Below, one piece after another: positions 1-49,542 of a DNA stretch of 49,542 bases (positions are counted from its first letter, which is position 1; every line of letters starts with the position of its first letter). This DNA is from Holosporales bacterium (lineage in GTDB: Bacteria > Pseudomonadota > Alphaproteobacteria > UBA3830 > JAIRMZ01). The notes below the pieces were generated by a model. That model had not been told where the DNA came from and did no database searches. It saw only the letters and a program-made list of their open reading frames with translations. The stretch covers positions 1-49,542 of the forward strand of contig JAISAP010000059.1 in NCBI GenBank assembly GCA_031266655.1, in the 5' to 3' direction. A program made the translations under genes and the position numbers.

Positions 1-266
1 AAGGCAAACACCAGCTTCAGGACATGGACCGACTGCTCTCCGATCCCAGGAACCTCTCGGAGCCGCTCCCGCGAAGCCGCCAGCACTCCATTCACGGTCC
101 GAAACCGCGCAAGCAGAGCTTTAGCGAGCGGCTTGGTATCACACCTCGGACGAGACAAAAACAACAGCAGTTCCAGTAGCTCATAGGCAGGAATGTGCCT
201 GTCCGCCTCAAACCGAGCCCTTAGCCTCTCCCGATGACATAAATAATGCGGATCCTTCCCCACCAT
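1..266 (-). CDS. radC: RadC family protein, 5' part (runs off window start)
   Basis: Manual translation from ATG at 266 (AAGGAG upstream): MVGKDPHYLCHRERLRARF...YELLELLLFLSRPRCDTKPLAKALLARF...VPGIGE, the typical RadC N-terminus and HhH region. Not in the ORF track. Confidence 0.88.
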   Translation of the reverse strand, partial: MVGKDPHYLCHRERLRARFEADRHIPAYELLELLLFLSRPRCDTKPLAKALLARFRTVNGVLAASRERLREVPGIGEQSVHVLKLVFA

Positions 267-348
267 AACCAGCTCCTTGCTGCTCCGGCCGCACAGCGCA
301 ACGGTCCTCCTTTGTGCACCAAGAATGACACCTAGGAACACACCACCT

Positions 349-1728
349 CTAGGCGCGCTGCCAACGCGTACCGGTCTCTGTATCCTCCAGAATCACCCCC
401 TGCTGTAGGAGCTGGTCGCGAATCGCATCCGCGCGCGCAAAATCGTGCTTCTGACGCGCCTCCTCTCTCTCCTGGAGGAGCTGCTCAATGGTTTCTGCCG
501 CCCAGCCTTCCTGTGACGACCTCTGCAGCCATACCTCGGGAGGGCTCCCCAAAAAGCCCAAGATCTGTGCCTCTTGCCGCAGGGTTTCCTGGAGCTTGCG
601 CTTTTGCGCGGAGTCGGTCTCTTTGTAAACAGCCGCCGCCATCTCGTCTAGCAAGCTCAAAGCCTGCGCCGTGTTCAAATCCTCCTGGAGCGCCGTGAGT
701 ACCGCACCCTCCGCAGGCGGCTCCCTCTCTTCGAGCGACGGCAGGAACTCTCGCAGCGCTCCATACAGGCGGGTCATCCGTTGTTTGGATTGCTCCAGCC
801 CCGCGCGGGTCCAATCCAAGGGCTTGCGGTAATGCGTGGACAGGAGAAAATGGCGCACCACTTCGCCCTCAAAGTCCTGCAGCACAGCGTTCAGCGGCAA
901 AATGTTGCCCAACGATTTCGACATTTTCTGGCCCTCCATGAGCACAATGCCGTTATGCACCCACGTATGCGCCAGCAGCGCCCCCTCATTCACAGCACGA
1001 CTTTGCGCGATCTCGTTTTCATGGTGCGGGAACATCAAGTCCTGCCCGCCTCCATGAATGTCAAAGGTAGGTCCAAAATAATGCAAACACATGGCAGAGC
1101 ACTCTATGTGCCATCCGGGTCGACCACGCCCCCAAGGGCTCTCCCATCCCGGTAGATCCGGAGTGGAGGGCTTCCAGAGCACGAAATCCAGCGGATCCTC
1201 CTTGTACGGTGCGACCTCTACCCGGCTCCCCGCAAGCATGTCATCGAGCTTGCGACGCGATAAACAGCCGTACTGGGGGTCTTTCCGCACGCGAAAGAGA
1301 ACATGCCCCTCGTTGGCGTAGGCATACTCTTTCTGCTGCATCTCCAAGACCATCCGGATGATATCCGGCACATGATCCGTCGCATGCGGCTCAAAGGTGG
1401 GAGGGAGCACCCCGAGACGCTTCAAATCTTCGTGAAAGATGGTTTCGATCTCCTCCGTCAGCGTTTTAATCGAGAGCCCACGCTCGGCGGCACGCGCGTT
1501 TATTTTGTCATCAATGTCGGTAATATTGCGCACATAGACCACACGCGGATACTGCTGGGCTAACAGGCGATACAGCAGGTCGAACACCACAATGGGCCGC
1601 GCATTCCCCACATGCGGCCGGTCGTAAACCGTGGGACCGCAGACGTACATCCGCACCAAGGTCTCGTCTAAGGGGACGAACGGCTCGACCCGCTGATTCA
1701 AGGAGTTATACAAACGCACCACAGGCAA
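349..1728 (-). CDS. cysS: Cysteine--tRNA ligase
   Basis: MYVCGPTVYD, HVGN (HIGH-type), GRPGWHIECSAM, DIHGGGQDLMFPHHENE and KMSKS motifs. Confidence 0.98.
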   Translation of the reverse strand: MPVVRLYNSLNQRVEPFVPLDETLVRMYVCGPTVYDRPHVGNARPIVVFDLLYRLLAQQYPRVVYVRNITDIDDKINARAAERGLSIKTLTEEIETIFHEDLKRLGVLPPTFEPHATDHVPDIIRMVLEMQQKEYAYANEGHVLFRVRKDPQYGCLSRRKLDDMLAGSRVEVAPYKEDPLDFVLWKPSTPDLPGWESPWGRGRPGWHIECSAMCLHYFGPTFDIHGGGQDLMFPHHENEIAQSRAVNEGALLAHTWVHNGIVLMEGQKMSKSLGNILPLNAVLQDFEGEVVRHFLLSTHYRKPLDWTRAGLEQSKQRMTRLYGALREFLPSLEEREPPAEGAVLTALQEDLNTAQALSLLDEMAAAVYKETDSAQKRKLQETLRQEAQILGFLGSPPEVWLQRSSQEGWAAETIEQLLQEREEARQKHDFARADAIRDQLLQQGVILEDTETGTRWQRA

Positions 1729-1737
1729 GCCCCCTTT

Positions 1738-3084
1738 TTACCGCGCGAGCCTTTGTAGCATACGCTCGCGCCCCATCAAAGCCACCAACACCCACAGCTC
1801 CGGCCCGGTGTCCCTTCCTGTCAGGAGCAGCCGCAGAGGGTGAAACAACGCACGTCCCTTTCGGCCGGTTTTTTGACTCAGATCTTGGACAAACGCTTGC
1901 CAAGCGCTGACCTCTCCTATCGCCTCCGGCGCCCGCTGGGTGCAGAGCAGGCAAGCCTCTCGAAACGCAGGCTCCTCGTCCGCACCGGGAGGTAACAGCC
2001 CGTAACACACCCGCTGCCAATATCCCACATCCTGTAGGGTCTCGATATTGCCGCGGATGGCCTTCCAAAAATCGGCAGAAAACGGAAAATCACTAGGCGG
2101 TATGTCGGATGCTACAGACGCCACCGGCAGAATGGGCCAAAGGTGGCGATTCAACCGACGGAGATCGTCGGGATCAAATTGCGCCTCTGCCAGACTCATG
2201 TTCGATAACGCAAAGCCGGCTGCTAGGTCTTCCAGAGAAGCGTGGGGCGCCAACGCTTCGGAGGTGCCGAGCTTGGCGAGAAAACTGCAGAGCGCGAGCG
2301 GATGGATGCCCTCTTCCCGCAGGGACTGCAGGCTCATGCTACCTGTCCGTTTGGAAAGCTCTTCCCCCGAGCGCATCCGAAACAGCGGGTAATGGGCCCA
2401 GGACAAGGCAGAGGGAGCCTTCGGGTCCAGCGCCTCCAAGATTTGCAGCTGCACCGCCGTATTGGCCAAATGATCGGCTCCACGAATCACTTGCGTTATG
2501 CCCAGCTCCCAATCATCGACCACAGAAGCCAAGGTATACACCGGTACACCGTCGGCGCGGATCAATACCGGATCGCTCGCGTACGCTCCCTCAAAGACCT
2601 TCTTGCCGTAAATCCCATCGTTCCAGCACACGGGATTTTCGTGTAACCGAAAGCGCCAATGAGCGGGACGTCCCTGAGACTCTAACGCCCTGCGCTCGTC
2701 TTCCGAAAGCGCTAAAGCCCGACGGTTATAAATCGGCGGTTTCCCCTGCGTTTGAAGGGTTTTTCTCTGGAGCGCCAGTTCCTCAGGGGTTTCGTAGCAA
2801 GGATAGAGTCGGCCCGTAGCGCGGAGGCACTCCGCCGCTTGCGCGTACCGTTCTAGACGCTCTGATTGAAAGACAAGACGCTCCCAAGAGAGCCCCATCC
2901 AGGTCAGATCGGCCTTCAGGGCCTCTACAAAAGCAGCGTCGGACCTTGCGCGATCGGTATCATCGATGCGCAGCAGAAACTGCGCTCCGTATCGACGCGC
3001 ATACAAAGCATTGAGAAGGGCGGCGCGCGCATTACCCACATGCAACAACCCAGTCGGCGAAGGAGCAAAGCGGACCCAGCCCAT
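1738..3084 (-). CDS. gltX: Glutamate--tRNA ligase
   Basis: RFAPSPTGLLHVGNAR, LRIDDTD, IRGADH and LSKR motifs. Start placed at ATG 3084 because the longer ORF-track start lies inside tRNA-Leu. Confidence 0.95.
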   Translation of the reverse strand: MGWVRFAPSPTGLLHVGNARAALLNALYARRYGAQFLLRIDDTDRARSDAAFVEALKADLTWMGLSWERLVFQSERLERYAQAAECLRATGRLYPCYETPEELALQRKTLQTQGKPPIYNRRALALSEDERRALESQGRPAHWRFRLHENPVCWNDGIYGKKVFEGAYASDPVLIRADGVPVYTLASVVDDWELGITQVIRGADHLANTAVQLQILEALDPKAPSALSWAHYPLFRMRSGEELSKRTGSMSLQSLREEGIHPLALCSFLAKLGTSEALAPHASLEDLAAGFALSNMSLAEAQFDPDDLRRLNRHLWPILPVASVASDIPPSDFPFSADFWKAIRGNIETLQDVGYWQRVCYGLLPPGADEEPAFREACLLCTQRAPEAIGEVSAWQAFVQDLSQKTGRKGRALFHPLRLLLTGRDTGPELWVLVALMGRERMLQRLAR

Positions 3085-3096
3085 AGTCTCCTCGTT

Positions 3097-3182
3097 TGGT
3101 GCCCGTGGAGGGACTCGAACCCCCACAACTTTTCAGTTCGCAGATTTTAAGTCTACTGCGTCTACCATTCCGCCACACGGGC
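3097..3182 (-). tRNA. tRNA-Leu (anticodon TAA)
   Basis: Minus strand GCCCGTGTGGCGGAATGGTAGACGC-AGTAGA-CTTAAAA-TCTGC, long variable arm, GGTTCGAGTCC T-arm, encoded CCA. Confidence 0.96.
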
Positions 3183-3205
3183 CTGGGTGCACGCTATAGA
3201 GGGAG

Positions 3206-3460
3206 TTTTTCACAAGCAAGAGGGGAGAACCGGAGGGGAACCTGTGCACAACGGGACCCCCAGAAAAAGCCTGGGGATAACTCCGTTTTTGTCCACCGGT
3301 TGGAGCACCTGTGCAAAACCTTATCCCCAGGATGGGGATAACCTGTTGTTTTTTTGAGAACAAACAGAGAAGATGGGGAGGCATAAGGGGATAGATTGTG
3401 CACCAAGAGAGAAGTGCCCGTTCTTTGCGGTGTTTCTACCACTACTACTTTTTTTTAATA
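3206..3460. promoter_or_regulatory. Cluster of DnaA-box-like 9-mers plus trio-like/AT-rich tract (candidate oriC)
   Basis: TTATCCCCA on either strand at 3272, 3321 and 3333 (one mismatch to TTATCCACA). Weaker boxes at 3206, 3243, 3289, 3310 and 3396. Followed by CTACCACTACTAC and a T/A-rich run at ~3436-3461. Confidence 0.5.
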
Positions 3461-3904
3461 AGCTTTGCTTGTTACACGGCCCAAGCCCAGAATCCCACTC
3501 TTAACATCGCCAACAAAGTGCCCATCTCCATTGAAACGGCGAATACCCCACAGGCAAGACACGTGGGGTTTATGTTTCGACGCCTGGTTTCTCCGAAGCA
3601 CGGTATGCTCTTTGACTTCCAAACGACGCAGTCTGTGGTCATGTGGATGAAGAACACCTATGTGTCCCTGGATTTGCTCTTTATTTCCCAGAAGGGGGTC
3701 ATCACCCATATGATCCAGAAAGCGGAACCCCTGTCCACAAAGGCCTTACGGGGGAAAAAGCCCGTGCGCTTTGTGCTCGAGGTGCCAGCGGGTACCTGCG
3801 AAAAGTACGGGATTGTCGTTGGAGACACAGTATCGGGACTCCCCACAGAGTCGGCATCTCCTCAAAGGCGCGACACCAAACGGAAGCCGGCACCCAAAAA
3901 GTAA
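3398..3904 (+). CDS. DUF192 family exported protein (start uncertain)
   Basis: GFMFR, GMLFDF, MWMKNTYVSLDLLFI and VLEVPAG motifs typical of DUF192; hydrophobic N-terminus. Confidence 0.88.
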   Translation: MHQERSARSLRCFYHYYFFLISFACYTAQAQNPTLNIANKVPISIETANTPQARHVGFMFRRLVSPKHGMLFDFQTTQSVVMWMKNTYVSLDLLFISQKGVITHMIQKAEPLSTKALRGKKPVRFVLEVPAGTCEKYGIVVGDTVSGLPTESASPQRRDTKRKPAPKK

Positions 3905-3915
3905 GCCCCCTTCCC

Positions 3916-5032
3916 CTATGGGGATACGTCCTTTTTGCCAATGCGCGCACTCAGAGAGGCTCGTAAAAAGAGGTCGATATCTCCATCGAGCACGCTCTGC
4001 GCATTCCCTTTTTCCACGCCTGTACGCAGATCTTTGACGAGCTGATAAGGTTGCAGCACGTACGACCGAATTTGATGCCCCCATCCAATGTCGGATTTGC
4101 CAGCCGCTTGGTCTTCCGCGGCTTCTTCCCGCTTGCGCAGCTCTAACGCATAGAGACGCGCGCGGAGCACCTCCATGGCCATCGCACGATTGCGGTGCTG
4201 CGAGCGATCGGTTTGACATTGCACCACCACACCCGTGGGAAGATGTGTAATACGAATCGCACTCTCCGTTTTGTTGACATGTTGTCCTCCCGCCCCCGAA
4301 GCACGGTAGGTGTCAATACGCAGATCTTTCTCCTCAATGCTGATATGAATAGAGTCGTCGATGACGGGATAGACCCACACGGAGGCGAAACTGGTATGCC
4401 GCCGCGCATTGGCGTCAAACGGAGAAATGCGCACCAGTCGATGCACACCCGACTCCGTTTTGAGCCATCCGTAGGCGCGTAACCCTACGATCTTGAGGGT
4501 CGTGGATTTCACGCCCGCTTCTTCGCCCGCGCTCTCTTCGAGGGTTTCGGTGCGGTAGCGATGGGCTTCCGCCCAACGGGTATACAGCCGGACCAGCATG
4601 CATGCCCAATCTTGCGCTTCCGTCCCTCCCGCGCCCGCGTGAATCTCCAGGTAGCAGTCCTTGGCGTCCGCCTCACCCGACAGCAGACTCTCGAGGTGAT
4701 ACCGCTCTACACGTTGGGCCAAATCCTGCAGCAGAGTCTCCGCTTCTTGCAAAGAGGCGGCATCTCCTTCTTGTTCCGCCATATCCAGCAAAAGGCGGGC
4801 TTCTTCGAGCTCTTGCGTGTAAGCGTTGAAGTCCTGGAGAGCCGATTCAAGCAGAGCACGCTCCTGTGTGATTTTCTGAGCGCGCGCAGGATCCTCCCAC
4901 AGAGAGGGATCCGCTACCTCCTGCTCGAGGGTGTGCAGACGTTGAGAAGATGTCTCCCAGTCAAAGAAACCCCCGAACAAGCTGCAAACGCTCCTGAATG
5001 TGTGCTAGCAAGCGCTCTGTTTCTTCTCGCAT
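3916..5032 (-). CDS. prfB: Peptide chain release factor 2 with programmed +1 frameshift
   Basis: SPF and GGQ motifs. ATG at 5032 gives 23 codons (MREETERLLAHIQERLQLVRGFL) ending in CTT TGA C (4966-4960) with an SD-like GGGGG just upstream; the +1 frame continues DWETSSQRL. Confidence 0.96.
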
Positions 5033-5168
5033 GATCCCCCCTTGTCAACGGTGACAGCATACGCTGTGTCCCAGAGACAGAACAAGCACACCGCCCTCTG
5101 TAGGCGGAAGCGTTTCCTGTGCTATGCTTCGCACGTGCCTAGGGGCCTAAGAGGATGCAGCGAATATC

Positions 5169-6191
5169 GTGAACCGTCGTGAGGGATCTTTGACGAAGGG
5201 GCGAACATGCGCTCGATGGTACGTCCTAGCGGGCCTGCTCACCGGGTGTGCGGGCGAGCATCTGGCGCCTGTGGAGCTCAAAGTGGAAGAACCGCGGCTC
5301 GAAACCGTCGCGGAGACGCAGTCTTATACCGTACAACCAGGCGATACGATTGCCACAATCGCCGAAAAGCTAGGGGTGGCGCTCCGCAGCCTCATCGAGG
5401 AAAACCGCCTTTTACCGCCCTATGCCCTGGTGGAGGGGCAGACGCTTCTTTGCCCACAATCATGCCCGAAAAAGCCCGCTAGAGAGGGCGAGGAGGTCTC
5501 GGGCGCTGCGCCGGAGCCAGGGTGGCATAGCGATGTGCAGGTGGCGCCTCTGGAGCCTGCTTGGGCAGAGGAGGCCGAACCTTTAGCGACGCCCAAAGAG
5601 GCGCCGGTCGAGAAAACATTGGGAGAACGCCTGAAGGAAGCGCATTTAAGCGAGCCCCCTCCTCCTGCGCCCGTCCCCCGCAAAAAAGGGCCCCCTCCTG
5701 ATCTTCCGCAGAAGGGGGAGACGATCAAGCTAGAAGCGAAGGCCAAGAAACCGGCGCCTGCAGAGGCAGAGGACTTAGAAGAGCCAGAAAAACCGGAGAA
5801 AGCCGCCCCTGTCCCTGCTTCGCACGCTTCGCTTGCATGGCCCATCAAAGGCAAGATTCTAGCGTCTTTTGGCAGTGGAGAGAGTGCTGATGGGGTAGAA
5901 ATTAGTGGAAAAGCCGGAGATTCTGTTCTCTCAGCGGAGGATGGGCTTGTTGTTTATGCGGGAGCCAAGCTAAAGTCCTTCGGGAATCTGGTGTTGGTGA
6001 AACACGAGAACGGGCTCATGACGGCGTACGCGCACCTTGGGAAGATTGCCGTGAGCAAGGGAGACTACGTGGATCGTGGGCAGAAGATTGGGACCGTAGG
6101 CAAGACGGGGGATGTTTCCGAGCCGCAGTTGTACTTTGAGGTGCGGAAGAATAAAAAACCGGTGGACCCTTTGAGGTTTTTACCTAAGTAG
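5169..6191 (+). CDS. nlpD: LysM + M23 peptidase lipoprotein (NlpD-like)
   Basis: Lipobox LLTGC, LysM (YTVQPGDT), Pro/Glu-rich linker, C-terminal M23 domain (WPIKG...GNLVLVKH...YAHL...LYFEVRK). Confidence 0.88.
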   Translation: MNRREGSLTKGRTCARWYVLAGLLTGCAGEHLAPVELKVEEPRLETVAETQSYTVQPGDTIATIAEKLGVALRSLIEENRLLPPYALVEGQTLLCPQSCPKKPAREGEEVSGAAPEPGWHSDVQVAPLEPAWAEEAEPLATPKEAPVEKTLGERLKEAHLSEPPPPAPVPRKKGPPPDLPQKGETIKLEAKAKKPAPAEAEDLEEPEKPEKAAPVPASHASLAWPIKGKILASFGSGESADGVEISGKAGDSVLSAEDGLVVYAGAKLKSFGNLVLVKHENGLMTAYAHLGKIAVSKGDYVDRGQKIGTVGKTGDVSEPQLYFEVRKNKKPVDPLRFLPK

Positions 6192-6222
6192 GGGGAGCGG
6201 AAAGGAGCGTTATGAAGGAGGA

Positions 6223-6618
6223 ATGTCGATGGTACCTTTAGCCCACGCGGAGGAGCAGGCAGTGCCCAGAGGGGTAGACTGGATGGGCATGATTCCGCTC
6301 GTCCTCATTGTCGTCATTTTTTACTTCTTTCTCATTCGCCCTCAGCAAAAGAAAGAAAAGCAGAGACAATCGATGATTGCGGCGCTTGCGCGTGGAGATC
6401 GTGTGGTGACGACCGGAGGCCTGGTGGGCACCGTCTATCGCCTCTCGCAGGACGCAGATCTCGTGCTGGAACTGTCGGAAGGGGTGCTCGCGACAGTGCG
6501 CAGGAGTGCGATTGCGGAGGTCCTCGCGAGAATTCCCATGGAAGACGAACCGCAGGCGCGAGCAGGCAACACAGGAGCAGGAAAACGCGTTAAGAAATCA
6601 TCAAGCAGGAAAAAATAA
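6223..6618 (+). CDS. yajC: Preprotein translocase subunit YajC
   Basis: FYFFLIRPQQKK and GDRVVTTGGLVG; directly upstream of secD. Confidence 0.95.
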   Translation: MSMVPLAHAEEQAVPRGVDWMGMIPLVLIVVIFYFFLIRPQQKKEKQRQSMIAALARGDRVVTTGGLVGTVYRLSQDADLVLELSEGVLATVRRSAIAEVLARIPMEDEPQARAGNTGAGKRVKKSSSRKK

Positions 6619-6642
6619 AATGGCGGAGTAGCGGAGGTTCTC

Positions 6643-8205
6643 ATGACGATGCAGTCTCCTCGTTGGAAAGTGGTCCTGGTGTGGACCGTGTGCCTCTTTG
6701 GGGCGCTTTTTGCGCTTCCGAATGCGCTACCCGATCGCCTCTTGGAGGGGTTGCCTTCTTTCTTCCCCAAGGACCGTGTACGCCTGGGTTTGGACCTCAG
6801 CGGGGGCGCGCATCTCCTGCTGGAGGTGGATCTCTCCGCGGCGGATCAGGAATCTCTCAATCAGACCATAGAGGCGGTACGCGTTGCCCTGCGAAAAGGC
6901 AATATAGGGTACGTTTCCATGCCAACGGCTGTCCCCTCAGGGGAGGAGGCGCTGACCTTTTCGTTGCGAGATGGGACACAAGCGGGGCGCGCAAAAGCGT
7001 TGCTGAGCGCTCTTGATCCGAACCTCAAGGTCACTATCGAAGGAACGGTGGTGCGCATGGCACCCACGGAGATGGCGCTTGCTAAAAGACATATCGATGT
7101 CATCAACCGCTCCATTGAAGTCATTCGACGACGGATCGATGAAACGGGGACGCGAGAACCCGTCATCCAGGGCCAGGGGAAAAACCGTATTTTACTGCAA
7201 GTGCCGGGGGAGCAGGACCCTGTGCGCATTAAGGAGTTGCTGGGACGTACCGCCAAGCTGTCGTTCCGGCTGGTGGAGGAAGCGCAGAGCGGGAGTGGCA
7301 ACCAGCCGGGATGTGTTTCTCTCCCCCAAGGTGATGGGCAGGGGGAGCGTCTACGGGTACGGCGTTCGGCGATCATCGGCGGGGAGCATTTGGTGGATGC
7401 GCAGCCGGGATTCGATGAGTACAATCGGCCGCAGGTCTCTTTCCGCTTGAATACTACGGGGGCCAAGCGTTTTGGAGACGCGACGCGCGAGAATGTGCAT
7501 CGCCGGTTCGCCATTGTGCTCGATGATCGTATCATCAGCGCTCCCGTCATTAACGAGCCCATCCCCGGAGGATCGGGGCGCATTAGTGGGCAGTTTACGG
7601 CAGAGGAAGCACACGATTTGGCGTTACTCTTGCGCGCTGGAGCGCTCCCTGCGCCTCTCGTCGTCGTCGAGGAGCGTACCGTGGGCCCCGATCTTGGAGC
7701 GGACTCGATTAAAGCGGGTGTGTATGCCACGTTTATCGCCATCCTGCTGGTGGTCGGCTTTATGCTGCTGGCCTATTCTCTCTTTGGCCTCGTAGCGGAT
7801 ACAGCGGTGATTGTGAACCTGATTTTACTAGTGGCGGCGCTCTCTTGTCTGCGTGCGACCCTCACGCTTCCCGGCATTGCTGGGATTGCACTGACTATGG
7901 GCATGGCCGTGGATGCGAATGTCTTGATCAATGAACGCATCAAAGAAGAGCTGCGACGCGGAATGCGGCCGTTGGTTGCGGTCGAGCAAGGATACGATTT
8001 GGCGATGACGACGATTATCGATACGAACCTGAACACGCTGATTGGTATGGCGTTTCTTTACCATTTTGGAACGGGGCCCATTCGTGGTTTTGCGGTGACG
8101 ACGGCGCTAGGGGTGGTGATTTCCTTCTTTACCTCGACCACGCTGGCACGTTTGCTCACGTTCTGGTGGATGGGGAAGAAACGCCCGACAACCCTGCCTA
8201 TTTAG
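6643..8205 (+). CDS. secD: Protein translocase subunit SecD
   Basis: LGLDLSGG, LRAGALPAPL, VGPDLGADSI, TLTLPGIAG and GMAVDANVLINERIKEE. Confidence 0.97.
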   Translation: MTMQSPRWKVVLVWTVCLFGALFALPNALPDRLLEGLPSFFPKDRVRLGLDLSGGAHLLLEVDLSAADQESLNQTIEAVRVALRKGNIGYVSMPTAVPSGEEALTFSLRDGTQAGRAKALLSALDPNLKVTIEGTVVRMAPTEMALAKRHIDVINRSIEVIRRRIDETGTREPVIQGQGKNRILLQVPGEQDPVRIKELLGRTAKLSFRLVEEAQSGSGNQPGCVSLPQGDGQGERLRVRRSAIIGGEHLVDAQPGFDEYNRPQVSFRLNTTGAKRFGDATRENVHRRFAIVLDDRIISAPVINEPIPGGSGRISGQFTAEEAHDLALLLRAGALPAPLVVVEERTVGPDLGADSIKAGVYATFIAILLVVGFMLLAYSLFGLVADTAVIVNLILLVAALSCLRATLTLPGIAGIALTMGMAVDANVLINERIKEELRRGMRPLVAVEQGYDLAMTTIIDTNLNTLIGMAFLYHFGTGPIRGFAVTTALGVVISFFTSTTLARLLTFWWMGKKRPTTLPI

Positions 8206-8214
8206 GAGAAATGC

Positions 8215-9126
8215 ATGGGACTGCAGTTGATACCTCATGACACAAAGATCGATTTTGTAGGCAAGCGGTTTATCGCCTTCGCGATTTCGATCGCTTTGAC
8301 GATAGCGGCTCTTGGGACCTTTTTCCTTCGTGGCCTCAACTACGGCATCGATTTTGTGGGCGGATATGTGCTGGAGGTGCGCACGACAGAAAAAGCCGAC
8401 CTTACGGATATGCGCAAAAAGATTTCGGATCTGAATATTGGCGAGGTCTCGTTGCAGGAATTTGGCTCTGCCCAAGACGTGTTGATCCGGATCCCTTCTG
8501 CAGAGGGGAATGAGCAGACGCGTGCGGCTTCTTTAGCGCGTGTCAAGGAGGCGTTGGGGGCCTCCGTAGAGATCCGGCGTACCGAGACGATTGGACCGAA
8601 GGTAGGGAAGGAGCTGGTGGAAAACGCGATTTATGCAGTGGTGCTGTCTCTGCTCGCCATTTTAGCCTATATCTGGGCCCGATTTGAGTGGCCTTTTGCC
8701 ATCTGCGGCGTCATCGCGCTGGTGCATGACTGTATTATTCTTTTAGGTTTTTATTCTGCCTGTCATTTCCTAGAGTTTAATACCAATGCTGTGGTGTCCT
8801 TCCTCTTAACAGCCAGCTACTCGATTCACGACACCGTTGTGGTCTACGATCGTATTCGAGAGAATATGAAAAAGCTGAATGCGACAGCCTTTCCGGAGAT
8901 TGTGAATATGAGCATGAATGAGACGCTCTCACGCACGATTCTCACCACGGCCACCACCTTGCTAGCTCTTCTGGCCTTGTGTTTGTTCGGGGGCGAAGTG
9001 ATTTCCGAATTCAGCTTACCCTTGTTGGTGGGCTTTTCTTTCGGTTCGGTGTCCTCTGTCTGTCTTTCCTCTCCACTGCTCCTTTATACAAAAGCGGGCG
9101 TGAAAAGGCAGGAACCTGCGAAGTGA
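8215..9126 (+). CDS. secF: Protein translocase subunit SecF
   Basis: GLNYGIDFVGG, IGPKVGKEL, YSIHDTVVVYDRIREN and TLSRT. Confidence 0.97.
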   Translation: MGLQLIPHDTKIDFVGKRFIAFAISIALTIAALGTFFLRGLNYGIDFVGGYVLEVRTTEKADLTDMRKKISDLNIGEVSLQEFGSAQDVLIRIPSAEGNEQTRAASLARVKEALGASVEIRRTETIGPKVGKELVENAIYAVVLSLLAILAYIWARFEWPFAICGVIALVHDCIILLGFYSACHFLEFNTNAVVSFLLTASYSIHDTVVVYDRIRENMKKLNATAFPEIVNMSMNETLSRTILTTATTLLALLALCLFGGEVISEFSLPLLVGFSFGSVSSVCLSSPLLLYTKAGVKRQEPAK

Positions 9127-9794
9127 ACGCTGGCCGTCCGTTTATTGTTGCCATCGATGGGCCTGCTGGGAGCGGGAAAGGTACAGTGGCTACGGCTCTC
9201 GCTCAACGCCTCGATTTCGCGTATTTCGAAAGCGGCATTTTCTTTCGGGTGGTATCCTGGCGGGCGTTACAACTGGGAGTACGCCCAGAGCAAAACGCAG
9301 AGTTGGAGGCCCTTATCGCCTCCCCGTGGCTCCGAGAGCAGTGGCAGGTGCTGGATCGCACGCTCCTACGAGAAGAGCATATAGGCATGTTTTCCTCGGA
9401 AATTGGCAAGAATCCGGGGGTCCGCGCTCTCTTTATCTCCTTTGTCCACCAAGAGATTAGCAAGGAGACCGCAAAAGGCGTGATCCTCGACGGGCGCGAT
9501 ACAGGAAGCGCCGTTTTCCCAGATGCGGACTGCAAGATCTTTCTGACCGCCTCCTCCGAGGTGCGGGCACATCGTCGCTTTGATGAATTGCGCGCGCGAG
9601 GGAAAGAGGTGGTGTACGAAGAGATTTTTCAAGACTTGCACAAACGGGACGCTAACGACCGCAGCCGCCCTGTGGGGCCCTTGCAAATCGATGATACATA
9701 CTGTCCCCTGGACACATCGAATCTTTCGATTGCAGAAGCTATTAGCGCAGCAGAACGCATCGTCCGACAGAAATACCTGCATTCTGAGGGGTAG
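9123..9794 (+). CDS. cmk: Cytidylate kinase
   Basis: VAIDGPAGSGKGT, DGRDTG, VFPDADCKIFLTAS and RDANDRSR. Likely GTG start at 9123 overlapping the secF stop (GTGA). Confidence 0.95.
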   Translation: MNAGRPFIVAIDGPAGSGKGTVATALAQRLDFAYFESGIFFRVVSWRALQLGVRPEQNAELEALIASPWLREQWQVLDRTLLREEHIGMFSSEIGKNPGVRALFISFVHQEISKETAKGVILDGRDTGSAVFPDADCKIFLTASSEVRAHRRFDELRARGKEVVYEEIFQDLHKRDANDRSRPVGPLQIDDTYCPLDTSNLSIAEAISAAERIVRQKYLHSEG

Positions 9795-10780
9795 ACTTGA
9801 GGCGAGCGCACCTCGTGTGAGCAAGAATACAGCATGTTGTAGGATAGTGGGTGAGAAATGGATGCCCCTGAGGCGTAAAGATGGTGCGTTTGACGTTTGT
9901 GCCCCAAAAGCAAGCAAGCTGCACAAGCATGCTCAACACAGCGTGATCGCCTAAGGGCCTTTGGCACCAATCTGCGTGTGCCTTGGGAACATCCGGCATT
10001 TTTGCTCTGTCAGCGATGGTACAGTACGCTAACGTTGCCCTCAGGTTGTTTCGATGCATTCTTTTGCCATGCCCCGCATATCGTCTACCCTCCTCTCTGT
10101 CACAGCTTCGGCGACAAGACGGTCGTGTCTCTTCCCCATCGGTCACGCTGTCATCTTGCGTAAGCGTGATGGGCGAGCGCGCTCCCATTCTGGGTCCAGG
10201 AAGAAGCAGCACCCTTGTATCTCGTGGCCACTCTGTTCTTGTGATTTTGGTGTGGGAGCCGATACACTCCACTTCGAGAGCGCGAGCATGGGATTGGGTC
10301 GCTCCCTCTCGCCAAGCATGCCGGGCCAACGATACGGGATTGAACAGAGGCTCTGGACTAGCATCTCTTTTGCCTGTTGACCAGATGCTCCAATACACTG
10401 AGGGGAGGCGCACCTCTAGCGAATGCTTGTTGCTCTCTTCCGCCAACCAAACCCCGGAGTCTTTCCTGCGGCTCCACCCCCTCTCTTACCTCACACCCTC
10501 CTCAAAGACACCCAAATCCCTGGGATTCTCCTCAAAACTCTTCTGTACTATGAACGCTCAAAAATGCTCGTAGGTCAGGTGGCTCGTGTCTCACTTTACC
10601 GTGAACAATGTGCTCACAGACACATGCAAGAATGCCGTGCTTTTCATAAACCCCTAACCGACTGAATTTCAACATGTCGCACTCTTCCTAACATCATGTT
10701 GCTAGGAGAGAGCCATCAGTAATAGTTTCCCTATACTTCTGAGTCGCTGTATATCTTGGTACAGCCAAGAGAGAGGGTAG

Positions 10781-11959
10781 GTGAAAATGCGGCATCTGTT
10801 GTTCGCTGTGCTCTTGTTAAACGTCAGCTTTTCTGCATTTTCTATGAGAGCTGGGAGGTCTCATCCTTGTTTTGAAAGACATGAAATTGCATCTGGACAT
10901 AGCCTCGTTCTCTATCAGGGGCGCTATTTCCAGTTAAACAAAGACGAAAACGCGCATCTTGACACGTTAAGAGAAGACTCTGACGTTGCCGCCTATCTGA
11001 AAGTACTTTTTCCCTTAGTGTCGCCATCAGTGGACAGCGATCTGTTCCCGGAGATGGGAATAAAACTGAACATTTATGGAACAACCTATTGTTGCTCTCA
11101 AGTGCAAAGTATGGACCTGTATGCGCACATAAGGGGGCACGTTTTACGAACATCGATATTGGGTGCGCACGACTTGTTTTTTCTAGGTCGCCAAGTAGTG
11201 GCCACCATCTTGGGGTCCCGCCCTGTAAATAATGCGGATGTACTTCACCCGGTGTTGGAAGCTTATCGAAACGTTTGCCTGACGTTCGGAATCTCCTTGT
11301 CCCAGATCTTGCATGTCTCTTGCCAAGACGGCCCCAATCAGGGTATTTCGCAGGGAGAAAAGCCTATCTCTGATTGTTTTTGCGCAGCGGTGGATCCTGA
11401 AAAGGATCTGCATCTCTTGCCTTGCGAGCAACAACTCATCATGTCCGCCTGGTTCGGCGCTTATCCCTTTACCAGCAGCTTGCCCCAGCTAGTGACGCTC
11501 TTGGAGAAATTAGCAGTAGGCGGCTGTCTTGTATTGATCGATACCCTCCTCTACTTGGGGAAGGAGCCTCACTCGGAGAAAGTGCCCTTGGATTGCCCCC
11601 CGGATGACCCACCAGCACACTTCTTGATACAGTACTTTTCTGATGAAGACCCGTGGGAACTCCCCTCAGGACGCTTCTCAGTACGAGAATTTTCTGATTA
11701 TAGAGCGTTTTTCGTTTTCTTCACAGAATTGCCTCATGTGGGCGCGCGACTTGCAAGTTTGCTCGTTCCCTTCTTTTGTGGCGGTTTCATGCGGTGTGCA
11801 CCGTCTTTCCCTGATGGTTCAGGGCATCCTGCATATCAGGAGAGGCGACGTGCCAGTTTCGTAGAGCAATGGAACGGAAATCTTCTGAGGGCCGTGCACT
11901 CCGCTCTGGAAAGTAATGAATTTCGTGTGCACCTCATCGAGAAACTGCCGCCTGCGTAA
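10781..11959 (+). CDS. Exported hypothetical protein, paralogue of 12063..13673
   Basis: 392-aa ORF with signal-peptide-like N-terminus (MRHLLFAVLLLNVSFSAFSMR); its C-terminal ~250 aa align by eye with the next ORF. Confidence 0.8.
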   Translation: MKMRHLLFAVLLLNVSFSAFSMRAGRSHPCFERHEIASGHSLVLYQGRYFQLNKDENAHLDTLREDSDVAAYLKVLFPLVSPSVDSDLFPEMGIKLNIYGTTYCCSQVQSMDLYAHIRGHVLRTSILGAHDLFFLGRQVVATILGSRPVNNADVLHPVLEAYRNVCLTFGISLSQILHVSCQDGPNQGISQGEKPISDCFCAAVDPEKDLHLLPCEQQLIMSAWFGAYPFTSSLPQLVTLLEKLAVGGCLVLIDTLLYLGKEPHSEKVPLDCPPDDPPAHFLIQYFSDEDPWELPSGRFSVREFSDYRAFFVFFTELPHVGARLASLLVPFFCGGFMRCAPSFPDGSGHPAYQERRRASFVEQWNGNLLRAVHSALESNEFRVHLIEKLPPA

Positions 11960-12062
11960 TCGTTGTCCGCGGAGGGGAGCACAAACGCGCGTTTTCCCCC
12001 TCCACCCACTCTCCATAGGTGCTTTCATACATTCTTAAGGTCTCGCCCCGTACTTCTATGGA

Positions 12063-13673
12063 ATGAAGAAGGAGGGATCTATGACAATACGCAACCTGCT
12101 GTTCGCTGTATCCTTGTTGAGTATTAGCTTTGCTGCGTTTCCCATGAGAGATAGGCGTGAGATTGCTGATCCCATCCGTCCATCCAAAATTTCCGAAGAA
12201 GCCATACTCGTCTCCTATCACACGGGCCTTTTCTTCACGGACCTCAAAAGCCTTACACCCATAAACCGCGCGAACCTTTTCCTAATGGACCGTACGAATC
12301 TTTCCCTAGGGGACCTCCTGCACCTTTTCCTGAACCGTATGGACCCTATCCCAGGAGATAGCATGGGTCCTGTCTTGGTCGTAGACCCTACAGATCCCGC
12401 CTTGATACACCGTACACGCCCTATCCCAATAGACAGCATGGGTCTTGTCTGGGTGGTAGATCGTACGGATCCCACCTTGATACACCGTACGGACCTTGTG
12501 CCCGTAGACAGCATGGGTCTTGTCTTGGTAGTAGACCGTACAGACCCCGCCTTAACAGACCGTACAGACCTTGTGCCCATAGACGGTACAAATCTTGTTC
12601 CCGTAGACAGCACAGGTTTTGTCCTCATGGACTGCACAAGCCTTGCTCTCATGAACCTCCAAGAGATGGCTAATCTGCTTGGGTATCTTCAAGACGATCA
12701 AGGCATCTTTCAGAGGGCCGAGCAAGAATTCCGGCGTAGAGCAGCTATGCCTCTTATCGATAGACTGCTCTATGCTCTAACGGTGCCCAATAGTAGGTTT
12801 GATCGCACAGTCCGGTTGATGGGCCAACTTTCTGAGGCAGAGTGGGCGCGTTTTAAGGTGCATACGAGGCACAGCACCATCTCTAACGCTTTCAAGAAGT
12901 TCTACCACTTGTTTTTACCAGCAATAGCCTACCCACCTCCAGGAAGCGAACATGCGGCGTTAAGGGCATGTATTATGCAAAAACCGATATTAGATCCGCA
13001 GGACCTGCCTATTTTAGGCAATCAAGTAGTGGTAACGGTTCTGGGGTCTCTGCCCATCGGAAGAAGGGATATTCTCCACTCCGTACTTGGAGTCTATCAG
13101 GATATCTTGTTTTCGTTTGGTATCCCTTTATCTCGAGTCCTACATGGGTCTTGTGGATATGATCCAGACCATATTCCAGGTGGTGTAGAGAGCATTCAAG
13201 ACTGCCTCTGTGCAGTAATAGACCCCGGAGAAGAGGAATTGCGTTCGTTACCTGGTGACCAGCTGTTGATAATGTCATCTGGGCTCATCGCTTCTGAGTT
13301 TGTCAGAAACTCCTCTCGGTTTGCTCGTCTCGCGAATAAGTTGGCGGTAGACGGCTGTCTTATTCTCACAAATACGCCCTTCCGTTTGCAAAATGGGTTC
13401 ATGGATTTATTATCAGGACGCTTTCTCGTGAAAACATTTGCCAATTACAAAAAGTTTTTCACTTTCGCAATGCAATCTGATGATCATGGTGTGCGACTAG
13501 CAAGTTTGGTCCTTCCTTTGCTCCGGGTGGTACGACACGTCAGCATGGTAGAGGAACGCGGAGGCAACCTTGCGGAAGTGATACAATCCACTTTGAAAAA
13601 CCCCTCGCCTCCGATTCACTACGTCAAGAGGCTCCAACCTAAAGCATCTCCTGGGAGCGGTGGTAGCGCGTAG
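12063..13673 (+). CDS. Exported hypothetical protein with internal tandem repeats, paralogue of 10781..11959 (start possibly 12081)
   Basis: MTIRNLLFAVSLLSISFAAFPMR leader; shares LGxQVVxTxLGS, ILHxVL and KLAVxGCLxL blocks with the upstream ORF. Confidence 0.8.
   Translation: MKKEGSMTIRNLLFAVSLLSISFAAFPMRDRREIADPIRPSKISEEAILVSYHTGLFFTDLKSLTPINRANLFLMDRTNLSLGDLLHLFLNRMDPIPGDSMGPVLVVDPTDPALIHRTRPIPIDSMGLVWVVDRTDPTLIHRTDLVPVDSMGLVLVVDRTDPALTDRTDLVPIDGTNLVPVDSTGFVLMDCTSLALMNLQEMANLLGYLQDDQGIFQRAEQEFRRRAAMPLIDRLLYALTVPNSRFDRTVRLMGQLSEAEWARFKVHTRHSTISNAFKKFYHLFLPAIAYPPPGSEHAALRACIMQKPILDPQDLPILGNQVVVTVLGSLPIGRRDILHSVLGVYQDILFSFGIPLSRVLHGSCGYDPDHIPGGVESIQDCLCAVIDPGEEELRSLPGDQLLIMSSGLIASEFVRNSSRFARLANKLAVDGCLILTNTPFRLQNGFMDLLSGRFLVKTFANYKKFFTFAMQSDDHGVRLASLVLPLLRVVRHVSMVEERGGNLAEVIQSTLKNPSPPIHYVKRLQPKASPGSGGSA
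12263..12655 (+). repeat. Intragenic tandem repeats (75-bp/25-aa units built from ~24-bp/8-aa subunits)
   Basis: DSMGPVLVVDPTDPALIHRTRPIPI / DSMGLVWVVDRTDPTLIHRTDLVPV / DSMGLVLVVDRTDPALTDRTDLVPI, flanked by 8-aa units such as DRTNLSLG, DGTNLVPV, DSTGFVLM and DCTSLALM. Confidence 0.88.
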
Positions 13674-13762
13674 GACAGCGCGTATTGCTTCCCGCCGCTC
13701 CTTTCCTTGTTCCCCCACTTTCTCCCGTATAGGCTAAGGAGGAAGCGGGGGAGAGGAAAGAG

Positions 13763-15100
13763 GTGAAAGCAACGCGCTTCCTCAAGAAGAGATTTCCAGA
13801 GACTCTGTATGGAAGAGCTCTGCTGATTCTTGTGACCCCCATGATTTTCATTCAGGGGATCTCCTCTTTTGTCTTTTTCGACCGCCATTGGGAAGCTGTT
13901 ATTCGGCGTACGGCTTTCTTGAAGACGCAAGAAATGGCCTCCCTTGCGGCCCTCATGCAGGAGGCCCCTCCCGAGAAAGCCATATCCCTTGTCCAAAGGG
14001 AGGCAGCGCGCTTTGGCTTGGGTGTGGCAATCCTTCCCCCTCAAGCTTCCCAAGAGCCTTCCACCCGAAAGCTGCATGCTGCGGGAGGGCTTCTCAAGAG
14101 ATCCCTGGATGCGGTTTTTGGACAAGCGTATTCTCTGGAGGAGACGCCCTCTACCTTCGTCGTTCAGGTTTTCTTCCCATCCTACGCGTTGCGCTTCTCT
14201 TTCCCTGTCAAATCTCTTGTCCACCGCACAAGCGATATTTTCATGATGTGGCTTATTGGAACCTCTATTCTTTTTACGTTCATCGCCTGGATCTTTATGC
14301 GCAACCAGATCAAACCCATTCGGGCCCTCGCCAGAGCGGCCGATCAGTTCGGACGCACGAGCTCGTTTGACCCCATGTGTCCGGGCGGAGCGCGGGAAGT
14401 GCGCAAGGCAGGGGAGGCTTTTAACGAAATGCAGGTGCGCATTAAGCATCACATTGAGCAGCGTACAGAGATGCTGGCGGGAGTTTCCCACGACCTGCGC
14501 ACACCCCTGACACGCATGCGTTTGCACCTAGAGCTCATCCCGGACAGCGCAAGTTCTCGGGCCTTGAAGCAGGATCTTGCCGAAATGGACGGGATGGTCG
14601 CGCATTTCTTGGATTACGTGCGAGAGGAGCATCTAGAAGGGGGAGAGCGGACGGCACTTGCGCCTGTCATCCGTAAGATCGTGCAGGACTATTTCATGCC
14701 TGCCCTCTCCTGCGACTTCCATTTAGAAGAGTCTATTGTCTGCACGGTGCGCCCTCAGGAATTCCGGCGCCTTTTGTCTAATTTGCTCTCCAACTGTCAG
14801 CAACAAGCACATCACGTGCGTATAAGTCTTGTCCAAGAGGGGGAAGACGTCGTCCTCACGGTTGAAGACGATGGTCCTGGCGTCCCAGAGCAACACAGAG
14901 AGGACATCTTCCGCCCTTTCTTTCGGTTGGACCCCTCCAGGACACCTGGAAAGGGGGGAAGTGGCTTGGGCCTCTCCATCGTGCAGGGTCTGGTGACCTC
15001 TATGAAAGGGACTATCGCCCTGGGGGAGTCGTCTCTTGGGGGACTCAGCGTCACCATCCGGTTCCCCATTTCTGGATTGCCCAATGAGCCTACGGCGTGA
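13763..15100 (+). CDS. EnvZ/RisS-like membrane sensor histidine kinase
   Basis: Two TM segments, HAMP domain, H-box SHDLRTPLTRM, VEDDGPG (G1), FRPFFRLD and GSGLGLSI (G2). Confidence 0.93.
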   Translation: MKATRFLKKRFPETLYGRALLILVTPMIFIQGISSFVFFDRHWEAVIRRTAFLKTQEMASLAALMQEAPPEKAISLVQREAARFGLGVAILPPQASQEPSTRKLHAAGGLLKRSLDAVFGQAYSLEETPSTFVVQVFFPSYALRFSFPVKSLVHRTSDIFMMWLIGTSILFTFIAWIFMRNQIKPIRALARAADQFGRTSSFDPMCPGGAREVRKAGEAFNEMQVRIKHHIEQRTEMLAGVSHDLRTPLTRMRLHLELIPDSASSRALKQDLAEMDGMVAHFLDYVREEHLEGGERTALAPVIRKIVQDYFMPALSCDFHLEESIVCTVRPQEFRRLLSNLLSNCQQQAHHVRISLVQEGEDVVLTVEDDGPGVPEQHREDIFRPFFRLDPSRTPGKGGSGLGLSIVQGLVTSMKGTIALGESSLGGLSVTIRFPISGLPNEPTA

Positions 15101-15143
15101 TACTGTGCCAGCGGATTTCCCTCTTAGAAAGGATGGGAGCGGA

Positions 15144-16134
15144 ATGCAGATGCTGAGAGACGTGGTGCGTAGAATGTGTGCCCAAATGCCTGGGTCTCTG
15201 GGGTACGTTGCTGCGCTGGTGTACAACAGCACGAGTCTGTATTCCCTAAAAAAGACTTTTCGGATGATCTCCGAACATCACCGTGATGGCCTTCTGGCGA
15301 GTGACTTCCGTTTTGGAAAAGCGATAGAGGACGGAACTTTTTCCGAGAGGATATTGGATTTTTATAGAGATGAGGAGTTGGATTGCTATAATTTCAACGG
15401 CGTTAAATTTCCTTTCCTAGATGGCAAGTCAGGGGGGGGGTGGATGTGACCTAGGCGCTCTTCGTTTAGTGTTTTTCGAGGTTTTCCTCGTTCACTGTCT
15501 CTATGGAGGAAATTACGACAAATTTCTGGTAAGCGCCTTGGGGAATCTCTGCGATAAAGGAGGCCCCTATGAGCTGGAAGACGGGGACTTTGACGTCCGT
15601 GTAAAGTCTGGAGATATCGTCATCGATGCAGGGGCCTGGTGTGGAGATTTTGGCGCTTATGCGGCTTTCAAGGGAGCGACAACCTATGCTTTTGAGATTG
15701 CCGAAGCGACCTTCAGACATCTGGAGGAAACAGCAGCCCTGAACGCAGGGAAGATCCTTCCTGTAAGAATGGGTCTTGGCAACTCTTGCAAGGAGATGAG
15801 GGTGTTCCACACAGGGAATCATGTGGGGGACCGGCTTGTCTCTTCTTCACCGAGTTCCGATGCCGGTGAAAAAGTAGAGGTGACGACGCTCGATGCGTTT
15901 GTTCAAGAGAAGAAGATTAAGAAGGTAGATTTTATCAAGGCAGATATCGAAGGGGTAGAACGCGATATGCTTGAGGGAGCTGCCTATGTTTTGAAGACAT
16001 TCGCTCCAAAATTAGCGATTTGCACGTACCACCTCCCGGATGATCCACAGGTCCTCAGAGACAGAATTCTCAGCGCGAACCCAAGGTACAAGATCGTCCA
16101 GATGCGGCATAAGCTGTACGCTTGCGTCTGCTAA
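15144..16134 (+). pseudogene. FkbM family methyltransferase, out of frame at a G9 tract (phase-variable candidate)
   Basis: Downstream frame has VIDAGAWCG, TTLDAF, DFIKADIEGVE and PKLAICTYH. The frame from ATG 15144 stops at 15449 just after G9 (15432-15440); G8 or G11 would fuse the two frames. Confidence 0.85.
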
Positions 16135-16280
16135 GAAAACCAGGTTCCGAGCAGATCCTTTCTTGAATTTCTAAAAAGCCCTCTCCACTCTGTCGTGTTC
16201 TGAATGTGGAAACAGAGGTTTCATTTTGCCCATGGAGGACCTTGGGTTATACGTAGAATGCGTAAGAGCAAAGGGAAGGT

Positions 16281-17249
16281 ATGCGCGTTCTCTCATGGGT
16301 TTTTCTGCTCCTTGCGGCTTCTTTGGCCAGCGCTTCCCTTCCCTACGGCGCTATCGTGGTGGATGCAGCTTCTGGAAAAGCTTTGTACAGAAAAGGAGCG
16401 GATGTACCGACGCAGCCGGCATCGCTCACGAAGATGATGACGCTCCTCTTGACGTTCAGGGAGAACGCTACCGGTCGCTTGCCCTGGGGACGAAAGCTAA
16501 GAGTTTCTGCGCATGCCGCACGACAGGCTCCTAGCTCTTTGGGGCTGTATCCTGGAAAGACAGTGACTGTGCGCCAAGCGGTGTTGGCCACGATCACCAA
16601 GTCTGCCAACGATGCCGCGGTGGTCCTCGCCGAGAACATTGCGGGATCCGAATCGGCCTTTGTCGTCAGGATGAACCAAGAAGCACGGCGTTTGGGGATG
16701 AAATCTACCGTTTTCTGCAACGCCTCGGGCCTACCGAACAAACGCCAAGTTTCGACAGCGCAGGATATGGCGCAATTGTCTCGGGAGCTGATTAGGAGAT
16801 ATCCGAAATATTATCCTTTATTCGCCACAAAAAGCTTCACGTACGACAGGCACTCCTACGTCAATCACAACAAGCTCCTTGGACGCGCGCGAGGGGGGGT
16901 TGTTGTGGACGGATTGAAGACGGGATTTGTGAACGCATCCGGCTTCAATCTGGCAGCTTCCGCCGTCAAGGGAAAGCGACGCCTGATTGTGGTCGTTCTT
17001 GGCGGTCCCAACCGTTTGTGGAGGGATGCGCGCGTGAGCCACCTGTTCCAGTACGGATTTGAGGGAAGGGCTGCTCACCCTCTGCTGGCAGTACATCGCC
17101 CTCCTCAGAAAGGGAGGACCCGCCAAGAACTCGAGGAAGACGACGTCATTGGAGACCTGATCCGGAGCTTGAATTTCGAGCCAGAAGTTGCCCCTCCTCC
17201 GAAGAATGCCAAGAAACGCAGTTCTGTCAGACATGTGAGTCAGTCTTAG
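16281..17249 (+). CDS. D-alanyl-D-alanine carboxypeptidase (peptidase S11)
   Basis: SxxK (PASLTKMMT), SxN (KSAND) and KTG (GLKTGF) motifs; signal peptide. Confidence 0.93.
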   Translation: MRVLSWVFLLLAASLASASLPYGAIVVDAASGKALYRKGADVPTQPASLTKMMTLLLTFRENATGRLPWGRKLRVSAHAARQAPSSLGLYPGKTVTVRQAVLATITKSANDAAVVLAENIAGSESAFVVRMNQEARRLGMKSTVFCNASGLPNKRQVSTAQDMAQLSRELIRRYPKYYPLFATKSFTYDRHSYVNHNKLLGRARGGVVVDGLKTGFVNASGFNLAASAVKGKRRLIVVVLGGPNRLWRDARVSHLFQYGFEGRAAHPLLAVHRPPQKGRTRQELEEDDVIGDLIRSLNFEPEVAPPPKNAKKRSSVRHVSQS

Positions 17250-17311
17250 ATGTCTGCGGAAAGAGCCTTCCAACCCTTGACTCATCCCGCCTGGGGCTGG
17301 AGACTCTAGAG

Positions 17312-18574
17312 ATGTTGGAAGCTTTTCTGGCTGTAGTAGCGTCTGTTTTTTCCCTATGCGCCTGGGGGAGTGCTCCTGTAGAGGACGCTCCTTCGCCTCC
17401 ACCCCTCAAGGACAGCGTGACATTGAGTTCTGCCTATTTTGAGAGGGCGTACACCAACAAGCAACTGACGGGATTTGGTCTAGAAGTAGTGCGTTTGGGA
17501 GTGCGTGCAGAGACGCTTCTGCCATCACGGTGGGCAGTCTTTTTATGGAAGGGGTTTTGCGCCGGTATTGTCGAACGCGCCCTTGCAACCGCCCTTCGTG
17601 AGACGGGGCACGGCCTGAGACTGCGCGCATTATACAGTGATGGCGCCTACGTCCTTATGCGCGATCGAGAAGTCAAAACCATGCCTACAGAAAAGGATGA
17701 AAATTTCTTCAAGTTCTTCTTTATTAAACTCGTGAATGCGGGGGAGGCCCTGTGTTCTCCGCTACTCGAAGGGTTTGTCGCGGAGGAGCTGAGCATCACA
17801 AGCAGTGGCGATTCAAACAAGGCTAAGGATTGGCTGAAAAAGGGTGTTATTTTCCGCACTGGTGGAATCAACAACAATATTTATCTCGCCGAACTCCTCA
17901 GCAACCAGATCTTCGCGCACGAGGATGTGCCCTTCTTTGAGGGGTATTCCTATATCACCGAACAAACTAGCGGAGCGAGGTATGCTGCGCGCGCGAAAAA
18001 GGTGCAAGATGAATTGTTCGGGGCGGATTCTGTCTATGAAACGCTTGGTGTTCCTGCGACACTTGCGAACATCAAGCGTGCAGGGTGGACCTCCGTTGCT
18101 CTCAGCGGAACCACCTACTATGTAGCCTACTCCACCTGGAATGCCCTGATGGGAAAAGAGCAATCTGTGCGCCCTTTCGCATTTCGGGGAATCCGGATCC
18201 CGGACACCTTCTCTTACCTCACAACGAAAGGAGTCTCTTTTAGGACGATCAGCGAATACAACGTGCGCGACCATCTCGATCTGACGTTTGGTGCTGAGTA
18301 CATCATTTACGGGCTTTCTGCTACAGAATTTAATGTTGGGGTCAAGCAGACCCTTGATGAAGCAGGGCACGATATATCGTATGCCTGTTCTTTTACCTTT
18401 GGCCTTGGGTTGGATGTGGAAGCTTCTGTGAGAATACCCGTCTCTCAGAGGATAGCTTTGGGAGCCGATGTCGGCGTTTACTCCAGAAAAAGCCTTTTAG
18501 GAGAACGCCATTCCACCAATTTGAGAAAAGAGTACGGAGTGAATTTCTCCGTGTCTCTATCTTGGATGTATTAG
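17312..18574 (+). CDS. Exported/outer-membrane hypothetical protein, paralogue 1 (HEXXH degenerate: RETGH)
   Basis: Signal-peptide-like N-terminus; strong similarity to 18576..19934 and 23164..24465; beta-strand-like C-terminus ending NFSVSLSWMY. Confidence 0.82.
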   Translation: MLEAFLAVVASVFSLCAWGSAPVEDAPSPPPLKDSVTLSSAYFERAYTNKQLTGFGLEVVRLGVRAETLLPSRWAVFLWKGFCAGIVERALATALRETGHGLRLRALYSDGAYVLMRDREVKTMPTEKDENFFKFFFIKLVNAGEALCSPLLEGFVAEELSITSSGDSNKAKDWLKKGVIFRTGGINNNIYLAELLSNQIFAHEDVPFFEGYSYITEQTSGARYAARAKKVQDELFGADSVYETLGVPATLANIKRAGWTSVALSGTTYYVAYSTWNALMGKEQSVRPFAFRGIRIPDTFSYLTTKGVSFRTISEYNVRDHLDLTFGAEYIIYGLSATEFNVGVKQTLDEAGHDISYACSFTFGLGLDVEASVRIPVSQRIALGADVGVYSRKSLLGERHSTNLRKEYGVNFSVSLSWMY

Positions 18575-18575
18575 C

Positions 18576-19934
18576 ATGTGTGAGAGGCAGAACAGAGTCT
18601 CTCGTCCGGAAAGAGAGCCTTTGGTGGATCGCGTGTGGGTTCGGAGACTCTGGACGTTAGGTGTTTTGTTGGTCGCATCTGCCTTTTCGCCGTGTGCTTG
18701 GGGGAATCTTCCGACGGAAGGTCCTACTACGCCTCCTCCCAAGAAGCTCAGGGATAGTTTAACACTCAGCTCCGCTTACTTCGAAGGAATGTATACGAAC
18801 AAGCAATTAGCAGCGTTTTGTCTGGAAATGGTGCGCTCGTGGGTTCGCGCAGAAGTCTTGCTTCCGTCGCAATGTGCGACCTTTGTGTGGAAGATGGTGT
18901 TGTTCCCTTTCGTTGGGGAAAAATGTGGAACAGCCCTTCACGAAGCGGGACACGGCCTCAGGTTGCGTGCAGCGTACCGCGATGGTGCGTACGCCTTTAT
19001 GCACGACAGCAAAGCGAAAGATCCCACAGAAAAGAATGAAAATTTCTTCGTGTTCCTTCTTCTTGAGTTTATAGAATCAGGGAGGGCAGCATGTTATCCT
19101 TTGTCTGAGGAGCAGGAAGCGGGGCTCCGGAGCGTTAACCGCGATGGAGAGAAGAGCAAAGACTTTAGAAGCTATCATGAAAAGGATATCGCTTTTAGTG
19201 CCGGTGGGATTAACAACAATACTTATCTCTCCGAGCTTATCAGTAACCAGATTTTTCTCCAAGAAGATGTGTCTTGCCCCGAGGGTTTTTCTTATTTTAC
19301 CAATCAAGCCTACGGCGCACATTACGCCGGGGACGCAAAGGAGCCCGGAGATGATCCGTGGAATTTGAAACTTGACTACGCAGCACTGGGTATTCCTGCG
19401 ACGCTTGCTGATATGGAGCGTGCAGGCTGGGCCTCTGTTGCCCTGAGCGGAACCACCTACTACATAGCGTACTCTGCCTGGAATGCTCTATGGGGTAAAG
19501 AGCAACCCGTCCAGCATTTTGCATTTCTGGGGATTAGGGTTCCAGATACCTTCTCTTACCTCACGACTAAAGGGGTCTCTTTGAGAACCATCAGCGAATA
19601 CAACGTGCGCGAGCATCTCGATCTGACGTTTGGTGCCGAATATATCGTTTACGGACACTCCGCAACAGAATTTCATATCGGCGTCAAGCAGACGCTTGGA
19701 GAGACGTGGAACAGTATGTCTTATGCCTGTTCCTTCACGTTCGGTCTGGGATTGGATGCGGAGGCCTCCGTTAAGGTGCCGATCTCTCGAGTCCTGGGGC
19801 TCTCTCAGGACATGGTTCTAGGAGCCGATGTCGGCGTTTACTCCAGAAAAAGCCTCTTAGGCGAACGCCATTCTCCTAACCTGAGAAAGGACTACGGCGC
19901 CAACTTCTCGGTGTCCGTGTCTTGGATGTATTAG
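18576..19934 (+). CDS. Exported/outer-membrane hypothetical protein, paralogue 2 (HEAGH motif)
   Basis: TALHEAGHGLRLRA, AGGINNN and C-terminal NFSVSVSWMY; ATG directly follows the stop of paralogue 1. Confidence 0.82.
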   Translation: MCERQNRVSRPEREPLVDRVWVRRLWTLGVLLVASAFSPCAWGNLPTEGPTTPPPKKLRDSLTLSSAYFEGMYTNKQLAAFCLEMVRSWVRAEVLLPSQCATFVWKMVLFPFVGEKCGTALHEAGHGLRLRAAYRDGAYAFMHDSKAKDPTEKNENFFVFLLLEFIESGRAACYPLSEEQEAGLRSVNRDGEKSKDFRSYHEKDIAFSAGGINNNTYLSELISNQIFLQEDVSCPEGFSYFTNQAYGAHYAGDAKEPGDDPWNLKLDYAALGIPATLADMERAGWASVALSGTTYYIAYSAWNALWGKEQPVQHFAFLGIRVPDTFSYLTTKGVSLRTISEYNVREHLDLTFGAEYIVYGHSATEFHIGVKQTLGETWNSMSYACSFTFGLGLDAEASVKVPISRVLGLSQDMVLGADVGVYSRKSLLGERHSPNLRKDYGANFSVSVSWMY

Positions 19935-20116
19935 AATGTTTCAGAGCTATTCTTGGGGGTATCACCTTTTGCCCCGGCGCACTTGACATGAGCTCCATGT
20001 TGCAGTGCAGGCGGTTAGGCGCTTACAAGAAACGCGTCATTCTTGCATGTTGCCGTGAGAACATGCCGGCACGTTCTGCGCGCACATGGCTCAAGAGAGG
20101 AGTCACACCCCATCCT

Positions 20117-21466
20117 TCAGGGTGAGGGCTTGCAATGGTGCATACGGTCGATAGGTGAAGAAGAGGCTGGGCGAGAGCCTTGAGTTCCGATGTTGGAGGG
20201 GGCGACTCCCTTGGAGACGTCATACATAAATACGGCTTTATCGTCTATGCACGTAGAAGAGTTTTCTATTCCCTTTCCGAATTGTGTCGTACTGAGGATG
20301 GTCTTCCCAACAACATACCTACCATCCTCACCGGTCCTTATGGCCCACAAATTATGAAACAGCACGGGATAGCCATTAAAACTCCCAACATACAGCATAA
20401 CATGGCCTTTACAGCCAATCACAGTCAAAAAGGGAGTCGCATTTTCCTTGAGAAAGTTTGCTTTATCACGTCCTTTGAGGCTGATGAATTTTTGAGGATC
20501 ACAATGGATATATATCGATCCATTGGCCCCAAATACCGCCATAAAATCGCGGATGGTCTGTGCGCAATCTCTGTTTTCCAGAAAGCCACCCCATCCATAC
20601 TTTGTCCCCAGTAATTTCTTGGATAGTGCAAGAATATGGTCTTCCGTGAATCGATAGGGTTTTTCGACGAAGGCAATAGTTCTACAGAATCTCAACTCTG
20701 CAAATCCGTCCTTTTTGAAACTTGGCACAAGAACTCCATCGGTTGCTTTGGGCAATAGCATGCCGATATGACTCATGCCCAAAAACTGATGGTTCTCCGT
20801 TAAGAGTGGACAACCATCCTCAATGGCTACCGATAATTTGTGGCTGAAGTACGATTTTATGAAATTTTCATCGACAAAAGCCACATCATTGGCTTTCACC
20901 CAGGCCACGAAACGATAATTACCCACGAGGAACCAAGCCCTATCAAAGCTGACATGGAGGATGCGCAAAGGAGTTCCCAGATAAATCATGCTTGCAATAT
21001 TGTCGTTGAAGGGATAGGAAGTTCCAGGCTTTCTGATATCCCTAAAGAAAGGTTTCTCAGTAGGGGCCCGGTAAGCCATCGTCGTTCGGATGGCAATGGC
21101 CTTCACCTTTATGGAAGGGGCCAGAGATAAAGCAGCATTTTCCTCTAGCTTTTTCCTTTCTTGAGGACGCCATTTGTGAAGGTTTTCCGCATGGCCACTG
21201 GGTGCTGCGAGGTGCAGTTTGTCTATAATGGGAGAGAAATCATCCATCCAAGGAGCGTAAAACATTCTGTTGTAAGCCTCATTGGACGTTTGCTGATTTT
21301 TTTCCAAAAAGGCCTTTGACGCAATATCCGCCGATTCCTTCAATAGATTTATGTCCTGTGGGATATTTTTTGAGAGCACTTCATCGAGACCGGCATCGAC
21401 TACACACAATTCTTCTCTGGAGCAGGAAGAAAGGAGAAACAAGAGCAAAAATGGCCACCCTCGCAT
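20117..21466 (-). CDS. NlpC/P60 family lipoprotein with N-terminal stabilising and SH3-like domains (peptidoglycan endopeptidase)
   Basis: Lipobox LLSSC; GTPLRILHVSFDRAWFLV (SH3-like); catalytic region YGWGGFLENRDCA and GHVMLYVG. Confidence 0.88.
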   Translation of the reverse strand: MRGWPFLLLFLLSSCSREELCVVDAGLDEVLSKNIPQDINLLKESADIASKAFLEKNQQTSNEAYNRMFYAPWMDDFSPIIDKLHLAAPSGHAENLHKWRPQERKKLEENAALSLAPSIKVKAIAIRTTMAYRAPTEKPFFRDIRKPGTSYPFNDNIASMIYLGTPLRILHVSFDRAWFLVGNYRFVAWVKANDVAFVDENFIKSYFSHKLSVAIEDGCPLLTENHQFLGMSHIGMLLPKATDGVLVPSFKKDGFAELRFCRTIAFVEKPYRFTEDHILALSKKLLGTKYGWGGFLENRDCAQTIRDFMAVFGANGSIYIHCDPQKFISLKGRDKANFLKENATPFLTVIGCKGHVMLYVGSFNGYPVLFHNLWAIRTGEDGRYVVGKTILSTTQFGKGIENSSTCIDDKAVFMYDVSKGVAPSNIGTQGSRPASSSPIDRMHHCKPSP

Positions 21467-21543
21467 TGCTCACTCCGCACTACACCACTTTTAGTTGATG
21501 CTCACGTGTTTTTCCACCTTTTTGTAAGAACTCTTATGATGTC

Positions 21544-21635
21544 TGGCGGAGGGAAAGGGATTCGAACCCTTGATACAGCTTGCGCCGTATAACGGTTTAG
21601 CAAACCGTCGCCTTCAGCCTCTCGGCCACCCCTCC
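21544..21635 (-). tRNA. tRNA-Ser (anticodon GCT)
   Basis: Minus strand GGAGGGGTGGCCGAGAGGCTGAAGGC-GACGGT-TTGCTAA-ACCGT, long variable arm, GGTTCGAATCCC, ends CCGCCA. Confidence 0.96.
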
Positions 21636-21682
21636 TGAGTCATGCCCAGTGTGTTGCTCCTATCCTCCTCCGTCAAGAGGGG

Positions 21683-23120
21683 TCAAGGTGATAGTGGGCT
21701 GGGACCCATAGGAGGGGGAATGGCTGTGAAGGCTTCTTCGACGGATTCGTTAAGGGGGCCTTCGAAAGAAACGGTGTGCTCAAGGTCTGGCGTAGGGTCG
21801 AAGCTGAGCAAGGTCTCTGCCACACGGCGGAGATACGCTAGGACGTTCTCCTTGGTGACGCGATGCTTCCCCACCCTCATGGCCTTTAGGATATAGCGAG
21901 CGACTCCAATGCCGTAATGTCCAGCATCCATGTAATTCGCTGTGTTGCAAACGATTTCTGGTACATCGTCAAAGGCGTAAATATGGATGTTGGGGAAGTG
22001 CTCTACGGCATTGAGCAGATACAAAAGGCCTCCGATGTACGAGGTAAAAGATCCTTTGTTGGCCAGGCAGATTGCGCAATGAGGAGGGATGAAAAAATGG
22101 AAGGTAATGTCGGGACGTTTGGCTATGGTCTCAAGGAGATAATCGAACATCCTGGGTACGGTGTTAAACCGTGCATGAACGTCTGAAAGATCGTGCGTCT
22201 TGACGAACTCAGCTATTTCCAGAAGCTCAGGACGCGCCGCTTGTAATGTGTGAGAATACTGAGAGGTGGTAGAGCAAAAGGTACGGAAACGGCGTGTGTA
22301 GCAGTTAAAGCAGTACTCATATCCGCTGTCTTGTTCGGTTCCACGGAGTCTTTGGAAAAAATGTCCTCCCCACAGTTTCTTCTCGTCTCTTCCACTAAGC
22401 AGGTGTACTACTTTGACAATTTTTACGCAGGTTTCCTCTGACAAAGGAAGCATTTCAGCGAGTTTAAGATTAAAAATTTTCAGGGCCAGATTTTGTACGG
22501 ACCTATTCCTGAATAAACGAAGTTTTTTCTCACGATCTTCTCGAGAATTGCCAAATAGAAACGATGGAAATCTCCCTATTTGTCCCCACCCCCCCCCCCC
22601 CCTGGAAATTCATTTCCATTTTGACGGATTGAAAGAAATGACCATCCAAAGACTGCACGACGGTACGCAGGACCGGAGACTTTAGGACAATGTCATAAAT
22701 TTTTATCATTTCATCCCAGCCCATACCGCATAAACTCACGTTTATGGCGCGATCGAATCCTCCAAGCTGTTCTGCTTCCTGCCGCAGAATGTTGCCAGCC
22801 ATGGAAGTTCCAAAAATCATTGTACTTTTATCTTTCTTTCGGAAAAAATGTCTCTGGATGGATCCATAAGCAGCCATCCTCTCATCCCAGATAGCGTATA
22901 ACGGTATCTTCAAGGGCTGGTCGCTGAATATTTGAAGGGGATCGGCCCAGAAGGTGAGAATAAGGGGAAGAGAGGGATACACAAGGCAGCAGAAGATGAG
23001 AATCCGCGTATGGAATCTCGGGTACCGTGTTCCTTTCAGGGGTAGCAGTCTGCCAGGAAACCACCAACACGATGTTCGCGTCATAGGCGACAAACTCGCA
23101 CAGGGCGCGCAATGACGCAA
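21683..23120 (-). pseudogene. Membrane-anchored SGNH/DltD-like protein, out of frame at a G14 tract (phase-variable candidate; start uncertain, possibly 23084)
   Basis: The upstream ORF (TM helix, DPLQIF, IFGTSMAGN) and downstream ORF (FFIPP, NYMDAGHY) join if the C14 run at 22589-22602 is 13 or 16 long. The downstream frame is open from the tract (WGQIGRFPSFLFGNSRED...). Confidence 0.78.
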
Positions 23121-23163
23121 TGGGGAACTGGCCTATGGAAGTTGGCCGGAACGCTCGAACGTT

Positions 23164-24465
23164 CTAGTACATCCAGGATACGGACACCGAGAAGTTTGCT
23201 CCGTAGTCCTTTCTCAGGTTAGGAGAGTGGCGTTCGCCTAAGAGGCTCTTCTCGGAGTAGAGACCGACATCGGCTCCCAACGCTATTCTCTGAGAGACGG
23301 GTATTCTCACAGAAGCCTCTGCATCAAACCCGAGACCAAAGGTAAAAGCGCAGGCGTAAGACATGTTATGCCACGTCTCTCCCAGCGTCTGCCTGACGCC
23401 CACATTAAATTCCCTGGCAGAATGCCCGTAAACGATATATTCGGCGCCAAAAGTCAGATCGAGATGGTGGCAAATGTTGTACTCGCTGATGGTCCGAAAC
23501 GAGACTCCCTTGGTCGTGAGGTAAGAGCAGGTATCCGGAACCCTCAGTCCCCAAAGCGCAAAATGCCGGATAGGTTGCTCCTTCCCCAGGAAGATATTCC
23601 AGGAAGCGCACGCCATGTAGTAGGTGGTTCCACTCACAGCAACAGAGATCCATCCTGCGCGCTGGATATCAGAAAGCGTCGCGGGGATGCCCAGCGCTTG
23701 GTAAGAATAAACCACCGTATAGGGGTCGTCTCCGAGTGCTTTTGCCTTCGCAGCATACGCCGCTCCATACACCTTGTTGGAGAAATAAGACCAACACTCG
23801 AGAGAAGACATGCTTTCCTGAGCAAATGTCCGATCACTCACCAGCTCGGAAAGGTACACGTTGTTGTTGATTCCACCAGCGCCGGAAATAATCGCTTTTT
23901 TGTGATAGCTCTCGAAGTCTTTGCTCTTTTCCCCGTAGAGGTCAGCATTCCGATGTGTCTCGCTGCGTTCCTCGGACAAGTAGTGACATGCAGCCCTCCC
24001 CGGGCTCACAAGTTCCAGCAAGAAGAACTTGAAGAAATTCTCATTCTTTTTTGTGGGGCTTGTCGCCTTAATATCGTGCATAAGGGCATAGGCACCATCG
24101 CTGTATGTTGCACGCAGCCTGAGACCGTGTCCCGCTTCATGGAGCGCGGTTCCGTACTTGAAATCAATCCACATGCTCGATACCCGCCACACGGCAATGA
24201 TAATCCAAGGTGATGAGGCAAGAAGATTGTCAACATGAGCCCCTAAACGTATAACTTCCAGGCAAAATCCCGCTAGTTGTTTGTTGGTGTACATTTTCTC
24301 GAAATAAGCAGAGCTAAACGTCAGGCTATCTTTTGGCTTCTCTGTGGGAGGTGCAGGAGGACCAGTCTCTGCCTCGGAAGGAAGGACGGGACTTTCTGCA
24401 GGAGCACTTCCCCCAGCGCACAGAGAAAACAGGGAGGCGACGACCACCAGGAGAGCTTTCAGCAT
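23164..24465 (-). CDS. Exported/outer-membrane hypothetical protein, paralogue 3 (HEAGH motif)
   Basis: Same family as 17312 and 18576. Start set at MLKALLVVVASLFSL by homology to paralogue 1, with which it shares a ~40-bp upstream sequence (CCTTGACTCATC..GGAGACT). Confidence 0.82.
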   Translation of the reverse strand: MLKALLVVVASLFSLCAGGSAPAESPVLPSEAETGPPAPPTEKPKDSLTFSSAYFEKMYTNKQLAGFCLEVIRLGAHVDNLLASSPWIIIAVWRVSSMWIDFKYGTALHEAGHGLRLRATYSDGAYALMHDIKATSPTKKNENFFKFFLLELVSPGRAACHYLSEERSETHRNADLYGEKSKDFESYHKKAIISGAGGINNNVYLSELVSDRTFAQESMSSLECWSYFSNKVYGAAYAAKAKALGDDPYTVVYSYQALGIPATLSDIQRAGWISVAVSGTTYYMACASWNIFLGKEQPIRHFALWGLRVPDTCSYLTTKGVSFRTISEYNICHHLDLTFGAEYIVYGHSAREFNVGVRQTLGETWHNMSYACAFTFGLGFDAEASVRIPVSQRIALGADVGLYSEKSLLGERHSPNLRKDYGANFSVSVSWMY

Positions 24466-24590
24466 TTCCAAAGTCTCCGGGTTCAGGCGAGATGAGTCAA
24501 GGGGCTTTGCAGCTAAGAGACCTTTATTGACTGCGTGGATTGATGCCACCGCCCTTCCTGCGTTATGCTCGCGTGCTGAGTGAGTAACCG

Positions 24591-24845
24591 ATGGAACCTG
24601 AGACCCGGGATGAGTCCTCTTTTGAGCTGGCGCTTGCTGGTCTTGAGGAAGTTGTGAAAAAGCTAGAGGAGGGGCGCGTTTCCCTGGAGGAGGCGGTGGC
24701 TCTCTATGAGAAAGGATCCCACCTCAGAAAATGTTGCGCGGAAAAGCTACAAAAGGCTCAGATGAAGATTGACAAAATCGTTGAGCAAGAGGCGGCTGCG
24801 CCTACGCCCCCAGAAGGAGATGTTCCTTCCTTGCCTTTGGAGTAG
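24591..24845 (+). CDS. xseB: Exodeoxyribonuclease VII small subunit
   Basis: SFELALAGLEEVVKKLEEGRVSLEEAVALYEKG signature. Confidence 0.93.
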   Translation: MEPETRDESSFELALAGLEEVVKKLEEGRVSLEEAVALYEKGSHLRKCCAEKLQKAQMKIDKIVEQEAAAPTPPEGDVPSLPLE

Positions 24846-24848
24846 GGC

Positions 24849-25727
24849 GTGCGAGTCCTCTCTGCCGCCCCTCTCCTTCAAGACATGCTCCCTGAGATTA
24901 GCGCGCGCGTGCAAAAGTTTAGGGCGGGTAGCGGCAGGCCACCGAAAGTTGCATTGATTCGCGTGGGGGACGATCCGGCGAGTACGATCTACCTCAAGAC
25001 CAAAATGAATCGCGCCCACAAGATTGGCATAGACTCAGAGCTCTTTGCGTATCCTGAGGCGGTGGCCGAAGAGGAAGTGGTGGCGCGCATACAACACCTC
25101 AACCAAGAGCCCTCTGTGGATGGCATTTTGGTGCAGTTACCCCTGCCTGACCCTTTGTCGGAAAAGAGCATTCTCGACAAGATTGTACCGGAAAAAGATG
25201 TAGACGGATTGACAACAGTTACGCAGGGACGCCTTTTCCGAGGTGATGCTTGTCTGGCTCCTTGTACAGCGCAGGGGATCGTCCGACTGCTCAAAACGGC
25301 GCATGTCAACATGGCGGGGAAGCATGCCGTTATCGTCGGGCGGTCTCTTATCGTCGGGCGACCGCTGGCCATGATGCTTCTCCACGAGAATTGTACGGTG
25401 ACGGTAGCGCACTCTCAGTCGCGCAATGTTGCCACCTTGTGTCGGGGGGCGGATATCCTGATCTCCTCTGTCGGCAGCCCGGGTTTTGTCACCCCCGAGT
25501 TCGTCAAAGAGGGAGCAACGGTGATCGATGTGGGGATTTCTCGGAGTTGTTCTCCAGATGGGACCAAGTGTGTCGTCGGAGATGTCGATTTCAGGGCCGT
25601 AGCGCCCTTGTGCGAGTTCATCACTCCCGTGCCGGGAGGCGTAGGGCCGATGACGGTAGAATGCCTGATGCAGAACGTTGTGGAGGCGGCGGAACATCTC
25701 TGGAACGGAGGTTCGGCGTCAGAGTAG
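24849..25727 (+). CDS. folD: Bifunctional methylenetetrahydrofolate dehydrogenase/cyclohydrolase
   Basis: DGILVQLPLP, KDVDG, PCTAQG, GRSLIVGRP and ITPVPGGVGPMT. Confidence 0.97.
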   Translation: MRVLSAAPLLQDMLPEISARVQKFRAGSGRPPKVALIRVGDDPASTIYLKTKMNRAHKIGIDSELFAYPEAVAEEEVVARIQHLNQEPSVDGILVQLPLPDPLSEKSILDKIVPEKDVDGLTTVTQGRLFRGDACLAPCTAQGIVRLLKTAHVNMAGKHAVIVGRSLIVGRPLAMMLLHENCTVTVAHSQSRNVATLCRGADILISSVGSPGFVTPEFVKEGATVIDVGISRSCSPDGTKCVVGDVDFRAVAPLCEFITPVPGGVGPMTVECLMQNVVEAAEHLWNGGSASE

Positions 25728-25755
25728 GAGGGCCGATGGCCCTACTCAGGAAAGG

Positions 25756-26697
25756 ATGAAAAAACAGGCAGCAACCACAAAACCGCTCGTGATTGTCGCA
25801 TACGACGCGGAGTGGCCTCGGTTTTTCCATGAGGAAGCCGAAAGAATCAAGGCTTTCATGGGAGAGACGGTTGCAGATCTTCATCATATCGGGTCTACGT
25901 CTGTTCCCGGCCTTTCTGCAAAACCGATCGTGGATATGCTCCTTGTCACGCGTGACCTTGAAGAGGCAAGGCAGCATCTGACCAGTAGTGAGCTGGGATA
26001 TCGGTACAAAGGCGAGTACAATTTGCCTCTGAGGGACTTGTACGGGAAAAGTGGACCGTGCGAGACTTATCTCCATGTTCACCAGGTTGGAAACCCCGAG
26101 ATAGCGTTGAATGTGCTGTTTAGGGATTTTTTGAGAGACCACCGTGATGCCCGCGAACACTATGAGCGTGCCAAGCTGGCCGCTAGCCAATCCAGCGGAG
26201 CCGGAGACAAGGTGGAAGCTGGGATAACACAGTATAACTTGAGGAAAAACGACAGTATTGTCTCTATCTTACGGAATACCGGTTTTGACAGTTTATGTGT
26301 GAGATTTGTGGCGCAGCATAGGGAACACGAGGCTTTTGAGCAGTTCAGGTCGGAGTTCTTCGAGCAAATAGGCGGAGGCGATCTGACAGAAGTTTCTGCG
26401 GAGAGCAAGAAATTTGTCTTGTATCAAGGAACGGAGATCATAGGATCTGCCGGATTGTCTGATGGAGGAGCTGGGAGAGCTTCTATAGATTTTGCGATCT
26501 CTGAGACGCCGGAAGGATTTCTAAGGCTGTTGCAAGTCATTGAGGCTTGGGTAATGCTGAGGATGCAGGCGGATAGTTTGTCCGCTGTCGCGTTGCAGGA
26601 GCAATCCGCACTCTACGTATCAGCCGGCTTTGTCGCCTTGCAGGGTGCTAGGGGTTCTGGGAAGGTGCCTGTATGGAAGAGAATCCTCAACGCTTGA
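25756..26697 (+). CDS. GrpB (UPF0157) family protein with C-terminal extension (possibly GNAT-like)
   Basis: YDAEWP..F..E, HIGSTSVPGLSAKPIVD, HVH, FRDFLR and YERAK; ATG 25756 follows AGGAAAGG. Confidence 0.85.
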   Translation: MKKQAATTKPLVIVAYDAEWPRFFHEEAERIKAFMGETVADLHHIGSTSVPGLSAKPIVDMLLVTRDLEEARQHLTSSELGYRYKGEYNLPLRDLYGKSGPCETYLHVHQVGNPEIALNVLFRDFLRDHRDAREHYERAKLAASQSSGAGDKVEAGITQYNLRKNDSIVSILRNTGFDSLCVRFVAQHREHEAFEQFRSEFFEQIGGGDLTEVSAESKKFVLYQGTEIIGSAGLSDGGAGRASIDFAISETPEGFLRLLQVIEAWVMLRMQADSLSAVALQEQSALYVSAGFVALQGARGSGKVPVWKRILNA

Positions 26698-26755
26698 CCT
26701 TTCTATCGGTTGATCTAGGGGGAGTCTTAATGTGCGCCTGCGCGAGCCTTTCCGC

Positions 26756-27710
26756 TTGATACAGGTGCACCCCTGGGGGTTCCAGCGTAAGACATGTGTA
26801 GATGTATCATCTGTTAGTGTAAGGGCATCTACTGACCCTATAATTTGCTGGAATGGAGCCGATACCGCTCTCTGTAGTTGCAGGTTGTACGTAAGGCGTA
26901 TGTAGGAGTATCCGTCTGGAAGCTTTTATACAAGGTGGTGTTGGTGTATGTGCTCCCTTAATACCAATGTATTCCTTGGAAGGTTATACGTAACGCTGGT
27001 GTAGGGACGTCATCAAGGCCCAGCGGCATTCAGCCGCGGCTGAAGGCGAACGAGGGTTCATAGGCTGTTGGAAAATGTTCTGCGTAGTTACTCTGAACTT
27101 GATACAGATCTCTACAGTTGAAGTTTGTACGTAACGCTGATTTAGGGTTATCGTCGCCTTTGTGACTTTATCAGACCAAAAAAAGGTGTCACAAAGGCCC
27201 CGCGTCCTCTTCTGTGGGATGCGGTTCTCCATACGCCTAATACAGGATATACCTTAAGAGTTTTTACGTAACGCTGGTGTAGAATAACCCGCTTCCACTT
27301 CGATACAAGTGTATTTTTCTAGAGTGCTAGCGTAACGTTGGTGTAGGATCATCTGCGTTGAAGTTTCGGGCACAAGATCTGTGTGGGTGTATCTACTACT
27401 TTGATACCAGTGTATTCCTGGAGGGTTCTAGCGTGACGCTGGTGTGAGTGCATCATTGCCCTTGCGACTGTAGGAATAAATAGAGTTCGCAAGGGCCCCA
27501 CAGCGGTTAGCTGCGGCTATTACGGACTTGGCACAAGAGTTTGCTTTGAAGTTTTTCCCGCAAGACTTATATCGGTGCATCCAGTATCTCAGTACAGAAC
27601 TCTGCAGTTGCAGGTTTTGCGTAACGTTGGTGTAGGAGTATCCACGCCCTCATGACCGCATGTAACAAGCAAGATTGGCATGAGGGCTCCTGCAGCATTG
27701 TGCCGTAGTT
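26756..27710 (+). repeat. Structured non-coding repeat array A (core motif + double hairpin)
   Basis: About 9 copies of RRYAC-N23/24-CGYRA-N6-TGTAG-like cores (starts ~26758, 26861, 26960, 27101, 27239, 27302, 27403, 27530, 27591) and 3 hairpin modules (27156-27198, 27458-27496, 27646-27687). Confidence 0.85.
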
Positions 27711-27887
27711 AAAGTGATAGAAAGGGGCAGTTTTCCCCTTGCCCTGCGTTGTTGAATCCTTCCGCAAGCTCTTTTGACTCCCCCCTTTGTCTTGCTGAGT
27801 CCCGCTACGATCTATGAAGGTACCTCTCCATTGTCTCTACACACTCGAAAGTTTCTCTCTGCAGCTCCTCTCTTTTGATATCGGCCA

Positions 27888-28083
27888 GTTCGGTGCGGCA
27901 TGCATTCTCTCTTTTCTGCGCCGTTCACAGCCCTTTTCTTTCTCCTTGCGACTTATTTTCTCCCAATATACACAGTATTTTTATTATTTCACCTCATTTG
28001 ACAATTTTATTTATTCTTTTTTAACCTATTGCGCATAATTTATTATCCAATACGATAGATTCGTGCAAAAAGGAAGAGAGAAG
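27888..28083 (+). promoter_or_regulatory. Conserved AT-rich upstream region of flgE-like copy 1
   Basis: Near-identical inverted copy at ~32877-33074. Contains TTGACA (27998; CTGACA in copy 2), TTAACC, CATAAT and a purine-rich RBS-like GGAAGAGAGAAG. Confidence 0.65.
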
Positions 28084-29938
28084 ATGTCTTTGTTTAATAC
28101 CATGGGAGTATCTGTAGCAGGATTCCGCGCACAAGCGAAGAGGATGGCTACGATAGCGGATAATGTCAGCAACAGTGACACGATGGGCTATAAGACGCGT
28201 TCAGTTGCCTTCACTCCCCAAATAAATGGCCGGGGGGGGGGGCAGCTCCTTAAATAAAGGAACTTCCAATAATTATCTTCCATTTATTGGCAATAATAAT
28301 TCTTCTTCCAATTCTAGCTACTCCAGCTCTGGCGTTTCTGCACATATGCTAATGCATCTCCAAGAGCAAGGAGAGCTACAGCGCACCGACCGTCCTCTAG
28401 ATCTTGCCGTAGACGGAGAGGGCTTACTCCTCGTTAAAGACAAAAGCGGAGCCCTCGGAGGTGCCAGGACAGGAACCTTCCATGTTACTAAAGAAGGGCT
28501 TATTCAAGACGCACAAGGCCTCACCCTCCAAGGCTGGCCTTTACTGCCAGAAGGAACCGCAGGATCTAGTTCTGCAAAAGCTGCTGCGACCCAGGCTGTC
28601 CAATCTGCTCCGCCCCCTTCCTCTGCTACTGCTGTAGGCTCTCTGGGAGACCTTGAAGACGTCCATCTCCTCCTTCCACCAGGAGAGGTCTCCGCCTCTA
28701 CCGCGAAGGCATCGCACCCTCATGAGTCCCGCTTTAGGGAAACAGGATTAACAATCCAAAAGCAAGATGATGGTCTGTACTCTCTCTGTAACTCCGAGAT
28801 CCAGGTGAACGGCTTTTACGAAAGTACTTATGCCCAGCACACCTTTGTGGACTCTCTCGGGAGTGAACGCGTAGTAGATATAAAAGTGCAGAAGCTTCCG
28901 CATCCATCTCCCTCCACGTCCTTTTTTCTTCAATCTTCCGGTCTTGATGCAGAACTTGTATTACGTGCCGATGGGGTCTTGCAATGCGAAGCGGGGTGCA
29001 CTTTTGACAATACCACCAAGCAGGTGACTGTTACCTTCCCTGATACCGGGGCAGAGTTAACGCTCGACATAAGCAACGTCCAAATGCCCATGGGGAGCTG
29101 TTCCCCTCCCACCTCTGAAGGTGTCTTCTCTTGGGACTTTCCCCCCATGATTCTTGAAAAGGGTACCTATCTTGTAGAACATATGCTCATTCTCGACCAT
29201 CATGACGTGTGGGGTATTTCCGGTATGGCTTTGCTGGTAAAAAAGAACGAGGATGGCTCCTTTGGGGGGACCCTCTATGAAGGGGACGTCCGTATAGATC
29301 TCCACTTCGATGACCATGGTTGGGTATCGAGTTATAAGTTCACGCATAACGGCAACAATGAAAGTGTAGGGATCGAACAGACCGGAGAGATCATAAAGGG
29401 GGTGAACTTCGGCAACGGCGCTACCACAATCGACATCGATTTGAGTGCCTTTCGGCTGATCAATAGGACGGGCTCCAATCTCGTCGTCAATGGAAACACC
29501 ATAAAGCCAGTCGACTCCTCTGGAGAGGATGAAACTGCCGGTGCCGTTTCTGGAGATGCTCTCTCAGGGAGCTCCCTCACTGCGGTTCCACCTCCACCTT
29601 CTTCTCTTTCTATCGACGAGAACGGCGTATTAAGTCGTCTTAAGGATAACGGAGACTGGGAGCCACTCTACCTCCTGACCTGCTGTCAGTTTGCAGCGAT
29701 GAACGCTGCAGAAGAACGTAATGGCGTCTACTACGCGACTCCCGCCTCAGGGGTTCTCCGAACTGGAGTCTCGGGGCAAGAAGGCATGGGGACGATCACT
29801 GCGGGCACTCTAGAACGCTCCACCACAGACCTCGCCCATGAACTCTCCGAAATGATCAAAGCCCAACACGCCTACGCTGCTAATACCAAAGTCCTCTCTA
29901 CCATCGACGATATGCTCACAGAGCTCGAGAGATTGTAG
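28084..29938 (+). pseudogene. flgE: Flagellar hook FlgE-like protein, copy 1, out of frame at G11 (phase-variable candidate)
   Basis: N-terminus MSLFNTMGVSVAGF...IADNVSNSDTMGYK; DLAVDGEG, RTGTF and LQGWP; C-terminus LERSTTDLAHELSEMIKAQHAYAANTKV. G11 at 28232-28242 leads to a stop at 28257; G10 or G13 restores the frame. Confidence 0.85.
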
Positions 29939-29957
29939 AGGAGAGGGGGGAGAACTC

Positions 29958-30870
29958 AGCAGCGCCACCTGTTGTGGAGCAACTGATACAGACTTAGTAG
30001 GAGCGTTTACGCTGAAGTTTTTCTTACAAGACGTACATCGGTGTGTTTGCTACCTTAATACAAGTGTGTTCCTCGAGAGTTCTAGCGTAACGTTGGTGTA
30101 GAGTTATCGTTAGCCTTTGTGCCCTTACTAAACTGGATTAATGTCACAAAGGCCCCGCGCCCTTTGTGGGGCGCGGTTATCTCATGAGCTCAGCACAAGC
30201 GTTTATGTTGAAGTTTTTCTTGCAAGATCTGTGCAGGCACGTCCGCCACCTTCATACAAGTGTCCTGCTAGGGACTCTAGCTTAATGTTGGTGTAGGGTC
30301 ACCGTCGCCCTTGCGTCCACTCAAGGTGGACAGGGTTCGCAAGGGCCGCTGCGGCATCATGGCGCGGCTACCATGGACTTAATACGGGTGTACCCCTCTG
30401 AAGTTTGAGTGCAAGGCCTACATCTATGTTCTTGCGCCAACTGAAAGTGAATACGATCCGCAAAGGCTCCGCGTCCCCTTCTATGGGGCGCGGTTATTAC
30501 GGATTCAGTATAGATGTTTATGCTGCGGCTTTGATCGTAGAACGTATATCGGAACGTCTACCACCTCCATACAAGTGCACTGCTAGGGATTCTAGCGTAA
30601 CGCTGGTGTAAAAGGAGCATTGCCCTCATGACCTTATTTTGTAGCAAAAGATGGCATGAGGGCCCTGCGCCCTTATAGGGCGCGGTCGAAAGTGAATGGA
30701 GCTCTACATACTTCTGACAAGTGCTCGGTGCAGCCACGTGGACCTCCATACAAGAGTACTTCTTCAGAGTTCTAGCGTAACGTTGGTGTAGGATTATCAT
30801 CGCCTTTGTGCCATGATCAATTCAAACAAAGCGCACAAAGACTCCGCGCCATCTATTATGGCGCGGTTCA
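29958..30870 (+). repeat. Structured non-coding repeat array B between the convergent flgE-like 3' ends
   Basis: Two core variants largely alternate (CGTAACGYTGGTGTA at 30086, 30596, 30776; TGAAGTTT..CAAG type at ~29996, 30192, 30381). Five double-hairpin modules at 30113, 30307, 30431, 30622 and 30802; full units are ~180-195 bp. Confidence 0.87.
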
Positions 30871-31053
30871 AGGGGTAGGAAGGGCCGTTCTTCTCTTTGT
30901 CCTGCGTTTCTGGACCTCTCCGCAAACTCTCCTAGTGCTCTCTTTGTCTTGCATTGCTGGACCTCTCCGCAAGCTCCCCTAACTCTTCCCTTTACCCCTT
31001 AACTCTCTTCCGTCACTTCTTTGCAACCCCCGCTCTCTACTTCCATCCACCCT

Positions 31054-32876
31054 CTACAATCTCTCGAGCTCTGTGAGCATATCGTCGAGGGTAGAGAGGA
31101 CTTTGGTATTAGCAGCGTAGGCGTGTTGGGCGCGGATCATGTCGGAGAGCTCATGGGCGAGGTTCGTGGTGGAGCGCTCCAGGGTGCCCGCAGTAATCGT
31201 TCCCATGCCGTCTTTTCCGGAGATTCCGGTTCGGAGGGCTCCTGAGGCGGGAGTCGCGTAGTAGACGCCATTGCGCTCCTCTGCAGAATTCATCGCGGCA
31301 AACTGACCGCAAGCGAGGAGATAAATGGGCTCCCAATCTCCGTTATCTTTAAGACGCTTCAATACGCCGTTCTCGTCAATGGAGAGAGAGGAAGGAGAAA
31401 CCATGGCGGAGGAAGCCTCCGATAGGGAGGCTCCAGAAGCAGTACGAGCGCTCCCAGCGTTTCCTGGGGAAACCTCTGGCTTGATGGTGGCTCCGTTAAC
31501 TACGAGAGCCGAATCTGTTCGGTTGACGATACGAAAAGCGCTGAAATCGATATGGATAGTGTCGTAGTCGGTGTCACTTTTGACAAAGTGTATCCCTTCC
31601 ACGACGGATCCAGTCTGTTCCGTCCCTACGCTTGGATCGTCGGTACTACCCCCGTTCTTCGTGAATTGATAGCCCGAAACCCAGCCGTCTGCATCAAAAT
31701 AAAGCTCCACGTCAAAGCCGTAGCTTTCATTATACAACTTCCCCGTGAAAGAACCGCCCTCATTCCTTTTTACCATCCATCGGATCTCGGGGGAGGATTC
31801 TAGGACTTGGGAGATTTTACAGGTCCCCTCCTCGAAGATCATGGGGAAAAAGTTCCAAGACAGGGTACCCCCAGAGGGAGGAAGAGAGTAGTGGGTTCCA
31901 CCGCTTGGGAGGTGGCTTATGTCGAGCGTTAGCTGCGCTTCAGTATCGGGGAAGGTCACCGTCATCTGCTTGGTGGCGTTATCAAAAGTGCAAAAGCTTA
32001 AATCGGCGCGGCTCTCGTCCGCCCAATATTCGCACACCGCGGTTTGGTGGAGGTCGGCAGATTTCAGGGTAGTGCGCGTACCATCAGAACACTGCCACAC
32101 ATCTATTTCGACGGTATGCTTGTTCCCGAGGGAGTCCACAAGGTTCTTCTGCAGGGTAAACGATTCGTAGAAGCCATCCGTGTGGGTTGTGGAGCTGTGA
32201 AAGGAGTACAGGCCGTCAACTTCCTTTTGTATGGTGGGGCCGGTTCCATAGGGGATGGACGCTTTCGCACTGGTTACTTCTGGCTTGATAAGTTGGATAT
32301 CCTCAAGGTCTCCCAAAGAGCCTGCAAAGGCAGCGGAAGGAGGTGGAGCAACCTTGGCTGTCTGAGCTGCAGCTGCTTCCGGCAGCAAGGGCCAGCCTTG
32401 GAGAGTAAGACCTTGTGCGTTTTGGATCAGCCCTTCTTTCGTAACTTGGAAAGTGCCTGTTCTCGCTCCTCCGAGGGTGCCGCTTTTGTCTCTAACCAGG
32501 AGTAAGCCCTCTCCGTCTACGGCAAGGTCTAAAGGCCGATCGGTGCGTTGTAGCTCTCCCTGTGCTTGGAGATGCATTAAAGTGTGCGCAGAGACCCCGG
32601 AGCTGGAGTAGAGAGATCTGGCACTGGAGGGGGAACCGGAACTCCCTATCAAAGAATTGGAAGAATTATTGTTGCCAATAGAGAGAAAGAAATCTCCTTT
32701 ACTTAAGGAACTTCCCCCCCCCCCCCCCGGCAATTTATTTGGGGAGTAAAGGCAAGTGATCGCACCTTATAGCCCATCGTGTCACTGTTGCTCACATTGT
32801 CCGCTATCGTAGCCATCCTCTTCGCCTGCGCGCGGAATCCAGCGACAGATACTCTCATGGTATTAAACAAGGACAT
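31054..32876 (-). pseudogene. flgE: Flagellar hook FlgE-like protein, copy 2, out of frame at G15 (phase-variable candidate)
   Basis: ATG at 32876 gives MSLFNTMRVSVAGFRAQAKRMATIADNVSNSDTMGYK...INCRGGGGEVP-stop. The C15 run is at 32714-32728; 13 or 16 would join the 559-aa downstream ORF that carries the FlgE C-terminal motif. Confidence 0.85.
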
Positions 32877-33074
32877 CTTCTCTCTTCCTGCATGTACGAA
32901 TCTATCGTATTGGATAATAAATTATGCGCAATAGGTTAAAAAAGAATAAATAAAATTGTCAGATGAGGTGAAATAATAAAAATACTGTGTATGTTAGGAG
33001 AAAATAAGGGCAGAAAGAAAAAAGAAAAGAGCTGTGAACGGCGCGGAAAAGAGAGAACGCATGCTGCATCGAAC
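32877..33074 (-). promoter_or_regulatory. Conserved AT-rich upstream region of flgE-like copy 2
   Basis: Inverted near-identical copy of 27888-28083. Confidence 0.65.
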
Positions 33075-33094
33075 CAGAAGGTGCCAAATGATGC

Positions 33095-33505
33095 CTCTAC
33101 ACCAGCGTTGCACAAAAAAACTTTGCAGTAGATTCCCGTCCTAGGTCTATAATGGCCGCGGCCCAATACCGCGGTGGCCCTATGCCATCCTTTCTGTTAT
33201 AGGTAGTCATGAGGGCGTGGACGCAATTACATAGGCCTTACGTATCACTTGCAACTGCAGATACCTGTATCGAGGCTGATAACCGCGCCACAATAAGTGG
33301 CGCAGGGCCTTTGTGACATAAATCCATTGCAAATATGGTCACAAAGGCGATGATGCCACTACAGACATCTTACGTACAACCTGCAACTACAGATATCTGT
33401 ATCGAGGTTGATAGTAACCGCGGTATGATGCCGCGGGGCCCTTGCGAAGTCTATTGACTACAGAACGCAAGGGCAATGGTCCCCCTACATCAGCGTTATG
33501 AAAAG
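33095..33505 (-). repeat. Structured non-coding repeat array C (inverted relative to A and B)
   Basis: Reverse-complement cores at ~33097-33142, 33226-33271, 33359-33403 and 33485-33499. Hairpins at 33177-33216, 33307-33348 and 33438-33474, each paired with a CCGCG-type hairpin; ~130-bp period. Confidence 0.85.
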
Positions 33506-33546
33506 AGCCCATGAATTCACCAAAACTCATGCAGTATGCTCGTCCC

Positions 33547-34029
33547 CTAAAAGCGGCGATCTTTTTCGCCTTTCAGGACTCCCCAGGTTTGCGAGCGGTG
33601 GAGCCATCCCGTGAGGCGCTCGACCTTCACGCGCAGCCAATCACCGCGGATCTCTTGAAGTTGCGCAGAAGTGCCCGGTTCAAGATAGGCTACAACCTGC
33701 GCATCTGCACTGGGTTTGTCCAGCAGAGAGTGTGTTTTCTCTATGACGAGAGCGCTTCTGCGCATAGTAAGCATGTTTTGGTGAATCCACCCCTCCTCGC
33801 CCTCCGCATCCTGGATTTTGCGCCAAATGCCGACTTCTGCGAGGACAATGAGGGGAATTCCAGAGCGCACGAATTTCCAAGACAAAGGGTACTGTCTTCC
33901 TGGTCCGACACGAACATTGGCCTCCTGCGCCCTCAGCGTGACTGCATACGGAAGAACCGGCGTGGTTTGTGCATACGTAACGGCGTCCCCTAACGCTAGC
34001 AGAAAGGCTATCCGTATCCTCAGACGCAT
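33547..34029 (-). CDS. Bacterial SH3 domain protein (two SH3-like repeats)
   Basis: Signal peptide; ANVRVGPG..YP, WRKIQDAEGEEGWIHQNML and GWLHRSQTWG. The ATG overlaps the dut stop. Confidence 0.88.
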   Translation of the reverse strand: MRLRIRIAFLLALGDAVTYAQTTPVLPYAVTLRAQEANVRVGPGRQYPLSWKFVRSGIPLIVLAEVGIWRKIQDAEGEEGWIHQNMLTMRRSALVIEKTHSLLDKPSADAQVVAYLEPGTSAQLQEIRGDWLRVKVERLTGWLHRSQTWGVLKGEKDRRF

Positions 34030-34466
34030 CAAGTTCCCGTCGATCCGAAGCCACCTGCTCCGCGTTGGGTTTCTGGAAGGACTGTGACACACTCAAAGGT
34101 CACAGACTCGTAACACGCAATCACCATCTGTGCGATGCGCATCTCGGGCTCGATCGTAAAAGGCTCAGATCCGAGGTTGATGAGGGCAACTTTGACCTCT
34201 CCTCTATAGTCGCTGTCAATGGTCCCAGGAGCGTTCAAGACAACGACTCCATGCTTCACCGACAACCCAGAGCGCGAGCGAACTTGCGCCTCGTATCCCG
34301 CGGGAATAGCAAGCGCGATGCCGCACCCAACCAGCACGCGTTCCTGAGGGCGCAGCACGATGGGCGCTTTAAGGGAGGCGTGGAGATCCATGCCTGCACT
34401 CCCGCTGGTTGCGTAAGTGGGAAGCGTGGCTTCTGGCGTTTGGAGAAGAATTTTTACGGTGAGCAT
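34029..34466 (-). CDS. dut: dUTP diphosphatase
   Basis: [30 protein letters not shown] and [10 protein letters not shown]. Confidence 0.97.
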
Positions 34467-35599
34467 GCAGCCTCCTTTTGGGTTCTTTGTATAGCCTTAC
34501 CCTGTGGGTCAAAAATATGACAACGAGCCGCCCGCACGAGAAGCGCGACTTCTTGACCGAGGGCATGTGGAACATCCTTTTTTGCTTGCCGAAGATTCAG
34601 AGTCGCCCCCCCTGGCAGGGTCACCCAAACATGCGTCTCGTTCCCCAAGTTTTCCACAAGGGATACCTTTCCGGAGAAAATCGCGCCATCCTCCGTAGAA
34701 GAAACCTCTTCCTTGATGTCCTCCGGGCGAATGCCAACGGTAATCGTCTCCCCCAACGAGAGGGACGGCTTTCGAGCAGAGAGTTCCGCGCGTGTGATAG
34801 GGATGGACAGGGTTTCTCCAGAATCAAAGCGCAGGACCAGATACTGGCTCTGGATCTTCTCCACGATCGCCTTGAGGAAATTCATCGTGGGCGAGCCAAT
34901 AAACCCGGCAACAAAAAGGTTCTCGGGGTGATGGTAAAGAGAAAGAGGCGTGCCTGCTTGCTCAATACGCCCATCGCGCATGACCACGATGGTGTCTGCA
35001 AGCGTCATCGCCTCGCTTTGATCGTGCGTGACATAGATCATCGTCGTTTTCAGCTCCGCCTTGAGGCGCGCAAGCTCATGGCGCATTTTCACGCGTAGTG
35101 CGGCATCAAGGTTGGAAAGAGGCTCGTCAAACAAAAAAATCTTCGGATGACGCACGATGGCGCGCCCGATCGCCACCCGCTGGCGCTGACCTCCGGAAAG
35201 CTCCTTGGGCTTGCGGTCCAGAAGGTGCTCGACATTGAGGGTTTTGGCGGCCTTGTGCACGCGTTGGGCAATATCCGTCTTGCTACACCCGGAAATTTTC
35301 AAGGCAAAGGCCATGTTGTCGAAGACGGTCATGTGCGGGTACAGGGCGTAGGATTGGAAAACCATGGCGATGCCGCGCTCCACAGGAGGCAGTGTGTTGA
35401 CGCATCGTCCATCGATGTGAACCTCTCCCGTTGTGGGTTCTTCCAAACCGCAGATAAGTCGCAGCAGCGTAGACTTGCCGCATCCTGAGGGACCCACCAG
35501 GACCGTACACGCGTTCCCGGAGAGCTCGAGATCAATGCCCGAGATAATCTGGTGGTCTCGAAAACTCTTGGTCACGTTTTTGAGCGCAATGGTCGACAT
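34454..35599 (-). CDS. Sugar ABC transporter ATP-binding protein (MalK/ThuK-like)
   Basis: [34 protein letters not shown] and DEPLSNLDA; TOBE-like C-terminus. Confidence 0.95.
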
Positions 35600-35602
35600 G
35601 CT

Positions 35603-36436
35603 CTACCCCTTGACCGCGCCAACCGTGAGACCAGAAATGATGCGTCGCTGAAAGATCACCACCAGCACCACGAGGGGTAAGGTGACGAGAACGCTGGCTG
35701 CCATGATATTCCCCCATGGCAATTCGTGCTGACTCGCTCCGCTCAAGAGAGAAATCGCCACAGGAACCGTCCGTGCTTGATTGGTCAATGTGAAGGTAAG
35801 AGCGAATAAAAACTCGTTCCAAGCAGCAATGAACGCCAAGAGCCCCGTTGTGACGAGGGCAGGAGAGAGAATGGGGAGAAATATTTTCACCAGAATTGTC
35901 AAGTAACTGGCTCCATCAATGATGGCCGCCTCCTCAAGTTCTTTGGGGATCTCGCGCATGAAGTTCGTCAGCGTCCAGGCGGTAAAGGGCACCGTGATCG
36001 TCATATAAGAGAGGATCAGCGCGGAACAATGATTGTAAAGACCGAAGAAGCGCACCAACTCGAACATGCCAGAGAGCACCGCTACCTGCGGAAACATGGT
36101 TACGCTCAAGATTGCGAGCAGAATCCTCTTGCGTCCTCGGAAGGGGATGCGCGCAAGCGCGAAGGAGGCGGTGATGGAGAGGAGCAACGCCATACCGACC
36201 GTTGAAAGGGCGACGAGGGTGGAGTTCAGGAAAGAACGGCCGAAAGAGGCATCTTGTAGGATTGTGCCGTAGTTTTGGAAAGTGAGAGCCTTAGGCCATA
36301 AATCTGTTGCGAAAATCTCCGTCCCGCTCTTCAAGGAAGAAACCATCGCCCAATAAAAGGGGAAGAGGCATAAAACAACGATGATGGAACAGAAAAGGCC
36401 AAAGCCCAAGCGACGCAAGGGAGAAGAACGCGCCAT
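35603..36436 (-). CDS. Sugar ABC transporter permease (MalG/ThuG-like)
   Basis: EAA loop IPKELEEAAIIDGA, AWNEFLFA and FQRRIISGLTVGAVKG. Confidence 0.93.
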   Translation of the reverse strand: MARSSPLRRLGFGLFCSIIVVLCLFPFYWAMVSSLKSGTEIFATDLWPKALTFQNYGTILQDASFGRSFLNSTLVALSTVGMALLLSITASFALARIPFRGRKRILLAILSVTMFPQVAVLSGMFELVRFFGLYNHCSALILSYMTITVPFTAWTLTNFMREIPKELEEAAIIDGASYLTILVKIFLPILSPALVTTGLLAFIAAWNEFLFALTFTLTNQARTVPVAISLLSGASQHELPWGNIMAASVLVTLPLVVLVVIFQRRIISGLTVGAVKG

Positions 36437-36440
36437 ATTT

Positions 36441-37319
36441 CTAGCGTTCCTCGAGGATACGGTGGCGCCCCACGTTAATGTAGAGAATCGTAATCAGCGC
36501 AACGATGAGGGACAGGCACACCGCCGCTGCGGATCCGTACCCCACATTAGCGTAGTCGACAAGGTAGCGTCGCGCGTAAACGGACATCGTCATCGTCTTA
36601 GGGCCTCCGTTGCTCAATATGTATACGAGGTCAAAAATGCGCAAGGCCTCTAGCGTTCGGAAAATCAGGGTCACGATCAGTGTAGGGCGAAGCAAGGGGA
36701 GTGTAATACGAAAGAAGATGCGCTTTTTCGAGACTCCATCCACCAAAGCTGCTTCAAAGCAGTCTTGTGGAAGGGATTGCAAGCCAGCGAGGAGCAGAAG
36801 CGCCATAAACGGCGTCGTTTTCCACACGTCTACCATCACGATCGTCCAGAAACTGAGCTCCGGAGAGGCGGTCCAGGGAAGGGGAGCGGAGAGGATCCCC
36901 ACGCGCACAAGGAGCTCGTTGAGAATCCCGTAAACATCGTGCAGCATCCATCCCCACATGCGCGCGGAGACAATCGTGGGGATGGCCCAAGGCACAAGAA
37001 CAGCCGCACGCAGCAGGCCACGTCCCTTGAAGGGCTTGTGCAAGGCTAAGGCTACAAAAAGTCCTAAAAGGGTTTCACAGGGCACCGAACAGGCGGCAAA
37101 CAGAAGGGTATTGTAAACCGACTGTTTCCAGTCTTTATCGGAAAAGAGCGCCTTGAAGTTTTCCCAATAGATAAACTTAGCGCCGCTCATGTGCTCCAAC
37201 TGAGCATCGGTGAAGCTCAGGAAGATCGTGCGCAACAGCGGCCACGCGGCGACTGATAACAGCACGAACAGACAGGGCGCAACAAAAGCCCAAGCTGTCT
37301 TCTCTCTCGACCAAGACAT
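36441..37319 (-). CDS. Sugar ABC transporter permease (MalF/ThuF-like)
   Basis: LVPWAIPTIVSA, DVWKTTPFMALLLLAGLQ and EAALVDG. Confidence 0.93.
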   Translation of the reverse strand: MSWSREKTAWAFVAPCLFVLLSVAAWPLLRTIFLSFTDAQLEHMSGAKFIYWENFKALFSDKDWKQSVYNTLLFAACSVPCETLLGLFVALALHKPFKGRGLLRAAVLVPWAIPTIVSARMWGWMLHDVYGILNELLVRVGILSAPLPWTASPELSFWTIVMVDVWKTTPFMALLLLAGLQSLPQDCFEAALVDGVSKKRIFFRITLPLLRPTLIVTLIFRTLEALRIFDLVYILSNGGPKTMTMSVYARRYLVDYANVGYGSAAAVCLSLIVALITILYINVGRHRILEER

Positions 37320-37334
37320 GCGCCCCCTTCGTTC

Positions 37335-38654
37335 TTATGAAGCCGCAGATGGATCTTCAGGAGAGCTTTGAGCACGCTGTTTAAACGTCTCAACAGCCTG
37401 GATGAGCTGTTTTGCCCCTTCTGCAGGAGTAAGCTCTTTTGATAGGACGCTTTGCGCGATACTCGTGACAGCCGCACTCACCTGCGGGTAGAGACGCCCA
37501 AAAAACGCTGCCGGGCGCACGATTGCGGTGGATAAGGCTTTGGATATGGGGAGGAAAAAAGGGTTTTTTGCCAACACCTCTGGATCACCATAGAGGGTAA
37601 CAATCGTTGGGAGGTAGGAGGCCTTCACCGCACGTCGTTTCTGCTCTTCATGACGCGTCAGCCACCGCACGAGATCAACGGCAAGGTCCTGATGCTTCGA
37701 GTACTTGGAGACGCACAACCCCCATCCGCCCAGGACGCTTACGGACTCTCTGTCCGCTTTTCCACGTGGAAGAACGGTAATGCCCACCTTTCCCTCGACA
37801 GGAGATCCGCTCATCTGTGCCAAGGCCCACATGTAAGGCCAGTTATGAGCAAAAGCCGCCTCCCCAAGCTGGAAGACGCCGCGCACTTCTTCCTCGGTGT
37901 AGTTCAAAACACCCGGCGGGGAAACCTTTGGGATTAGCTCAGAGAGAAAAGTGAAAGCCTCAATAACCCGATCTTCTTGGGGGAGAGACCCTGGAGAAAA
38001 GACATTTCCTCCAAAGGATTCAATCCATTCCACGACGTGACACATCAATCCTTCGTAGGATTTTCCACGAAAGACATAGCCACAAAAGCGTGTATTCCCA
38101 TCGAAGCGACGCTCATAATCCTGAATCATTTGCGCGGTCTTCGCCAATTCTTCCCACGTGGTGGGCGGTTTTGCGCGTCGTTTTTCGAGGACGTCTAGAC
38201 GATAAAACAGAACATCGATATCTGCGTACCAAGGAATAGCGACGAGATTGCCTTGAATGGTATTGCTTTGAATCGCCACAGGAAAGTGCGCGGCCATCTC
38301 CTCCGGAGAGAAATGTGCGTTCAGAGGGACTACATGGGGCGCCAAAAACACAGACCAAGTCGTGTCCACTTGGTAGATGTCCACGTCTTCCGCCTGGCTG
38401 CCGAGTAGCTGTTGCGTAAAAGCATAAGACTCGCTACTACTCTGTGGCAATTTGATAATCTCGACCTTAACGTCGGTTCCCGTCTCTTCCTTTTTCTTCC
38501 TTGCCCACTCTTTGATAGCTGCTTCGCATAGCTCCGCCTCTTGCCCTTTGGCGCGACAGGTCATCTTGAGGATTACCCCTGCCTCAGCCAAAAGTGGTGC
38601 CTGTCCGAACGCAAAGGCGAGAGCGCAGAATAAAAATCTGCAAAGATGTTTCAT
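37335..38654 (-). CDS. Sugar ABC transporter substrate-binding protein (trehalose/maltose-binding family)
   Basis: Signal peptide from ATG 38654 (overlaps the aspS stop); [20 protein letters not shown] and LGGWGL motifs. Confidence 0.88.
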
Positions 38655-40450
38655 AAACTTGTTCCTCCTGAAGGATGGGCGGTGGGTTTTCGAATGCTCA
38701 TACACAACTCCTTAAGCTGCGCTTCCTGCACCTCCGCGGGAGCTCCCATCATCAAATCTTCCGCCTTTTGATTGAGAGGAAACGCCGTGACTTCCCGCAA
38801 ATTAGAAGCGCCGCACAATAACATCACCATGCGGTCGATGCCCGGAGCGCAACCCCCATGCGGAGGAGCGCCATACTGGAAGGCATGCAACAACCCTCCA
38901 AAGCGCGCTTCCACCTCCTCTTTAGAGTAGCCAGCGATGGAAAAGGCCTTGAACATGACCTCGGGAAGATGGTTGCGCAACGCTCCGCTTGAAAGTTCAA
39001 CGCCATTGCAGACAATATCGTACTGGTACGCCTTAATGGTCAGGGGGTCCTGCGTTTCCAATGCTGCCAGACCTCCTTGCGGCATAGAGAAGGGGTTGTG
39101 ACTGAAGGAGAGGACGCCCGTTCCTTCGTCTCGTTCATACATGGGAAAATCGGTGATCCAGCAGAATCGGAAAGCGTCTTTTTCCACCAGGTCGAACGCC
39201 TCTCCGAGTTTTTTCCGGACCAGCCCCGCATCTTTGAGAGATTTCCCAGGAGAGGCACAAACAAAAAACACGACGCCATCTTGGGCGATACCGGTTTGGC
39301 TCTTCAATTCCGCCTGCTGTGCAGGAGAGAGAAATTTCGCAATGGGTCCCTTGGATTCTGAGTCGGAGAAGAGGACGTATGCAAGGCCACCCATCTCCTC
39401 CGATCTCGCCCATTCGTTAAGCTCATCGAAAAAGCGACGTCCGTACGGGCGCGGATCCACTGGAACCCCTATCGCTTGAACACGAGAGCCCTGGGCAACG
39501 GCCTGGGAGAAAAGGGCAAAAGAGGAGGCGGCAAAGACCTCCGTCACCTCTGTGATCCTCAAGGGATTGCGCAGATCGGGCTTGTCCGATCCATACACAC
39601 GCATCGCCTCTTCGTAAGGGATGCGCGGGAAAGGAAGATCCGAGATGCATGCGCCCTTTCCGAAACGCACGAAAGTGTGTTGGAGTAGAGGTTCGATAAC
39701 GGAAAACACTTCTTCCTGTGTGACAAACGCCATTTCCATATCCAATTGATAAAATTCCCCAGGAGAACGGTCCGCTCGACTATCCTCATCTCGAAAGCAA
39801 GGAGCAATCTGGAAGTATCTATCAAATCCAGACACCATAAGCAATTGCTTGAACTGCTGGGGCGCCTGAGGAAGCGCGTAAAATCTCCCAGGATGCAAGC
39901 GGCTTGGTACGAGAAAATCCCGCGCCCCCTCCGGAGAGCTGGCCGTCAGGATCGGAGTCTGAATCTCGAGAAACCCCGCTTGCTGCATCTCTTCCCGCAG
40001 GAAACGAATGATCTGAGAGCGCAGCACGAGGTTTTGGTGTAATTCTTCCCGCCGAAGATCGAGAAAGCGGTATCGCAAGCGCAGGTCCTCGGGGTAGGTT
40101 GCTCCCTCTGCTGTTACCGGAAAAGGCAGTGGCTCTGCGGCTGATAGAAGCGCCACGTCCTCTAGGACTAATTCAATGGCTCCTGTGGGGAGCTTGTCAT
40201 TCACCACCTCCAACGCCCTTTGGACGACCGTTCCCGTCACGGTGACAACGCTCTCCAGGCGCATGCTGTCAAGCGCAACAAAGGCGGGAGATCCCTGTTC
40301 AGAAACGCACTGCGTTACCCCTTCGTGGTCGCGAAGGTCGACAAACAAGAGGTTTCCATGATCGCGTTTGCGATACACCCATCCCGCGAGCTGGACTTTT
40401 TGCCCAACTTGTTCCTTCCGCAGCTCTCCGCAAGTATGCGTTCTGTACAT
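38651..40450 (-). CDS. aspS: Aspartate--tRNA ligase (probably non-discriminating)
   Basis: [36 protein letters not shown] and GAPPHGG. Confidence 0.98.
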
Positions 40451-40519
40451 CCTGCTGACTATAAAGAGCGCACCCTCAAGAGTCGAGGGAAGAAGTTTTG
40501 AGGGAGGAGAGAGGCCTCC

Positions 40520-41548
40520 CTAACTCTCGCTCCGATGAACGTCCAACTCAGGCGGACGCGTCCAGCCCGGATTCAGCTGCTCAGCGGAGTATCTCTGCCC
40601 GTTCGGAAGAGTGATCTGCGCTCGAGAGCTTTCAGCGAAGGCCCACTGTTCAATTTCGTGAAGCCGAGAGTCTTGCTCGAAGGCAACGGAGTGTAAGCAC
40701 TCGCACCTGTGGAAACACTGCGTCTCAATCTTTTCTACGCTCGCGGGCAGTAGAATGAACTGTAGGCCAGACCAGGCAAAAACTTTCTTTTTAAGAATGC
40801 ACAGCTGAGAATTGGGCTCAAAGGTGACGGTGCCAAGCCATCGACACTCCAAGAAGCAGCCAACCGGGAGCGTTCTAAGAGTGTTGGGAATCTCCACATT
40901 TTTCAGAATGATAGTGCCTGCATAAACGCCACTACAAGGATTTGCTGATTGACCTCCGACATCGATTCCCCTGACACAGGACCAACCAAATACCAGAACC
41001 CCAAACTCTACTCCACGCGGGAGGCAGATGTGCCTGAAAGACGTCTTAACGAAGGCCCGATATTTAACCGACTCAAGCTGAGAACCTGGTTCAAAAGTAA
41101 CAGAGAGTAGCTGTAAGCAACCCTCGAAGCACTTCTCCCAAATCGTTTTCACGCTCGCGGGGATGCAAATGGAGCGCAAGGCAGAATCATGGAAGGCACT
41201 CGGTCCTATCCACTCAAGTCGAGAGCCGGCCTCGAAGGGAACGTGTTGAAGGAATTGGCACTCCTTCCAGCAATGCATGTCCAGCGTTTTTGCATCCCAG
41301 GAAATGACAACGTCCCGTGCTCTAGAGCAGGGGACGTTGCTCGCTCCCACATTGAATCCAGACTCAGAAAGAGATACGTATTCCCCTCGATAAGCAACTG
41401 CACTCCTGAAACAGGCGAACTCATCAAAGGTTTCTCCAAACAGCTCCGCTGCTTCCGGAAACCGTTTCATTGCCTCAGCCTTGCAAGGCCCGCCTAGCGA
41501 TCCTAAAACAAGCGCAGAGATTATTTCTAAAATCTTGCATTTCTTCAT
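40520..41548 (-). CDS. BspA-type leucine-rich repeat exported protein
   Basis: Signal peptide; repeated IPASVxxIxxxCFxxCxxLxSVxFExxSxL and AFxxSxL units. Confidence 0.9.
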   Translation of the reverse strand: MKKCKILEIISALVLGSLGGPCKAEAMKRFPEAAELFGETFDEFACFRSAVAYRGEYVSLSESGFNVGASNVPCSRARDVVISWDAKTLDMHCWKECQFLQHVPFEAGSRLEWIGPSAFHDSALRSICIPASVKTIWEKCFEGCLQLLSVTFEPGSQLESVKYRAFVKTSFRHICLPRGVEFGVLVFGWSCVRGIDVGGQSANPCSGVYAGTIILKNVEIPNTLRTLPVGCFLECRWLGTVTFEPNSQLCILKKKVFAWSGLQFILLPASVEKIETQCFHRCECLHSVAFEQDSRLHEIEQWAFAESSRAQITLPNGQRYSAEQLNPGWTRPPELDVHRSES

Positions 41549-41669
41549 GGTTGGGATGCTCCCATGATTGACTATGCATGTATAGAGGCAGGATTTTCGT
41601 AGTCGAGGGAGCGGGAACTACGGCGATATTTTACTCAGAGAGAGAGATTCCCTGTTGTTGAGAGAGGCA

Positions 41670-41699
41670 CAACTGGTGCTGAATTTTCAACACCAGTTG
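41670..41699 (-). terminator. Stem-loop just downstream of the HEAT-repeat gene
   Basis: Minus strand CAACTGGTGTTGAA-AA-TTCAGCACCAGTTG; no clear U-tract. Confidence 0.4.
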
Positions 41700-41711
41700 G
41701 CTGATCGGTGA

Positions 41712-42329
41712 TTATTGGTGCGCGGCTAGGATTTGTTGTATCCTCTGTAGGTTCTCACCCAATATTCCCGGCTTCTGCTGCTCGAGGTACGCCAGTTCTC
41801 CGGCAGCAGCACGCTGCACCGACTGCTCTCCATCAAGGTGCAGGAGGTAAGCATCCACCAAAATGGGCAGCACTTTCTGGAAATCTTCCTCGCTTAGTGT
41901 CCCTGGACTCTGATCATTTAACTCTCGCAATGTGTAGGCAGCAGCATGTCGTCTCTCGAGGTCGGCCCCACCCAGACTATCCATCAGGATCTGCAACACT
42001 CTCTGGGTGTACCCGCCCAATGTTCCTGGATATCGCAGCTCCAGTCGCGCCAATTCTTCAGCAGCGGCAAACTTCGTTGCAGGGTTGGCCTCAGACAATT
42101 GCACGTAGTAACCATCCACCAGAGCACGCTGCACTGCCGGAGCATATTCCCCCAGTATTCCTGAGTTTTGCTTCTCCATCTGCGCTAATTCTTGGGCAGC
42201 AGCAAACTTCGTTGTAGGGTCGATCTCCGATAATTGCTGCAGCAGATCCTCGAAGGCTCCCTCCATACCGCTTGCACTGAGGGTCACGAAGGTGGTTGTG
42301 AGAAACAACAACTTACTAAGATTAGACAT
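41712..42329 (-). CDS. Exported HEAT-like repeat protein
   Basis: Signal-like MSNLSKLLFLTTTFVTLSASG; four ~40-45-aa helical repeats (xxxAAAxELAxLExxxPGxLG). Confidence 0.78.
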   Translation of the reverse strand: MSNLSKLLFLTTTFVTLSASGMEGAFEDLLQQLSEIDPTTKFAAAQELAQMEKQNSGILGEYAPAVQRALVDGYYVQLSEANPATKFAAAEELARLELRYPGTLGGYTQRVLQILMDSLGGADLERRHAAAYTLRELNDQSPGTLSEEDFQKVLPILVDAYLLHLDGEQSVQRAAAGELAYLEQQKPGILGENLQRIQQILAAHQ

Positions 42330-42432
42330 ATTTTCCGTCTCCTTTTTTTCTAACGGTAAACTTATTATGTCCTGTATGTTTCCACTTGTCAATATATTGG
42401 CAATAGCTTTAACCCTTTCCTTCGTTGTATCT

Positions 42433-42915
42433 TCACGACCGCCCTGCAACCGAAGTGCAATTTTGGATCAGCGTCCTTCCCCTGCGACGACCTACTGGAT
42501 TCGGATTCAGCCAAGAGGGGCACTGCAAGACCCGCTCTCCGGTTTCCAGAAGAAAGAGCGCCACCAATCCGTTGCAGAATACGTACTTGCAATTAAAGGA
42601 CACGCCGCTCCATACGTAGCTCAGCAGGCCATGATCCCATACATATTGTGGGTAGAAGTAGTAACAGACAACGTCAATACTCACACTATAGGTCAGTATT
42701 GAGAGGACGGCTGCCCACAGGTTCAGGCGTCGATCTTTTATCTTCCGAATGAGGAAGGTGACTGTCGAAAAGATCGATAGATTGACCACCGCGAAAAAAT
42801 TCAGCCTGAAATTCACTTGGGAAAGAGCACAAAGCATCCAAGCCAAGGCACAAACATTGTTCAGCCCCGCGCTTCCGTGACACTGGCTCAACATCATTAA
42901 AATCGAACCGACCAT
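42433..42915 (-). CDS. Small integral membrane protein, last gene of the met operon
   Basis: 160 aa with several hydrophobic segments; AGGAGG RBS; starts 23 bp after the metH stop. Confidence 0.72.
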   Translation of the reverse strand: MVGSILMMLSQCHGSAGLNNVCALAWMLCALSQVNFRLNFFAVVNLSIFSTVTFLIRKIKDRRLNLWAAVLSILTYSVSIDVVCYYFYPQYVWDHGLLSYVWSGVSFNCKYVFCNGLVALFLLETGERVLQCPSWLNPNPVGRRRGRTLIQNCTSVAGRS

Positions 42916-42937
42916 ACACCTCCTAACAACAGCGCAT

Positions 42938-45301
42938 TCACCCCAACACTCTCTTCGCTATATCGGCAGATTGCTTCGCATCGCGAGCATAGTAATCCGC
43001 TCCGATTTTTTGGGCGTAATCTGCTGTTAAAACGGCTCCACCCACGAAGAAAACAGCGTCTTGCTTATTTTTCTTCACCAAACCAATCGTTTCTTCCATG
43101 CTGCCAAGCGTGGTTGTCATTAATGCGGACAAGCCAATGAGTCGCACATCGTGCTCTATGGCGGAAGCTAACACTTGCTCCGGAGCCACATCGCGCCCCA
43201 AATCGTAGATCGTGTAGCCGTAGTTTTCCAAAATCACTTTGACAATGTTCTTGCCAATATCGTGAATATCGCCTTTAACGGTAGCTAATATAATTTTCCC
43301 TTTCGTCAGTTGTTTCTTGCCTGAGTTGACAAGCACCTTCTGGACCACAGCAAAAGCACTTTGGGCGCTGGCAGCCGCCTGCAGAAGCTGTGGGAGATAA
43401 ATGGCTCCTTCTTCGAAGGATTTGCCTACCGCATCCAGGGCGGGAATGAGTTTCTCATTGACAATCTCCAAAGGATCATGGTCCTTCAGCAGTTCTTCCG
43501 CGCACAACGCTGCTTCTTCGGCGAGACCGTGGTTTATGGCATAGAAAACATCATGAACAGGCGCAGCAGAAGAGGTATTATCCGGCGTCTTCGTTGTGGC
43601 GGTGTTATAGTGCTCAACGTAGGAAGCGGAGCCCGGATCATAGTTTAAGAGGACATCGAACGCCGCGACAGCATCGCGCATAGCCGCAACGTTGGGATTG
43701 AGGATGGGCAAATCCAGCCCCGCACCCAGCGCTAAGGCTAAAAAGGTCTGATTCAGCAGTTCGCGATTAGGCAGACCGAACGAGATGTTGGACACGCCAA
43801 GAACCGTTTTAAGATGGAGCTCTTCTTTCACCATGCGAATGGCCTTCAGGGTCTCCACCACTTCCGGCTGTTGCACCGAAGCAGCCAGGACCAAGCAATC
43901 GATGTAGACATCTTCGCGCTTAATGCCCACGGAAAGGGCCGCTTCTAGGATATGCCGAGCGATGTTCACGCGCTCTTCCGCTTTGTCGGGAATGCCGTTT
44001 TCGTCTAGGCACAAGCCCAACACCGCCGCGCCATATTTCTTCGCCAGAGGCAGTACAGAGCGCAGAGATTGCTCCTTCCCGTTCACGGAATTGATCAGCG
44101 GCTTGCCGTTCACGATGCGGAGGCCTGCCTCTAGCGCCTGCGGATCCGTTGAATCGATCTGCAAGGGGGCCTCCACCACCGCTTGCAGGCGGCTCACCAC
44201 CGTGCGCATCATGGCCGTTTCGTCGATGCCAGGCAGACCGACGTTGACGTCGAGCACCTTAGCCCCGGCTTCTATCTGGCTAATTCCTTGATTTAAAATA
44301 TAATCTATATTCTGATCGAGCAGCGCCTGTTTAAAGAGCGGCTTGCCCGTAGGGTTGATGCGCTCCCCGATGATGGTGGGCCTGTCGATGATTACGGCAT
44401 TGCCGGCGGAGCAAAGGGCGGAAAAAGAAAGCGTTTCTCGCGGAACGGGCTTCCGAGTCTTCAGGAGCGCAGCAATCTCTTGAATGTATTCCGGAGTGGT
44501 GCCGCAACAGCCTCCGAAGATCGTGACGCCGCGTTCTACTAGAGGAATGAGCTGTTGGGCGTACTCACTCGGCGATAAATCGTATTGATTGCTGTTCAAA
44601 TTCGGAAGGCCGGCATTGGGTTTGACGATAAGAGGAAGATTGGTGTGACACCGCAGCGCTTCTACTATGGGAAGCAAGTCACAGGGGCGCAGAGAGCAAT
44701 TCAGCCCCAAGGCCGTCACACCCAACCCCTCTAAGGTAATGGCCATAGAGGCAGGCGTACACCCCACGAAGGTGCGGCCATTTTCCTCGTAACTCATGGT
44801 CACAAAGAGGGGTAAGTTGGTGTTTTCTCGCGCCGCAAGGACAGCGGCCTTCGCCTCCAGCAGATCGGACATGGTCTCGATGACGATGAGGTCAACTCCG
44901 GCTTTTTGACCCGCCACAACCTGCTCTTGGAAAAGGCCGTAGGCTTCCTCGAAGGAGAGACAGCCGTTGGGATGCAAGAGCTTCCCGATAGGGCCCACAT
45001 CTAGAGCGATGCTCACGTTTTGGCGCCCAATGGCGCGCCGGGCCCTCTCTACGGCGGCAGCAATGACTTCCGTTGGAGACAAACCTTTGTCTGATAATTT
45101 ATATCCGTTCGCGCCGAAGCTATTCGTATAGACAACCTGAGATCCCGCCTCGATGTATTGCCGATGAATACTCTCGATCAGCTCTGGCTTTTCTATGTTG
45201 AGCATTTCCGGGCAGATTCCCGCAGGAAGACCCGCTTTTTGCAGCATGGTGCCCATGCCCCCGTCCAGCAACGTAAAGGTCTCGAGCAGGTTATGCATCA
45301 T
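42938..45301 (-). CDS. metH: Cobalamin-dependent methionine synthase lacking the reactivation domain
   Basis: LLDGGMGTMLQ and GGCCGTTPEYI (Hcy/Zn); IGERINPTGK and GVSNISFGLP (pterin); VKGDIHDIGKNIV and GLSALMTTT (B12). About 787 aa. Confidence 0.95.
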   Translation of the reverse strand: MMHNLLETFTLLDGGMGTMLQKAGLPAGICPEMLNIEKPELIESIHRQYIEAGSQVVYTNSFGANGYKLSDKGLSPTEVIAAAVERARRAIGRQNVSIALDVGPIGKLLHPNGCLSFEEAYGLFQEQVVAGQKAGVDLIVIETMSDLLEAKAAVLAARENTNLPLFVTMSYEENGRTFVGCTPASMAITLEGLGVTALGLNCSLRPCDLLPIVEALRCHTNLPLIVKPNAGLPNLNSNQYDLSPSEYAQQLIPLVERGVTIFGGCCGTTPEYIQEIAALLKTRKPVPRETLSFSALCSAGNAVIIDRPTIIGERINPTGKPLFKQALLDQNIDYILNQGISQIEAGAKVLDVNVGLPGIDETAMMRTVVSRLQAVVEAPLQIDSTDPQALEAGLRIVNGKPLINSVNGKEQSLRSVLPLAKKYGAAVLGLCLDENGIPDKAEERVNIARHILEAALSVGIKREDVYIDCLVLAASVQQPEVVETLKAIRMVKEELHLKTVLGVSNISFGLPNRELLNQTFLALALGAGLDLPILNPNVAAMRDAVAAFDVLLNYDPGSASYVEHYNTATTKTPDNTSSAAPVHDVFYAINHGLAEEAALCAEELLKDHDPLEIVNEKLIPALDAVGKSFEEGAIYLPQLLQAAASAQSAFAVVQKVLVNSGKKQLTKGKIILATVKGDIHDIGKNIVKVILENYGYTIYDLGRDVAPEQVLASAIEHDVRLIGLSALMTTTLGSMEETIGLVKKNKQDAVFFVGGAVLTADYAQKIGADYYARDAKQSADIAKRVLG

Positions 45302-46064
45302 GAACGATGGGACCCTCCTGCCGTCGAAAATGGCACACTTGGTGCATGTTGCATGCCTCACACGAGGTATGCGCGTCCTTTTGCGGGAGCGAACTCACCC
45401 ACATCATGGCTGTAACCGACTTAGAAGGTGTGAGCAAGAAACTCGGAGTGGTACTCAAGCCGATTTTTCGTTCGGCATCTAGTAAAGAGAGCAGTTTGGG
45501 TTGCGTAGAAAGCGGCAGGCTTCCATATCCAGGGCTGTAACGATTGGTGAGATGCTTCTTGCGATGGGCGTAGGCTTCCGTCACCTTGCCCTGCACCGCA
45601 TCGCAGATCGACTCGATAGCAGCCGTCGCGCAGCTATCCAGCACCAAAGCGTATGTCATGTCCTGAATTTGGGCGCGATCTAGCGCTCGATCGACAGAAA
45701 CACCTAGCGTGACCGCCATCAGGACCAGCCCCTCTTGCTGGCTCAACGGCGCATGACAGGCGTTCTCTGGATGGGGAGACTCCCGAGTGGAGAAAACACG
45801 GTATATGGCACGAGGCTCGGCTACGGCGCAGACTTCGGCCATCCCTTTTTGAAGCAGCACAGCGATTTCCGGCGTAACATCCGCCTCTCGCTTGTATCCT
45901 AGGTAACGAATGACCTCCGAACGCAATTTTTCCTCAGGCTTCAGAGAGAAGCTTTTGTATATTTTTTCCTCTTGAGGAGTTTTTTCTATAGAATCCGCAA
46001 AATTTTCAGCAAACAACGGCACGATGCGTCCGATCGTCGTTGACCCCTTGAAGAGCGCCCGCAA
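45291..46064 (-). CDS. Stand-alone methionine synthase activation (AdoMet-binding) domain (start uncertain)
   Basis: EVIRYLGY, AVTLG, RYSPGYG and LTPSKSVTA motifs; lies between metF and metH. Confidence 0.88.
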   Translation of the reverse strand: MRALFKGSTTIGRIVPLFAENFADSIEKTPQEEKIYKSFSLKPEEKLRSEVIRYLGYKREADVTPEIAVLLQKGMAEVCAVAEPRAIYRVFSTRESPHPENACHAPLSQQEGLVLMAVTLGVSVDRALDRAQIQDMTYALVLDSCATAAIESICDAVQGKVTEAYAHRKKHLTNRYSPGYGSLPLSTQPKLLSLLDAERKIGLSTTPSFLLTPSKSVTAMMWVSSLPQKDAHTSCEACNMHQVCHFRRQEGPIVHDA

Positions 46065-46908
46065 TGTTTTTCGTCATTCTCTCTGCCACCGTCGCATTGT
46101 TCATGGTATACAGGTGGATCCCCGGGACCCCAAAAGAGAGCAGATCCATGATCTGCTCGGTGGCGTAATCAATACCCGCATCGAAAAGCGCTGCAGGATC
46201 GTCTTCGAAGCGACTGAGAATGCTTGAAAATTTGGCAGGCACGGTAGCGCCACAAAGGGAGACGATTCTTTCCACCAAATGTTTGTTGACGATCGGCATG
46301 ATGCCCGCCTCGACAGGAATGGTCATGTGAGCCGCACGCACCTCATCTGCGAACCTGTAGAAAACCTCATTGTCAAAGAAGAGTTGCGATATCAGATGGG
46401 AGGCACCCGCCTCTACCTTTTCCTGGAGATAACGGATATTTTCCGTCCTGCTACGCGATTCCGGATGTCCTTCTGGATGGCAAGCAGCCGCAACGTAAAA
46501 GCCTCCTTTTTGCCGGATCAGGGAGACGAGATCACTCGCATGCACAAAATCGGTAGCGGTGCTGTCCTGTATGCGATCGCCTCGCAAGGCTAAAACGTTG
46601 TCTATGTGGTGTGCCTTCAAGTAGGCGAGCACTTCCTCCACGCTTTCCCGAGAAGAGTTGACGCAAGTGAGGTGAGCCAGCGGCTCTATGTTGTGTTCTT
46701 TCTTGATGTAGCAGGCTATTTTCGCCGTGAGGTTGTCCCCGATAGCGCTACCTCCCGCTCCGCAAGTGATGCTGATAAAATCAGGGTGGAGCTGTCGCAA
46801 GCTGGCAGTTAGCTGATAAACCGCTTCCATATCGGAAACTTTCTTCGGAGGAAATATCTCAAACGAAAACAAGCATTTTTTCCTCTGGAGCAGCTCAGAT
46901 AGATGCAC
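46006..46908 (-). CDS. metF: 5,10-methylenetetrahydrofolate reductase
   Basis: FSFEIFPPK, AHLTC, LALRGD, HPEGHPE, SQLFFDN and GIHLYTMN; GTG 46908 follows a GGAGGAGG RBS. Confidence 0.95.
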   Translation of the reverse strand: MHLSELLQRKKCLFSFEIFPPKKVSDMEAVYQLTASLRQLHPDFISITCGAGGSAIGDNLTAKIACYIKKEHNIEPLAHLTCVNSSRESVEEVLAYLKAHHIDNVLALRGDRIQDSTATDFVHASDLVSLIRQKGGFYVAAACHPEGHPESRSRTENIRYLQEKVEAGASHLISQLFFDNEVFYRFADEVRAAHMTIPVEAGIMPIVNKHLVERIVSLCGATVPAKFSSILSRFEDDPAALFDAGIDYATEQIMDLLSFGVPGIHLYTMNNATVAERMTKNIAGALQGVNDDRTHRAVVC

Positions 46909-47419
46909 AATCCCCCTCCTCCTCCAACACGGAAATAACAACTTCTTGAAGAAGCAGTTCCCCCTCTTTCGATCCGCGGTCAGTCTGCAACATTTTTTAT
47001 AACTCTGCACCCTTTTGTTCGACCGGTTGATCCGCATGGGCAGAAAACCTCAAACCGTGAGACATTTAACCCAGTATTGATGCTAACTCCTAGTTGCTGT
47101 GCAGCACCGGGCTCGCGTGAGACCTGAGTATTTTTCCTTGATAGTGAGTTTATTACTTGACTAATGAAGATAGTTTTGTTACTAAGTGTCGTGTTTTAGG
47201 TTTTACAGGGACTGTTGTGCGAAAGTTGTTGGTAAGCTGCGTGTTGTTCTGCGTAGTGAGTGCCAGGCTTACGGGCGTCGTCCCCTCCTGCGGAATGACT
47301 GTGCAAAAGGGGCGGTTCCCTCCGGATAGGACCGGCCAGAGTGTGCATGGGCGATGGGCTTGTACCTCAAAGCCGAAGCGGTCTTCTGGAAGTTTGCGAT
47401 GAAAAGACGGAGCGCTCCT

Positions 47420-48109
47420 TTACTCTTCCTCTGAAAGCGAGGTCCTGTAGAGCGCATGGAGAGAGTCCAGAGAATCGGTTTGCTGACGCCGATCTTGGTC
47501 GAGGAGGATCCTTCCCCCCTTCAAAAAGATAATTCTATCGGAGATTTGGGTCAAAAAATCCAGGTCATGAGAAGCGAGCACCATGGTAACGCCCATGACC
47601 CGAACGGTTTGCAGCAAAGACACAATATCTGATGTCGTCACAACGTCCAGTCCAGAGGTGGGCTCATCACAGAGCAGCACGTTGGGGTTAGTCATGAGGC
47701 AGCGCGCTAGTGCCACCCTTTGTTTCTGCCCTCCGGAGAGACGATCGGGAAAAGAATCGGCTTTAGAAGCGATTTTCAGGTGCGTGAGGAGCTCTTCTGC
47801 ACGTTGACGAGGTGCCACGCTTTTGTCCTTGAGGCGCGGAGCGTACAGCAGGTTCTGCAGAACCGTCATATGCGGGAAAAGCTGAAAATCCTGAAACATA
47901 AATCCCACTTTGCCCTGGCAGAGAATGGTTCCGGAATCTGGCTTCTCCAGCCCCTGAATACAGCGCAAAAGCGTGGATTTTCCCCCTCCTGAGGGGCCTG
48001 CGAGGCCCACAATGCTGTTGCCCACAATGGAAAGATCCACTCCCTCCAAAACGGGAGCGCCTCCAAAGGCCTTATGGACTTGGTTAATGCTGATGATGGG
48101 AGCGCTCAA
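47420..48109 (-). CDS. Polar amino acid ABC transporter ATP-binding protein (GlnQ-like)
   Basis: GPSGGGKST, FQDFQLFPHMTV, LSGGQKQRVALAR and DEPTSGLD. Confidence 0.93.
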   Translation of the reverse strand: MSAPIISINQVHKAFGGAPVLEGVDLSIVGNSIVGLAGPSGGGKSTLLRCIQGLEKPDSGTILCQGKVGFMFQDFQLFPHMTVLQNLLYAPRLKDKSVAPRQRAEELLTHLKIASKADSFPDRLSGGQKQRVALARCLMTNPNVLLCDEPTSGLDVVTTSDIVSLLQTVRVMGVTMVLASHDLDFLTQISDRIIFLKGGRILLDQDRRQQTDSLDSLHALYRTSLSEEE

Positions 48110-48722
48110 TGGTCCTTCCTATCCACTCAATCAACAACACTAGCAAGTAGTAATACCCCCCCGCGATACAGAGGGGCATGAAATACGTAAATTGCTCCGC
48201 AGAGAGCATACTCGCCGCCCGCATGACATCCAGTCCTCCAATGACCGAAATAAGAGCTGTCTCCTTGAGAAGGGAGATGACTTCGTTGACCATGGAGGGG
48301 AAAATGTTGCGGAAAACTTGCGGGAGAATGATGTCTTTCCACAGGAAGAACCTAGGGATCTCAAGGGTTTGAGCCGCTTCAAACTGACCTAGCGGTAGGC
48401 TTTCGATGCCCCCGCGTAAGATTTCCGCCACATAAGCAGCGCTGTTAATCCCAAAGGCAATAATCCCTGCGGAGAGCATCTCTAGCCTCAGCCCAATGAG
48501 GCCGGGAGCCGCAAAATAGATCAAGCTCAGCTGGAGAATAAGCGGCGTCCCTCGAATCAGAGACACGAAGCCCTTGATAAAGGCTACACCTACGCCGTTG
48601 TATCGGAGGACAGCAAGCAAAGCTCCCAGCGTAGCGCCTATGAAAAAGCCGCCAGCAAGCAGCTCGAGGGTGACAGCCAGCCCCCTGCCAACGTAAACAC
48701 AGTGAGAAAAAAAGGCTTCCAT
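48084..48722 (-). CDS. Polar amino acid ABC transporter permease
   Basis: IRGTPLILQL, SAAYVAEILRGGI..GQFEAA and LKETAL. Confidence 0.93.
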   Translation of the reverse strand: MEAFFSHCVYVGRGLAVTLELLAGGFFIGATLGALLAVLRYNGVGVAFIKGFVSLIRGTPLILQLSLIYFAAPGLIGLRLEMLSAGIIAFGINSAAYVAEILRGGIESLPLGQFEAAQTLEIPRFFLWKDIILPQVFRNIFPSMVNEVISLLKETALISVIGGLDVMRAASMLSAEQFTYFMPLCIAGGYYYLLVLLIEWIGRTIERSHHQH

Positions 48723-48889
48723 GAGACCTCTTGCCGCTCCTTCTTGTCGCAGATTTCTGGAGCCCTAGGCATCCGCAGAAAGGAGAGTACCACGCCTCTC
48801 ACAGTTCTGCACCTCAGTGTCAGCAAAGGTCTTCCACAAGAAACAAGAGCTCTCTCTCTTAGCAAAGTGGTGTTAGATAGGGTAAAGCA

Positions 48890-49200
48890 TGTTGAGATTC
48901 GACCAGGTTAGGGGCGTGCGAGAAGTATAGAATGCTCGCATGTTTCTGTGAGGACATGTCGGCACGTTCAGTGAGGTAGTGGATCAAGATCCGTCAGAAC
49001 ACGATCAACCTGACCTACAAGCACTTTCGAGAGTTGAGAGTCCAGCAGAGCTTTGAGGAGAGTGCGGGGCAAGAGTCCTATCAACGACATTGAGGCTTTC
49101 TGGAGCTTTGCGAACGGACGTTTGACGAAGTTCAACGGCTTAAGAGGCGATGTCTTCCTTTTGCCCTTGAAAGAGTGTGAGCTTCAGCATACCTGCAGAC
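48890..49200 (+). mobile_element. IS1595-family transposase remnant (internally deleted)
   Basis: RRVRGK directly joined to INDIEAFWSFANGRLTKFNGL...FLLPLKECE; an upstream fragment reads ...CFCEDMSA. No complete ORF. Confidence 0.75.
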
Positions 49201-49218
49201 TCTGGACGCTATCGAAAA

Positions 49219-49542
49219 TCAGTCTTCCACCTCCATATTTTTGTAGGTTTTCACGTGGCTGATATCGAGGGATTGGAACTTCCGAAGTGTTGGGTAATGA
49301 CGGAGAAAGAGGAGGAAGTAAACATAATAATCCCGTATCGAATCTCGATGTTTACAGAAACAGAAAATGCACAGAACGTAAAACCCCCATCGTTTGGGAC
49401 GATCGGTCCATCGTGTGGGAACAACTGCTTCGGGGAAGAATTTAGCAAGAGGAACACGGAGGAAGAATCTAGGAATAGAGATCTCATATCCCGAGAGGAG
49501 ACCCTTATAGTCGATAAAATCGGGATTCGGACCGTTCGTTAA
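49219..49542 (-). CDS. 3' end of a hypothetical protein (runs off window end)
   Basis: Minus frame is open from the window edge to TGA at 49219 (107 aa: LTNGPNPDFIDYKGLLSGYEISIPRFF...KNMEVED). Confidence 0.55.
   Translation of the reverse strand, partial: LTNGPNPDFIDYKGLLSGYEISIPRFFLRVPLAKFFPEAVVPTRWTDRPKRWGFYVLCIFCFCKHRDSIRDYYVYFLLFLRHYPTLRKFQSLDISHVKTYKNMEVED

Follow-up and report, generated by a model that had tools for sequence, protein, structure and literature searches.

Convergent arrays of a two-part hairpin repeat around switchable flagellar-hook-like genes in a termite-gut bacterium of the Holosporales

Introduction

Interspersed repeats such as REP, BOX, NIME and others are common in bacterial genomes, but their functions are mostly unresolved. 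Neisserial intergenic mosaic elements (NIMEs) are non-coding arrays in which RS units are flanked by 20-bp dRS3 inverted repeats (ATTCCCN8GGGAAT); they flank surface-protein genes, vary in unit number, take in IS elements, and are proposed to promote exchange of the flanked gene (PMC1797815). REP elements are abundant intergenic imperfect palindromes with a GTAG-type head directly at the foot of a single palindrome, present as inverted doublets or alternating BIMEs, and in the so-called REPtrons the RAYT gene, encoding a Y1 HUH transposase, is bracketed by inverted REPs. BOX elements of Streptococcus pneumoniae are modular composites of short, reshuffled modules with stable secondary structure in intergenic regions (PMC3049150). 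Cassettes bounded by recombination sites are found in integrons, whose co-oriented attC sites are conserved in structure rather than sequence, and in the dif modules of Acinetobacter plasmids, which are bracketed by inverted sites and use the host XerC/XerD. Finally, opposed groups of polar sites around a centre are known from the Ter sites of replication fork traps, and Chi is another polar DNA signal.

Here we describe a repeat family found in a 49,542-nucleotide stretch of DNA, referred to below as the window, which comprises positions 1 to 49,542 of contig JAISAP010000059.1 of a Holosporales bacterium (assembly GCA_031266655.1). A first-pass annotation, made from the sequence alone, had pointed to three unrecognised arrays, A, B and C, bracketing two flgE-like genes, with about 20 copies of a ~45-nt core, many of them followed by a double hairpin. 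It suggested an array processed into small structured RNAs, ssDNA recombination or nicking sites serving flgE variation, or a new palindromic repeat family.

Organization of the arrays in the window

The observation of the first-pass annotation holds. The motif CGTAACGYTGGTGTA occurs exactly at positions 26989, 27267, 27331, 27620, 30086, 30596 and 30776; with up to 3 mismatches it occurs 12 times in the window, against 0.86 expected, and 0 of 100 shuffles reach 12. Profile searches (nhmmer) revealed 15 core (C) and 11 double-hairpin (H) modules in the window, and a covariance model of the unit, R1, gave 15 window hits at E<=1e-5, so that the earlier estimate of about 20 copies is roughly right when degenerate cores are counted. 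The proposed units of ~130 and ~190 nt are also confirmed: of 140 core-to-core spacings under 700 nt in the whole genome, 32 fall in 120–139 nt and 52 in 180–199 nt, corresponding to C+H and C+C'+H, respectively.

Array A (26759–27722, plus strand; R1 hits span the same interval) contains eight core and three double-hairpin modules head to tail in the order CCCCHCCCHCH and points right, at flgE-like gene 1. It is followed by a terminal T module (27729–27788, plus strand), a member of a direct repeat family designated D5, which is pyrimidine-rich on the array strand and purine-rich in gene sense when it lies 3' of a gene; T modules follow the last hairpin of an array, and the same module follows the innermost unit at many other loci. 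Between it and the gene lies a conserved AT-rich upstream region (27871–28083, plus strand), the presumed promoter and 5' leader, which shares two inverted repeats, I2 (93%) and I5 (81%), with the upstream region of gene 2 (32877–33091, minus strand). In flgE-like gene 1 (28084–29938, plus strand) the N-terminal 57 codons are followed by a G11 tract at 28232–28242, and the main frame of 570 aa is shifted by +1, i.e., OFF in the consensus. Array B (29958–30868, plus strand) starts 20 nt after the stop of gene 1 with one degenerate core followed by CHCHHCHCH; it lies between the two 3' ends and points at the 3' end of gene 2, from whose stop codon it is separated by two overlapping T modules (30887–30993, plus strand). 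The flgE-like gene 2 (31054–32876, minus strand) is 60% identical to gene 1, carries a C15 tract (G15 in gene sense) at 32714–32728 and is out of frame in the consensus. Array C (33088–33528, minus strand), which reads CHCHCH in the profile search and comprises three C-H units plus an innermost core, points left at gene 2 and begins right after the stop of an SH3-domain gene (33547–34092, minus strand; Pfam SH3_4). As the annotation had stated, A and C lie upstream of, and are co-oriented with, their genes.

Pfam domains Flg_bb_rod, LlgE_F_G_D1 and Flg_bbr_C were found on the two genes and on the N-terminal ORF, and TIGR03506 scores 125 bits against a cut-off of 70, while the FlgE equivalog models remain below cut-off; the genes thus have the N-terminus, D1 domain and C-terminus of the FlgE/FlgF/FlgG hook-rod family. 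The non-coding nature of the arrays is supported, since the longest stop-free stretches inside A, B and C are 89, 87 and 46 aa and unit lengths are not multiples of 3.

Genome-wide distribution and polarity

The arrays are not peculiar to this locus. The 1.29-Mb genome, assembled to 92.7% completeness, contains 314 core and 294 hairpin modules, altogether 34,985 nt or 2.7% of the assembly, grouped in 106 arrays of 1–21 modules. The flgE-like genes form a family of 41 loci, of which 26 are at least 1.6 kb long, and most copies carry a G11–G16 tract at nt 148. Of the 82 sides of these 41 loci, 44 have an inward-pointing array within 700 nt and 5 an outward-pointing one, 13 have none and 20 are cut by a contig end; thus, 44 of the 49 scorable flanks carry an inward array. 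As the loci are paralogous, binomial figures derived from such counts overstate independence. Of the 106 arrays, 44 point at a flgE-like gene within 700 nt, 45 at a contig end, 13 at something else, two at another array of the same strand and two at one of the opposite strand. Among the arrays within 700 nt of contig ends 52 point outward and 4 inward, which implies unassembled cargo between contigs. The polarity is not tied to transcription: outer genes read into the array in 26 cases and away from it in 28, with no gene call in 31, and the inward arrays sit at 17 5' sides and 27 3' sides of the flgE-like genes. The first-pass annotation had named as grounds for abandoning its reading an element scattered genome-wide with no link to flgE, and this is only half fulfilled, since the element is genome-wide but linked.

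Among 58 genomes of the order two carry the element, the present one and G003, which belongs to another genus of the same family. G003 has 46 hits with the same contig-end polarity, and its units are 73–86% identical to those of the present genome, while flanking genes are only 69–70% identical. All five internal G003 sites examined are convergent pairs, but the arrays examined bracket short, empty centres and no flgE-like gene, so the link to flgE is shown for one genome only. No hit was found in G001 (same genus, 63% complete), G002 (97% complete) and G004 (59% complete). In a synteny comparison the GrpB-like gene was not found in G001–G004, and FolD was found in all four, but none of the 11 other window genes tested lies within the 8–12 kb around it. 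A metagenome scan with the 16-mer gave at least 120 stretches, each with a single match, and none of the 80 loci retrieved from them matches R1, which is no evidence on distribution. In the one public run containing the locus, labelled termite gut metagenome, short contigs show joints between arrays, including strand changes; their anchors are 22–42 nt long and could come from other copies, and no rearrangement is therefore demonstrated. One of these contigs has two fewer C at 32714, which cannot be told from a paralog.

Structure and age of the units

The double hairpin is real. Six H modules of the window folded as DNA gave z-scores from -1.6 to -6.3, and RNAalifold on 10 window units predicted 19 pairs, 7 of them with compensatory changes. 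A MAFFT/RNAalifold alignment of 213 ungapped units gave no structure because the loops misaligned, and a model-based alignment was used instead. On 63 units 89.4% of cells pair, with 116 double-sided changes against 45.7 in shuffles and 0 of 500 shuffles as high, while slid registers pair only 35–46%; both hairpins covary. This alignment was, however, fitted to the model, and the stem variants fall into a few inherited classes, so that the cells count copies rather than independent events. H modules fold at -26.8 kcal/mol against -16.7 for shuffles, whereas C modules fold at -9.7 against -9.9, i.e., the core has no fold signal. The excess of G:U over A-C/C-A on the array strand is small, 61 against 45, which leaves the folded strand undetermined and RNA not excluded.

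The units are old yet constrained. Nearest-neighbour units have a median identity of 77% and a maximum of 93.5%, and only 1 of 173 such pairs lies in the same array; among nearest-neighbour pairs of at least 80% identity the differences amount to 10.0% at core, stem and anchor positions against 26.1% elsewhere. Inter-array alignments have a median identity of 75%, and 1 of 179 long alignments reaches 90%.

Searches for known elements and associated enzymes

Only two tRNAs in the window reached the Rfam gathering score, and there was no Rfam match even at E<=1 in 26700–33600; blastn gave no hit in plasmids or phages. A six-frame search of the assembly with PF01797, the Y1/HUH transposase profile, gave no match at E<=0.01, while the control gave matches in 6 of 14 genomes. 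No reverse transcriptase was found, nor was Cas1 in this genome or in G003. The only tyrosine recombinases are two that score best as XerD or XerC, with integron-integrase models reaching 102–120 bits against a cut-off of 265. The genome has RecA and an AddAB-like pair of PD-(D/E)XK helicase-nucleases on contig C19. In 26500–33800 terminator-like sites number 9 against 7.2 +/- 3.0 in shuffles and sigma-70 promoter-like sites 6 against 5.9, none recurring per unit; only one of the nine terminator-like sites is the hairpin 2 of a unit, and that one is on the opposite strand. The genome has the flagellar export gate (FlhA) but no detectable flagellin, which, together with the FlgE-like repertoire, suggests a variable hook-like surface filament. 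Full-text literature searches for a multi-copy phase-variable FlgE family or for such a termite symbiont found nothing relevant, and it is on these searches alone, supplements excluded, that the absence of a published description rests.

Interpretation

The interpretation offered by the first-pass annotation is partly supported. Its proposal of a new palindromic repeat family is supported and its suspected link to flgE is confirmed and much extended; ssDNA recombination or nicking sites remain possible as a DNA-level role, though with no enzyme behind them, and processed small RNAs are not supported, though not excluded. The abundance, the linkage and polarity, the paired structure, and the age and constraint of the units were observed directly, and we hold with high confidence that the arrays belong to a new, structured, selected, non-coding repeat family linked to the flgE-like cassettes; in the reading adopted here the family is restricted to this lineage, and what the arrays do, including any protein binding, hairpin extrusion or recombination, is inferred. 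A unit has two parts: a ~55-nt sequence module (ATACAGG, ~20 variable nt, CGTAACGYTGGTGTAG, then ATC), which looks like a protein-recognition site, and, usually, a ~70-nt module of two adjacent hairpins with an 11-bp and a 7–8-bp stem, of which the pairing and not the sequence is conserved. Units are strung head to tail into polar arrays laid out as convergent pairs around a central cargo, in this genome almost always a member of the large family of poly-G phase-variable FlgE-like genes.

In the reading we favour, though only tentatively, the units act on DNA and not as parts of neighbouring mRNAs. A sequence-specific protein would bind the core, the hairpins would extrude in single-stranded or supercoiled DNA, and the arrays would serve as polar boundary or recombination elements delimiting cassette slots, channelling breakage, repair or exchange at the variable cassette and making events between the two arms invert rather than delete the gene. 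The recombination machinery exists, but no binding protein, recombinase or recombination product has been identified, and the arrays, only ~75% identical to each other, are outside the 16-nt core and the stems poor substrates for homologous recombination. A further step, unlikely but of considerable interest if true, is that the convergent arrays are a new kind of chromosomal cassette slot, Chi-like or fork-pausing polar signals, protein-bound at the core with hairpins extruded, which steer the processing of breaks or stalled forks arising at the fragile poly-G contingency genes; the gene between the arms would then be repaired, inverted or swapped as a unit while the flanking housekeeping genes are protected. 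This would be a dedicated cis-acting system managing a ~40-member phase-variable hook-protein repertoire in a flagellin-less reduced genome.

The strongest alternative, which we nevertheless consider unlikely, is a selfish non-autonomous mobile repeat, REP/RAYT-like or MITE-like, inserting next to its own copies and accumulating in the dispensable, IS-rich DNA around the cassettes, its core and hairpins being what its transposase needs rather than a host function. The hundreds of copies, the patchy distribution in two different genera, the GTAG-ending head upstream of a hairpin, and the presence of an IS1595-like remnant within 600 nt of 29 of the 106 arrays, against 12.7 +/- 3.0 for random placement, fit this view. 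However, no Y1/RAYT transposase was found in the 92.7%-complete assembly, the unit ends (ATACAGG and GGTTA) are not inverted copies, no target duplication was seen on inspection of the simple G003 pairs, and the IS1595-like remnants are separate elements. There are also no young copies, and after such long inactivity neutral decay should have eroded core and stems as much as spacers, yet they differ 2.6-fold less; nor is the strict convergent geometry explained.

Less likely still is that the arrays are transcribed and act as, or are processed into, structured RNAs, be it small RNAs, 3'-end stabilisers or attenuators of transcription entering the cassette. The compensatory changes in both hairpins, the slight G:U excess and the T-containing TTAnTA tail following hairpin 2 in the array direction speak for it, while the independence of polarity from outer genes, its being sense at the 5' sides and antisense at the 3' sides of the flgE-like genes, the promoter- and terminator-like sites at shuffle level, the lack of an Rfam family and the unfolded core speak against it. 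It is similarly doubtful that the arrays are passive hitch-hikers copied with an ancestral flgE-like cassette that happened to have inverted flanking repeats. Association and polarity would then be inherited automatically, and the 3' junctions do fall into two recurrent classes, of 17–40 nt or of 106–143 nt with a T module, but identity among paralogs falls from 88% in the last 150 coding nt to 41% immediately after the stop, core and stems are under position-specific constraint, convergent arrays exist without flgE-like cargo in G003, and units of one array are not each other's closest relatives (1 of 173 pairs). A decayed repeat-protein gene, a CRISPR array or another known element, suggested by the regular spacing and partly palindromic repeats, is contradicted by the short stop-free stretches and the unit lengths, by inter-core sequence that is itself a repeated module and not unique spacers, by units that are ~75% identical rather than identical, and by the absence of Cas1, of Rfam hits and of dRS3-type sites.

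Comparison with known systems

The family offers an unusually clean case among bacterial interspersed repeats, as a sequence motif is joined to hairpins conserved in structure, the placement follows a geometric rule that does not follow transcription, and the cargo is a single, very large family of phase-variable genes, which makes the question of whether repeat arrays organise contingency loci directly testable. With REP elements it shares abundance, the GTAG-type head and, in REPtrons, the geometry of a gene between inverted hairpin repeats; here, however, the GTAG ends the core ~10 nt before hairpin 1 and not at the foot of the stem, there are two hairpins per unit, the arrays are head to tail on one strand rather than alternating or in doublets, no RAYT was found, and the cargo is a structural gene. 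BOX elements share the modular, structured, intergenic character; their modules and sequence are different, and they are not known to have polar convergent placement or a link to one gene family. With integrons and dif modules the common feature is a cassette bounded by recombination sites, and XerC/XerD-like enzymes are the only tyrosine recombinases found here, but no 11-6-11 dif-like site was recognised in the core, the arrays are convergent and not co-oriented like attC sites, and they consist of many units rather than single sites. The resemblance to Ter and Chi is one of geometry alone. The array orientation is the one in which an end-processing helicase-nuclease starting from a break inside the cassette would meet the core from its 3' side, and the core contains a 7-of-8 match to the E. 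coli Chi octamer, but sub-words of the core are not enriched outside the arrays (41 observed against 50 expected for the Chi-like 8-mer) and the genome has AddAB-like, not RecBCD, enzymes.

The nearest analogue is the NIME arrays of Neisseria. Both are non-coding arrays of ~50–150-nt units lying next to genes for variable surface structures, unit number varies between arrays, and IS-type elements insert into them; the mechanism inferred here would be functionally like that of NIMEs. The sequence is unrelated and no dRS3 site occurs in the whole genome; the units described here have one conserved 16-nt core plus two covarying hairpins, the arrays are strictly head to tail and convergent around the cargo, a polarity not described for NIMEs in that paper (PMC1797815), and the cargo is one paralogous family.

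Motif, repeat unit and hook-like genes

The motif CGTAACGYTGGTGTA occurs exactly at the positions assigned to it by the first-pass annotation. With up to 3 mismatches it is present 12 times in the window, against 0.86 occurrences expected, and none of 100 shuffled sequences reached 12. Analysis of direct and inverted repeats recovers the three arrays and shows, additionally, that the two flgE-like genes, located at 28084-29938 (+) and 31054-32876 (-), are inverted copies of each other, including a block of 291 nt at 93% identity which spans the upstream region and the first codons. Both genes carry the hallmarks of FlgE/F/G proteins: Pfam identifies Flg_bb_rod in the short N-terminal ORF, and LlgE_F_G_D1 and Flg_bbr_C in the long ORF, while TIGR03506 scores 125 bits against a cut-off of 70. 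Both are split by a homopolymer, G11 at 28232-28242 and C15 at 32714-32728, respectively.

Stacking of about 210 genomic copies yields a unit composed of two parts. The core module C, of about 55 nt, consists of ATACAGG, about 20 variable nt, CGTAACGYTGGTGTAG, 4-5 nt, and then ATC. The hairpin module H, of about 70 nt, contains hairpin 1 with an 11-bp stem and a ~20-nt loop, and hairpin 2 with a GC-rich stem of 7-8 bp and a loop of 4-9 nt, followed by TTA. The combination C+H gives the ~130-nt period, whereas C plus a degenerate C plus H gives the ~190-nt period; of 140 core-to-core spacings under 700 nt, 32 fall in the range of 120-139 nt and 52 in that of 180-199 nt. The window holds 15 C and 11 H modules. 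A third, shorter module, T, of ~50-60 nt, follows the innermost hairpin of many arrays, and in the window it lies at 27729-27788, 30887-30946, and 30934-30993. Read in gene sense, it forms a purine-rich 3' tail after the stop codon of about two thirds of the flgE-like paralogs.

Structural conservation of the hairpin module

RNAalifold applied to 10 units from the window predicts both hairpins, with 19 pairs, 7 of them showing compensatory changes. A covariance model, R1, of 136 positions and 19 pairs was built and used to align 63 units from the window, other contigs, and a second genome. In this alignment 89.4% of the cells form pairs, and 116 cells have changes on both sides, against 45.7 +/- 5.8 in shuffles, with 0 of 500 shuffles reaching the observed value; sliding the partner by 1-3 columns reduces pairing to 35-46%. 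Hairpin 1 occurs in at least three mutually compensated stem versions. It should be kept in mind, however, that the alignment was fitted to the model and that the stem versions are inherited classes, so that the cells are not independent events. Six H modules from the window folded as DNA give z-scores from -1.6 to -6.3. Genome-wide, H modules fold at -26.8 kcal/mol against -16.7 for shuffles, while C modules show no signal, at -9.7 against -9.9. G:U pairs on the array strand number 61, against 45 A-C/C-A, a difference that does not decide which strand is folded, nor whether it is DNA or RNA.

Genome-wide distribution and linkage to the flgE-like family

The window is contig C57 of an 80-contig assembly of 1.29 Mb, which is 92.7% complete. 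In this assembly the motif with at most 1 mismatch occurs 139 times, whereas the reversed control occurs 0 times; with at most 2 mismatches there are 230 hits on 53 of the 80 contigs. Profile HMMs find 314 C and 294 H modules, constituting 34,985 nt, or 2.7% of the assembly, and grouped in 106 single-strand arrays of 1-21 modules. The element is therefore not special to this locus.

A tblastn search with the two window proteins finds 46 loci. Five of these are the ordinary hook or rod genes, or weak unrelated matches (one each on contigs C1, C22, and C49, and two on C2), while the other 41 belong to a family with 80-90% identical termini and a 45-60% identical centre. Of the 41, 26 are at least 1.6 kb long, and most of the rest are cut by contig ends. 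Among the 82 sides of these 41 loci, 20 are cut by a contig end, 13 have no array within 700 nt, 44 have an array pointing at the gene (17 at 5' sides and 27 at 3' sides), and 5 have an array pointing away. Three of the five exceptions are convergent gene pairs sharing one middle array: the window, contig C23, and an analogous case on contig C6 visible in the module census. Seen from the arrays, 44 of 106 point at a flgE-like gene within 700 nt, 45 at a contig end, 13 at something else, 2 at another array of the same strand, and 2 at one of the opposite strand. Arrays within 700 nt of a contig end point outward 52 times and inward 4 times, indicating that the assembly breaks between convergent arrays, presumably in further multi-copy cargo. 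The binomial figures (about 1e-8 and 1e-11) overstate independence, since the loci are paralogs.

Of 23 N-termini found in this family, 18 have a G11-G16 tract at nt 148, 3 are cut by a contig end before that point, and 2 have no tract. Of the 17 copies with at least 1.8 kb readable, 16 are interrupted soon after the tract in the assembled consensus, although homopolymer lengths in such assemblies are unreliable. The remaining one, at 15158-16984 of contig C68, is the only long paralog without a G tract; it has an uninterrupted frame of 609 aa from its ATG and may be a constitutively ON copy. The pattern is that of slipped-strand phase variation, which is an inference. The genome has FlhA, but no flagellin N-terminal domain was found in it, and the family may thus represent a phase-variable hook-like surface filament. 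Outside this genome, the flgE-like family with its central domain was found only in 9 proteins on short JGI metagenome contigs, at 43-58% identity (including P0012, P0015, P0018, P0020, P0021, P0025, P0027, and P0028, all on contigs of 1.1-2.7 kb); all further hits match only the termini.

Polarity of the arrays in relation to transcription

The gene just outside an array reads into it in 26 cases and away from it in 28, while in 31 cases no gene of at least 200 aa lies within 800 nt. Relative to the cargo gene, arrays are sense on the 5' side and antisense on the 3' side. Within 26500-33800, terminator-like sites (9 against 7.2 in shuffles) and sigma-70-like sites (6 against 5.9) are at background, and none recurs per unit. 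The only thing the polarity follows is the centre of the pair, which is the main reason for favouring a DNA-level role over a role in neighbouring mRNAs.

Age of the copies and constraint

The arrays are diverged: inter-array alignments of at least 120 nt have a median identity of 75%, and only 1 of 179 alignments of at least 250 nt reaches 90%. For 211 near-full units, the nearest relative of a unit is 77% identical at the median and 93.5% at most, and it lies in the same array in only 1 of 173 pairs, so there has been no recent burst and no homogenisation by unequal crossing-over. Among nearest-neighbour pairs of at least 80% identity, differences amount to 10.0% at the ATACAGG, core, ATC, stem, and TTA positions, against 26.1% elsewhere (chi-square p about 1e-42). 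Identity among the flgE-like paralogs is 88% in the last 150 coding nt and drops to 41% right after the stop codon; the arrays are therefore not simply dragged along by homogenisation of the genes.

Occurrence in related genomes

Model R1 finds the element in 2 of 58 genomes of the order: the genome studied here (G000) and G003, which represents another genus of the same family. G003 has 46 hits, again on the minus strand at contig starts and on the plus strand at contig ends. Its units are 73-86% identical to those of G000, flanking genes are 69-70% identical at the nucleotide level, FolD is 57% identical at the protein level, and the G003 core is a slight variant. All five internal G003 sites retrieved, L077 2199-2700, L078 1997-2883, L080 2256-2529, L207 565-857, and L208 136-579, are small convergent pairs with gene-free centres of 20-310 nt, holding no flgE-like gene and no IS remnant; the centres of L077 and L078 share a conserved stretch of ~30 nt. 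These may be empty or emptied slots. The two ordinary flgE-type genes of G003 (440 and 456 aa) have no arrays. Convergent pairing is thus a property of the repeat system itself, while the flgE-like cargo is shown only for G000. Three further genomes, G001 (63% complete), G002 (97%), and G004 (59%), have no hit, and an flgE-like gene of G001 has no array at its 3' end.

Genomic context and searches for known elements

Rfam yields only two tRNA genes in the window at gathering score, at 3100-3182 (-) and 21547-21635 (-), and nothing in the array region at E<=1. No blastn match was found in plasmids or phages, and no Y1/RAYT transposase, reverse transcriptase, or Cas1 was detected. The only two tyrosine recombinases are XerD- and XerC-like, with integron-integrase models far below cut-off. 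There are no dRS3 sites, and stop-free stretches inside the arrays are at most 89 aa. A 461-aa ORF at 23164-24549 (-) of the window belongs to no Pfam or NCBIfam family.

The genome has RecA and, at 3131-10304 of contig C19 and next to recA, an adjacent AddAB-like pair of 1129 and 880 aa, both with PD-(D/E)XK nuclease domains; no RecC was found. It also carries 72 loci, about 35 kb in total, of decayed IS1595/ISXO2-like transposase genes (Pfam DDE_Tnp_IS1595, E 1.3e-7), two of them in the window, at 10435-10678 and 48902-49183. These remnants lie within 600 nt of 29 of the 106 arrays, against 12.7 +/- 3.0 for random placement, and a second repeated segment (the query C31x) usually lies beside them. 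The only public run holding the locus is labelled termite gut metagenome.

Interpretation and comparison with known systems

The observation of repeat arrays bracketing the two flgE-like genes is confirmed and extended. The interpretation offered in the first-pass annotation is supported in part: a new palindromic repeat family and its link to flgE are supported, an array of small RNAs is not supported, and nicking or recombination sites remain an open possibility. The analysis itself demonstrates a modular non-coding unit with a conserved sequence site and two structure-conserved hairpins, polar arrays, convergent pairs around a cargo, independence from transcription, old copies under constraint, and presence in two genera. 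What is inferred, on the other hand, is that a protein binds the core and that the hairpins form in single-stranded or supercoiled DNA, the arrays then acting as boundary or recombination elements for the cassette between them; the inverted layout means that events between the two arms would invert rather than delete the gene. Against this reading, no enzyme or recombination product was found, and the arrays, at ~75% identity, are too diverged for efficient homologous recombination outside the core and stems.

Among the alternatives, a selfish element finds its best argument in the patchy distribution among the related genomes. It is inferred, however, that core and stems are kept by selection acting on the copies where they sit, since a neutral relic or a long-dead selfish element would have lost them. 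A role in neighbouring mRNAs is less favoured because of the polarity, even though the folding data do not distinguish DNA from RNA.

A bolder version of the DNA-level reading takes the polarity as Chi-like or fork-pausing. The orientation is the one in which an end-processing enzyme leaving a break in the cassette would meet the core from its 3' side, and the core, e.g., at 26989-27004, holds a 7-of-8 match to the E. coli Chi octamer, as well as a small dyad, CGT-A-ACG. However, core words are not enriched outside the arrays, so this version has no independent support. The closest published idea to the reading as boundary or recombination elements is that NIME arrays promote exchange of the surface-protein genes they flank (PMC1797815). 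Structured intergenic repeat arrays beside variable surface genes are already known, and what sets the present family apart is its unusual, strict convergent geometry.

Follow-up and report, generated by a model that had tools for sequence, protein, structure and literature searches.

Polar arrays of a modular folded repeat face switchable hook-protein genes in a Holosporales-like genome

What are the hairpins that lie around the two flgE-like genes of this locus, and what might they do? In the window, the whole 49,542-nt stretch of DNA analysed here, the first-pass annotation had reported eleven of them. All are present, with coordinates that hold to within 1–3 nt; nine are intact and two degenerate. 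Read from the sequence, these hairpins (HP1) have stems of three types: type A (GCCTTTGTG) at 27156–27198, 30113–30153, 30802–30842 and 33307–33348, type B (GCCCTTGCG) at 27458–27496, 30307–30346, 30428–30467 and 33439–33474, and type C (GCCCTCATG) at 27646–27687, 30622–30663 and 33177–33216. The stem at 30802 has a single mismatch (..CACAAAGAC), the hairpin at 30428–30467 is degenerate (arms GTTCTTGCG/CGCAAAGGC), and one arm of the hairpin at 33177–33216 carries a 1-nt defect. The second hairpin that had been described as abutting each of them is also found, as a CYGCG..CGCGG hairpin (HP2) directly after every HP1 in the window. Besides the eleven, covariance-model matches identify about six degenerate or half units.

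The hairpins belong to three arrays placed around the two genes. Array A (26757–27716, + strand; nhmmer and covariance-model matches, alignment) contains degenerate units at 26757–26818, 26860–26930 and 26959–27044, full units at 27100–27229 (stem type A), 27402–27521 (B) and 27590–27713 (C), and half units without hairpins at 27230–27284 and 27292–27362, all on the + strand and all facing flgE-like gene 1. At the 3′ end of this array is a pyrimidine-rich module (27729–27788, + strand) that belongs to a repeat family and resembles two copies at 30887–30993. FlgE-like gene 1 (28084–29938, + strand), assigned from Pfam matches (Flg_bb_rod, FlgE/F/G D1 and Flg_bbr_C), the sequence and a frame survey, has an N-terminal segment (28084–28257), a G11 tract (28232–28242) and a main frame (28226–29938); as assembled, the segment is not in register with the main frame. 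Array B (30056–30871, + strand; alignment and covariance-model matches) has five units, at 30056–30181 (A), 30252–30372 (B), 30380–30498 (degenerate B), 30567–30690 (C) and 30746–30871 (A), which face the 3′ end of flgE-like gene 2. Between them lies the 3′ flank module of that gene (module T, 30873–31053, − strand), which is purine-rich on the gene strand. Its 24 blastn HSPs all fall just downstream of flgE-like genes except for two contig-end fragments (C38 and C49), and related sequence stands 3′ of most FlgE-like paralogs. FlgE-like gene 2 (31054–32876, − strand) is identified by Pfam, by its sequence and by inverted repeats I1–I3 that it has in common with gene 1; it contains a 15-nt homopolymer tract (32714–32728), and its N-terminal segment is out of frame relative to the main ORF (31054–32733). 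Array C (33088–33530, − strand; nhmmer, alignment and covariance-model matches) faces the promoter side of gene 2 with units at 33413–33530 (B), 33278–33404 (A) and 33151–33272 (C, defective stem) and a half unit at 33088–33140. Pieces of the window recovered among the contigs of one DNA data set match it without differences, and the many apparent joints arise from other copies of the repeat.

The window hairpins are the HP1 parts of a larger modular unit whose family is genome-wide. The unit is 125–130 nt long and consists of module L followed by module R. Module L comprises an ATAC box, about 24 variable nucleotides (N24), the conserved GCGTAACGYTGRTGTAG and ATC; module R comprises HP1 (a 9-bp stem with a loop of about 22 nt), the GC-rich HP2 (6–10 bp) and TTAY. 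A motif of 13–15 nt is nearly invariant among units. In the 1.29-Mb Holosporales-like metagenome-assembled genome (MAG G000, completeness 92.7%), nhmmer gives 371 matches on 60 of the 80 contigs, grouped in 102 arrays and including 277 full units, 46 L-only and 26 R-only matches, so that either half also stands alone. Together these three classes account for 47.3 kb (3.66% of the assembly). Arrays run head to tail for up to 11 units, which abut with no ORFs between them; only 56 of the 371 matches are overlapped over more than half their length by (crudely called) ORFs, and in the contig maps inspected these are short ORFs inside arrays. HP1 stems come in four discrete sequences, A, B, b and C, represented by 99, 49, 34 and 41 of 258 full units, which differ from one another by transitions only. 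All three window arrays contain all three stem types, as had been claimed of every array, but the claim fails for arrays genome-wide. Match scores are 89.8 bits for proximal and 72.4 bits for the most distal units, and no clear gradient of growth or decay runs along the arrays.

The compensatory changes noted in the first-pass annotation are borne out by the 11-unit window alignment, in which pair-keeping double changes occur at 6 of the 15 predicted pairs. When one more base is fixed, the stem pattern matches four times, and not at all in 100 shuffles. Across 150 genomic units, which are related copies in an alignment fitted to the structure model, 95.8% of cells are paired (shuffles, 86.7%) and 281 are changed on both sides (shuffles, 111); for neither measure did any of 500 shuffles reach the observed value. 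Of 252 units, 190 have an HP2 stem of at least 6 bp without interruption; the HP2 arms occur in 115 different sequences, and the loops are mostly 3–5 nt long. Two further helices, ATAC/GTGT of the conserved motif and GTAAC/GTTAY, are complementary in the consensus, but their pairing equals the expectation from column make-up, the second being also without covariation, and we rejected both. RNAalifold, applied to each stem family, detects no inner loop helix.

Around these stems the units have diverged. Mean identity is 0.58 for whole units and 0.48 for N24, and the single pair at or above 0.90 identity among 33,153 unit pairs is a contig-end overlap; this is a repeat family without recent copies. 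Outside this genome it was found in one MAG only (G003), from another genus, which has the same three stems, a conserved motif that reads GCGTAAG..TGTGTAG, and arrays with no assembled flgE expansion. The G000-type pattern has no match in the genome contig collection, two patterns have none in JGI metagenome contigs, and literature searches at the level of abstracts yield no account of these repeats or of expanded flgE families. Selection on structure, the earlier reading, is supported by the pair-keeping double changes, by the recurrence of the same stems in a second genus and by identities within families of 0.81–0.96 (81–96%) in stem arms versus 0.55–0.63 (55–63%) in loops. On these comparisons, the repeats are modular intergenic elements of an ancient family that selection has maintained. 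The retention of their cores at hundreds of sites amid divergence argues for function rather than junk. Host-restricted, reduced genomes are expected to lose repeats, yet here one folded family makes up 3.7% of the genome.

If structure is what is maintained, which nucleic acid folds? RNA folding z-scores range from −3.1 to −6.4 on the unit strand (four units) and are −3.65 and −3.98 on the opposite strand (two units). When mismatches are counted on the unit strand, in an alignment blind to structure, the G:T type exceeds the A:C type by 154 to 63 in HP2 and by 119 to 91 in HP1, where the wobble excess is small, and at the site where stem types B and b differ, T:G is seen 18 times and C:A 4 times. 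Conserved unpaired columns lean the opposite way. An excess of wobble pairs over A:C mismatches on the unit strand suggests that one strand folds. This bears directly on the possibility that the units are duplex DNA sites for a sequence-specific protein, such as a silencer or nucleoid boundary factor, with the HP1 and HP2 arms as half-sites and module L as a further site. Such an arrangement would account for four discrete stem sequences that are identical across two genera, for the nearly invariant motif and for the way in which arrays of sites border silent (frame-off) genes. Duplex half-sites, however, predict equal T:G and C:A asymmetries rather than wobble on one strand, HP2 keeps its structure through 115 different arm sequences, and no candidate protein was identified; we regard this explanation as quite unlikely.

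A folded strand with a variable loop could also act as a guide, one of the options listed for the loops in the first-pass annotation. Against about 51 kb of flgE-like genes, the longest exact loop match is 12 nt, compared with up to 15 nt in ten size-matched sets of control genes. Against the array-masked genome, loops give 128, 38 and 7 matches at k = 12–14 (142, 49 and 12.6 when shuffled) and 5 at k = 15 (2.8 when shuffled), several of the last being mis-called loops. N24 gives 123 matches compared with 95 in shuffles at k = 12 and 6 compared with 1.2 at k = 15, a small excess whose probable source is degenerate units left unmasked. Matches of the loops and N24 segments are otherwise no better than in controls, and we therefore rejected them as guides; the loops behave as near-neutral or weakly constrained sequence. 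The same data weigh on the proposal that each unit is a small-RNA gene in which module L is the promoter, HP1 and HP2 form the transcript and the loop pairs with targets. The layout would suit one (the 5′ block is conserved, some 75 nt are structured and HP2 resembles a terminator), and the unit strand is the one that folds. Loops and N24 nevertheless show no surplus of matches in the flgE-like genes or the remaining genome, and searches with array B find nothing in phages or plasmids. Module L shows no sigma-70, sigma-54 or ECF-type spacing by eye, and a promoter scan performs at chance (6 sites compared with 6.2). In Rfam, the window matches only two tRNAs, and nothing within 26800–33600 scores better than E = 7. 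We consider small-RNA genes extremely improbable.

What the first-pass annotation did not show is the placement of the arrays. The genome encodes about 26 full-length FlgE-like paralogs, dispersed and poly-G-switched, and arrays face FlgE-like genes from both sides. Upstream units lie on the strand of the gene by 47 to 2, and those downstream are on the other strand by 77 to 16, the 16 facing the next cassette; units at contig ends point outward by 141 to 7. Among the 102 arrays, 39 are within 700 nt of an flgE-like locus, 51 are at contig ends and 19 are at neither. Genes outside the arrays, taken from a crude gene map, run towards and away from them about equally (68 and 73 units). The organism is a termite-gut symbiont that has a flagellar export gate and in which flagellin was not detected. 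An expanded, switchable hook-protein family where flagellin is undetectable is unusual biology.

Inverted arrays that enclose each dispersed paralog could instead be the relic or functional ends of mobile flgE cassettes, their oriented units read by a transposase or recombinase. Tn7- and Mu-type transposons have multi-site ends, and REP elements pair with a REP-associated tyrosine transposase (RAYT). Consistent with mobility, the nearest relative of a unit is in another array and not adjacent, L and R halves occur alone, and HP1 has TGTAG about 10 nt away on its 5′ side, recalling the GTAG of REPs. Adjacent pairs are colinear in only 1 of 152 cases, which also fits mobility; this, together with the lack of a fixed order of stem types, led us to reject array formation by block duplication. 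After an SH3 gene, the orthologous place in two relatives has no unit and a different neighbour; gene order beyond the SH3 gene differs, and an empty orthologous site is not definable there. Against mobility, the assembly has none of the enzymes sought (Y1, IS110, serine, rve and DDE_Tnp_1); PF01797 (RAYT, Y1) has no match in G000 but matched the control genomes. Xer-like tyrosine recombinases (PF00589) number one or two in every relative irrespective of arrays (G004 has one, the other four of the five genomes have two each). Some 19 arrays are not accompanied by any gene, and the absence of recent unit copies and the conserved cores on a 58% background point to maintenance rather than decay. 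Mobile ends are on balance unlikely.

The window hairpins are more likely to be boundary signals than guides. The unit strand would fold when single-stranded, most likely as a transcript of polymerases heading for the cassette, and each unit would serve as a weak, polar terminator or RNA-end module. Rows of units could then insulate each contingency gene from transcription entering on either side, with the loops as spacers and not guides. We tentatively propose, with a little less than even confidence, that the repeats are maintained REP/BIME-like modular elements that form polar, strand-specific boundary arrays around contingency genes, a function that we infer. The HP2 stem and its short loop fit the form of an intrinsic terminator; a canonical U-tract is absent after HP2, which is followed only by TTAY, and a terminator scan of 26500–34000 finds 9 sites compared with 7.1 expected, none of them HP2 on the unit strand. 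A plain terminator would need neither the conservation of module L nor four discrete HP1 stems, suggesting a sequence-specific reader. An RfaH-like specialised NusG was not found, each genome examined having one NusG. Because outside genes are not biased towards the arrays, incoming transcription is not guaranteed. The arrays of G003, which come with no assembled flgE expansion, and the small size of the wobble excess in HP1 also weigh against this reading.

In a more specific form, which we hold to be doubtful, the repeats would be cis boundary elements of an undescribed variation system in which about 30 poly-G hook cassettes sit within inward-facing folding rows that act as polar traps for RNA polymerase or end resection. 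If so, each hook variant could be switched or exchanged without involving its neighbours. Resection is central to another possibility, that the arrays control the repair of breaks in the cassettes: an AddAB-type enzyme resecting outward would meet GCTGGTGT on the 3′-ended strand in active orientation, and the surviving 3′ tails would be the folding strand. Under the RecBCD/AddAB mechanism, both flanking arrays are oriented as the Chi rule requires, and it is the folding strand that would be left as the 3′ tail. RecA and a full-length AddA-like gene (below the NCBIfam curated cut-off) are present, and GCTGGTGT matches 7 of the 8 bases of E. coli Chi as given in abstracts. For alphaproteobacterial AddAB, Chi is not established (PMC8022716). 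However, this match was noticed post hoc among several famous motifs tried; the octamer occurs 41 times outside the arrays compared with 49.9 expected (rank 60,658 of 65,536) and is not kept in G003, and we rejected it as a Chi site. The units, at 58% identity, are also too diverged to serve as homology arms. We judge a role in break repair to be very unlikely.

How, then, do boundary arrays of this kind compare with known systems? No Rfam family was found for the repeats, and no transposase or reverse transcriptase was found in the assembly. PF00078 has no match in G000 or G003, and the loops and N24 are unlike flgE-like genes, which argues against a diversity-generating retroelement or retron. 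Units that abut, variable parts that are related between copies and the lack of an Rfam match argue against a CRISPR array; a Correia-type MITE is likewise not indicated, with a complement of only 5 nt (GTAAC/GTTAY) that does not covary, no pairs at or above 90% identity other than the contig-end overlap, and no partner transposase found. The attC sites of chromosomal integrons, such as the Vibrio repeats, likewise form co-oriented arrays of 60–140-nt sites that preserve structure rather than sequence and of which a single strand folds. Here, however, there is no integron integrase (the PF00589 genes are Xer-like and occur with or without arrays), no cassette ORFs lie between sites, and there are about 100 arrays (102) rather than one. 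Ter, KOPS and Chi are also oriented elements that converge on a place, but they are 8–23 nt long and act chromosome-wide, whereas here folded units of 125 nt are directed at individual genes, about 26 or more in number.

Among dispersed repeats, BOX elements of Streptococcus pneumoniae are similarly modular (A, B and C boxes, the middle one repeated), 100–200 nt long, intergenic, strongly folded and without a transposase of their own; their sequence is unrelated and they are dispersed singly, unlike the arrays of up to 11 units described here, and we know of no polarity of BOX elements around one gene family. Rickettsia palindromic elements share the size (100–150 nt), the palindromic form and the setting in host-restricted alphaproteobacteria with small genomes, but they are dispersed and often in frame within genes, whereas the present units are intergenic and arrayed. 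REP/BIME elements and the REPINs of Pseudomonas are alike in being intergenic palindromic hairpins in hundreds of copies, in mosaics with other motifs, and REPs also have a conserved short motif ending in GTAG 5′ of the hairpin; roles in termination and mRNA stability have been reported for them. We nevertheless rejected a REP/BIME system with RAYT: TGTAG is some 10 nt distant from a 40-nt hairpin rather than directly ahead of it, inverted doublets are absent, and the RAYT (Y1) transposase with which REPs travel was not found. REPs are 20–40 nt long, as against 125–130-nt units with two hairpins and a conserved 5′ module, and partners in BIMEs and REPINs alternate in orientation, whereas these units run head to tail and face one gene family. 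This orientation towards phase-variable hook genes links REP-like elements to contingency loci and, if the link holds, would provide a clear case of REP-like repeats acting as oriented gene boundaries.

The eleven hairpins reported in the first-pass annotation are all present on direct reading of positions 26800–33800, with coordinates off by 1–3 nt at most. The GC-rich second hairpin (CYGCG..CGCGG type) that it placed beside each one lies directly 3' of every copy, and its three stem types occur in all three arrays of the window: A (26757–27716, forward strand), B (30056–30871, forward strand) and C (33088–33530, reverse strand). These hairpins are not free-standing. Each is the first hairpin (HP1) of a 125–130 nt unit composed of a 5' module L (an ATAC box, about 24 variable nucleotides termed N24, the near-invariant GCGTAACGYTGRTGTAG and, after a few bases, ATC) and a module R (HP1, then the second hairpin HP2, then TTAY). 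The HP1 stem has an intact 9 bp in 9 of the 11 window copies; the copy at 30428–30467 is degenerate and that at 33177–33216 has a single-nucleotide defect in one arm. The pattern is far from what chance would give: searching for the stem pattern plus one further fixed base yields 4 matches, compared with 0 in 100 shuffles, and RNA folding z-scores are −3.1 to −6.4 for four units on the unit strand (that on which L precedes HP1 and HP2), and −3.65 and −3.98 for two on the opposite strand.

A profile made from 111 copies was used to search the 80-contig assembly (1.29 Mb, 53% GC), and returned 371 matches spread over 60 contigs, comprising 277 full units, 46 L-only, 26 R-only and 22 other partial copies. 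They form 102 arrays and occupy 47.3 kb of the assembly (3.66%). Among 258 full units HP1 occurs as four discrete stems that differ from one another by transitions alone (GCCTTTGTG, 99 units; GCCCTTGCG, 49; GCTCTTGCG, 34; GCCCTCATG, 41), with 35 units unclassified. The HP2 stem is uninterrupted for at least 6 bp in 190 of 252 units, with 115 distinct arm sequences and loops mostly of 3–5 nt.

The proposal that selection acts on structure is supported, in that stems have been kept and re-paired while loops and whole units diverged. When the 11 window units are aligned, 6 of 15 predicted pairs have changed on both sides yet still pair. A covariance model made from the window units was applied to an alignment of 150 genomic units, in which 95.8% of alignment cells are paired (86.7% in shuffles) and 281 cells have changed on both sides (111 in shuffles), with none of 500 shuffles as high on either measure and only 31–54% pairing when partners are slid as a control; these figures are not probabilities because the alignment was made to fit the model and the copies share ancestry. 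The divergence of the different unit parts is independent of that alignment. Within stem families, identity is 0.94–0.96 in the 5' arm and 0.81–0.91 in the 3' arm of HP1, which played no part in defining the families. The HP1 loop is 0.55–0.63 identical within families and 0.47 between them, N24 0.48 and whole units on average 0.58. An identity of 0.90 is reached by only 1 of 33,153 unit pairs, and that pair represents overlapping contig ends. Array neighbours are no closer than random pairs (0.571 versus 0.578; 154 neighbour pairs). As judged from this pattern, the units are old copies whose cores have been maintained site by site, which excludes a recent burst. Module L identity is independent of HP1 family, so the modules have been reshuffled.

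We examined which strand folds using a structure-blind profile alignment of the 258 full units. Read on the unit strand, mismatches of G:T type outnumber those of A:C type by 154 to 63 in HP2 and, with a small effect, by 119 to 91 in HP1, and departures from consensus in unpaired conserved columns are skewed the opposite way. At the site separating GCCC from GCTC stems, the model-fitted alignment has 18 T:G and 4 C:A pairs. The wobble excess is moderate evidence that the unit strand folds single-stranded, as RNA or single-stranded DNA. Duplex half-sites would predict no such excess, making it quite unlikely that the units are duplex protein sites. Folding as RNA would suit small RNA genes, but it is highly improbable that the units are such genes: no Rfam family corresponds to them, and the idea that the loops are guides was not borne out, as neither loops nor N24 have excess matches to flgE-like genes or the rest of the genome, apart from a small N24 surplus in the latter that probably stems from unmasked degenerate units. 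A retroelement was rejected, no reverse transcriptase having been found.

The window is laid out as array A, flgE1 (28084–29938, forward) and array B, all pointing rightwards, followed by flgE2 (31054–32876, reverse) and array C, both pointing leftwards. Both genes encode hook-type proteins with N-terminal Flg_bb_rod, FlgE/F/G D1 and Flg_bbr_C domains. A tblastn search of the genome identifies 42 related FlgE-like loci, of which 26 exceed 1.4 kb (family contigs C6, C17, C20, C23, C29, C30, C34, C35, C39, C43, C45, C46, C56, C61, C63, C65, C67, C68, C72, C75 and C77), compared with 1–6 matches in each relative; the family is greatly expanded for a 1.29-Mb genome. The 26 long loci have conserved ends and a variable middle. 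Twenty of them have, at a shared position close to codon 50, a run of 10–16 G (28232–28242 in flgE1, 32714–32728 in flgE2) that separates the main frame from the N-terminal segment. In a crude scripted survey of the 17 loci where this segment could be located, it is out of frame with the main ORF in 16, one of which (C61) is ambiguous. The genes thus resemble contingency loci, most of them in the off state. No octamer in the genome is more over-represented than G8 (418 observed, 292 expected), and Logan contigs contain length variants beside the flgE2 tract, of which paralogs could be the source. flgE1 and flgE2 form inverted repeats at the promoter and 5' end (27871–28242 and 32718–33091; 81–93% identical) and at the 3' end (29597–29941 and 31051–31395; 87%), and their middles share only about 60% protein identity, which suggests exchange at the conserved ends. 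All five family genomes (G000–G004) encode the flagellar export gate FlhA, but none gave a Flagellin_N match, so there may be nothing beyond the hook, or the apparatus may be used for export. Sigma-54 is also present in all five.

Of the 102 arrays, 39 are no more than 700 nt from a FlgE-like locus and 51 are at contig ends, 7 being counted in both groups and 19 in neither. Upstream of FlgE-like genes, units are on the gene's strand in 47 cases and on the other in 2. Downstream, 77 are on the opposite strand and 16 on the gene's strand, these 16 lying between neighbouring cassettes (FlgE-like genes) and facing the next gene. The arrays therefore face the cassette from both sides irrespective of gene direction. 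Contig-end units point outward rather than inward by 141 to 7, which fits the assembly breaking in the conserved 5' parts of paralogs. Most paralogs share a purine-rich module in their 3' flank. A second, smaller repeat (CTTTGTCCTGCG..CCGCAAAC type; about 47 nt), which contains a short palindrome of its own, occupies a pyrimidine-rich module between arrays and genes (27729–27788 and 30887–30993) and also occurs downstream of most paralogs. Array A is adjoined by a GrpB-family gene (25678–26697) that, used as a query, matched nothing in the four nearest relatives.

That the arrays are the ends of mobile cassettes is unlikely. They do border cassettes on both sides; a currently active element was rejected on finding no Y1, IS110, serine, rve or DDE_Tnp_1 enzyme in the assembly, a result limited to an assembly type (MAGs) that can miss insertion sequences, and the one or two Xer-like recombinases present also occur in array-less relatives. 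A role of the arrays in break-repair control is very unlikely. The conserved motif contains GCTGGTGT, which has 7 of the 8 bases of E. coli Chi according to summary accounts of that site, in an orientation that would suit resection running outward from a break within the gene; AddA-like and RecA genes are present. Against an ordinary Chi site, GCTGGTGT occurs 41 times outside the arrays (49.9 expected) and is not conserved in the other genome with the repeat. The units are also too diverged to be homology arms.

We tentatively favour a reading in which the units are oriented boundary elements that would work through a folded single strand, on the basis of their location strictly at cassette borders, their polarity towards the cassette, the strand-specific folding and an HP2 that keeps a terminator-like shape across more than 100 different sequences. 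In the simplest version, RNA, polymerases heading to the cassette from either side would transcribe the unit strand, and the transcript would meet a row of weak HP1–HP2–UUAY modules, several of which in series would stop read-through. This would prevent sense activation of, or antisense interference with, the cassette gene, whose state would be left to its own poly-G switch. Against a boundary or terminator role, HP2 lacks a canonical U-tract, a terminator scan gave no excess, the outer neighbour genes are randomly oriented, and the conservation of module L, like the division of HP1 into four discrete stems, would require a sequence-specific reader.

The repeat is present in 2 of the 41 genomes searched, including the one under study. 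The second, G003, belongs to another genus; it has the same three stems, its loops are related and its L motif differs somewhat. An HP1 pattern search of other species representatives did not find the family beyond these two, searches of JGI metagenome contigs and of phages and plasmids did not detect it, and the titles and abstracts retrieved from the literature yielded no description of it. It is a new, lineage-restricted, structured repeat family. In G003 one unit pair (locus L034, 3639–4216 of contig C53) faces inward across a gene-free stretch of only about 290 nt, and most other units are at contig ends, pointing outward. Gene order beyond the SH3 gene differs between the two genomes; in G003 this gene is followed by what we take, by eye, to be an L11-like gene.

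REP-RAYT systems, MITEs, integron attC arrays, CRISPR and Chi were each rejected, the units failing their defining tests. From general knowledge, the nearest in kind are REP/BIME and BOX-type modular intergenic repeats, together with the RPEs of Rickettsia, which are comparable as repeats of alphaproteobacteria with reduced genomes. What is unusual here is that the unit combines two hairpins with a conserved 5' module and that the arrays are long and run head to tail. The interest of the family rests largely on its link to an expanded, switchable hook-gene family, and its most unusual feature is that arrays converge on each member of one gene family.

Follow-up and report, generated by a model that had tools for sequence, protein, structure and literature searches.

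The window, the whole 49,542-nucleotide stretch of DNA analysed here, carries two convergent FlgE-like genes, copies A and B, which have in common their upstream DNA, the first 48 codons, the codon at which a poly-G tract lies, a D1 block and the C-terminus. Their parts are as follows.

27871..28083, plus strand: copy A 5' region, from the inverted-repeat arms and an alignment of 18 family upstream regions
28084..28257, plus strand: copy A N-terminal frame, ATG at 28084, stop TAA at 28255-28257; PF00460, E 1.6e-7
28232..28242, plus strand: copy A poly-G tract, 11 G as assembled
28226..29938, plus strand: copy A body, a 570-codon open frame
29939..31053, no strand: spacer between the 3' ends of A and B, with short dispersed REP-like repeats throughout
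31054..32733, minus strand: copy B body, a 559-codon open frame (32733-31054) laid out as the copy A body
32714..32728, minus strand: copy B poly-G tract (C on the plus strand), 15 as assembled
32703..32876, minus strand: copy B N-terminal frame, ATG at 32876, stop TAA at 32705-32703; PF00460, E 3.1e-8
32877..33091, minus strand: copy B 5' region, from the inverted-repeat arms and the family upstream alignment

Within the final ~75 nt of the copy A 5' region lies a block, TTTATTTAC..TTTAT.AAC.TAT..., that is family-wide in the 18 aligned upstream regions, and a Shine-Dalgarno-like AAGGA/GGAG precedes the ATG. Each N-terminal frame consists of 48 conserved codons (in A, the D0 helix, Flg_bb_rod), then the tract, then an out-of-frame tail ending in TAA; the copy A body proceeds from a Ser-rich linker through the D1 block and a variable, all-beta middle (residues ~172-430) to the C-terminal D1/D0. 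By codon reading the two frames of A would be joined by 10, 13 or 16 G and those of B by 13 or 16 G, 10 G being a joining length for B as well. As assembled, each copy is out of frame across its own tract, a circumstance missed in the initial annotation, as was the genome-wide family to which the copies belong. The REP-like motif CGTAACGYTGGTGTA occurs in the spacer at 30086, 30596 and 30776, and no Rfam family was matched there.

The common regions form inverted repeats between the copies:

27952-28242 / 32718-33008: upstream, N-terminal coding and tract, 291 nt, 93%
27871-27947 / 33015-33091: further upstream, 77 nt, 81%
28308-28562 / 32367-32621: D1, 255 nt, 83%
29597-29941 / 31051-31395: C-terminus, 345 nt, 87%

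The long ORFs of A and B are 63% identical over their whole length, the middles (~300 residues; A residues 136-455) 48% identical as protein. Repeats, Pfam assignments and identities together bear out the initial description of two convergent FlgE-like copies with conserved ends, divergent middles and the same poly-G position; the common upstream region is present too, though it measures ~213 nt rather than the ~190 bp claimed. The window holds no other flagellar gene, as had been noted—a Pfam scan of its 40 other ORFs gave no flagellar family—and the two genes are isolated in that sense, but the genome has dozens of copies. Nor is the pair an assembly artefact, an outcome that had been allowed for: the two middles are not the same, and contigs of run X1, built separately, match the unique middles without mismatch (28435-29749 and 31257-32547) and span the junctions from both 3' ends into the spacer. 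Recent duplication was ruled out, A and B being old paralogues (dS 0.35-1.5).

Pfam and NCBIfam place the family proteins in FlgE/F/G. Pfam recognises Flg_bb_rod in the N-terminal pieces of A and B, and Flg_bbr_C with a near-threshold FlgE/F/G D1 domain in their long frames; these assignments and the domain comparison uphold the earlier view that these are axial proteins of FlgE type, conserved in the polymerising ends and divergent in between. Among PDB sequences a profile best matched Campylobacter FlgE (5jxl; E 1.1e-19). The top row of each of four fold searches was a FlgE outer-domain or FlgE-fragment structure, at weak scores not clear of unrelated rows (VIA-align Z 5.6 and 4.2; Foldseek E 2.9e-3 and 2.0e-3), and the modelled variable middles would seem to resemble FlgE D2 domains weakly. 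The D0/D1 parts of the structure model are of low confidence, so that polymerisation is read from sequence conservation only.

The genome, 1.29 Mb in 80 contigs and 92.7% complete, is probably that of a Holosporales-related symbiont of the termite gut. Searched with the TIGR03506 profile (cut-off 70.25 bits), it gave 81 matches, A scoring 118 and B 131 bits; tblastn found 26 non-canonical N-termini and 33 family C-termini. Open frames of at least 500 aa number 26 in the family, whose size, as a lower bound, is at least 26 long paralogues. The two-gene cassette envisaged at the outset gives way to a family of 26 genes or more scattered through the genome, in which A and B are two members and the whole is the unit of variation. 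Most copies are arranged in tandem or singly; convergent pairs occur on four contigs (C57, C23, C6 and C75), and in a quick tree A and B are close relatives, as are the members of the C23 pair. We found no published report of such a hook-gene family.

A G10-G16 tract follows codon 48-49, at the same codon and in the context AAATAAATTGCC-Gn-CAGCTCC, in 21 of the at least 26 paralogues; there are 14 G in seven, 13 in six, 15, 11 and 10 in two each, and 12 and 16 in one each. None of the 21 is a single intact protein in this assembly. A change of tract length alone would restore 16 of them; the body is open from tract to stop in 16 (552-765 codons), runs off the contig end in two, and three copies (C61, C65 and C23:14967) have one further lesion. 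Joining lengths are 12 or 15 G in most copies. At face value two of 21 tracts are in frame, fewer than the third that chance would give (P = 0.013); both belong to copies otherwise broken, and no copy is demonstrably expressible as assembled. Homopolymers of G10-G16 are badly measured by short reads, which makes per-copy ON/OFF calls unreliable. The sole hint of length variation comes from copy B, whose 15 G in the window are 13 G, an in-frame length, in a run X1 contig free of mismatches. This difference may reflect assembler choice or homopolymer error, and run X1 may be the very data from which the window was assembled. Bearing on the ancestral state are an intact tract-less paralogue of 612 aa (C68:15149-16987), a second, at a contig end and known from its N-terminus alone (C61:7185), and an intact 525-aa homologue in a relative with RGG at the tract position.

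Such tracts extend beyond the family. Genome-wide there are 40 G/C runs of at least 12, where 0.24 would be expected, and four A/T runs of at least 9, where the expectation is 4.2. Others lie in or at the start of genes for BspA-type LRR proteins, FkbM and TylF methyltransferases and glycosyltransferases; G/C tracts of this kind would thus appear to be in general use by the organism. Several contigs terminate in implausible G/C runs of 23-29 nt. Unlike in Campylobacter, MutS and MutL are encoded, so slippage rates may be lower.

Selection acts differently along the gene. The N-terminal pieces are open in all 18 complete copies, with a median pairwise dN/dS of 0.10 over their 48 codons (dS 0.53); the medians are 0.08 for D1, 0.06 for the C-terminus and 0.30-0.33 for the middle, the closest pairs reaching 0.25-0.62 in the middle. 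By these ratios the ends (0.06-0.10) are judged to be under strong purifying selection and the middles to evolve faster, and the genes appear functional rather than decaying. Retention of the N-terminal piece as protein-coding would make no sense unless it were at times fused to the body. dS is as high in the ends as in the middles, giving no sign of frequent homogenisation.

The genome encodes FliF, FliG, FliM, FliN, FlhA, FlhF, FlgF, FlgG, FlgA, FlgH and FlgD, a sigma-54 activator and RpoN, and a separate canonical FlgE of 442-452 aa. Flagellin_N, Flagellin_C and FliD_C were not found in it, nor FlgK over cut-off, nor the FliK domain and MotB_plug, whose models can miss divergent proteins; since the genome is 92.7% complete and in 80 contigs these absences are provisional. 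Flagellin was found in none of four genomes of the same family, and each genome, those of the non-flagellar relatives included, has a single gene of the MotA/ExbB family. The apparatus accordingly appears, from gene content, to be flagellin-less and motor-less with basal-body genes kept, a setting that the repurposed hook of the initial annotation fits.

We think it probable that these genes form a contingency family, switched by slipped-strand mispairing, whose products are polymerising hook subunits of variable outer domain, borne on a flagellin-less, motor-less apparatus. Each has a conserved 5' region and a ribosome-binding site of its own, then 48 conserved N-terminal codons, and then 10-16 G specifying a short glycine stretch. 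Slipped-strand mispairing during replication would add or remove G's, and certain lengths alone would link the N-terminal D0 helix, carrying the export signal, to the body, so that each copy would switch independently and reversibly. The earlier idea of poly-G as selector survives here, the tract being intragenic and its length, as we read the sequence, setting whether the 48 codons and the body make one protein. Any one cell would express a small, shifting subset of the family. Proteins switched on would retain D0/D1 for flagellar type III export and for stacking as a hook-like tube, with outer beta domains that vary between copies. With apparently no flagellin, hook-filament junction, cap, length ruler or stator, a hook or long polyhook would be the outermost part, topping a non-rotating apparatus whose exposed surface the family would vary; this suggests a hook turned into a changeable surface structure. 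Antigenic variation, as first proposed, may be the purpose, but so may several others; the host is probably a protist or the termite gut, not an antibody-making animal.

An alternative main source of variation, favoured initially, is that A and B recombine through their inverted homologies, which would invert the segment or swap the middles. Repeats of 255-345 nt at 83-93% identity, the convergent pairs on four contigs and the closeness of A to B and of the C23 pair would suit it, as would the C-terminus of B, 93% identical to that of C34:722 against ~87% typically, which may be a conversion tract. We nevertheless rate it very unlikely: the 40 window ORFs include no recombinase domain, most copies are tandem or single, end dS matches middle dS, and inversion is not needed to choose a variant when a promoter-like 5' region and a tract already come with every copy. 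The run X1 contigs show no strand-changing joint, a result of little power because short contigs could not reveal one across 255-345 nt. There is a slim chance that the assembled lengths are noise and the genes really have 12 or 15 G, as a constitutive multigene family with a glycine linker. Poor short-read measurement, the 15 against 13 G of copy B in two assemblies and the 23-29 nt contig ends speak for this, but random error predicts about one third in frame where two of 21 were seen, lengths cluster at 13 and 14 instead of 12 or 15, and similar tracts recur in other surface and glycan genes; even in-frame runs this long are hypermutable, so that the explanation collapses into phase variation. 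Hardest to credit is a decaying pseudogene family, inactivated at a mutation-prone tract as a relic of lost motility. It would account for the absence of intact copies among the 21, for the extra lesions in C61, C65 and C23:14967, for family fragments at C15, C1 and C75 and a degenerate LRR-FlgE chimera on C49, all in a reduced genome apparently without filament and motor; but neutral decay at such divergence would have brought many stops, whereas 16 bodies of 552-765 codons have none, the 18 complete N-terminal pieces are all open, the ends keep dN/dS 0.06-0.10 at dS 0.5-0.95, and the break is always at a single reversible site.

If RNA polymerase slipped, or ribosomes shifted frame, on the G run, every copy would yield some in-frame product irrespective of the tract length in DNA, and the family would show broad, low expression instead of switching copy by copy. 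In endosymbionts, frameshifted genes are rescued by polymerase slippage at homopolymers, and here purifying selection acts on copies of which nearly all are out of frame, the 13-G and 14-G states are both common and could both be rescued by two-way slippage, and MutS and MutL would damp switching in DNA. One programmed ribosomal frameshift could hardly serve both states, however, since they require opposite shifts; the best-known cases of transcriptional slippage are at A/T runs; and G10-G16 is unstable in DNA anyway, so DNA switching would occur alongside. We regard this as unlikely. It also seems improbable that the switch serves another job, the proteins being secreted by the flagellar export apparatus to act as free effectors or adhesins, with no hook polymer. 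Flagellin-less, motor-less export systems kept by other symbionts are discussed as secretion devices (Buchnera, in the portion of PMC8109811 available to us), and BspA-type LRR proteins are expanded in the same genome. The N-terminus alone would suffice for an export substrate, however, and the most constrained parts are the D1 block and C-terminal D0 helix (dN/dS 0.06-0.08), which are needed for stacking, not export.

The contingency family that we favour resembles several known systems in part. Campylobacter jejuni FlgE (5jxl) and Helicobacter pylori FlgE2 (5npy) also have extra outer beta domains beyond D2, but family proteins match FlgE of this type in sequence in the ends only, structural matches of the middles being weak (Z 4.2-5.6), and those species have one or two tract-less hook genes with a normal filament and motor. 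The opa genes of Neisseria are a dispersed surface-protein family whose members switch independently, each through a repeat within the 5' part of its coding sequence; by the same logic as proposed here, many paralogues combine constant structural with variable exposed parts, and the set produced changes. The opa repeat is a pentanucleotide and the products are outer-membrane beta-barrels, as against a mononucleotide repeat and flagellar axial subunits here, and switching is demonstrated for opa whereas here it is predicted. In Salmonella, fliC/fljB flagellin variation is switched by Hin inversion: an exposed flagellar subunit alternates while assembly parts stay constant, as is proposed here, but with flagellin, two genes and a site-specific promoter inversion in place of hook protein, dozens of genes and proposed slippage inside each.

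In the part of PMC8355987 available to us, the poly-G/C loci of C. jejuni (among them the maf1 group and further genes of flagellar glycosylation) likewise have their reading frame set by the length of a G/C homopolymer within the gene, and they too are many in a small genome and biased to transferases and flagellum-linked surface structures. The genes switched there modify or regulate the flagellum, flgE being mentioned in that part only as neighbour of a phase-variable gene, whereas here a structural hook-type subunit in at least 26 copies carries the tract. The tracts here are longer (mostly 13-14), and C. jejuni is without functional mismatch repair (same source), unlike this MutS- and MutL-encoding genome. 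Buchnera aphidicola, according to the sections of PMC8109811 at hand, has lost flagellin and motor genes and kept basal-body, export and hook genes, read as a shift from motility; it thus parallels the present reduced symbiont genome, but its flgE is single, often lost, and without variable family or tract, while here no other expansion seen among the flagellar genes is as large as that of the hook family.

The two FlgE-like genes, copy A on the forward strand and copy B on the reverse, face each other across a 1.1 kb spacer, and both are split as assembled, a detail absent from the initial annotation. In each, a short N-terminal frame runs into a poly-G tract and the remainder of the protein lies in a second, long frame. 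By codon reading, 10, 13 or 16 G would unite the 48 codons of A with a 564-codon body, and the 11 G present lead to the stop at 28255; the frames of B unite at 13 or 16 G, and its 15 G lead to the stop at 32705. Because joining needs one of these lengths both copies are interrupted, and the same reading makes the repeat count at the tract decide between a full-length and a truncated product.

Features of copies A and B (window positions; inverted blocks from a repeat finder)
ATG 28084 to stop 28255-28257, + strand: N-terminal frame of copy A, 48 codons encoding MSLFNTMGVSVAGFRAQAKRMATIADNVSNSDTMGYKTRSVAFTPQIN, then the tract
ahead of ATG 28084, + strand: ribosome-binding-site-like AAGGA/GAGAG of copy A
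28232-28242, + strand: poly-G tract of copy A, 11 G
28226-29938, + strand: second frame of copy A, 570 codons, shifted by one base
ATG 32876 to stop 32705-32703, - strand: N-terminal frame of copy B, same build as in A
32728-32714, - strand: poly-G tract of copy B, 15 G
32733-31054, - strand: long frame of copy B, 559 codons
inverted block, 77 nt, 81%: further upstream DNA
inverted block, 291 nt, 93%: upstream DNA, N-terminal codons and tract
inverted block, 255 nt, 83%: D1 block
inverted block, 345 nt, 87%: C-terminus

The pair had been described as convergent FlgE-like genes with conserved ends and divergent middles, and this is borne out by the inverted blocks, by Pfam matches and by the middle, where A and B share 48% protein identity over ~300 residues. 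The observation that the window holds no other flagellar gene also stands: 40 other ORFs were scanned and none belongs to a flagellar family.

Both copies belong to the FlgE/FlgF/FlgG family, scoring 118 (A) and 131 bits (B) with TIGR03506 (cut-off 70.25). The rod motif PF00460 is found in both short N-terminal pieces (31.6 and 33.9 bits, cut-off 20.7) and the C-terminal domain PF06429 in both long frames (45.8 and 46.1 bits, cut-off 23), where the D1 domain PF22692 falls slightly below its cut-off (25.1 and 26.5 against 27). Neither copy reaches the cut-off of the FlgE equivalogs NF004243, NF004242 or NF040922: the best, NF004243, gives 140 bits against 801, and NF004242 gives 134-135 against 365, with only the ends covered. 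NCBIfam thus places A and B in the FlgE/F/G subfamily, far under every FlgE equivalog cut-off. A hook gene usually has flagellar neighbours, a FlgD cap, a FliK ruler and FlgK/L junction proteins; here the 40 other window ORFs gave no such neighbour, FlgD lies on another contig, and the FliK domain and FlgK were not found, absences that are provisional for a genome 92.7% complete.

That genome, G000, comprises 1,290,566 bases in 80 contigs and is rated 92.69% complete; the window is its contig C57. TIGR03506 finds 81 matches in it, spread across many contigs. With the N-terminal piece of A, tblastn gives 27 matches (26 family members and the canonical flgE), and with the C-terminal piece 36 (a chimera, flgG, the canonical flgE and 33 members of the family). 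Family frames of at least 500 aa number 26, all but one of which attain the common C-terminus ...DDMLTELERL. The true copy number is uncertain and probably higher than counted, because many contigs start or stop inside family genes. At C75:4832-4886, C17:21-81 and C21:14529-14552 contigs end in 15-29-nt G or C runs beside family genes; these are probably assembler breaks at tracts or poly-G read artefacts, and their lengths are untrustworthy. This assembly breaks at the family genes and their tracts, so genomes assembled in this way underestimate both the number of copies and the states of their tracts.

A quick maximum-likelihood tree, to which long-branch warnings apply, separates the family from the hook gene proper. 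The latter, on contig C2 (442-452 codons), matches the family model end to end and clusters with the 440- and 456-aa FlgE of relatives (support 92), a grouping that marks it as the canonical hook gene. A clade of their own (support 100) is formed by the 25 long members of the family together with P0007, a protein from outside this assembly; the sister of this clade is a relative's intact 525-aa protein (support 94), and A and B are sisters within it (support 92). One paralogue, C68:15149-16987 (L046:400-2235), is tract-less, intact (612 aa) and has a short linker, with a tract-bearing copy next to it in tandem; it is possibly an always-on member. A second tract-less paralogue, C61:7185, is cut by a contig end. 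The chimera, G000:C49:28859-30439 (L054:7859-9439), is a 527-codon frame with a signal-peptide-like start and BspA-type LRR repeats followed by a degenerate D1 block and C-terminus that are a shortened copy of the family's; it looks like a recombination product of the two expanded families of this genome.

The G run occupies one shared codon position in 21 copies, in the context AAATAAATTGCC-Gn-CAGCTCCGTTAAG. Its length is 14 in seven copies, 13 in six, 15, 11 and 10 in two each, and 12 and 16 in one each. A hypermutable repeat thus lies within the reading frame after codon 48-49 (G11 in A, G15 in B, G10-G16 over the 21 copies), as in a contingency locus. In most copies the two frames would be joined at 12 or 15 G. 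In A and B one base is missing directly after the tract, and frames unite at 10, 13 or 16 G; C30:7789 groups with A and B in its 5' region and has a different post-tract insertion. A relative's homologue, P0009, reads ...VKVRGGDATG... at the tract position, which makes a pair of glycine codons the probable origin of the tract.

As assembled, none of the 21 tract copies encodes one uninterrupted protein. The body is open from tract to stop in 16 of them, over 552-765 codons (three of these lose the N-terminus at a contig end); two run off contigs, and three carry one further lesion. In C61 (15 G) the tract is in frame and a stop follows 13 codons on; in C65 (12 G) it is in frame with a frameshift ~60 codons on; in C23:14967 (16 G) it is out of frame, with a stop directly after the tract as well. 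At face value, then, in-frame tracts number two of 21, where a third would be expected (P = 0.013). This deficit could mean that most copies are off in most cells, that protein is made through polymerase slippage, or that the lengths are biased. The stretch, from an uncultured organism, was found in one sequencing run, the termite gut metagenome X1, and in no RNA run. Contigs, not reads, of X1 gave one weak hint of variation: the tract of copy B, with 15 G in the window, has the in-frame length of 13 G in a 224-nt contig that otherwise shows no mismatch, the hint being weak because X1 may be the window's own source and long homopolymers are poorly measured. A second X1 contig is longer by one G at the tract of A; since that stretch is conserved across the family, the contig may come from a paralogue.

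The pattern of divergence argues that these genes are nonetheless maintained.

Divergence by region (family medians of pairwise Nei-Gojobori estimates, then A against B)
N-terminal 48 codons (18 complete copies, all open): dN/dS 0.10, dS 0.53; A against B, dN 0.037, dS 0.35
D1 block: dN/dS 0.08, dS 0.95; A against B, dN 0.046, dS 0.83
middle, first and second halves: dN/dS 0.33 and 0.30, dS saturated (1.43 and 1.59); A against B, dN 0.42-0.46, dS 1.0-1.5
C-terminal 111 codons: dN/dS 0.06, dS 0.83; A against B, dN 0.064, dS 0.48

On these values the paralogues are old and their ends alike through protein constraint, not through recent copying. Even the closest pairs have a middle dS of at least 0.49, with middle dN/dS of 0.25-0.62 (8 of 10 pairs), and no region shows dN/dS above 1 in family pairs. 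Selection has kept both the 48-codon piece and the body readable, which is hard to explain unless the two are joined often enough to matter; we therefore read the family genes as working genes, not wrecks. About 75 nt ahead of each ATG are likewise conserved family-wide, the tract-less copy included. A sigma-70-type scan gave no excess of sites over shuffled sequence, and ahead of A and B it placed no site on the sense strand; inspection of the aligned upstream regions by eye showed no consistent sigma-54 (GG-N10-GC) or sigma-28 motif.

The initial annotation had also proposed that A and B form a cassette in which recombination between the inverted homologies inverts or shuffles the middles. 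The duplication itself fared well: convergent family pairs recur on C57, C23, C6 and C75 and their members are close relatives in the quick tree, so that local inverted duplication is, on this evidence, a real way in which the family grows. No sign of inversion or shuffling in progress was seen. Among 40 window ORFs, 10 of them without any family, none had a recombinase, integrase or transposase domain at E up to 1e-5; no strand-changing joint occurs among the X1 contig joints, contigs shorter than the repeats being unable to show one; and synonymous divergence in the ends is not lowered. The C-terminus of B is 93% identical to that of C34:722, against ~87% typically, and is a possible conversion tract. 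The nearest neighbour by nucleotide identity changes between regions in all 25 copies compared, a comparison with little power for mosaicism because identity in the ends is 83-88% throughout. Short dispersed repeats are densely packed on either side of the two genes and between them (window 26850-27700, 29990-30870 and 33190-33500). Their REP-like core motif, CGTAACGYTGGTGTA, occurs seven times in the window. Of its 54 copies genome-wide, 28 fall in the 9.1% of the genome that lies no more than 1.5 kb from a family gene; Rfam has no family at 26000-34500, repeat zones included.

The order of parts in the family protein is G tract, Ser-rich low-complexity linker, D1 block, Gly/Ser/Thr/Pro-rich stretch, motif PPPSAAFIGPLGALEDIQLIKPE, variable middle, Pro/Glu-rich stretch and conserved C-terminus, the linker being short in A and B and ~100 residues long in most copies. 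AlphaFold2 with a 22-member alignment predicts an all-beta middle (residues ~172-430, pLDDT 70-95); the D0/D1 ends, at pLDDT <50 in the full-length model, were not interpreted. The middle modelled alone reaches pLDDT 73.8 and pTM 0.71. In all four fold searches the top row was a FlgE outer-domain or FlgE-fragment structure, with scores that are weak, below the tools' advised trust level and not clear of unrelated rows. With VIA-align the full model matched Pseudomonas FlgE D-II (9wx3_A; Z 5.6, rmsd 4.0, 115 aligned) and Treponema FlgE D2 (6ndt_B; Z 5.6), and in the middle alone 9wx3_A fitted the first half and 6ndt_B the second, at Z 4.2 each; Foldseek placed a Caulobacter FlgE fragment (5ay6_A) on top for both models, E 2.9e-3 and 2.0e-3. 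These matches are consistent with a middle made of two D2-like outer domains.

Among 1.84 billion representatives just 13 proteins match a profile built from the variable middle, nine of them this genome's own, so the family is essentially private to this lineage. Named genome contigs yielded one relative, 34% identical over the C-terminal 208 residues, and the A protein as query had no match in 36 genomes from other families of the order. A protein-profile scan of public metagenome contigs gave 64 pattern matches and no confirmed relative. The sole contig to match the DNA pattern of the tract context, L048, was set aside as a chance match without a FlgE-like frame.

What apparatus would these proteins join? 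FliF, FliG, FliN, FliM, FlhA, FlhF, FlgF, FlgG, FlgA, FlgH, FlgD and RpoN are all present in the genome. A sigma-54 activator lies inside the fliF-flhA cluster (G000:C45:10785-12125), and RpoN (G000:C49:42067-42549) occurs in all four genomes of the same family and in neither of two searched genomes of non-flagellar families, which suggests that sigma-54 has been kept for flagellar genes. The outer parts and the motor are another matter. In this incomplete genome, the models Flagellin_N, Flagellin_C, FliD_C, the FliK domain and MotB_plug found nothing, and the best FlgK match (41.8 bits, cut-off 170.75) falls on FlgG. The single MotA/ExbB-family gene is probably TolQ, since one is found in each of six relatives, two of them from families without flagellar genes. 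Nor was flagellin found in any of the four further genomes from this bacterial family, two of which are at least 90% complete. Those four have 5-11 FlgE/F/G matches each, against 81 here, and none of nine loci fetched from them contains a G/C run of at least 9. The same pattern of retention and loss is described for Buchnera, where, according to PMC8109811, basal-body, export and hook genes are retained and fliC, motA and motB lost.

We judge it reasonably probable that these genes are a slipped-strand contingency family of hook-type subunits, acting on an apparatus without flagellin or motor. Replication slippage at its own G run would turn each member on or off independently of the others, and a copy in frame would yield a protein with an export signal, the D0/D1 regions by which hook subunits stack, and outer domains of its own. 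With no filament, junction, cap, ruler or stator, the apparatus would not rotate and would end, on its exposed side, in a hook or uncontrolled polyhook, and the family would vary its surface; adhesion to the host, evasion of host recognition and evasion of phage are candidate purposes. Gene anatomy, frame logic, family, selection pattern and flagellar inventory are observed in this scheme, whereas variation of the tracts, export and stacking of the proteins and the purpose of the variation are inferred. A bolder proposal, which we put forward tentatively and consider rather unlikely, is that in this flagellin-, stator- and ruler-less symbiont the apparatus is now a non-rotating display organelle, a polyhook of whichever members are switched on, through their own poly-G tracts, among ~30 FlgE paralogues. 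Appendage composition would then differ from cell to cell, and the Ser-rich linkers may carry sugars added by enzymes that are phase-variable in turn. If true, pilin and Opa variation would have their first counterpart in a hook, and the flagellar export machine would have been put to a new use.

Surface proteins encoded by multigene families are well known, as is phase variation through slippage at homopolymers. The class of mechanism is familiar, and its application to a hook subunit, its scale and the flagellin-less setting are new. Our literature search found no multigene or poly-G-bearing hook-protein family and no homopolymer switching in Holosporales. Those passages of a recent review of the order that contain flagell-, hook or termite mention no such family; they note uncharacterised termite-gut clades and name one member in which flagella have been seen. 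If the reading as a slipped-strand contingency family holds, a flagellar apparatus can have the hook as its working end, and there is a testable case in which a symbiont has turned flagellar export to building a variable surface structure. It would also point to a whole set of genes switched by poly-G, for hook subunits, LRR proteins and sugar-modifying enzymes, in a lineage with none described.

That repertoire extends well beyond the hook family. The genome has 40 G/C runs of at least 12, against 0.24 expected from base composition, and 4 A/T runs of at least 9, against 4.2 expected. G/C runs of at least 9 number 69, of which 21 are the family tracts and a few others belong to family copies cut by contig ends. 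Further runs, 9-24 nt long, are situated within or at the beginning of genes for BspA-type LRR proteins, FkbM/TylF-type methyltransferases, a family-2 glycosyltransferase that adjoins the flagellar cluster, and a Myb-like DNA-binding protein.

Further G/C runs of 9-24 nt in this gene set (LRR, TylF, glycosyltransferase, Myb-like)
C79:7368
C21:14529
C31:30758
C63:18089
C18:5454
C39:2465
C22:11651
C60:4144

Such a mix is typical of the contingency loci of Campylobacter, in which, according to PMC8355987, most phase-variable groups are transferases and several groups act on the flagellum; unlike Campylobacter as described there, G000 has MutS and MutL.

The window itself contains further cases. 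At 15036-16134 (+ strand) a 9-G run (15432-15440) parts a 137-codon frame without Pfam family from a 237-codon FkbM frame shifted by one base, and this gene, too, is probably switched by its tract; on C9 a similar FkbM gene carries 13 C shortly ahead of its frame and 9 G within it. At 21686-23120 (- strand) a 14-G run (C14 on the + strand, 22589-22602) parts a 172-196-codon frame from one of 256-301 codons, neither with a Pfam family, making this a candidate switched gene of unknown kind. A BspA-type LRR gene lies at 40523-41548 (- strand; LRR_5, E 2.1e-30).
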